Shown here: in pieces, positions 1 to 64,000 of the stretch | Position numbering within the stretch: the stretch's first letter is position 1 | How the letters are laid out: each line of letters starts with the position of its first letter | DNA from: Owenia fusiformis | Lineage: Eukaryota | Direction of reading: 5' to 3' | Assembly: GCA_903813345.2 (NCBI GenBank) | Contig: CAIIXF020000001.1 | Span: forward strand, 29,636,001 to 29,700,000 | Length of the DNA stretch: 64,000 nt | Position numbers and translations under genes: made by a program | The notes under the pieces: generated by a model | The model's input: only the letters and a program-made list of their open reading frames with translations | Databases searched by the model: none | Told to the model about the DNA's origin: nothing

Positions 1-3000
1 CAAACTAACAATAATTTTTTGCATACTGTCTCTGCTCCCTTCCTCTGGACTTTGGCTGGGGTAAATGAGAGATAAGGGGGGGGGGGGGGGTGACACAGGG
101 GCTTAATGCCAGCCTATTTCTCACAACACAATTGCCTTGTATGCAGATAATAGATGTCACCTCAATTCAAGTTGTACATAAATAAGCCTTGCTTGCGCTT
201 AGTTATCCTGGAATAAGATCAGTATTATAGTATGTCATTATAACTTTGAGAATGAAATACGACCTTAGATTTGTATATATGAACACCATGTTTCAAATTG
301 AATCACAGTAGGCTTTGAGCACTTGTGTTTTGTGTGGGGAAATTGAATATTTTCCCATTTTCAAAATGTTAACTAAATCATGTTCAAATAGTGGAAAATT
401 ATCCAAGTTGAGTTAACAGGTTAATAAGTACACATTTCCTGATTTAACACCTTAGTTGTAACTTGTAAATCAAGTAATGATCTAATTTACACATAGATTT
501 TCCAAAATATTGTTACAGCATTTAATAAGATTTATATGTAAACTTTTTTTATGTTCAAGAATGTATAACATGCGTTTTGGTAAAATAATGGAACCCAGAT
601 CATCATGTAAACAACTTTCCATTGTTTGAACATGAATTACTTTCAATGTTTTTTACAGCTTTCTTGTGCAATTTTTCTGAATGAAAGTAAAGATGCATTG
701 TAAATACACTATAAGATTGTGACTCAGGGTGTGTGGTTGATAAAGTGAAGTGATATATGATCATATTTCTTATTAATTATATATATATATATGATACAGC
801 ATGGACATTTTTGAGTATTTCATTTTATATAAAGGAAATTATGTAGTTTTTTCATGACGAAATTCTAAAAGTTGTACAAAATCTGAAGTTCAATTTTCAA
901 ATGATTTTGAAAAGACTTGAGATTTTTTTAGAATCAAATTGAAAGGAATATATTTCTAAATGTTGTATCATAATTATTATAATCATAGAATTAATTGTTT
1001 ATTTATTTGATAGATTCTATAAACCAATCTAGTTTGGTTTTGTTGTTATGTTTTGTTTTAAACTTTGTAACTAATTAGCTGGTGCAAATGTTAGTTTAGT
1101 TTGTATTATAATTATTACTCAGTTTTGTATCTGTTTAGTTCAATTTAAGACAAATATGGTGATAAAAATAAATAGGGTGATCATAAAGTAATGTGAAAAG
1201 TGCTCTAATTATTGTAAACATCAATGAATCTGGCTCATTTTCAAACAGAAAGTTGATCTAATAATTATACATACTTAGCACCAAGGTGTAAAGCACTGTT
1301 ATCTACAGTGTTTTCTTCATTTACTACATGCATGCTATTCTATTTGACAAGAAATGAATCACAAAACTGCACTTTTTGTTTTTGCATCTTGCTTAAAAAT
1401 ATTTCAAATTTACTATAAATTAGGTTTTATATTGAATATATATGTATAAGTATACTATGACCAATGTTTTTACAGAAAAATATAGCATAAAAATAAATAA
1501 TTGTACTTTGTGGCATTTTTGTACTAAGAGCAGTGTCGCCCTGTGCCATCAGCTGATTCAGTTAATCTTTTGCCAAACCCTCAAATTATTTGTTAAACAG
1601 TCTGCAGTCATTTTCCAATTACTCTTACCATTACACCCATTTATATCAAAATGCTTTACATCTGTATTATGGGTTTCAATTTTCTTCATACTATCTTGAG
1701 GGGCTTGCTTTTAGATATGGGTAGTTTTGACATAATATAATAACTGAATTTAGTTTAAATTAAAAATTAAGAATGTTATTTGATATATTGTTGGAAGGTT
1801 TCCTTTTAAGGATAATCCAACTTAACCCACACACACACTCGCTTGTATAATCCGAGCATCATTCAGATTTCTGCTCAATTTGTGTACAGGTATTCAGACC
1901 CACTATGTAAAATACATATCATGTTTTCAAGTTAATGTAATCAGGTGTAACAGACCCAGTGTAAAACTGAATATCTCCATGTTGAACCATCAAGTTATGT
2001 TACTTTTTGTAACATCATATTTCAACTTGTTTTTACAACGTTGTATGGTATTATACAATCAGTTGAAGCATGTAGGATTAGACCCTCCTTGCCAATAATT
2101 CAAGTGGTTTTGTAATATAAAGTAAAATTGGCTAATACAGAAATCTGGTTAAGAATGTTAAAGGTCTGTGTTTAAACAACTTGTTACATACTTATTGATA
2201 TTGGTTACTTCACTACACCAGAGCCACTGTTTGGATTAGACATCATTTCATACAGTTAGGCAAATGGAACCAGCTGATTGTCAACACACCTTACTAACAG
2301 GGTTTGAAAAATAAAGCAAGCATTTCATTCATTTACTTTTTCTACAGTTAGAATAAGTAAATATTTGCCCTTCAGATTGTGAAGTTATTTTTATTTTATC
2401 GAGTCTATTTGAAGTGTTCTAAGAATTAGAAAAAGTGAAGTATTTAAGTTAACGGATATTGTTTTAATTTTTAACAATAAATTTGAACTTAGGGCTTCAC
2501 TGACCAAAGATAAAGCATGTTCTGTGTGAATGAATAAACAATTAGAGACACAGGTCAAGCACACTTTCAAGTGTTAAGTTCTAGTATATTGCAATCTTGG
2601 AGGAAATGGGATGGTTTTAGATGATAAATGAGATATTTACAACTAGAGGAGTTTTGGTTTACCAACTTAACAACTTATCACCACTTAATTTAATATATAA
2701 AGTATGGAGCAACTCTGATTTAACATGCTTATTCGTGTATTTATCATTGTTCAACTTTCCTTTGAAATATAGCAATAAAAAATCAGGCTTCCAGACAGTT
2801 TATTAGTTTAAATTATCTTCACCTTTGATAAGGTTCACACATGAGATGCCTGGCTTGAGATAAGTAAAAGAATTTGAAGTAATACCCCAAGCTATTTCAT
2901 ACATGCATTGAAAGAACTTAATTGTTTTGGATAAATGGTTAAATGCATTTTTGAAAAGCAGGAAACGTGTTGTTAAGTAATCTTGTGAGGTATGTCTAGT

Positions 3001-6000
3001 CGATAGCGTAACGCAGATAAGAAAATTGAATTATACTTAATATTGAATAATGCGTGCAGTTTAAATATGCTTTATTACAATGTGTGGCTACAAACATGGA
3101 TGACCTCAACACTGTGATATTTGTACCAGTTACCCCATATCATGCAAGACCCAGATTTTACACTTGATGGTTTTGCCAAAATTTCAAATTATCTTATAAT
3201 GAATGCATTCCCGTCTGAATGAATTATTTGATTACGTAGTTAACAGTCATGGGAACAAAATTCTCACCAATCGTGCAGTTTATATATAATTCATTTTCTA
3301 TACTTGCCACAAGATGTTAATGCATTTGAGTGCAGAGATGCTATTATAGCGTTATTTGTTGATTTTGGCCAAATTCATATAATATAAACATAGTATTAGC
3401 TTCAATTTAACATTTGAGATTTTAATGTAGCATTATTAAGATGTAACTTTTCACTGATTGCTATTGGGGCTTTTGATATTCAGAGATTGCTCTGTACAGT
3501 ACATAACATGTTAAGATAAACTGTAATTTTAAACTTATCTAACATGATTGAATCGTGAGAATAAGATGATCTTAACATAAGTAATAATCAGGCAATCTCA
3601 TAAAATGCTTAATAGCACCTAATACTTAAAAAAAAGTTAAAACAAGTCTGTTATCAGGTCTTTATTATAATGACCTTTTTAAAAATATTTTCAATTCCCA
3701 CAGATTTTTCAGAAAAATGATGCGATCATGGAAATAATTACTTTTGAATGACCTTTCCTCAAAAATTATCTAATGTTTTTATTTGATGATAGTCATTTGT
3801 TATCAGTTGAAATTACCCGCAATAACGCAGACTGTTAATGATGCAGATCAGATAGCTTTAAATGTCATATTTTTCATTATTGATCTTTATTTAATGTTGA
3901 ATAGCCGTTTCAAAATAAATTTTAAAAGTCCTGGCAGTTAGAATTCATAATTAATTTGCAATTGTACTTTTAACAGCCTTGGGAGATGTAGTAATGTCAG
4001 CCTACATGTAAGTACATCAATAACTGTCTCTTTGATATGTATTCACATATTTCATACATTTTTAATGCTTGACAAAGGAACAGTATAGCCAGAGGTGTCC
4101 TTGTTGGTTGATGGATTACCCTAGACCTTGTCCAAAATTATCTGGCCAGTACAGTTTTTTTAGTGCAAATACTCAAGAGTTCATCGCTCTGAAGATCAAG
4201 GCCAAAGAAGTGTTAAAAAAAACTGTTACTACTGTTAAGGCCGAACTTGAATTATAGTGTATTAGTTACCATTCATCATGGTGGACTGCATGTAGGTGTA
4301 CTGGGTGTTATTTATTACTTGAGACATATTTACTCCACTTTTCATGAACTGCTAAAAAAATATTTACCTTTAACAACTGCCCAATATTATAATATGCATA
4401 TAATTATTGTGTTGTAAACATTTAAATAAATATCTAATTTGTTAAGCAACTAATATTCAATTCAAGAAGAATTATTTAGTCTTTTAGTTTATACATTTAC
4501 TCTAGCTACAATGAGATGCTATACAGGTATGAAAACTCCACATCGGGTGGGGAAGGGGAGTTCAAAGGCTTAGCTAGCATATATAGTACATTTTTCTGAT
4601 GAAAAAATTGTTCGAAATATTGAAATGTCCCCTGACCATGAAAATTATGAAATTCTTCATGATATGAGTTTGCTGGCCTAATATTACTTAGTACATACAA
4701 GATAATACAGATAGTATATGTATAAGAATACTTCATATCTGTGACTGATGATAAAGTCTTCACATTGTATATTACACGTGAGCTGATATGGTTTATGATC
4801 TTATAATGTAAGGGATTACCTGCATTGAGTAACAGAGCCAAGTATATTAATCTATTGGAAATTTTTGGGATCACCCTGAGAGCTAGAGAGGCCTCCTCAA
4901 GAGAAGCAAAGGACAAAACAAAGTCAAACTTTTTCAAAAGCGATTAAGGGATGGGCAGAGTTATTGTTATCTAAGTCTCAGTTTAGACATTATAACTGGA
5001 AGTTACCTTGTCCAATGTTCTGGGGGTGTATAGGGAATGTCTAATGTTCAATGCCCAAACAAGTTGTTTGAATATCACTGTAACCTATGAACATCATCAT
5101 TCTCTGGTTTTATACTAAAATATTTTCTTCTTGGCAGGCAGCAATGGGTGGGTAGGTGACGATGTCCTTGTCTGTGTATTTCTAGAAAATCCATGACATA
5201 CCATTGTGTTATACTAGAGAGGCGATGTGTTGAGTATTTGAAGGAGAAACTCCTTGATGGATTGATTTTGAAATTTTCTTTGGTATAAAAATCTAGAGCT
5301 GATTTTAAAAATATTTCCCAACAAAATTAAACTCAACGCCGCCCCAAAGCAAATTGGCCAAAGTTCTAGAAAAAAGACAAAGAAGCACAAGCTCTATTGA
5401 AAATGATTGTCAGTTTAACAATATACTGATTAGGCACAACTGGCAAGTCTGTAGTAGCAGCCACAAAACAGGTGAGGAAGTAAGTACTAAGTAGCACGAT
5501 TATCTGTCTGGAGTGTTTTTGAACAGATAGCAGTTGCTCCCACTACTTCAACTAACTTACCAGCCAACTACATCTGTTCTGTACTTTTAAACTTGAACTT
5601 TACAAAAATACATGTATATTACTAGTTCTCTAACCTTTATTGATCTGTGTACTCATCATGCTCATTAAGATTGCATTGGGTAGTTTCTAGTTTCTGACTA
5701 ACATCTTCACATTTCTCATGTCTAAAAGAGGTTAAGTATTTACTAAGACGCAATAGTATTACAGAATTGCGAAATCTTCACAGTCTTGCAATTATTCACT
5801 CATTTTTATGTTAAAGTCTTCAATTTTTTGTGGACAGTGTGGCTGGTGTTTGGCAGTCGGTTTTTGGTGGTTGGTGTCTAAAAAATGGCAGATGATATGT
5901 TAATGCCTTTTTACATGGTGCTTACGTCAGGAAAACCACACCCTGAGTTATCTTCAATCAATGGGAATTGTCCATCTGTATAGATGTTTCAAAAACATGA

Positions 6001-6328
6001 TTTCACAATATATTCACATTTTATTAAAATTAATGAGCTGCCTATCAGTTGTGTCCTTCAGATTGGTCGAATATAAGGTTGTCCTCAATTGTTAGTTATT
6101 ATTTTCAGAGAATGGGTAGTTACTCACTAGGATTGACATTTTATCTTTGAGCAATCTGTCCATTCTCAAGTTGGGTCATGGGCTTTCTAGATGCTATAAA
6201 TGAGGACAAAGAGGGAAAAATTGTCATTTCAGCTCTTAGCTACTCCCCTTTGCCAACCTACATATAATATGCTCTATGGTAATGCTAGCGATCTGAGGTT
6301 ATTGTTGAACAATGGTTATCTAATATAA

Positions 6329-6670
6329 GTGATGCCCTTTGCCAATGTTACCCCATCCCAGTGACCCAGATGCCAATGTTTAGTAACACTGAGTGATGCC
6401 CTTTGCTGCAAATTGTGCCCTTTGTCAAACTTTGGAAATGCTGTCCAGTGTCAGTGATGGCCTTTGGCAATTCTTTGGCAATGTTACTTGCTAGTGATGC
6501 CAATATTACACAATGCCATTTGCCAATGTTACCAATGCTAGTTCTGGCCTTTGCCAGTGTTGATCAGAGCCAATGAGGCCCTTTGCCATCATGTTGTGTA
6601 ATGCAAATGATGCCATATTTGCGAATGTTGTGCAATGTCAATAATGCCCTATGCAAGGTTTTTGCAATGA
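6329..6670. repeat. Degenerate minisatellite built on a GATGCCCTTTGCCAATGTT core
   Basis: About 10 decayed copies of (gt)gatgccctttgccaatgtt at irregular spacing. Confidence 0.7.
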
Positions 6671-7399
6671 TTGATCTTACTTTATCTGTATGTAAGCATT
6701 TTCATTCTTTTGAATTTTCAAATAAATTGACCTATATCTGAACAGCCGCTACAGTCTTCCATACGTTTCATAGTAATCAGTAGTAAGAAGTTACAACCTC
6801 TTGCACTGGTGAGAGAAGGTGAGAGATATGTGAAGTTATAAGTCGATCACAGGTGTTCAATAACATACAACTGTCTGGAGGTCATACACCCATATGTTAT
6901 AAATTATGAAAGTGGACGTATGGCGTATGCTTACTATGATTTGTACTATAGGCCACATTGAGAAGTGTGTGACCCATTTTCATTACATATTATTACATAT
7001 TTGACATTTAGTTCTTAATTTAAATGAATTATAAAACATATGCCATTAAAGTTAAATGAAATCATTAAGTTCTTAAAGATATGTACCAAAATACAAACCT
7101 ATTAGCCTTTTCTTCATAATTACTTACCAGGGTAGGGGTGGGCCGTGGGTTTCTTGCTCTTGCTTCAAGACCCTAACTCCCTACTCTAACAACTGATATG
7201 TATTCTCAACAACTCAACTGCTCTAGCTCTCTGATAGAGGGATGGATGTTAGTTTATCAGTATGTTAAATATATCTAAGACAATTCATGCAATTCTTTAT
7301 TATACAACCTGGGGTATGGGTCTGATATTATGAATTTCACCAAAGATGTCAATCGTATATATTTGACTGTCATAAGGGTTGGACATCACAATGTGGGAA

Positions 7400-8260
7400 T
7401 ATCTCATGTTAACGCAATAGAACATTTTGATTGTCCAATTGTTAGATGAGGTGACTGGTCAGCATACTTCAGTTTGTTGATAGAACTCCAATCTTGAAGA
7501 CCAAAGTCCTGCCAGGATGTGAACCATACAATAAGATATAACAAGTAGTCCGGCTTTTGTGTCAACATGCTACTTAGTGTTAGAGATATTTGCGGGGACA
7601 TCTCCAGCTAATTATTGATGTGATCAACTGTCAATAGATAACTTATTGGGAGGTGAGCCAACAGAAGGGATTTTCTCAGATTCACTGCTGGCGCTGTCCC
7701 ATAACCTTGAACATTGGACTGATATACAGTATCCGCAGCCATATTTATCTTTAATGTTAACAGTGTGGATTAGTTCATTTAAATAAAATAGCCAGATTAA
7801 AAGAGAAGAAGCCATAATTGTTATTGACGTATAACATGTAAATTGGTCATTATGGGATAGTTCTGGATACTGAAAGTTGGTCTAATGGGTCATTGGAGCA
7901 CGGGTCTTTCCTGTTTTTTATCGATCTGTTTTTTTGTTCTCTGAATAATTCATCTTCATGTCATTAGCACCTGCATAATTTCACCAGTATGATTGTCACT
8001 GTCATCTTTTTATTTAGCATCTTTGTTACCAGTATGATTGTCACTAGCATCTATTTATTTAGCATATTTGTTACCAGCATGATTGTCATCAGAATGATTT
8101 ATATTTGCTCATCTATTTCATCATCGCTTTCCACTGGGTCTTGCTAGGTAGGAACAATCGAAAACTTGTGAATCAAGATGCATCTATTTAGTTTCTATGA
8201 TATTCAGTTTGGCGTATATTTCCCTTTTTCTTTTTGTAACACAATACAGAGATATTCTGA
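7400..8260 (-). pseudogene. Decayed hAT-type transposase N-terminus (TTF-type zinc-finger region)
   Basis: Minus-strand fragments in expected order: basic patch near 8230, acidic 45-bp repeats, IWLFY...YGCGYC (ORF 7624-7815, cf. WLxYS..FC..C), FGLQDWSSINKLKYADQSPH (ORF 7404-7601, cf. GFxDW..L..HExSxxH); stops and frameshifts throughout. Confidence 0.4.
7983..8090. repeat. 45-bp tandem repeat, about 2.4 copies
   Basis: accag(t/c)atgattgtca starts at 7983, 8028 and 8073; period is a multiple of 3 and the minus strand reads DNH(T/A)GNK-type units. Confidence 0.8.
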
Positions 8261-9807
8261 AGTACTTTTCAAATATTATTATTATTTACCATCGATTCTT
8301 TTAAAGATGATCTTGATTGAATATATGACAAGACAGAAGACAGTTATAAAATACTACATGACAAAATGTATAATATCAGTGTGTTTTATTATTGGCAATG
8401 TCCCTTGTAGTGTGGCACCACCTTTATTTGGCTCTTTGAACCTTAGACTTGTAGAATTGACCCAGCCAACATTCTGATCTTTAGTGATACCACTTATTTG
8501 AATCTCAGTTGAAGACCTGTAATAGCAACACTGTGAAGTACAAAGACAAGGAGATCCACTATGAATTAGTATTAAAACATAAAAGTTTATGATAGATATA
8601 CATGTATATTTTCTGAATGGGAGTAAAGTACAAACTAATGTCATGATATTCAAAAAGTTTTAAGAGGAACATATCCTGTACTTTGTTATCAGGGTTATCA
8701 TATAATATGTGCATAATGTGTCAATAATATGTTCAACTTAGTTTATAATGGATAGTTTAAAAATATTGATACCTTTGATGTTATGATTGGCAAATTATCC
8801 CTACTTGACTTTTTGGGCATATTCAGTTATCAGTTAAAGTAGCGAGCAATAAACTTTTATTTTCTTCATATTTTAAATGCACTCAAACTTTGCTAGGGAT
8901 TGTGCATCTTAAAACAATTGATTTTCAGTTTATTGAGGGGATAAATGTTTCACATATTTTATGAATTGGGAGAATTCACTGGGATCATGACCTGTCCCAA
9001 TGTGTTTTTTTGTCCGGGATGACAGGTCAAAGCGACATGCAAACAAATAAACTCTTTATACTCTATGGGAATTTAGAGCGCATACCAGGAAATCCAATAT
9101 CTCAATTGGGGATTTGAAAAATCATTTGTGTGTAGCTATTTAAAATGTCAATATGTAAATAGTTTAGAAAGTTTGAAAGTTCAAGGAACAATATAAGACA
9201 TTGTTGCATTCCAGATTCTTGAGATCTACTGACATGATCTCCAATTGATAATTCTTTACTCTTCCTAAATTTATTTGATGCTCGTAAATATGGCTTCAAT
9301 ATATTAGCCTTGAATCTAGATCCGAGTCTTACATTTTAATTAAACTTTTTGAGATTTATTGACAATTTACGATCTATTAAGAATGTTTTCTGACAGGAAA
9401 TGAAATTATTATTGAAAGGGAATATCAATTTGGGATACAGTTACTTATGTATCTGCAGATCTGACCATTTTAAGAATTAATTATAGACTAAATGATATTC
9501 TTGAAGAACTGAAACCAGCTGAAAGTTCAGGTCCCATTTATTCGTTGACACTTTCATTCTGTATACCAACACTGGTATTGTCATTCCAAGTGTCAATTAT
9601 ATTGAATACAATTAAGAGAGGTTTAATTTTGTACTTTGTCAACATGAATATCAAGGTGTTCTTTACCTTACTTTACATTCCAGTGGATTGCAGTAGAGAG
9701 AGGGATAAGTATATGTTTGTCAAGCTCTCTCTGTGGGGTCTCTTTAGGACATCCTCTATATTGTTTCACTGACATAGTTATAATATGATACTTTTCCCAA
9801 ACTATAA

Positions 9808-10010
9808 TATTTGATGATGTTTGTTTGTGTGATTGATTGTTTGTATTTTTGATGCTTGTTTTTATTGTTTGATTGTTTGTATGTTTGATGATTGTTTGTA
9901 TGTTTGATGATTGTTTTTATTGTTTGATTGTTTGTATGTTTGATGATTGATTTTATTGTTTGATTGATTGTATGTTTGATGCTTTTTATTTTTATTGTTA
10001 TTTTTATTAT
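9808..10010. repeat. Compound TTTG/TGAT microsatellite
   Basis: Recurrent tttgatgattgtttgtatg blocks; accounts for the low-complexity ORF 9756-10019. Confidence 0.85.
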
Positions 10011-13000
10011 TTCGGACATTTATAAATACAATTACATTTTGTCATGTTATTATGTTTTATTATCACTTATAGGCCCATCATAAGCCAACTCTAATTTTTC
10101 AAATTTAAGAAATGAATTTCAATTAAAATTTCGTCAATTCTGCCAGAGCAAATTTTGATTTTTTTGATTGTTGTGAGCAAATTTATACAAATTTGCCTAA
10201 AGCATTCAAATATTCCATAAGGAATGCTTACAAATAAGAAGCTCATTTGTAAGAAAAGATAAGTCAAACTCTTTCTTGGTAGAGTTTTGGAGGCTCACAG
10301 GAATCCCACTGGCAACAGACATGAGCAATAGAAGTGAAAGAACATCCTCTTTGCTCTTTGACATATTTAGCATTGTTCTTTTTGCAATTCATTTTTATAT
10401 GTCAGAACACTACCAAAAACGCATACCTGTGCATGTTCATTCACAAATAGTTAATGTTCTAATTTGTGGTATCTCATATTGCAGAGATCAGGCTTCCTAT
10501 TCAGATACGTTTAAATAGTTTGAGATACAAACAAGTACAAAAGGGGATATTTTGGTGGGTGTTAGGGTAATGTACATAAAATTTCCTCTCAGCGGGAAGC
10601 CCCGAGAACCTCCTGGGTATGGATGCTCTTCAATTAAAAATCAGCAATAAAAAACAGAACATTCAAAAGTTAATAAGTACTTTTAAAAATACATTGACTG
10701 GTTTAAAGCCCTAGGGACACATCTCAGCCAATAAATTATCTTTAAAATGAAATAATATATAGTTTTTTCAATGGATTTCCTCAATGAAAATACTTGAAAT
10801 ACAAACTTGTGAAAAGGAGGGACTCTAGGTGTGTTTTAAAATGTTACCATTTAACTTAGTACCAAATTGAGCATACAGACACCCTTTTGAAAGACGGTTA
10901 ATTAAATATTAGCTTAAACGATCATCAAATAACAACTTTTTGCGAATATTGTTTTCTCTCATGCATTAGCCTATTTTAAATCGTCGTTTTTTCTTCCCAC
11001 ATTAATTTCATTTTTCTCCCTTTATGAAATCAGCTGATATTTGAAAGACATCCTGACCCATTTGACCTTTGTCTGTAACCCCTGCCCTCTGGCTGGCTTG
11101 GTCCTTTAGGGGTGTTAAGTTGCAGATAATTTTCTAAGCTATGTACACATTCAGCACTTTGTTATTCAGTATTGGAGAAAACAACATTGTCAGAGATGTT
11201 GATCAACTATGAAGTGCTATTTCACTTATTTTAGTATTTAATCTTTTATTCCAACATACGAGATCCAAGTCCATTTCAATATTTTCTCACCGGTGTATTA
11301 TAAGTCGGGTTTGATTACAATTTGGTAAGAAGTTGAACTTAAATAAAGTTTACTCCAAGAAAAGTAACAACATAGACTAAAATGAAGAGAAATGTCAATA
11401 TTTGGTTTTAAGTTCCAATGTGTGAATTGGTTGATTTGAAGAAAAGTATTTCTATACATTGGAATGAAGCAATCATCTAGGATTGGCTTGAGTTGTTTGA
11501 GACATTGAAATCAATACCAGAGATCTTCGTTGGAGATATTTGCAGCTTTAATTATCCTTTCCTTCAACTTGACCCTTTTACTGATAACATCAAAACATTC
11601 AAAAATTAATATGAGCATCAGCATAGGGACCCTCTCACAATACATATAAATGTTTGGTTTGATTGTTTTATATTATGAACTTGGTAAATTGTTAATCAGG
11701 AAGACATAAAACATAAGATCATTTTTATGTCAAAATAACAGAAACAGGATTCAAAAAAGATAAAATTGTTAATTTAACTTTAAAAGTGCCTCTCTCCCTA
11801 TGATGAAAATACAACTTTAGTACATGTATATGTTAATCCAACTTTCAATAGCTATCATCACCTTATGAAGATTCAGAGAACCCAAATTTCTCTTTTTCGG
11901 TTAGTATCAGCTATTCTAGAAACTTGAATTATCCCATAATATGGAAATAGATTATTTGAACTGGTCCCTAACTGTATTTCAAAGTTTACAAGAACTTTCT
12001 AAAATTCCTGAGGGAAGCTATTGAGGATCATAATGAGTTTGTCTTGAAGGTAGAAATATAGAAAATATATCCCTGGCTGGTCAGATAATGATCTCCTTGC
12101 TAGTTCTAAATTACTGGCCATGAAGTATTCAAGTAAAGAAATGTGAGCGTTACTTTCATTTCACAAATTCTTTGACATTTCTCTGATTAATCGTGCCATT
12201 TAAACCACCATGATCAATGTTATAGTCACTGAATAATGTCTTGTTTATTTTGTGTATCAAAGAAAGATTATTAATTTGTACGAATTACTCTATATCAAAG
12301 AAAAATGGTATTAACAAAAATTATTTAAGTTGATATGTGTATTTTTTGAAATGACATGCATTTTTTTTATTTTAGTCCCATAGCATTTCAGTGAAATATG
12401 AATTTTATTAATATATGAATGATCAACGGGAATTTATTAAAATGAAGTGAAATATAAATTTTTTAAACAATTATTGAAATTGACTAGGTCACCTAGATAT
12501 TGATGCTTTGTAAGCATGGCATCTTCTTAACCCCGTCTGATATCCAGAGCTCCTACCTACTCGATATTGACATATAAGTCATGTCATCGTGACATTGTAA
12601 TGCATAAATTGACCTATATTAGCAACAGCTACAATGAAACCTCTATCAGTGATATATCTTACTATTATACTGATATTTACACCATACTGAAGTGAACATT
12701 TCTAAATGTATTTTCTTTGTTATTCTTATTTAGATGTATTCCATTAACCTTATCAGGAAATTCTCTAAATCTGAACATTTTGCCCCAATCTCAGCAGTGT
12801 TAGTGTCTGGTAGGTTTCACTGTACTATTATGTGAATGCACTAGGAATGAGTCAATAAAACAGTCTAGTCTTCTTGCATTGAAGCCAAAATATATTAATA
12901 GATTAGGAAACAGTTAAAAAAAGATGAGAGTTTGTTTTCGAACCTAGATTGCCAATTGGTTTTTTCAAAAATTAGCTCTTTTTTTACATTGAGATCAGCC

Positions 13001-13149
13001 TGATATAACAGTCAAGTTATAAAACTAAAATGAGAAAAGGTGCTACAATAGGCTTGTTTAATCATAATTTACCTCCAATCAAAGTATATTAGGGCTCTGT
13101 TGCAAGTATTGCACAATTTGTAGCAGTAATTGCATATTTAAGATTTGGT

Positions 13150-15033
13150 AAGTACCTCGTTAACAGGTATATATCCCAGACAGGTGAAATGCCTCACAGG
13201 TAGACCTAAGTATCATCGTGCAAGTGTGCTACTACAGTATATGCAGGTATTGTTAGCCATGGATCAAATACAGCAAAGGGGTGATGTCCAAATGTTAACA
13301 GGAGCAGGAAAATAACATTTCAGTATTGTATAACTCTGCCCCTCCCCAATAATGAAATGAAACAATAATGAAAATGTTAATTTGCCTTTCACTTGCATTT
13401 TTGCAAAAATATAGCATTCATCTTCACGACTACAACCACCATCTCCACCTGCTAACAAAAAAGCTTTATCAATCAATTCTTTTTACATTTGGACACCATC
13501 CCTTAGTACATATAGGTGAACCGTGCCAATTACAAAGATTTCAAATGTAACATTTTTTCACATGTCTACAAGTCATGTATCCGGTTCAACAACCCTCACG
13601 AAAAATGTTGATCTTTAATGCAGCATTTTTCAGTCAATATGACAGATTGTGGTTTGATTTGTTCTTTCATTACATTTTTATTATTTAAAGATATTGTCTC
13701 TTGTTACATTACAAGAATTGAAGAATTGAATGGATTGTTAGGGAGTGGATGTTACATTATCAGCTGTTAGTGCTATGTGTCTCGTTGGAGTTGATACTCT
13801 TGATCTCATTAGAAATACTTTAGTCTACATACCTCCATATCATCTTCATAGCTCCAGAGTCCACTACACATGAGATGGTTTGTAGAATTGTGACCTGGTT
13901 TTGAATGACTATTTCTAATGTTCATTGGTAATATGACTTGTACTTTGGTAGCACTACTTCACCAGCCTCACCCTCACGTATATGGATCAAGTTTTGATCT
14001 CATAAAGAGAGAGTTAATCATAAAACAATCTGCTCATAGATCAAAAGTTGTGATGTGTTTTAGGGGTAGGTTCAAAATATTGACTTCTCCTTTAGATGGG
14101 ACATGGGTCAGTGATGTATCAGGGGGAGGGGGCAAGTTAATCATAAGATAATGTTACCAGTGTGGCCTTGTTGAATCAAAAAACCTTCAAAATAAATAAA
14201 CATACTTATTTCCCATTCATAGTTGGTCTGCAGTCATTGTATGTTTTGTCTCATCCTGGTATCATGGCCATGTTATCAAGAGATAGAATCTTAGTATAAC
14301 TGATGAGTAAGGTAATATAATACACCTGCTAATTGCCTCCGAAAAATCTGAAATCAATCTAGCAAAATATTTTTCTATAAGGTGAGCATCCAGGATGGAA
14401 CTGTCAATGAAAACAGTCTACTGTTTTCTTGGAATGTTTCTGGAAGATTCTGTTATGAGAAATATCACTGCTCTTCATGAGTTATACTTCTGCCGTAAGA
14501 GCGGTGAGCATAGTATATTATTAATGATGATTAACTCTGGCAGAATCAACTGAAACACCAGCCATTCTCATTTAGTTTATTTTCTTTGCAATTTCTGATC
14601 CTTTTTATCAGGCATTATCTTATCACTTATTAACACCATCACAAGAATGGCCAGTTTTTGTAAACCAATAAGAAACCATACTTGCTTCAAAAGATGGAGC
14701 ATCGATATGATACAGCAGTGAGAGAACTTAGCTCCAGACCTCTCTGTGTAAAGATCAAGAATTTGGACACGGTCAGCTTGAACCCATAAACAGCCCTTTC
14801 TATTTTTCTTTGATGTTTTTTGCTAATGTGAAATATATTGGTACATCTGTGCAAAATATCCATTAAGAAATATAATTAATGTGAACTGTCCTGAGCTTCC
14901 TGGGAGATTTATATAGGGCTGTTATATGGGACAAGGGGTGGTCATAATTTTCAGGGTTGATGGCCAGTGTGAAGCTATCTGCTGAAATATTATATCCTAT
15001 ATCAACAAATGTACCAACAGCTGTAATGTCTGT
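13150..15033 (-). pseudogene. Decayed hAT transposase (ZMYM1/DUF4371-like)
   Basis: Collinear minus-strand motifs: VDIGY...INPENYDHP (~14940-15005), HGHD (14261-14272, cf. RGHDE), HTGNI (~14150-14165, cf. GNF), IQNQV (~13890-13910, cf. IQNEL), IALTADNVT (~13750-13776, cf. FSxxADExTD), GEGQSY (~13330-13347, cf. RGQxYD); boundaries approximate. Confidence 0.6.
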
Positions 15034-15313
15034 CAGGCCTGTCAACTGTCCCGCAATTTGCGTATTTGTCACGCATTTGCTGAAGAATTTGAAGTCACGC
15101 CAGTTTTTTTTGCGTGACAGAAAATGTCACGCAAATACGCATTTTACCTGGTAATTGTCACGGAAAAATATTTCTGTAGAATTTTTTTCGAAATATGTTT
15201 ATGATACGGTAAAAATACGAACGTCGGAAAAAAACTGAACGCAATTTGTTCGGATTTGTCACGCGAATCCCGTATATGTCACGCATGTTCATTGGAAATT
15301 TTCGTACCTCCCA

Positions 15314-15347
<34 letters not shown>

Positions 15348-15540
15348 CGACATCGCGAGCGTAGCGAGCGCGAAAAATTTGAGGTGATCAAAGTTTGGCA
15401 AAGGTGCTCAAACTTTGGCCAAAGGTGTTTAAAAGTTGGCCAAAGGTGTTCAAAATTTGGACAAAAGTGTTCAGATTTGGACTTAGGTGTCCAACATTTT
15501 GAAGTCACTCATATTAGGTGGTCCCAAGTTGACAGCCCTG
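15034..15540. mobile_element. 507-bp MITE (hAT-like CAGG termini) with 6-bp TSD
   Basis: Ends caggcctgtcaact / agttgacagccctg (14 bp, 1 mismatch); GTCTGT on both flanks (15028-15033, 15541-15546); internal poly-C run and ~21-bp tandem units at 15381-15500. Confidence 0.8.
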
Positions 15541-17049
15541 GTCTGTATACTGTACAGAATGGGAAAGTCATCTCCTTTAGTCTAAAGAAGAGAAGTGTAG
15601 TAGCAGGGCCGTCAGATGGGGGGGGTGCGATGGGTGCGACCGCACCCCCCTTTGTCACCCCCCCCAAAATAAATTTGAAAAAAAAAAATTGAAATTTTTT
15701 TTTTTTTTTTCATTGACTCATACACTTTGAAAGTACCCAGAAAGCACCAAATAGCATCTTAAAATTGTAAAAATTTTCTAGGGGTATTGGCCACCCCTCA
15801 CACCCCCCATAAAACAATGGAAAAGTTCTAAATTTATTTTAGTGTTTTGTCTCAGACACTTTTAAAGTGCCCAGACATCATCAAATAGCTCCTTGATCAC
15901 TGGGGAGTATCGTGATGCAACAACACCGTGTTGTTGCATCAAGATGGCCAGACTTCCGGTGATAGATTTTCGTACGATATTTTGTTTCCCAAATTAAACC
16001 CATTTCTAGGACGAGTTGCTCAATAACCATACACGTGCAGTTAGCGCACGATCTATATTTAAAGAAACTGTCATTAGTATACATGTACCATCACCAAGAA
16101 GCAATAAGTTCACGGTTTTAGTTCCTCACTATTGATGCAACAACACCAACCCGAAGATGCAACAACACTCCTCTAGATTTGAGCAATGATGCAGCAACAC
16201 CAATTAATATTATAACTTCAGAAGACCATAAATCTCGAGAGGAACAGATTTTTAAATGCTACTATTGCAATACCGTTACCAATTAGCCTACCCATATTTG
16301 CGTTCTTCTCAAGGCATTCAATATTTTCAAACATTTATACTTTTACATACTATAATGTACTGGACGTTATTCTATAACATAGTTCAATCGCCTTTAACAT
16401 GACATGCTTTAGTAACCCAATCTATTTTCATAAACCACTGTTCCATAGCTTGATGACCCTGACTCCAGTTAGTATCATTCAAAATGGTGGACAAACATCT
16501 TTCGTTCTCGGTAAACATGATGAGCTATTGGATATTATCATGATATTATCTGTCATCCATCTGTGGAACAGTGATAAACTAGTAGATGTACGTTACCACT
16601 GTTTATCAAATTATAACTAAAACAGTTTAACTGTGACATTCGTGAGCTTATGTTGATGGGATGATTGCTTCATCTAAGATATAATATGATATGATTCTTT
16701 ATTTCCTACAATTTGGAGAGCCAACGTGTAAAAACGTCTAATTGACTTTATTAGAGAGGCCGTTTAGTTACACGTTTAATGGAAATCTTGCACGACGCAC
16801 ATGTAGAATTATTGCTCTCTTTGGATTCCTTCTCTCCGACTGAGTAAAAAGGTAAACAAAAGTGATAAAATTTAGGGCCCAAAAAGGTAAATTGATAGGG
16901 GTACAGTTATCCCAGATATCCCGGGCCCTCGGGAAATATCACATTGTCTCTCGAAATAAAACCAATATTGAGTCCCTCTCAGTAAATAACTTTTATATAA
17001 TAGCATTGTATAACTGCAATATCATTAAACCAACACTCATCCTATACAA

Positions 17050-18738
17050 CCCAAGTGAAAAAAGTCAATGGGAAAATATTGACAATAAATAGGTAATACT
17101 CTATTAATTCTTAGCTAACAAATACCTAAAAAATTTATCATGCAAATTAGAGAGAATTACGTTAATAAATAGGTGTTAATAATAAGGTATTGTTAACATT
17201 CAACGCTCATGTAGAATATTGACTGATTATCAAATGAAAATTACATTGTAACAATAAGGTAAAATTAGAAATCTAATAATCATGTATTTATTATCTTCCA
17301 ATAATAAGCTATATGTTAACAGAATATTACCTAAATATTGTACATATTTATTGTGGTAATATTCTCTAATTTGCATGATAAATTTTTTAGGTATTCGTTA
17401 GCTAAGAATTAACAGAGTATTACCTAATTATTAGCTATTTAAAACCTATTTGTTGCATTACTCTTACCCAAGATGCATTATGGTCTACAACATTTATTTT
17501 CTACTATAAGAACCAAAAACATTAAATAATATGTAAAATTAGGTGGGTAGGGACACACAAATTCGAAGTAAATATGTGACGTATATGTAATTCGCGTGAA
17601 TATTCAAATCTGGCCATGCAAAGCGTATAAATTAATTCATGGCAAATTCTCTTGCAAAACTATACAGATTTTGTCAAAAATCTCCCACAAAAGTACCACT
17701 TTTTGCAGAATTTACCGCAAAAACTATTGCGTTTATTAGAAAAAAAACTGGAGATAATCCGCTTTTTTAAAAAAAGTACCGGTTTATTTCAAATCTACCG
17801 TAAAAACTCCAGTTATTTCACCTCAAAAACTCCCGATTTTTTAAAATCTACGGCGAAAACTAACAATTTTTTAAAAAACTTCCAGATTTTGTAAAAATCT
17901 CCCGTAAAAGTACCACAATTTTTGGAAATCTCAAGCAAATTGTTCATTTTAGGTTGGCCCTGGGTATGTAAGATGATATAAGCAATTATTATGGGACATC
18001 ACTGGTAATTTTACCCATCGATCAGAATTGTACTGAAGGCAAGAAGGCTCACAGTTATTGAAGGACCCTCTAGGCCTCCAGCAGTATTTATCTTCATAAT
18101 CTTTATAAAATACCTTATATTTTTACTGCATGGTACAATTAGTCATACACAACACATTTATGCTTGACCACTTTGACTGTATGAATAGAATTAAAATTTA
18201 GCCTTTATAAATTCAGAAAGAAAAGAAGATTTGCCCATCTAAACTGGAATAAAACAGCAATACTTACATTTTACCTCTCACAAAGTAGACATGCAGAATG
18301 TTCAAGTATGTCAGTAACTTCTGAATCTATATTTGATTGGTCATTTTCATACTATTGTTATAAAATCATAAAATTACCCAAATCTCTTACAGTTGAACAT
18401 TCTTTGTCAGCCATTTTTCTTTTGGTTTAAAAAGAGCGGGAAAGTTAATATTTTGCTAATACTCACTGCCACATTTTTTTAAGTCCAATCTTAACAATTA
18501 GCTAATTTTTATCCCCTGGGGTAGCAAGGATGACAAAAAGTTACCCAATTATTCAAAGAGCATTATAACATAGTTGTTAGAATAATAAATAGGTGTAATA
18601 AATAGCTATTTATTGGCATTCAACTTTCATTGATTTAATGCTCATTTAACAAATAGGTTAACTTTTATCAAAATGCATAATTATTAGACCAAAGTTAACC
18701 AATTATTACATGAGAATTGCCATTTCTTTTTACTTGGG
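17050..18738. mobile_element. EnSpm/CACTA-type non-autonomous element (CCC termini, 2-bp TSD), nested
   Basis: Ends cccaagtgaaaaaag / ctttttacttggg with AA on both flanks; subterminal aataaataggt repeats near both ends. Confidence 0.55.
17090..17426. repeat. ~70-bp inverted repeat around a ~195-bp spacer
   Basis: taggtaatactctattaattcttagctaacaaatacctaaaaaatttatcatgcaaattagag (17090-17160) is inverted at 17356-17426 with few mismatches. Confidence 0.9.
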
Positions 18739-18835
18739 AACTCTTGAGAACGATCTACAACTCCTGGATAGCGTAAACTCCTGAGCAGCGTATACAACTC
18801 TTCAACTTGATATATGACATCATACTTTGGGTGGG

Positions 18836-19838
18836 ATAACAAAGGATATACAATATACAATTGAGGTCAACTGGCAAAACTGTATACCGATACTGTGAAC
18901 CTTGAAAGTACTGTTGATCAAGACCAGATGTCGAGGACACTTTTGCCAGTTGACCGAAAAGAGAGGTTAACAATTGTTCTGTTAGTCCAAATAATATAAT
19001 AATTGGACGAATATATAATCGAATATCACGTGAACATATTTGATAAGTAAAGGTATCATATTTTAGCAAAAAATCCCCAAACCGTCGAATACTTGTAATT
19101 TTTTACACAACTTATTTTTTCAAAATTAAAAAAATTTCAACATTAAAAAAAACAATTTTTCAAAAACAGGGGTCAACAGTACCTAGTAGTGGTCAACAGT
19201 TTACAATTGTTGACCTCCCCAGAGGCCAACCGGCAAAATTGTATACCGAGACTGTAAACCGAAAAAATACTGTTGACAGAGACCGAAGGTCGAGGTCAAC
19301 AGTAGTTTCAAGGTTTACAGTCGAGGTATATGATTTTGACGGTTGATCGAATGGAGAGGTCTACAATTGTTTTGTTAGTCCGAGTAAACTAATAATACAC
19401 ATATAGACGACGATCATCAATCGGCATGGCTTCATTTCACAACCTTTTCTCCGAACCACTTTAGCAATATTTTTTTTAGAAAATATGGAGACAGTGCAAG
19501 AAGCTTAACTCTGTATTTGGCACATCACGGCGTACTCGTTAGTGAATTAATGTTAATTTTAAGTTTCTATTTGTATTTTTGCTATACTTGTCGCCTAGTA
19601 AAGTCATTTTCATCACCATTTACAAAATGTCCGTCTTCCATGTTTTTTTGTGACGTCATGAAACTTTTTTTCAGAAGTAGCGGTCAACAGTACCTAGTAG
19701 CGGTCAACAGTACATAATTTTGACCGCTAATCATCCAATCAGAATCGAGTATTTCAGTTGAGGTACTAACAATACATTTTGTTGCCCGCTCATCAACCAA
19801 TCAGAATTGAGTATTTCAATTGAGGTACTAACAACACA
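18836..19838. mobile_element. Crypton-like non-autonomous element, nested
   Basis: Central hairpin actgttgacagagaccgaaggtcgaggtcaacagt (~19269-19303) inside a larger imperfect palindrome, diverged second copy at 18865-18990, duplicated ccaatcagaat(c/t)gagtatttca at 19734 and 19797; family assignment from recalled architecture only. Confidence 0.45.
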
Positions 19839-22800
19839 AAATGACTGATATCTGTTGTCTTTCCAAAACTATATTAGTTATTTGTAAGCAATTTCCATAC
19901 GGTAAATCAAGGGCATTTAATTTAGAAAATGTATAATCTTTACTTTTCAGATACAATATCAATGAGATTGCCTCCCGGGGATTCTATACTTTATTTAGTT
20001 TGCCTTGTATATCCTTTTAACTTTGATATAGACAAAGAAACCAAACAAAATACGTTTCGTTCATGGACCACTGACTCACGCGTTTTATTCATGTCCCGAC
20101 CTACACCTGTAAACAGAACATAAAACAGTTTCTCTTGTTGTTCAATGATACGTACATTATATTGGCGTTTTTGCATCAGCACATTGGTGTTGTTGCATCA
20201 TCGATAAGAAACAGAGTGGTGTTGTTGCATCAATAGTGAGGAATTAAAACCACGAATTTATCGCTTCTTGATGATGCTACATGTATACCAATGACAGTTT
20301 TTTAAAATATAGATCATGTGCTAACTGCATGTATATGATTATTGAGCAACTCGTCCTAGAAATGGGTGTAAATTGGGAAAACAAAACATCGTACGAAAAT
20401 CTATCACCGGAAGTCTGGCCATCTTGATGCAACAACACGGTGTTGTTGCATCACGATACCCCCAGTGTTGATATAGTTAGTGTTTCTGGGGGACTTGCTC
20501 CCCCTCTTGCATCTTGCACTTGCATAGACCCCCCCCCCCCTCTGGCGCCCCCCCCCCCCTTGACCCCCCCCCCAAAAAAACCGTGATTTTCTCAAATTCT
20601 TTAATTGACTCATACACTTTGAAAGTGCCCAGAAAGCACCAAATAGCGTTGTAAAATTGTAAAATTTTCTAGGGGGAGTGGGCCACCCCTCACACCCCAA
20701 ACAAAACAATGGAAAAGTTCTGAATTTGTTTTATGTACTGTCTCAGACACTTTTAAATTGCCCAGACATCATCATCATCCTTGATAAAGTTAATGATTCT
20801 GGAAGACTAACACTTACTCGCCCTCTGGCATCCCCACTCCACCTCCCCCTCTGGCAGCCCCCCCCCCCCCCTTAACACCCCCCCCCCCCCCCAAAAAAAA
20901 TTGACTTTATTGACTAAAGTGCCCAGAAAGCACCAAATAGCATCTTAAAATTGTAAAATTTTCTTGGGAAATAGGCACTTTTAGGCACAGACACTTTTAA
21001 AGTGCCCAAACTTCATCGAATAGCACCTTGATATTGTACATTTTGATATGGGGGACAAACACTTGCTCCCCCTCTGGCACCCCAGCCCCACCTCCCCCTC
21101 TGGCACCCCCCCCCCCCCCCAAAATTTGAAAAAAATTGTGATTGTTTTTCAATGTTTTTATTGACTAATACACTTTAAAAGTGCCCAGAAGCACCAAATA
21201 TCATCTTTAAATTGTAAAATTTTCTAGGAGAGTTAGCCACCCCTCACATCCCCCACAAAACAAAAGAAAATATTCTGAATTTCATGTATTGTCTCAGACA
21301 TTTTTTAAGTGCCCAGACATCATCAAATAGCACCTTGATATGGTCAATGTTTCTGGGGGACAATCCCTTGCTCCCCTACTGGCACAACACCCCACTTCAC
21401 CCTCTCATCCACTTTGACAACCCCAAAAGAATTTGAAAAAAATACACATTTTTCTTATTGACTCATAACGCACAGGCGTACCAGATGGTTGCAAATTCGC
21501 TCCAAAAACAACCAAATTTCAAAATTTTCCTGGGGGAGAACCCCCAGACCCCCCCCCCAAATGCTAGGTTTTTTATTCACTCAACTCTTATTCCCATGGT
21601 GGTGGCGTACTACTTGGAAACTTACACTTTGAAAGTGCCCAGAAAGCACCAAATAGCATCTCAAAACTGTAAAATTTTCTAGGGGGAGTGGATCACTCCT
21701 CACACACCCCCACAAAACAATTGGAACTTTTGGAAGTTGCATTTGTTAATTCCAAACCAATATAGGGAGTAACTGAGCCCCCCCCCCCCACTCTGTCTTA
21801 CGCGATTTGATTTACGCGGCAAAAAAATTGACAATTTTATATTCTCTTTAGTAAGCTAAAAACCGCACCCCCCTTGGAGAAAAGTGTCTTACGGGCCTGA
21901 GTAGTGTACACTGCTGATGCCTAAAGGACCAATTCTAAAGGGGCTTGTTTTATGGACCAATGATATAAGGATTTGTTTTGAGGGACATGGGGACTGACAT
22001 CTAAATTATTTTGAATTTCTCTTTACTGCTTCTCAATCCATCTTCGACTTCTAAGGTGTTATAACACAACACCTGAAACCATGTGATTCAACAAGATGTT
22101 CACTATAATTAATGATAAACACAAATAGCAACATTTGGAAAACAGAAATAGACGCTTTTTATTATTAATTTGTTGTTAACCTTTTGCCTAACTCTGGTCA
22201 TCTCTCAACATTCTTAAGTGCTTTTCACCTTCCAAAGTTGCTTTGAGTAGAGTACTTAGTCTGAAGAAAGATCCCAGCCTCTTCTGGTCACTTAGGTAGG
22301 CTAGATAGGTGCAGAGGAACATGGTATTAGGTGACAGATGCAGCAACATATCTGCCTGAATAACACATTCAGCTGTTGGACCTTTACATAGCACTAACAT
22401 CCTCCAAGACATCACGCCTTTCTTCTTGTTATACATTCCATGGAGGTACACCCTTGCAGACTTACAAACATGGGGCAGGACTGGGGCAGGGGGTTATAAA
22501 CATCCTTGCTCTAGGAGTGTTGTAAAGTATGATTTTTGGTTAGATCTATTATAAGAATTTGGCCAATGATCTTCATATTGTGTTCAGGGAGCAAACAATT
22601 TCAAATAGACCCACCAGTGCTATGTTCCAGAGGTAATTGTGAACACTTTTCAGACTCAAATCATTGTTTCTGATGGAGTTATTGATCCCTGGTGAATAAG
22701 AACTTGTAAGTTTTAAAAAAATCTGCAAGGGTACAATATTCCTTATCAGGATCATTTTTTGCTGGACAATTTCTGGTTGAAGCAATGCAGACTAAAGTTC

Positions 22801-23639
22801 TCTAAAAAGTAATCTGAGAGGTTATTACCTCCTATATATTATTACCTCCTATATATTATTACAGCATTCCTTTTGCCCGACAAACTGAAATTATTGACTT
22901 TTAATACAAGAAAAACAAATTCATGGTTCAACAGTTATTATTTACACTCATATGGAAACCCAATATATTTTTAACTTCTAGAAATTAGTAGTAAAATTTC
23001 AAGCCAAAATAAAAATCATCCTGGCATGAGATAAGTGCTGGGTCGGAAATATCATGAGGGGGATTTAAAATACATGACAAGCATCATACTCTTTACTCGC
23101 CTCACAACATGCTAGAGTTTACCTAAAAACAACATCTCCAGATAGATGATGATTAAATCATCTACTTCAGTAGATCAAACCCACAGCAATAACAGTGTGA
23201 AAACTCACATTTTTGACAGGGATAAATAAATATATGATGGCCTTTCAAGTAAAGTATATTTGATGGTTCAAAGTGCCTGTAATTGCTTAAGTAATGAATT
23301 TAGTGATTTGCAGTAACCATGGGGAATTTATTGCCGTTTAAGGCATCATATTTTTCCTTAGTCTACAGGTGCACCTCCCACCTCCCCTCCTCTACAATAT
23401 TCCATCCAGAAATATCATGTTTGCTAGTTTAGAAGTCCCTTAGAGTTATAATTTATAAATACTGGTATATAAACAGATCTAAGAGATAATATAAAAATAT
23501 TTCTTTTGCACTTTTGGTAAAACATCCAGACTGTTTGAGGTTATTTTCAAGGTGAAAATTATATTCTGAAATATCAGAACACAGAAGTGTCTGAAGTAGA
23601 GAGTTTATGATCATAACGATTGAGAAAAACAATTTGTAT

Positions 23640-24360
23640 TTTATTGCTTTCTGTCTGTGATTTAACATGGGTAGTGCTGATGGTCTTGTGCCTAATTTAG
23701 GATACTGTTTCTTTACTATCATGTTCATTGATAAGTTGTATGTTATACTATAGTACCCTTTCTGGCCACATACCTTGTTCAACACAAGCATTGTTTCAAA
23801 TTTGACCAAACAAATACATGCATTTATTAGGATTATGGTTATGTCACATCCTCCCAGAAAATTACCCTGAGCTCTGCAGAGGCCAGTAATGCCATATTAG
23901 ATGGAGATGAAACACACAGTCAGCCACTGAAAATTAAACATTTGCAAAGGGTATACATGAAATGAAAACCAAATGTTGCAGAATTTCTTGTCAAACACTT
24001 ACAGAGCTCTTTTTGCTTTTCTTGATTAGCCAAGATGAACAAGACATGGCTAATGTTCATTCTGATTTATCAGACACGCTTACCTTTCAAAACTTCTGCT
24101 GATGATACCAGCATTGTCTCATATTCTGTCAAATTGTTCTCACGGAACACTCAAACATTGGGGAAATTGTCACTTCACCCAAAACGATACTTTTTAGAGA
24201 TCTGTTGTTGAACCATAATTTTTATTAATACTATTAGACAAATGATCTTGCCACCAGAATATTTGACCTTGCTAGTGAATTCCCATTGTTCAAATTCAGT
24301 TGCTTTTTGTTATTCATGTTTTGTGATGTAATGGACTTAATTAATCATAAATAAAGACTT
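23640..24360 (+). pseudogene. Decayed CR1/L2-type LINE reverse transcriptase fragment
   Basis: SADDTSIV at 24095-24118 (cf. FADDT), STQAL near 23777, decayed NYRPVSLL-like text near 23693, AATAAA near 24350. Confidence 0.45.
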
Positions 24361-24399
24361 TTACATGTGTCTACTAAGTGTGAAGGTCAGTCTATTACT

Positions 24400-24964
24400 C
24401 CTACGTGATTTTGTGAATAATATCCAGTTCGTTTTATGGGTCCATTTTTTATACATAGTTTTTTATGGACCACCACCATGCACTGAACTGTCTAGCCACA
24501 TTCCACATATCTCTGAAAAAGTGAATTTATCTGCTATGGGAAAATGAATTGAAGTGAATCAAAAGATAATGTTGACCCATGAAATGCACTTGACAAACCG
24601 ATGGGACAAATGATTGCTGTTCAAGGAAACAGATGCAAGGAAAAATAAGGAAGTCTTTATCTATTTTTTGATATGACATAATAAGATAATATACAGGTGA
24701 CACATCATCCCCGAGGCATCGTTGCTTCTCAAGCTCAGATAAAAAGAAGTACAATACCATTGGACAAAGGATGCAGGTGACAATATGTTTACCGCAAAAT
24801 TTGATGAAGCTGGAGGACTTGTGACTGAGTTGTGCAACCACAGCCAAACTCACAACTAGATAATTCCAATAATTGAAATGTTCCTCCCATGTCAAGATAA
24901 AAAATATCCTGAGGTCCATATGACTGCATAATGTTGCGGTTACTTTAGCAATCTTGTGTGACAT
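24400..24964 (-). pseudogene. Decayed CR1-type LINE 3' fragment
   Basis: ORF 24527-24964 has MDLRIFFILTWEEHF (cf. KDLGVxxDxxLxWxxHI) and ELEKQR (cf. LEKVQR); downstream DMWN near 24500 (cf. WNxLP). Confidence 0.5.
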
Positions 24965-27900
24965 TTGGTATGACAGTTATAACTACATGAGATAGCTGTT
25001 TCACTATCTGCCTACAGCTACTTAGCTGGTTATCTACAGTTCAAACATCATAAAAACCAACAATATTGATACTATAGATATTTATAATTTTTGATCAAGA
25101 ATGAAATGATGAGAAAATAAGAAAACTATTGATGAAGTCATGGAAATTACAGTTCTGTTATCTGTAGTTCAAATTACGCATGTTGAAGTTTTCCTAAATC
25201 GTAGTACCAGTCATTGATAAATTGAAGAATCTTAGAAAAACTTCTTTGTATACCTGTTACTACAATGTATCATGCAGTGCACAATGGGTGCACAACCTTG
25301 GTACATGGTCAAACAGACAACATAAGTGTTACTGGATGTGTTATTTATAACATTCTGAACTAACTAAACACTTGTCCAGAACAGCTGAATGAACTTACTA
25401 CCAGCAGAAACAAAGACAATCATATCCTGAAAAATGGAAAAAAAGTTCTTCAGATAATGTTCTTAAACAGTCATGACATATTTACAGCATGATGCTGACT
25501 GCAGCAATGGTGATACCTTCTGAACAGATGAATTTGTTTTCCTGTTTTGTTGCAGGTGCAATTCATGGCCTGGAAATTATGCTACCATTGAGAGATGTCT
25601 TTGGAACATGAAAATTAACTCTAAAATAATTTTTTTATTTCATTTTTATAGCTATGCTGAGATAACAATTTAGAAGAACTGATTAAAGTTTTCTTGCTTT
25701 CACTGAAAATATAAAATATTCATTTGAGATCAGTTCATTTTCCCTCCAGTCCTGAGTCATAATATGACTTAAATTATATTAAAATATTCTACCATGCCAG
25801 ACGCAAGCACTCAAAGCTTGGTCTGTGGTTGAACAATCATCATTGTTTTAATTCCCAGTATTCATGAGATTAAAACCCGAGGGGCAATGCTACCTCAATA
25901 ATAGAGTTATTAAACATTACAGTATTTTCCTTATTTTTTGTCAATTTATCTTAAAATGCCTCAAAACCCACAGGCATAGTTTAAGTAGCAGCTTTCAAAT
26001 AGAAGAAATTGAAAATGATTTTGTTTTCTTTGGTATAAAAATGAAAGAGCATTAATTGGTATATATTCTCTGATAAATTATCTCTAAGAGCAGTGGTCTA
26101 GTCATAACATACTTTTGTAGAATACTAATACTGACATTAATTAACAGATAGTTTGCCTTCTGTTCCAGTGTTTATAAAATGGAAAAGAACAACATGACTC
26201 TGGCAGCATGGGAGCACAGATAACTGTGTTGATATAATGATTACGATAAGAAAATGATACAAAGCTGACTTTCCTTTTACCTGGAGTTATCACAAATAAG
26301 CAGATAGTTTGCAAAAATAATCAGGGAAGATTTCTTCCTTTTCTAGTTGAAAGCCCGTGCTTCCATGATAATATAGAATCTTCAGAACATTGGGAATCTG
26401 ATTATTGTTTTAACTGTTAATGACATATGAGAATGGACAAAAAGAAATATCATTGGTAAATAAGACAAACATCAATAAAACATAAAATATGTATATTGGG
26501 ATGTAATTCATCAATTGACAATTTAAAACATGTACTTTTGACATTTCTTTTACAATATGATCTTACAAATTTTGAAAAATATCTTTGAATTTGAAAATTA
26601 GTGTCAGTTATAACTGGTAACTGCTTGCTTAATAGCTACCTGTAGGCATCTGTTGCCAATGCCCATATTAGGTAATGCAACTACCGCCCAAATTAGCCAA
26701 CACAGAATAATAAGAAAGAGAAAATGTGATTATTTGGAAATTATTGAAACTTAGTTTGAATAGTTTGAGCAAGCATTGAACAGTTTGATAAATCATGCTC
26801 TCAATCAAAACTGTTCCCATACCCTTCATTTTCTCCCATTATCACCAATAGACCTCCTACTTCTCTCGTAAATATTACGAAAATAATGTAGCATCCGATG
26901 AAAGTGTTCTTTAATTAATGATAATAACCAGCTAGGCTTCATCATTGCATAACTTATAATGGGGAATATCCTGCCTGTTGCACCAGCTCTGGTTCAGAAT
27001 AATGTAATAAACAAAGTTAATATAATGGATATGTAATAGCTTACATGAATATATGTCAGGCTTTTCCAAGGGTATCATTGCATAATTGCATAATTATTTG
27101 ATTTATTTGTTATTATAACAAAACGACTAGTAGCAATTGCCCTGTTATATTTTTTATTAGATATTGTGTTACAAAATATGATTCAAATAAAGATGAAAGA
27201 TGGAGTGTTCATTTGACAATTTACCTTGGCTGAAACCAAAAGTCATTTTCACAATTTTGATGTTTGCATTTTAGTTCAACAGTTATTTATTTTGGAAATA
27301 AGTTCAATTAGTGAAACAGAAAGTGAGTCTTTAAATAACTTAATGGTCTTTTAGAATATATAGATGTCCATCGTTTTCATTTTTTGCTATGTGTGTGAAA
27401 TTTACTATTAGTGTAGGTACTTATTCGTTATTTAATCATTAACAGTTATAAGGTTATCTTTGCCCTGAAGACCTGATTGGTTGGGATGACATAATGTTGC
27501 TAAGGACAGGTTAATAACTGTTTTAATTACATGTATTTTACTACTACTACATGTGTATATTTTGTTATATGATAGTACGTACTATTACACACTACTCCAT
27601 ACTATTAGTACTACTAATAACAAACCATAATTACTATATTACATAAGTACTACTATGTTTTAAAGCACAGATGTACTATCATTAAATTTTAATTTTCAGT
27701 GGAGAAAAAAGGTACTGATCAGTAAAATGAAATAGAAACACAGATTCTGTTCTACCAAAGAGGAGGTATGTCCTATCACCATCTGGTTTCTATGTATGAT
27801 GGGATGTGACCTTCTTTGACAAAAACATTGGTTTGTTATGATTATGCCAAAAGCGGTTTGATTTATCAGTTATAAAGTTTTAATTATAGGTTTACTCATT

Positions 27901-30360
27901 CCATCTGTTTGACCCTATTGTCTGTTGCCTTTCATCGAATTGCTTAATAATATACCTCTGACTTGGTGATCATTTTATCGTAATGAAATAGCCTCACTTG
28001 AAAACTTCAGTTTAGATAGCATTTGATTTGTCAACATGTGCTAGTCTGTATTTAAATTTAAATTAACTGAAGAAAAGTAATTATGAAGTTGTGGTTGAAA
28101 ATGATCAATTCAATATGGTACTTTCAACATATTAGGGTCATAATGTCTTGTGTCATATTGTTTTACATATTTTTTACATTTGTGCACATCTAAATAATCT
28201 ATCAGTCTGTCCTCTTGCATCCCTTGAGCTCTGTCATAGAAAATAGAAAAGCTTTAAAATAATAATCTGATGTTAAAGGGTCTTGTTTTCTGTATATGGA
28301 TGACCTGACGAATATGCGCATACAGGGCATTACATGTCTAAGCAACAATCTGGATAAAAAATTCCCAAACATTAAAGCACTGTAGGTTTTACCTTAAATT
28401 TATTCTCGATACCATCCCGGGGATACCATATTGGAATTCATAGAATTGATGGACATCTCAAAATTATACATACAAGTTTGATAATGATAGGAAAACCTTT
28501 TGGGAGAAACTGCCATCCTTCTTCAAAGGACTTCATTTATGCTCAAATTCATTGTAAAATACCCTTGCAGCATACCCTTTGCATTCGTTTGACTTCACTT
28601 CCTAAAAGAGAGCTTCGTGTAGTTTAACTAGACTCTGCACGCAGGGTACTTGCAGCAAGGATGGAAACTGCAGTCTTAATCGTTCTTTTGAATATGCACT
28701 GAGCATTTTCCACTCAAATTTTGACATTGAAAATATTGCATGATTCTATTTTGAAATTTAATGATTGTTATATAATGAGACATTCAAGTTGTTACAGGGA
28801 CATAAACTTGCATATTTAACCACACATTAAAATATCACTTTGAAAAATTGGTGTGCAGATCTGAAATGCCTATGAAAACATAATAATCTAGAATTAGGAT
28901 ATCAAAGCTATTTTGTTCCACCAAGTGAACACATTTCATAACCATAATAATAACTGAACAATAACTTTTCACAGCTATTCAATGGTACTGTTATTTTAAG
29001 GGCAGTGAATGGTGAATTCAGTGTTGAGGAAAATATATGAAGAGTCACAGTTATAAAGGATGAAGGTTAAGTAGTCACTTTGATGTCTGTTTGAAGATGC
29101 ATCAAGTGTCTTATGACAATTGTCTTTTTCATCTCAAAGATGGTTCATTGACCATGGAAATTGGACAAGCTTGAATTTTGCCATCAATTTGACCAGTGAA
29201 AAGAGCAATTGTATTGTTGTCATTTGACTATCCAGCCAGAAATATTCACATTTAAATAAGGAATGTGAAATCCATGAATATGTAATATGTTATATTTACA
29301 TAACCACCAATTTGGTTACAATTTATATTAACATATTTAGGATCATATTATTTAAAGTCAGAAAAAAGTATTGTTGAAATATTGCATCCATGATGTAACA
29401 TAGCTAGGTAGAAACATTTGAAAACACTTGTTTTACAGTTTTAATCCCATTGCGTTTCATCATTTTGTAACACCCATTTGTGATGTAGGAAGTAAGTAAT
29501 TGTTATTTACCTGGATATTTTAATCAGTAGGGTTTCTGTAAAACTTCAGGATTGACAGTTATCAATTTTATTTGAATTTTATTTAAATCTTAACACCTGT
29601 AGTGTCTGTATTATCTTTATCAGAATGCTTCTTCATACTTCATACAAATTCACATGCAAACATTAAACTTGTATTTTACTGTCTCTTCAAATATGTGTTT
29701 GGAATGCTAATGCTTTATTGTAAACGTTTGAATCTTTAACACATGGGAAGTAATTATAGTCTGTATGAGTGGGACAATTGGTCTCTGTGTAGCTTGTGGT
29801 TTTTGTTGGTCAGTCACACATGGGGGTCATCCAGTGCAGACATGTCAATCAAACCAGAAAAGAAAGGTCAGGGTTCAAGGGACTATTTTATCTCCAGTGA
29901 ACAAAATGATGAGCATTTTAAATTATTATCTATTCAATTGCACGGCTGTTCTATTGATGAGCCCATCCAGGGTTGACCTTGTATTACAAGCTACTGAACT
30001 ATAAAGAGCGTCACTGGTTTAAATTTGACTGATGTCTTTCTAATTAGCATTGTATCATCATTAGTGCAAGCAGCTTATTTTGTGTCCTCATTTGCAGGAC
30101 TTCATTGTTTAAAGGCTCTCAAGGGTACTGAGGTGTCAGAATGGAGATATATTAGTCTGGGAGTCACCAGCCAATTTATGGCCACAGGGTCTTGTTATAG
30201 CTACATGAGGGAGGAAGAACCAGTGCCAGAATATTGATTCTGTCGACCACTTTCTTGAATTTCCTGGATTGATTGAGGGGAGGGGCTAATAGATAGCTAT
30301 TCTGAATCCCAGACTGTATCATTAAAATTCTATAAAAAGTGTAGTAGATAGATAGATACC

Positions 30361-30538
30361 CAAACCTGTAGCCAGGGGGGGGGGGGGTTCGATGGGTTCG
30401 AGCAAACTCATGCAGTTTCTCACCATTCTGAGCACTTTGTGATTTTGGCCATTTTTGGATCAAAATTGAAACAAGTGAACCCCCCTGGAATTTTTCAAAA
30501 AGTGAACCCCCCCTTGGCAAATCCTGGCTACGGGCCTG
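30361..30538. mobile_element. Short CAG...CTG MITE with 5-bp TSD
   Basis: caaacctgtagccag / ctggctacgggcctg ends; ATACC on both flanks. Confidence 0.8.
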
Positions 30539-32425
30539 ATACCTGTCTTTTATTATCATTAAGTATTTTCCTGATTTTCAAATGGATGATTAATTTTAAT
30601 CTTGTAACACATTTATCTTAAAAAACTAATGTTCCAAATTGAATTGGAGTGTTTTGATCCATACTTCAGATCAAAAAAATTCAAAGTCAAAATATTGAGG
30701 TGTCACAGGATATACACACACCATAAGGGGTAGATTTATTATACCTGACCCTAAAGTATTATCATTGAGTTTTAGTCCATTTGGCATTATTTACAAACCC
30801 TCACCTATGACATGCACTTTTAAATTAATTTCAAGGTAAAACAAAGACAACAAAGACCTCTCTGTCCAGATGGGATATCACTTCACTTGACCTTAAACGT
30901 TTAACATGGCCATAATAACAACACTCTGGTCAGGATAACATGATAACAATGCCGCTAATTCATTGATGGCCATGACGATTGAGATATTTTAATGATAATC
31001 TATCTCAAGGCATGTTTAGGGGAAATGAACAGATTGTTCCTACTTTTGTTTACCAGTGCTCCAGGTTTACTCTGTGTTCAGCATTTGCATTTGTAAAGTG
31101 CAATTCTGAGTCTTAGGACACCAATACAAGCTGTTTCACCACGGAAGTACTTCATCAAGCACATGGCTTATCCAGTGTATGTCTATCCATCCTGTACCTG
31201 GTATTGTAAAACATGTTACTCATAATTAAACCATTTATCCATGCCTCGATTTGGACAGTTGGAAGAGGTTTAATAACATCTGGGAAGAATCATTATGATC
31301 TGTATTTTTTTGATATTATGAAATCCAGCACTGCATCTAACCTTGAGTCCTTCAAATATAAAAGATGTCACACCTCACAACATTACCAAGTATCTTCCCT
31401 TCCCTTCCTCTTTTTATCAAAACTACTATGCTAAATAAGGCTAATATTATATATAAATACGATATTATAGCATATGCAACTACTGTATGTTTTCTTTCTA
31501 CAATATTGTATTTGTACAACTTTTTATACAGAATAGAAAAAAAAAAGTATTGTATTTTTAGCATTCTGCAATCCAGTGTATTCCTGTATGGGTTCTATAT
31601 GATGGATTGAGATGCTTTTTAGGCCAGCTAACTTTGATATTAAGATTTTATTTTTATGTTTAATTTCAATTCTGTCAAAATTATAACATATTATATTCAT
31701 ATCAGTGGAGGAATGGTACAAGAGTTTGGAGATATATTAATTATTAGATTGGTTAGGATGGCATTTTCCATTGTTGAATCTCAATTATTAAATCCCCAAA
31801 AATCAAATATTATATAGATCTTGAATCCCAGTTGCAAACTTTAATTCACACATACCCAAAGATCCTCAAGACCCCTCCACACCTCCACACCCTGAGTGCA
31901 GATGTGTTGAGAAAATTAAAATGACTTAATTTCAAGAACATCAATAAATTAAATAATTTATTTGAAGTGACAAGGGACCCAGTGAAAATTATTTTAATTT
32001 ACAGGTGGTAAAATTAGAACTAATGTCTAAGTTATCTCTTTTGTCTAGAATTCTCCGAGCATATGTTGTTGAACTTAACAGAATGATTAATAATCATTAT
32101 CAATTCAATTAAAGGCTTGTTTACCGGCTGTATTGAATTTGGGTATATTTCCTATGGGGAGAGGTTTTTGACAATTTTGTCCATTCCTATTTTTTGGTCC
32201 TGTCTTGACCTATCAAGGTATTACATATGACTGAAGGAATACACTCATTGTTAAAAAGTATGTTTTGGTCTTTCCTCTTTAGAAATCATTATCTTTCTAT
32301 CAGATTACATGCTTGTTGCAAAACAAAAAGATGTGATAAGAAACAGAATGCTTTAACTACATGTATTGTATTTATGTCAGGTTAAATCTTATATTTTATC
32401 CATTTAGTAAGTAGCATGTTGCAAG

Positions 32426-32810
32426 AGGTTAATACTATGACTCGATTTAGTTCATTCAATAGGTTAATATTATGACTCGATTTAGTTCATTCAATAGGTT
32501 AATATTATGACTCGATTTAGTTCATTCAATAGGTTAATATTATGACTCGATTTAGTTCATTCAATAGGTTAATATTATGACTCGATTTAGTTCATTCAAT
32601 AGGTTAATATTATGACTCGATTTAGTTCATTCAATAGGTTAATACTATGACTCGATTTAGTTCATTCAATAGGTTAATACTATGACTCGATTTAGTTCAT
32701 TCAATAGGTTAATATTATGACTCGATTTAGTTCATTCAATAGGTTAATATTATGACTCGATTTAGTTCATTCAATAGGTTAATACTATGACTCGATTTAG
32801 TTCATTCAAT
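32426..32810. repeat. Minisatellite, 11 x 35 bp
   Basis: Unit aggttaata(c/t)tatgactcgatttagttcattcaat; 385 bp equals exactly 11 units; one variable position. Confidence 0.98.
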
Positions 32811-33263
32811 TTAGTGTCTGTTTCAACATATTTAAACTTAAATTATTGAAATAAAAAATCAAGACAAATGGGTAAAAAATACCATTTGTAAATGTTTATT
32901 TTACATGAAGAGTTTTAACTGGACTCTGAAAACATTCATGAAGTGGTCAAGATAACTGAGGAGCTGGTGAAATGGGTTTATCAGATAAGTAAAAAATATG
33001 TGACTCAGCAGGTGGTCATATCAAAAACAAATAGACAGATGAAGTTATTCTCACATAATTTACCTGTCTGTATCTAATCAATTTATTTCAACACATTTAA
33101 TATATATATGATAGGTATATGCCAGTTTTATATCCGTTGTCTGTTTATTCTTCTTATAATAATTTATTTTAGTTGTAGTTTAGTTTTAAATGGTCAGTAG
33201 GGGCTAAATGCAGTATTGATATTGCTGTAAATGTAAAAGAAGGTAAAGGAGGAGGTTGCTAAG

Positions 33264-33408
33264 CAGGCCTATGTAGCAAGAGGAGTTCAGGTGGGAGGTG
33301 GGGGTCCAAAAATGCATTCAGAATTGTGCATTTTCCCACTTTTCAAATGATTTTGGGTCAAAGTTGTCAAAAGTAAACCCCCCTTGGCAAAAGCTGGCTA
33401 TGGGCTTG
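33264..33408. mobile_element. Decayed CAG...CTG MITE
   Basis: caggcctatgtagc start; cccccttggcaaaagctggctatgggcttg end matches the end of the 30361-30538 copy; TSD not clean. Confidence 0.6.
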
Positions 33409-36079
33409 CTGGGCCTGTTGCACCATAGGTTGTGCCAATAAAAATTGATACATGTAAAGAATTATTAAGTCTTTCATTAGCATATTTCCCATACCAACCT
33501 ATTTTCCCAGTTATGATACAGAATAGAGGGCAATTTCAAACATGTTTAGAAAAGAGGCTGTGTGTTATGAAAGGGTATCAAATGGACCAAAATAATGTGT
33601 TTAGGCATGCTAAAAGTTACATTTTCTCATTAAATGATAATTGCATGGTTAACAGTTTAAATTATGGGGCTGTGTGTCAGTTTTGTAAAACAATGATTTT
33701 ATCATGTGTCACATTTATGCAACATTTTAGCATGCTTTAGAAGGGTTTAATACAAAGTGTACAATTTTAAGTTATTTTTATCTTATTTTAATCATTATCT
33801 TAAGGCTTGTTTTTTAAGATAACATCAATGAGAAAATTGAATTTTTTCTGAAACTGAACAGAAACACTCAACAAAAATTAAAGATCTTGATGTATTTCCC
33901 CAGTTATAAATAATTTCAATTTTCGAAAAATATGCATGATAAGGAAGGATGTGAGTGAAGTAGAAAATACCCTTAAGGAATAACAAAGGAGTAGATGTTG
34001 TCCAGATTGATTGACATATTTGTACTTAAAAATGCATGTATTAACACTTGCATTGTAATTTTTGCACTCCTTACACACCTAAACTGATCAAATCGTGTTA
34101 AAGTGGCATTAAAAATAGCCCTTACTGTACAATTTCTATTTAATGCAACATCTTATTTTTCAAGTGCTAATAAGAGGTTCTTAAGAATGTTTTGTGGAAT
34201 ACATCATCTAGACAGCTTGATAATACAGTTATTACAAGTGTGTTTCAAAGGGATATCAAAACATAAATAATAGACCACTGTGCAAACTATCATGCACATT
34301 CAAACTAAATAAAGTTTGAATAAAAAACAGATAAATTCTAGCCATACCTTAGGTGCTTACGGCATGCGAACAGCACCTTTAACCCAACTTGGGTGAGAGG
34401 TTTAAAATTATTGCTTATTTATGTGGTAATAAATCAGGGGTTAAATACATTATTTGTAAGTGTCTTAATAAAATAAGGATCATGAAATAGAACATGGTAC
34501 CATTTCTTAGAACTCAGTTGAGTCCTTCGCTTTGATGAGTCGACGACTGTGCACTGTGTAACATTACTGCACTAAAGAAATCTTGAATGCTTACATATTT
34601 CTATTCAGTCAGTGATATGTGACAGCAATAAGAATATGGTTTATCAAACTGTCAAAGTTATGTAAGTTCAATATTAGTTATTGCCTAACTAGACATATCT
34701 TTGTGTTATCTCTTTACAATTAATTCATAATTTGTATCATAAAGAATGATGATTTTGCAATCAAATAATCCTTGCTGTCCCATGACCCTGAACATTGTAA
34801 ATTCCTTGAATATTTAGGTGTGGAATCATATAAAAGTCTAGCTATTAAAGGTTAGCCATTCGTCTCCTTTCGGGGTGAAGTCACAATTTATTTATCATTT
34901 GGGTTTGTTCAAATGTAAGTTTGTCATTCATAATTTGAATGTCAAAAAATGACATTAATTTATTTTTTGAACCTGCATCCTTAGACTACCTGTTTTAGGA
35001 GTGAATCTAATGTGTTAATGTAACATAAATGTGTATTTAAATGATGTCATCTCAGCTTGATCCATATCAATTATTTTTCTGTTCACCTATGAGTTGTTAC
35101 AGCTCTCACACTGCAATAACTATTCATATTCAATGCCTATCAAATCATAAGTGTTCTTACTGTTTTGTGTCATAACTTGAGTAGTTTCAAACTGTGTGTA
35201 TGAAAACATATTGCATTGATTGAAACTGATTGGTTTGCTCATGTTGCACATTGTGATCACCCCACATCTTCTCTACATGTCTATGTTACATGTTATGACA
35301 CACAGACATGTTAGTTCATTTTATTTGAGATTATGTTTGATTACCCACACCCCCACAGCATGGTTAACAGTAAAGCTATTACGATTTAGATTGAATGGAT
35401 TGTCTCATATTGTAAAGCTACTTGAAAGGCTTAAAATAACACTGTGATTGATGGGAACTTTTAAGAAATGTTCCTTTTACTGTTAAATGATCATAGTTCA
35501 TGACCCATTATATCATTTTCATCATGTTAAAGCACAATTGGTTTTAGATCATTAATGTTTCGGTCTACCACCCCTGATGACAGAAACTCCCACTTATTGG
35601 TCTTTTGAAGGACATTTGCTCAGCTATTTATTACACAACCACTTTCAATATTTTACCCATTATTCAGAAAATAATTGTACACATTAGAACCGTTAGGTTG
35701 AGACAGTTTGTTGTGGCTGTTACATATTAATGGCCATTCCATGACCTATGTTAGTTTTATTAAGTCTTTAATACTGCTTTATTGAGGTGATTGTTAAGTG
35801 TTAATTTTCTATTTCCTAACTGGACATCAAATCTACTAGTCTTCCTGTCTCCCATCATTCTTGTCATGTCTTTGTTCCCAATTTGTTTGATTGAAATGAA
35901 TTATAAAGATGTTCTCTGCAATATATATTTTAGATGAGGTAATAGGGGTTATTTCAGACATATATCTCACCTAAGTGCAAGTATCATCTCACTGATACAG
36001 TTTTTTTTATATATAACTTCTGAATTCTAACTTTTGACATGAAATTATTTACTGAAACTCAGGGGATATATTGTGGTAA

Positions 36080-36840
36080 GGTTAAGCTTACATTTTACCT
36101 AACCACAACATATTAGGTTTCATGCTAATTTTTAGCATACCTTGAACATAACTATCCCATTAACCCCATTCTTTCAGATATCTTTTTTCTTGGTGACACC
36201 AGCTTGGGAGTGCTATATCTTTTTAAACCACATATATTCTTTAAATTATAAATAAAATGATCAGCTAAAATTGATTCGAATTATAAAAGGCCATATAACT
36301 GATCCTTGTGGAATGCTTTATTATTACATTATTAACTTCTGTAGATATATAGCTTATTTGTAGCACTTAGGTATTATATTACAAATGATATAAAGATGTA
36401 GGTTAAGTGTAGGTATGAACTCCAGATCCCTGTCCATCTTTCTTAAATACACAGACTGTAACTGACATATTCTGACATAGTCAAAGGCCCTTTTCAGGTC
36501 AAGGAAACCTCATTTACATTTATGAGAAGTTTTGTGGTTTGTTTGATGACAAGGGAACATTTCAACGTTATAATTGCTATGTCTTTTTACTTGACTTCTT
36601 AGAATCAGTTTTACACTATACAGAACAATGCTGTATTCAGTAATAGTTTTAAAGGAAGAAAAATTACATTCATAAATTTCTTGTAGATGCATACAAAAAT
36701 AGGAATAAAATAGATATGTTTTCTCAGTGCAAATTCTATATTGTTTTGAGACCAGTTCTTGTGGTTTGTAGCATTCCAATGATGTAGACAATACTCCTTT
36801 ACAGGTGTCAACCGCATAATATAAAAAAAAGATAATCAAC
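36080..36840 (-). pseudogene. Decayed CR1/L2-type LINE reverse transcriptase
   Basis: Minus strand GFLDLKRAFDYV (36474-36509, cf. FLDLSKAFD) followed by IPQGSVIWP (~36288-36314, cf. GVPQGSVLGP); boundaries approximate. Confidence 0.75.
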
Positions 36841-39800
36841 CCCGTGAGAAATGATTCTTCTACAAGGAACTGTGAAACTTTTAATAGGATAATTGTTTCC
36901 TCAGTGGTTCAACATACTGAGACACTTGATGAACTCCCCACTTTTGTTGTTGTTATTGTACATCAATCTGCAAATCTGTGCTGGAAACAAATTTGATGAA
37001 GTGTTTTGTAAATAGTTTTCTTTTCTCTATATATATCTTGGTATGTACCCATTGACCCTATATCAGGCATATCCATGAAGATATTTCTGGTTTTTAAAGT
37101 GTATTATGGTTCAATGTTAGTTGTTCTTTTCATTATGTTTAAAGGTGCAGCCCTAGACTATGAATAAAAAATCAAAACCAGACGCTTCAGTTTATCTTTC
37201 TCAAAAGGATAACTGATGAGGAAAGAAAACATCATTATCACTGAAGTCATAAACTGTGGCAATAAAAAGCAGTAAAGTATTGGTCAAGAGGTCTAAAAGC
37301 AATTAGTGGAGGATGTGATGACCTTATTACAACCACTTATTGAATCGTTGTTTGTTTACACTACATTCTAATTGAGGATAGAGATAGTGGGAAAGTGAAA
37401 GTTATTCTACTCCTCAACAGATTCCAGACAATGGGCTGAGACATCCAGTAAAACCCGTGTTTGTCAACCAACACCTTAAATACCATCCTTCTCCGGTTAT
37501 TTTGGCTCTTTTGTTATCAGAACTTTTTTGCTTCATCTTTACAATCTGATTTTAAAATTTAAAATGAACACTTCTCAAAATATCACTTTTAAATCATTGT
37601 TTAATGAGATTAAATTTAAAATTGTATTTGATGATTTATAAGAATTTTTTATTCTTCTGAAATCTACTTTAAATTTTGATTTTCTCACAGTTAATTCTTT
37701 AGAAAAAGCCTGATCGCTAAGCATCAACAGTTAAAATCTTGTTTCCCCATTTCATTTAAAATATTTATATTTTATTAAGTGATGGCCAACTACGATGAAA
37801 CAGCCAAATATGATAATTGGAATACTGATCAAAGCCTAAGAAAGTTAACATAATACATGAAAAAACAAAACAACACTAACCCCAAGAAACCATATGAACC
37901 ATATTTAACCAATGACACACATCAGCTGTGTCTTGCTTTAGAAACAAGATAATACCAGTTATAAATGGAAAAGCCAAACAACCTGTGATAGTCCATATTT
38001 ATATCAGTTAACAGAGCAAACCACAAGAGATACAAACATCTATGTACTAAGGTAAGCAAATTAATTATATCGCATTAGTTTTGATGGATACAATTAATAC
38101 CAACAATTCATTTTGTCCAATCTCAATTTGATTTGTCTTTAAAGTTAGCCTAGGTAAAGGCATAAATAGGTACCATTTTGATGACATGCTGTTTATTGTT
38201 TTTAATTAATTGAATGTTTCAGAAAGGCACCAAACAACTCTCAAGACATGACCACTGCCCAAATTCATTGAGATGCCACCTATCAAGATGCAGTGGAACT
38301 AATTCTTACAAGATAAGATGGATGACTGTCTCCCATCACTCAATGCTAATGACCCGACAGCATGTTTTAATTGGTCTGTTAAAGAATGCTATAAAGACAT
38401 CACACTTCATTAAGGTGGACATGACCATGATGACTGCCAACAGCCAATAAAGGGACCATCTAAAATTCAAGTCTGCAGAATCAGTTCATGTATAGCATTT
38501 TTGCTTGGGTCTTGTGTAATGATGAGAAGACCCCTTATTACTATCACGTGAGGGTAGCCATTATCATCTCCTTGATATCTTTAGTGGATGTCATCCTTCA
38601 CTGGGTGTATGGGAATAAGACCCTAGATTGTTAGATTGTGGGAAATACAACCATATTACAGAATCCTATTATCATGTTAAAAGCATTTGAAATTGCAAAA
38701 CATTATTAAACTTCTTTAGACTATTTCAGCAAGAAATACTATTTCTTTAAAAAATTAGTAAAAACCATATCAATATACTGACATATATTCTGCATTTGTA
38801 TTTGTTCTTGTCACAATTTTAAAGGCACCCCTGTACCATTTCAGTTAAAACTTTACACTAAGAAATCCCAGGAATGAGTGCAAGATTCAAAATGAGGTGG
38901 TCCCTGAAATATGATCAGATCATACCAGTGACCTTGCTTTCAAGGAGATTTCATATCTAAAATACTGTATACAACTTCATCCTGTAAACAGTTGAAGCCA
39001 AATTAACAACATTCCCAAGTTTCCACTAACTGGTATGATGAGTATTTTATCAGTCAGGTTTATACCATTTTAACTGCCCCTATTTTCATTTACAATCTTG
39101 ACACTACCTAATCACAGTCACAACATTCCAATAAGCCCAAGAAGTCTAATCAAACAGCAATATTCTCACACATATACTCTTCACACACACTGTGTTAGGT
39201 TTACCTCTTCACAGTACTCTATTAGAGGTATTTACAGTATCATTAATGCCTAATTCAATTGATTCTGGATCATTAGATTGTTTATAATATTATAAACACT
39301 TAACTTTGCTATTATTTCACCTATTGCTCCTATTTAAGTTCTTATACCTTCATTATCAGATTATATCACATTTGTACTAGGATTACAATTTGTGGATAAT
39401 TCCAAGCATTTGGTGCAGTTTGTTTCAGATAGTTCTTTTTAATGTTCTGTTTGATATATATATTTATTTTTTGATTTTTGATCTGATATGGTCCAAGTGG
39501 TGGCAGGTATAATGTTGTTTCTTGATCAGTTTACTGCATTCTGATACACATCACATCTTTCTGTTTCACTAGCAACATGAGCTTAGAAGAAATGAAATAA
39601 CATGTTTTATTAAGATGGGTTGACACTGAGGTGATTCCTAGATCCCAAAACCACATCCCTCTCCTTCCCCAGAGATAAAAATCATCAAAGACAATACAAC
39701 TAAAGAATCAGGAGAAAGTTCAAATGATGCTACCCATGTAGTCACCCTCATCAAGAGAGTCATAGCATCAAAGACATGTTGATACACATGATAAGATGTT

Positions 39801-42636
39801 ATCTGCATGTAAAATCAATGGAGACATTGATAGTGACAGAAGAGTGACATGAGACTCTTGGTGACATCTGAATTGTGAAGATCTCACTGAGAAAGGCATT
39901 CATAATGTGTCAATATACAGTGGCTGCTATGAATCTGATATCAGTAATTCTGTGATTGCTCATGCTTGACTGGACTTGATGGAATGTATCCTGTTTCCAC
40001 AGTTGTGTTGTGATTTTCCCTGTTGATTGAAGTACATCTTGACAGTGACCACAGAGGGATGCTCGATCATCATTATCATCAACTTTACCATACTTTTCAA
40101 ATATGTATTCCCCTTTTAAATAATAATGATAAACTTTAAGAAGCTGCATTTAGGACCAAAGCAGTTTATCTATAAGTGCATTTTTATGAACCCTCTGTGA
40201 CATGATACATTTCTGAGGTTCTTTGTTGAGAACAGATATTTTTGGAGTTTGGTATAAAGGATTTGTGGTATTATGCTTCCACCTGTATGTGTTCTACATG
40301 GTGTGTTGACCACAATTTCCTATGGGAGTTTGGAAAGCTGATGCACTTGTCTGAGTAACAGCAAATTGACACCTTTACTTACCTAACCTTACACCAACAT
40401 AAACAAGAAAATATGAATGAGTCTCATGTGGATATTTTAAATTAGGTTTTAATTAGTGTTGTCTAATTAACAAGGCCATGGAAGCCCCAGACCAAGAGAT
40501 AATAGATTTAAAAGTAGTCATCATTTCTTGGCTGCTGTAGGTGATGAATGGAAAATGTCAAATTATTGGGTCATCAAACATTATTCTGCATATGGAGTCT
40601 CCATATATGGGTTCTAGTATTGGCCAAGGGGCTTTACTGTGTCTATTAGGAAGATTCAAATTCATCATCACATAGTTGTTATCTAAGTGACTGTTACTAC
40701 AGGATGGGGTGATTTGTTTTGAATTCCCAAATGTAATTCAACCCTGGGAAGCTGGTGATTATATTTGAATTGTAGAAATACTTGTTTTATGTTTCTTAAC
40801 GGTTTAGCAGTTGACTTAACAAATTCAGTAAGATTCAGATTTTTTCTGAATGAAATTATCTCTAACTTTTTTTAACCAATCAGCAACTCTGAGGATTCTT
40901 AACTTTTTATTCAACACTAAATGATATTTTTACCGTCTAACTAAATATTACATGTGTAGAACATGTATAGTCTATTCTATGGCAGTGACATCATTTTAAT
41001 TGAATATATAGTGGTATTCATTTAAAATGACATCATATCACATAATTCCCAGGAATTTAGTATTTGACCATTCGGGTTGTCGAGAATACGCCCTCAGAAA
41101 TATATACCTGTATCTTACATAATTCAATATTAGTATAATATCACTCAATAAGGGTTACCAAAGTTGTCCTACCTTAATGTTCCATAAAGAATAATATCAT
41201 TGTTTGTTTTATCAGAAAAGGGGTAGTATAAATAAAAAGATAACAAAGGCCTAATAAACCATAAACAAAAATATAGACACATATTTTAACTTTGCTATCT
41301 AATGTGTTAATAACGATGTGACTTGCTGAAATGACATGACCTGGTTCACATGGCAATGATATTATCATCCAATCAGGTGTCATACTAATTCTAGCAAGAA
41401 TATGTTTAGCACAGATGTAAAAAGACATCCTATATGGGGCTTATACAACATGGTTGGTCCAGCTAAGTCCGTGCTGTGTGTACAAACAAACAACCACATG
41501 TATCTGACCTTCCTGATGACCTATAGGCAAAAGTTTGTCGTTCCTCAGCATGCTTTGGGATTATCAGTGGGATAAGGAGTTTTATAGGAATTAACTTTTG
41601 TTCTACTTAGTAATTACATGGGCTTTCAACTCTTGAATGCCGTGGTAATTATCATCTCAGGAATTATTCAGCAAATTTATCTCACCTGTTTATTTGTAGC
41701 ATCAACTGCAGCAACAACTTTGTTGAGTATTTGATCAAGCCAACTAATGGTTGTCAAATATATTGGTCAGTTAGTCCAAGCAGTGGTGAACCGCTATATT
41801 ATTTATATAGGGTCAATTGTAGGTGTATTAAACCAGAATTCAGTTGCATCCTTTCCTAAATCAACTTGTAAAACCACATTGGTAAACCAACCCCATTTGG
41901 CCTTTGAATGATACTCTTAATGGTGGTCTTTATTTTTGTTACATGTTACAGATAATATGTTATATGTAATATTTTGGAAGAAATTAAAATTCAACAGAAA
42001 ACATAACTCAGATCATGTAATCAGAAAGGGCAATGATGGAAACAAATGCATGATCATAAACACAAATGAAGCTGACAATCAATACTATTTTCAAGAGAAC
42101 GAAATAGATGTTGAAATAGGCTAATCTCACATCCATCATTCAAATGCAGGGCTCTAGACATCATCCATTCCTTCCTTCTTCCTTGGAAGAATGAGGTATG
42201 AGTCCTGGAGGCCTGTGTTCGGAGGATGCACATCCATAGACGTTGAGGACCAGTCAATGCATACTTCAAGATCAGATTTTGCTGCTACCACTTGGAAAGA
42301 GGTAAAACACCCTTGGTGGAAAGATGATGCGGAGGGATCTCTTGGAATCTGGACCCCACATTTGTCTGAGAAGATGGGAGCAACACTTGATTTAATTGTT
42401 TATTTTGTAAAATGGCCCAGTAATTTGTAGCTATAGATTAGGTGTGCAATATAAAAGTTGCTTGGACAACTGCAACTTGTTCCATCCCTGTCATCACTGA
42501 CATAACAGTTGACATTGATCTGAGACCTGATAGCGGTGTTATAAGAGTCTATCACAATGTTGTCTTATCTTCCCTACCTTTCACAATCTCCTCCCACAAA
42601 AGATATGCCAGCTTATATGGTTTTGTGATTATACAT

Positions 42637-42777
42637 GAGGAAGGATGAATCTATGGAAAGTGCTCAGATTGGTGAAAATCTGCATTATTTTGAAAGAATT
42701 TTTAGCCAAGGGGGTATTTGCTCCAATCCCCCGAACCCCGCCCCCGCTCACTCTCCTGGCTCCTGGCCACAGGCCTG
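42637..42777. mobile_element. Truncated MITE related to 30361-30538 (opposite orientation)
   Basis: aaagtgctcagattggtgaaaatctgca matches the reverse complement of ~30410-30438; ends ctggccacaggcctg; TACAT on both flanks. Confidence 0.6.
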
Positions 42778-56699: not shown

Positions 56700-57832
56700 C
56701 AATATATATTTGAAAATAAGTCATTTGATATGAATGCCATGTTACCATCAATGTCAGGATTATAATTTTAGATAGGTTTCAATTGGATTCAGTCTTTTGC
56801 TTTTCATTTTGCCACATAAGGCTTAACATGGCATTCCCCTTTAAGCCTTCAAATTATCATTATACATTAAGCTAACAATACACAATTATACTACTACCTG
56901 TAGTTGAACATTCATTTTTGTTGTTATAAGTTTAGCTTCATGTATGTACAGTTTCTGTTAAGTAGGACTTAATTCAGACCCTCAACTAACACCCTTATTA
57001 GGATATATACATTACCCTTTGGCTCAGAGCTGCCTAGTACTAACTGTATAAATGAAATTAAAATGAACATTTATAAAGGGTAATATACAATATACATATA
57101 GGAAGATAAAACTTATTCAGCTGTCAACTTTTCCTCTCTTAGTTGCTTAAATGATTTGTTTTTGGAGTAGATTATGAAATATGGGGTAATATGTAGAGTT
57201 AACAGGGCTTAATGTCTGGTATGTACAGTGTATATTGATGGCCATTCAAGATATCTGAAACCTGTGACTTATCCCCCAGTTTAGTACAACAAGTGGATCA
57301 ACAGTTATATGGCAAATGGGACCAACCATGGCTGATTATACACCGACCACTTTAATCTACAATGGCCATATTTATCTTGTTTGAAAACTTAGATAAACAG
57401 ATTATGTCTCGACCTTATATAAGATTTCAGCATGGTTTCAAGGCCCAGCCAGAACATATGATATTAACACATGTTAGAAATACTTTTCCATTGAACAATG
57501 AAATGTGATATTGCATGTGGGCGGTCATTATGCAACACTATACAATTTGAACGCGGAGGCTGTAAACAGAAACAAGGGTCGCTATGGTCAGGGAAAAAGG
57601 CAAGGGAGAAACAGAAAAATTAGAGAAAATACTAGTCGAAGAATTTTAGTTGGGAGTAAAAGTAAAAAGACATATTGTTATAGTCTCTAACTTTTTTGTA
57701 GATGGCATTCAGCGATTGATGTTCACTGTTTGGAATTTGGCAGTTGGTGTCAATGCTTCGTTTTCCTTACTTTGGTCATGAAGTTTAATAAACTGAATTA
57801 GGGAAAATTGATGGAAAATTCAGAGCATTTAC

Positions 57833-58445
57833 TGTAACAAATTATTATCATAAAATATAATGTTGTGGCTCGTGTCGTCTAGTGGCAGTAACATAAAATG
57901 TTAGTTTGATTTCTATTTCTTTTATTGTTCATTGATTAATATAACTTTACATGTCCTAAGTAATTTCCTGGTTGTAACCGACTGATTATACTCTAAAACT
58001 CAACAACTGAATCTTACTCTGCAAAATCACACTGTCTCTAATCAACTCTAAAATCAACTTCACTGAGGCTACACAATTCTTATTTATATACAGCCTGTTT
58101 TTGGCAAAGAGCCAGGTTGGCAAATAGCCAACTGGCACCAGGCCAACTGGGCATAAAGCCAACTGGCACTGGGCCAAATGGATAAATAATCGAATATACA
58201 ATAAAAACATGGGTTCAAAGCAAGGGGAGACCTCCGACCACTCCAGGAAACCCACTAGATCAAAGTACTTATCTTTATTACAGTTGGTTTCCTAGAGGTG
58301 TGAAGTGACATGGATGGTCTTATGTAAAGTTACAATTAAATTGAATGATTAATCCCCAAGAGCAAATATGCATTTCAGTGATAACCCTCTCCCTATTTCT
58401 GAGTCAGTTTTAACCCCCTCCCTTTCCTTGACCATCTATGTTACA
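57833..58445 (-). repeat. 3' LTR
   Basis: Direct repeat of 61984-62596; one mismatch seen (A58062 vs G62213). Confidence 0.97.
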
Positions 58446-58460
58446 TTCTCCCCCTACTTT
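58446..58460 (-). promoter_or_regulatory. Polypurine tract
   Basis: Minus strand AAAGTAGGGGGAGAA immediately before the 3' LTR. Confidence 0.9.
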
Positions 58461-59146
58461 GTAATTATTTGTCCCAAATAAAATAAGGTATATAATGCAG
58501 TATACTTGCTGTTATAAATATACTTATGTACTTAAAAATAAACAACAGTGGATCAATTGACCAAACTATACCACTAAATGCAAACTTAAATTCCCAACAT
58601 TATAATATAATTATTCAATACCATTGACTGACCTTGAGCATCCTAATTAATTAAAAAAGTTTGTTTTTTTCTTCTTTTGAAACTTCTCAAAATGCTTTTG
58701 CTAGAATGCCTGTCTAATACTAAGCATAGAAACCACACTATCATCCAAGCACCCAATTACATTTAACCAAAGCTGCATTTGGCAATCAGACATTTAGGCA
58801 AATAAATCCTACAGACACAACTGGATCACCTTGTCAACCCATACTATATGCAATCCATATTGCGTTAACAACAAATTTTGAGTGACTCAACAAAAAGCTG
58901 TAGGAATAGTCATAAAAATATATCATAAATAGTGTATAGCTTGGAAATAGTCAAAATGCTTCTATCAGTCAAACCTATGACTGCTTACACTGTTCTAACC
59001 CATATCAATTTAAAGGCTCTCAAAACTTTTAAACATAAATACCAAGGCTCTATTGACCATATTCATAAAAACTACTGGCTTTTCCAGCCGTCACACATAA
59101 ATCGAAGGATCCCTTGACCCTAATAGTAATACACTTAAAAGCAACA

Positions 59147-59256
59147 GGCTCTCTTGGCCTTATCTACTTAAACTACATGCTCTCTTGGCCTTATCTACTA
59201 AAAACAAAGGCTCTCTTGGCCTCATATACTCTAGGCTCTCTTGGCCTCATATACTC
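59147..59256. repeat. Four copies of GCTCTCTTGGCCT in the LTR element internal region
   Basis: Copies start near 59147, 59179, 59209 and 59234, separated by short related spacers. Confidence 0.9.
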
Positions 59257-60894
59257 AAGGGTCACTTAGCCTATATTCATAATATCATCATAGTTTACAA
59301 ACAGCCTTTACATTACATGGAAAGAACAATGAATCTTTGTCTTTCAATATCACTACATTCAAGATTGCAACAAGAAGCCACTTGACAGAACTTTAACCAA
59401 GCTATACTTATCTAAAATATGAGATAAAGGTAAAAAGACACAGTCTCTTCCAACAAGTCCAAAATTCATCCTCATGTGACACATCAATGATTATAATTTG
59501 TAGGAAAAATGACATCACCTCCAGCATTTTTGCCAAAACATAACACTCCATAGATGTCTCCTTTTATAACAGCCTTGCAGTATTCCTCCATAATGTGCTT
59601 AAACTTGTCTATTATAATCCAATGATCCGTGATTCGAATATTTTAATCATAATTCCTGATGGAAGTGACATTTGTTGACACATTTGTTGAACAGTTATCC
59701 ATTCCAACAATATTTAAACAAAATAAATATGACCCATTTATCCCTATTCTGGCTGGGTACTATCCAAATGATCTTGATTTAATCCAAATCTCACAGCAAA
59801 TATAAATCCAGCATCAAATCATACAATATTTTGTACCATCATACTATATAATACATATTCATATTTTGTTGTCCTAATGTTGACTGGGTACCATCCACAG
59901 AAACTTGAGATAATCCAACTATTCACTGTAAGTTAAATAAATAAATCCAAATTCTCTTCTACTTGAACACGTGTAGATCAGGTGATGATTAAGTCCTGAG
60001 GTACAACAAATTATCAAGGAAAATGTAATGAAATGTATGATCCGCATAGATGAAAGGGTTTGAGCATCCAGTATAAGTCAGGGGATAATACACTTACAGC
60101 AAAGCCACAAATAAATATAAATATTAATTTAAATTGTAATGTTTGACTACTTGAGTGATTAAAAGTGACGGTCATAAACAGCAATAGATTGAACATCCAT
60201 ATTTGCTTTGGTATGGCCATAAAACAATCTAGTCCTTAAAGGTGCTATCAATTGCTAATCATATCACTTGTGTTAGCCCATAACTTTCCAGTTTATGACC
60301 TAATTGTTTATCAAATATCTGGGGTAAAAGTCATAAAAATGTTCTGAAATCAAACTGATGATTGAGATGTATGAAACACTGTTTGATTAGTACTAATTAT
60401 CCTTTGTTCCGTATCACTTTATCCACTCTTAACATATCACATAATAAACAGTTTATGGCTGATAGAAACCACACGATGTATCATTTTACGATTTGTGTCA
60501 AAGTCAAGCAGATACTTGATATCCAATATGTACAGTTTGATAGTAGTCATAATTATCCTCTATATTCTATTCTGTGTTTCCTGTCACAAATGACAATTTA
60601 TGACACATTATTGAACAGTTATCCATTTCAACAATATTAAAACACTATAATTAATGGCCTCTTCGTCTTAATACCATCCAAATACACTCAGTAGATCCAA
60701 ATAACAAAAACCACAAAATCTCTGCAATAGTAATATTGACGTTATCCTTCTACACACATTGTCACATAATGAAAAATCTCTAACAACAACAACAAGGTCC
60801 AATGTTCAGCCCATGGCGAATCATAACTAAAAATTAGAAGTAGCCTCAGAAGTTACAAAAGTCATACATTGTCAGTTCAAATATAATCCAATAT

Positions 60895-61896
60895 CTACAG
60901 TCCAATCGTTTCAACATTCATCCAACATCCGTTTTTCTCACATCCATTGTTGGGTTCTTTGTTTTTCGCATTATGCCACCCTCTGGCCATACGGGACTCC
61001 AGGGTCTCTACTGGTGAAGACCAACACTCATAGGTTATGGGAATAACATCTCCCATATAGTTTGCTCCCTTTTTAAGTTTTAGTCTTGTGACATGGTTGG
61101 TAGTGGACCAAGCTTTGTGAACAAGCCGTTTTACATGCTTATTCTTGCTTAGCTGGGCCGAAGGCTTGTTGCGTTTTTCCTTGTAGACTCGTAGACGTGG
61201 TTTGTTAACTCTTACTCGATTCTTCACTTCAAACGACTTCAGTGTTTTCTTTGCCATTATGGCTAATCCCCTCTGTGTTGCATATAATGTGTCCACAGGG
61301 GTAGTTTGCACTTGTGCCTGCATTACATGGTTTTCTTCTGATATAACATCATATTTCTCTGTGTCACTGTTTTCCAACAGAACCACCCCTGCCTTCTCTG
61401 TGTCGGACCTTTCTACTGTAGAGTTGTCGGAGTCTGCATTTATTGCATTGTGAGTTTCCAGCAAGTTTTGAGAGGGGCTCACATTCAATGTCTCATCTTC
61501 ACTGCTCATCTTGGCATCATGGCGAGTAAAAGCAGATTCAAATTTAGGTGAGGATGGAACGGCTTTACCCCCTGCATTACCACTGTTATTTTGTAAAGTG
61601 GCATTCAGTTCTATTCTGAGTCTACGTACTTCTTGGTCATACTCCTTTATCTCCATACCAATTTGTTTGCTCTTCTGGAAATGCTCATTACACTTTCTTA
61701 TTTTCTGATTGTTCATCTTCAGCCTGTTGATTTCCTCGGCCATACTGTTATACCTAATCCTCTGCTGTTTAGGAAATTCGTACAATTCTTCAAATAGGTC
61801 ATTTGCTTCCTTCAATTCTTTGGTTTCATTTTCAGTTAATACTTTTATTTTAGTTCCTAATTCGGTAATCCTAGTATTGATAACCGAGTCCTCCAT
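60895..61896 (-). CDS. Orphan ORF in the gag position of the LTR element (333 aa from first ATG): coiled-coil N-terminus, acidic linker, basic C-terminus
   Basis: Only long ORF in the window; ATG at 61896 lies ~70 nt after the PBS (track start at 61914 is GTG); E/K/L-rich first ~110 aa; no CCHC knuckle or protease motif seen. Confidence 0.75.
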   Translation of the reverse strand: MEDSVINTRITELGTKIKVLTENETKELKEANDLFEELYEFPKQQRIRYNSMAEEINRLKMNNQKIRKCNEHFQKSKQIGMEIKEYDQEVRRLRIELNATLQNNSGNAGGKAVPSSPKFESAFTRHDAKMSSEDETLNVSPSQNLLETHNAINADSDNSTVERSDTEKAGVVLLENSDTEKYDVISEENHVMQAQVQTTPVDTLYATQRGLAIMAKKTLKSFEVKNRVRVNKPRLRVYKEKRNKPSAQLSKNKHVKRLVHKAWSTTNHVTRLKLKKGANYMGDVIPITYECWSSPVETLESRMARGWHNAKNKEPNNGCEKNGCWMNVETIGL

Positions 61897-61964
61897 TTCT
61901 TGAGTTGTGTTCACTTTCTAACAGAAGGCTCCCAGATTCGTTTTTAAGAAAATATATCTATAAA

Positions 61965-61982
61965 ATCCTGGCAACGGCACCA
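61965..61982 (-). promoter_or_regulatory. Primer binding site, tRNA-His type
   Basis: Minus strand TGGTGCCGTTGCCAGGAT, 1 nt from the 5' LTR; 16/18 match to TGGTGCCGTGACCAGGAT, the complement of the invertebrate tRNA-His 3' end as recalled. Confidence 0.85.
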
Positions 61983-61983
61983 A

Positions 61984-62596
61984 TGTAACAAATTATTATC
62001 ATAAAATATAATGTTGTGGCTCGTGTCGTCTAGTGGCAGTAACATAAAATGTTAGTTTGATTTCTATTTCTTTTATTGTTCATTGATTAATATAACTTTA
62101 CATGTCCTAAGTAATTTCCTGGTTGTAACCGACTGATTATACTCTAAAACTCAACAACTGAATCTTACTCTGCAAAATCACACTGTCTCTAATCAACTCT
62201 AAAATCAACTTCGCTGAGGCTACACAATTCTTATTTATATACAGCCTGTTTTTGGCAAAGAGCCAGGTTGGCAAATAGCCAACTGGCACCAGGCCAACTG
62301 GGCATAAAGCCAACTGGCACTGGGCCAAATGGATAAATAATCGAATATACAATAAAAACATGGGTTCAAAGCAAGGGGAGACCTCCGACCACTCCAGGAA
62401 ACCCACTAGATCAAAGTACTTATCTTTATTACAGTTGGTTTCCTAGAGGTGTGAAGTGACATGGATGGTCTTATGTAAAGTTACAATTAAATTGAATGAT
62501 TAATCCCCAAGAGCAAATATGCATTTCAGTGATAACCCTCTCCCTATTTCTGAGTCAGTTTTAACCCCCTCCCTTTCCTTGACCATCTATGTTACA
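61984..62596 (-). repeat. 5' LTR
   Basis: Direct repeat of 57833-58445; contains several gccaactgg units; adjacent to the PBS. Confidence 0.97.
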
Positions 62597-63528
62597 TTAC
62601 ATTGTAAAATGTTGTGGCAACGCTGTAACTTAAACATGTATCATCAGGATTCAGGATGTTGAATTTACTTATTAAATACTCTTGAACATTTTCTTATTTA
62701 AACCCCTTTGGAGAAAATCAAATTCATTGTAGGTATTGCATTACTAACTATGCTTACATAAGGAATTTGATAAAACTGATGTTTTAAATCCCTTTGTATA
62801 GATTATGTATGTTCAAGACATCATGTGTAATATACTTGATATAATATGTAAGTAAATCAACTAATGGTAATATTCATGGATCAAGCCCTACATATCTACA
62901 TTCCTCCTTTTTTGTTCAACTTTGGTAATTATGATCAACTAATTTTTGAAATTTTCAAAATAAGGAATGATTATTTGTCCTTTGAAGATGCTGTGTTTCT
63001 AGTTTTTCATTTTGATTTGTTAACACTTGTGAAAATGATTAAAATATTTCCCATACAGTACAATAACTGGATTGGAAGATATAAAAGTTACAGTTGATAT
63101 GTCAAAGTTTTATTTACATTCATGTGATATACAATAAGAATCCAAATTGATAGTATCACTCATTCTAATCCCTATTAACTCTTCTCTAACCAAAGCTTTG
63201 TTGATATACTCCATTTTAGTTATCTATTAATGCTTCTGTAAATGTATTTCAGGTTGTAGGGGGAAGAGGGGATCATAGATACATGATGTATGTCCAATCT
63301 CAGGGTTTGGGACTATTTGAAGATGAAGATAACTGAATTTTTGGGCTAAAGTCGAGTCAATATTGTGACATCCAAGATCAATGTAATTTCATATTTTTGA
63401 CTTTTGTAGTAATGTATTGTGCTTTGTTTAGTCTAGCTACAACCCCTGGCCTTGTGACCCCCCTCCCCCACTACCCATCCCAATAAGTGTGAGGTGTGTA
63501 GTCAGGTAGATGGGGGAGGGGGGAGTCG

Positions 63529-63795
63529 CAGGCTTGTAGCTAGACCACCCGCCCTTGGGGGGGGCCCAGAAAAAAAGTTGGGCTCAAAAAAAGGCCTTGA
63601 GGCCCCAATCAGTGAGCCTTTTGGACATAACTGAGCCTTTTAAGGCCTTATTTTTAATTTTAGGTTTTTTGAAGAAAATGGGTCTTAAATTTTCAAAATT
63701 TGGGCCTACTTTTTGGTTTCAGGGGCCCAAAATCTTTATCCACGCAACCGCGCAAATCTTTTGCCCCCCCTTGTTGGTTTTCAGATCCGCCCCTG
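63529..63795. mobile_element. MITE-like element with CAGG...CCTG ends
   Basis: caggcttgtagctag start, cagatccgcccctg end, internal gggccc/gggcc repeats; no matching TSD, possibly composite. Confidence 0.5.
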
Positions 63796-64000
63796 CTACT
63801 GCATGTATAACACACGGTTAGGGATGGTCAAACAAGATGATGAAATGAGGTAGGGTGGGAACTTCATTTAATTTGACACCATTGATGAAGCCAATTATTA
63901 TAATGTGATTCATTATTAAACATTTAATTACAGTATGATGTAATTGATAAGATAGATAGTTGTTGCTTTCCTGTCACACATTTCCTGTCTTTTCTAGAAA

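Follow-up and report, generated by a model that had tools for sequence, protein, structure and literature searches.

Does the RNA of an LTR retrotransposon hold its primer tRNA at more places than the primer-binding site (PBS)? The question is raised by an element on the minus strand of the window, the whole stretch of 64,000 nucleotides that was analysed. An earlier note had described two U5 motifs complementary to tRNA-His beside a His-type PBS and had proposed that three separate parts of one tRNA are captured. Our best explanation, which we consider plausible although somewhat short of an even chance, is an extended primer-template pairing like that of HIV-1, Ty1 and Ty3, for which captured cDNA of tRNA-His was probably the seed. 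As part of this explanation, the element would be a non-autonomous LTR retrotransposon primed by tRNA-His, the tRNA with the best match to its PBS.

The element and its family

The 5' LTR (61984-62596, minus strand) and the 3' LTR (57833-58445, minus strand) are each 613 bp long with TG...CA ends, and their pairwise alignment showed 1 mismatch. Direct reading of the sequence gave a 4-bp target-site duplication, TTAC, at 62597-62600 and 57829-57832. The 18-nt PBS, TGGTGCCGTTGCCAGGAT (61965-61982, minus strand), lies 1 base (61983) off the LTR end, and a polypurine tract (58446-58459; element-strand sequence AAGTAGGGGGAGAA) adjoins the 3' LTR. The LTR pair, the target-site duplication, the tRNA-type PBS and the polypurine tract make the element structurally an LTR retrotransposon. 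An AAUAAA, likely the poly(A) signal, was read directly on the element strand at 62072-62077. U3 of the LTR (62253-62332; 58102-58181) contains three ~16-nt units in tandem that follow the pattern TGGCA...GCCAACTGG, and several tandem copies of a ~30-nt unit with GGCCAAGAGAGCC lie in the interior at 59130-59290 (minus strand). No other copies of the element were found within the 64-kb window, and no relatives of it in the window, the viral contigs or the fetched metagenome loci.

The element had been described as pol-less, and the coding search agrees. The sole long sense ORF inside the 3.5-kb interior encodes 340 aa (60895-61917, minus strand). A Pfam search of this ORF returned sub-threshold matches only, none of them at the cut-off, and no relatives were found at E<=0.001 among database proteins of 187-595 aa. 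The remaining open stretches in the sense frames of the interior are all 73 aa or shorter. Gag-pol coding capacity was not found in the element; with one orphan 340-aa ORF and no pol, it is non-autonomous.

The element belongs to a young family that is present in many copies and is transcribed. The k-mer depth in two DNA runs was ~10-19 times that of the flank in the interior and higher still in the LTR, depth not being the same as copy number. This depth peaked around the U3 tandem units, at up to ~6000 compared with 600-800 in the interior. Raw RNA reads on 60800-62700 numbered 259 and 209 in two runs, with the first mate mostly on the plus strand, which fits minus-strand, element-sense RNA. 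For the bin 61952-62015, RNA run X22 gave 11.6 with the first mate on the plus strand versus 0.5, and 16 and 7 RNA reads in the two runs crossed from the LTR end into the sequence adjoining the 3' LTR. Sense-strand transcription spans U5 and the PBS.

Two further features of the reads were observed. The RNA depth was ~3 at 61888-61951, between the PBS and the ORF start, versus 10-20 on either side; filtering, a variant copy and splicing are candidate causes. At position 61998 in U5, the window copy has A, whereas G was present in 16 of the 18 X22 RNA reads with the first mate on the plus strand and in all of the listed contig depth (4 contigs in X18 and 3 in X17), so the window copy departs from the family majority at that base.

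The U5 patch and tRNA-His

Read on the plus strand, 27 of the 31 nt at 62013-62043 are tRNA-His in sense, in three exact blocks (8, 11 and 8 nt long) with 1 base in common. Block A, GTTGTGGC (62013-62020), equals the anticodon loop plus 1 stem base (tRNA 31-38, 1-based). Block B, TCGTCTAGTGG (62026-62036), equals tRNA 8-18, comprising U8, C9, the 5' strand of the D stem and the D loop, and block C, GCAGTAAC (62036-62043), equals the anticodon stem's 3' strand together with the variable loop (40-47). The linker TCGTG (62021-62025) can be likened to the 5' acceptor strand of the tRNA with small indels, and its final TG would lengthen block B to 13 nt. The order of the blocks is permuted relative to the tRNA, with the anticodon loop followed by 8-18 and then by 40-47. 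The element RNA has minus-strand sense, and in it the patch is complementary to tRNA-His, with blocks A and B lying 30-54 nt upstream of the PBS. A 29-nt A+U-rich spacer (61984-62012), for which the minimum free energy (MFE) fold predicted a small hairpin, separates the patch from the LTR end. The AAUAAA at 62077-62072 would place the R/U5 border near 62050-62058, and hence its position, rather than cleavage-site reads, suggests that the patch is the very start of U5.

Blocks A and B are the two motifs noticed earlier, at exactly these positions. Block C is new beyond them and was found by an unbiased k-mer scan of 435 distinct tRNAs against U5 (among the matches listed). The patch has a second copy in the 3' LTR (57862-57892), where the LTRs are identical. 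The recurrence described in the earlier note is an exact 24-mer at 57862-57885; allowing up to 3 mismatches, this 24-mer matched at 2 places in the 64 kb, whereas 100 shuffles gave an expectation of 0. The 31-mer had 0 matches in the viral contigs. About 12-15 nt outside the 5' LTR, AATGTTGTGGC at 62608-62618 equals the patch start plus the three preceding bases, and this flank copy is followed by GGCAACG, also present in the PBS complement. We attribute it to chance, the local alignment of the flank with the PBS-LTR junction being at shuffle level (48/500); the flank had no repeat partner in the window.

All comparisons with tRNA-His used metagenome stand-ins, which may not equal the tRNA-His of the host. 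A metagenome scan with both earlier motifs plus ATCCTGG gave at least 117 stretches, and ARAGORN on these loci and on L001, a giant-virus MAG, called at least 1278 tRNA genes, at least 155 of them tRNA-His (49 distinct sequences). At least 1098 non-His eukaryote-type tRNA genes from the same contigs served as controls. Because blocks A and B served to pick out the panel His genes, their presence there is subject to ascertainment; neither block C nor the comparison with other tRNAs is affected by it. Among the matches listed, 154 of the 155 panel His genes contained block A, as expected from their ascertainment, and so did 20 of the 1098 others, all Ser. The block B 11-mer occurred in 150/155 and 0/1098, and block C, which was outside the fishing pattern, in 114/155 and 0/1098. 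The 9-nt core of block B, GTCTAGTGG, was found in 83 of the 1098 non-His genes (Glu, Asp, Gly and Pro; again among the matches listed). The presence of both motifs in tRNA-His, given in the earlier note for Drosophila-type sequences, is confirmed for the tRNA-His of L001 and for panel genes, and PMC11495624 shows the D-arm motif in the Drosophila pre-tRNA-His primer.

The PBS itself also indicates tRNA-His. TGGTGCCGTTGCCAGGAT occurs once in the window, and among the matches listed it has 2 mismatches in 15 positions to the commonest tRNA-His of the panel and 4 in 15 to the next-best tRNA kinds. The proposal of a His-type PBS with two mismatches is upheld by this match of 13/15, the best of all. 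Both mismatches fall in the acceptor stem of tRNA-His, and because acceptor stems vary widely across the 49 distinct panel His variants (among the matches listed), the host tRNA-His may match the PBS fully. A tRNA with a PBS-type 3' end was found in none of the collections scanned. The PBS-end 15-mer gave 79 matches in the viral contigs, 0 of them inside tRNAs; the D box combined with the PBS end gave 0 matches in genome contigs; and the anticodon box combined with the PBS end gave 1 match, in a bacterial contig and not in a tRNA, and 0 in the viral contigs. When the fetched metagenome loci (478 kb) were searched for sites resembling the PBS but lying outside tRNA genes, the 6 matches were all reversed tRNA-His genes. 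In the leader downstream of the PBS, the tRNA-His k-mers found were two 6-mers only.

A detail of the linker bears on the identity of the primer. TG at 62024-62025 agrees with acceptor positions 6-7 implied by the PBS (reverse complement of 61972-61978), so that a host tRNA matching the PBS would have a 5' strand ending in TG before the D arm, the same as the LTR before block B. Among the matches listed, TG precedes the D box in 1 of 155 His genes, that of L193 (484-557), which has an unusual acceptor stem and contains the 13-mer (TG plus block B); past its T stem, the 3' strand begins with CA, which is what the PBS implies for the host tRNA. It is suggestive that the PBS and the patch may point to one tRNA-His variant. 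The tRNA genes found in the window by ARAGORN and Rfam were two identical tRNA-Asp(GTC) genes only, which are divergent and 123 bp apart (51736-51807, minus strand; 51931-52002, plus strand). The metagenome tRNA clusters L163 and L188 contain a tRNA-Asp that is 3 nt different from these genes, and in a metagenome cluster with a tRNA-Asp 3 nt off that of the window, the tRNA-His carries all three blocks.

Runs of at least 7 nt that U5 has in common with the most frequent panel tRNA-His account for 26 of the 77 bases in U5 (among the matches listed). This coverage was reached by none of 5000 dinucleotide shuffles of U5, which had a maximum of 21, and by 1 of 5000 tRNA shuffles, and the antisense control gave 0. 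The complementarity to tRNA-His beyond the PBS that the earlier note had described is therefore above chance for the stand-in tRNA-His. Summed shared runs in U5 amounted to 27-28 for most His variants and to at most 12 for other kinds, with 15 for Tyr (among the matches listed); the other exception to the limit of 12 was one mis-called record containing a His gene.

Extended pairing and its rivals

In the extended pairing that we favour, the 3' end of tRNA-His would anneal to the PBS and the acceptor stem would open. The freed 5' strand and the D arm could then pair with the centre of the patch (8-18, and imperfectly on to the 5' end), and the anticodon and variable regions with its two flanks, while the 29-nt A+U spacer would loop out between the patch and the PBS. 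The unfolded tRNA would be kept on the template, which would favour the initiation of minus-strand DNA. The patch most likely originated as a captured piece of tRNA-His cDNA. We infer from sequence that the host tRNA-His has the blocks, that it would pair in this way and that the element would benefit.

An unconstrained cofold with a natural tRNA-His paired tRNA 1-22 with 62019-62039 in 19 bp, at a net gain of 11.2 kcal/mol, and preferred this region over the two-mismatch PBS. The tripartite primer capture proposed earlier is partly sustained, since three further parts of tRNA-His are matched and the 19-bp pairing of tRNA 1-22 is predicted; however, Pro and Ser tRNAs are nearly equal in energy. 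Several points stand against extended pairing. The blocks are permuted, and all three at once would need a crossed, pseudoknot-like topology; the central block is a generic tRNA 5' sequence; and neither a conservation signal among the listed variants, nor a tRNA with a PBS-type 3' end, nor a relative of the element for comparison was found in the collections scanned. A four-part grip, which we put forward tentatively and consider doubtful, would have the PBS hold the 3' strand of tRNA-His and, across the small U5 hairpin from it, the patch hold the 5' strand and D arm together with the anticodon loop and the variable region. Seeded by mature tRNA-His cDNA, such a grip could give a parasitic element the advantage over its autonomous partner in obtaining primer and reverse transcriptase.

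The main rival is that the patch is a neutral relic with no present role, tRNA-His cDNA having been built into an ancestral leader and having joined U5 as priming moved downstream. The route could be, for example, primer read-through in plus-strand synthesis together with template switches. We regard this as possible but rather unlikely. The whole 31 nt is tRNA-His-like, with two small acceptor indels and permuted segments, and it resembles rearranged copying more than designed pairing. The copies are also near-identical and give no sign of selection: at 80% likeness, two DNA and two RNA runs held no variant among those listed in 61999-62211, in or outside the blocks. Better conservation of the boxes than of their flanks, which the earlier note had set as a check, is absent, and the comparison is uninformative because the family is too young and its copies too alike. 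However, primer read-through in the established scheme of reverse transcription leaves the tRNA complement downstream, not upstream, of the PBS, so a relic would need extra events. The mismatches in the patch are also clustered in the 5-nt linker, whereas the 27 nt in the blocks are exact. Furthermore, well-studied elements use such contacts, as parts of PMC3185550 and PMC5371799 describe.

It is also conceivable, although improbable, that the patch is a generic tRNA-like or A-box-like sequence, or a product of chance, with no specific tie to tRNA-His. Among the matches listed, GTCTAGTGG and GTTGTGGC occur in non-His genes (83 and 20 of 1098, respectively), and in gapped local alignment on the central stretch His scored 27, one Gly-GCC variant 27 and Pro 25, with Pro aligning from its base 1. 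By these sequence comparisons, the D-arm box is less specific than first claimed. The hybridisation energies lead in the same direction. In one natural cluster, His, Pro-CGG and Ser-CGA formed best duplexes with U5 of -33.1, -31.7 and -30.7 kcal/mol, respectively, energies that 3-4 of 400 shuffles attained in each case, and over all tRNAs the best Ser duplex with U5 was -35.2 kcal/mol (among the matches listed). The median for the U5-only duplex nevertheless favoured His, at -34.0 kcal/mol (n=49) versus -22.9 for the others (n=365), again among the matches listed. The comparison against other tRNAs and shuffles suggested earlier thus gives His the best median, but Pro-CGG and Ser-CGA come within 2.4 kcal/mol of His.

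Four observations argue against a generic origin: the 26-nt coverage in 0/5000 shuffles; the restriction of block C and the block B 11-mer to His in the panel (among the matches listed); the identity of the best-covered tRNA with the tRNA indicated by the PBS (among the matches listed); and the lack of any tRNA model match at E<=10 in 61900-62200, the nearest B-box-like site being 327 nt away with 2 mismatches. The claimed specificity for tRNA-His thus gives a mixed picture: the coverage, the block B 11-mer and block C, which is His-only in the listed panel, favour it, but the 9-nt core is generic, GTTGTGGC is also found in Ser tRNAs, and neither duplex energy nor local alignment sets His apart from Pro, Ser or Gly. 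Nor is the patch a tRNA gene or pseudogene, or the head of a SINE: ARAGORN and Rfam called no tRNA there, and the B-box-like site is not at the 30-60 nt after the A box expected of a SINE head.

Another explanation, to which we give little probability, is a U5-PBS stem that gates primer access as in retroviral U5 stems; the tRNA likeness would then result from complementarity to the PBS, which would mimic the tRNA 5' strand. The MFE structure of 62080-61880 indeed pairs 62020-62030 with 61973-61983 across the spacer hairpin. However, this stem consists of 9 interrupted pairs, and the fold was no better than shuffles (z 0.25; 116 of 200 folded at least as well). Blocks A and C would also be left unexplained.

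Least probable, and in our view very unlikely, is a target or decoy for 5' tRNA-His fragments (5' halves, tRNA-derived piRNAs) that serves silencing or soaks them up: tRNA-His, through its 5' part, is among the major sources of piRNAs in Bombyx germ cells (PMC5587776), and the patch pairs with tRNA 1-22 in the cofold, but the first 7 bases, the small-RNA seed, pair imperfectly, and keeping a silencing site brings the element no gain.

Extended pairing with tRNA-His, if functional, would matter, since the contacts that a primer makes outside the PBS are known in detail for only a few retroviruses and yeast elements, and what they do is under debate. Long, exact and easily mutated blocks would make a clean system for primer choice and initiation, and could show whether non-autonomous elements compete for the machinery of a partner via such contacts. 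If the reading is true, it would also give an annotation rule, namely to look in U5 for blocks matching the tRNA to which the PBS points. Even if only a relic, the patch would still record tRNA cDNA built into an LTR. A literature search for tRNA-His-primed elements with extra pairing found none by title or by the start of the abstract, which is not proof that the observation is unpublished.

Comparison with known systems

We take the element to be a LARD/TRIM-type non-autonomous LTR retrotransposon. It resembles this type in having LTRs, a PBS, a polypurine tract and a target-site duplication without pol, and in being multi-copy and transcribed. It differs in that its 3.5-kb interior holds one orphan 340-aa ORF, and no partner element was found for it.

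Control by tRNA fragments offers a partial parallel. Small RNAs from primer tRNAs can pair with LTR-element RNA (parts of PMC7472051 and PMC5587776), and 3' tRNA fragments target LTR elements at the PBS, as described in a part of PMC7472051. In the targeting described there, 3' fragments act at the PBS, whereas the complementarity here lies in U5 and concerns the 5' part of the tRNA.

Ty1 has extra boxes that follow the PBS, and it is reportedly the subject of a paper by Friant et al. from 1996. The initiator tRNA-Met is the primer in Ty1 and Ty3, as opposed to tRNA-His here. In Ty1 the whole PBS is in U5, where a small internal loop divides it into two segments, and in Ty3 RNA the D arm pairs with U3, so that the primer is paired beyond the tRNA 3' end (part of PMC5371799). 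The likeness to Ty1 and Ty3 lies in a primer paired beyond its 3' end with the D arm included, as that part of PMC5371799 describes it. Ty3, however, has its extra sites at the opposite RNA end, in U3, whereas those of the present element are in U5 ahead of the PBS.

The closest counterpart of blocks A and C is found in HIV-1. There, U5 upstream of the PBS has an A-rich loop that pairs with the anticodon loop of tRNA-Lys3, nucleotides 142-148 pair with the 3' anticodon stem as well as the variable loop, and the contact set includes the primer activation signal (PAS), with roles that are debated (part of PMC3185550). The precedent for extended pairing that the earlier note had named is consistent with these anticodon and variable-loop contacts of HIV-1 and with the D-arm contact of Ty3 (PMC3185550 and PMC5371799). 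HIV-1 differs in using tRNA-Lys3 instead of tRNA-His, and the present element adds a long block for the D arm and 5' strand; its blocks adjoin one another, match exactly over 8-11 nt and are predicted from sequence. Blocks A and C nevertheless match the same two tRNA regions as the HIV-1 contacts and, as in HIV-1, lie upstream of the PBS in U5.
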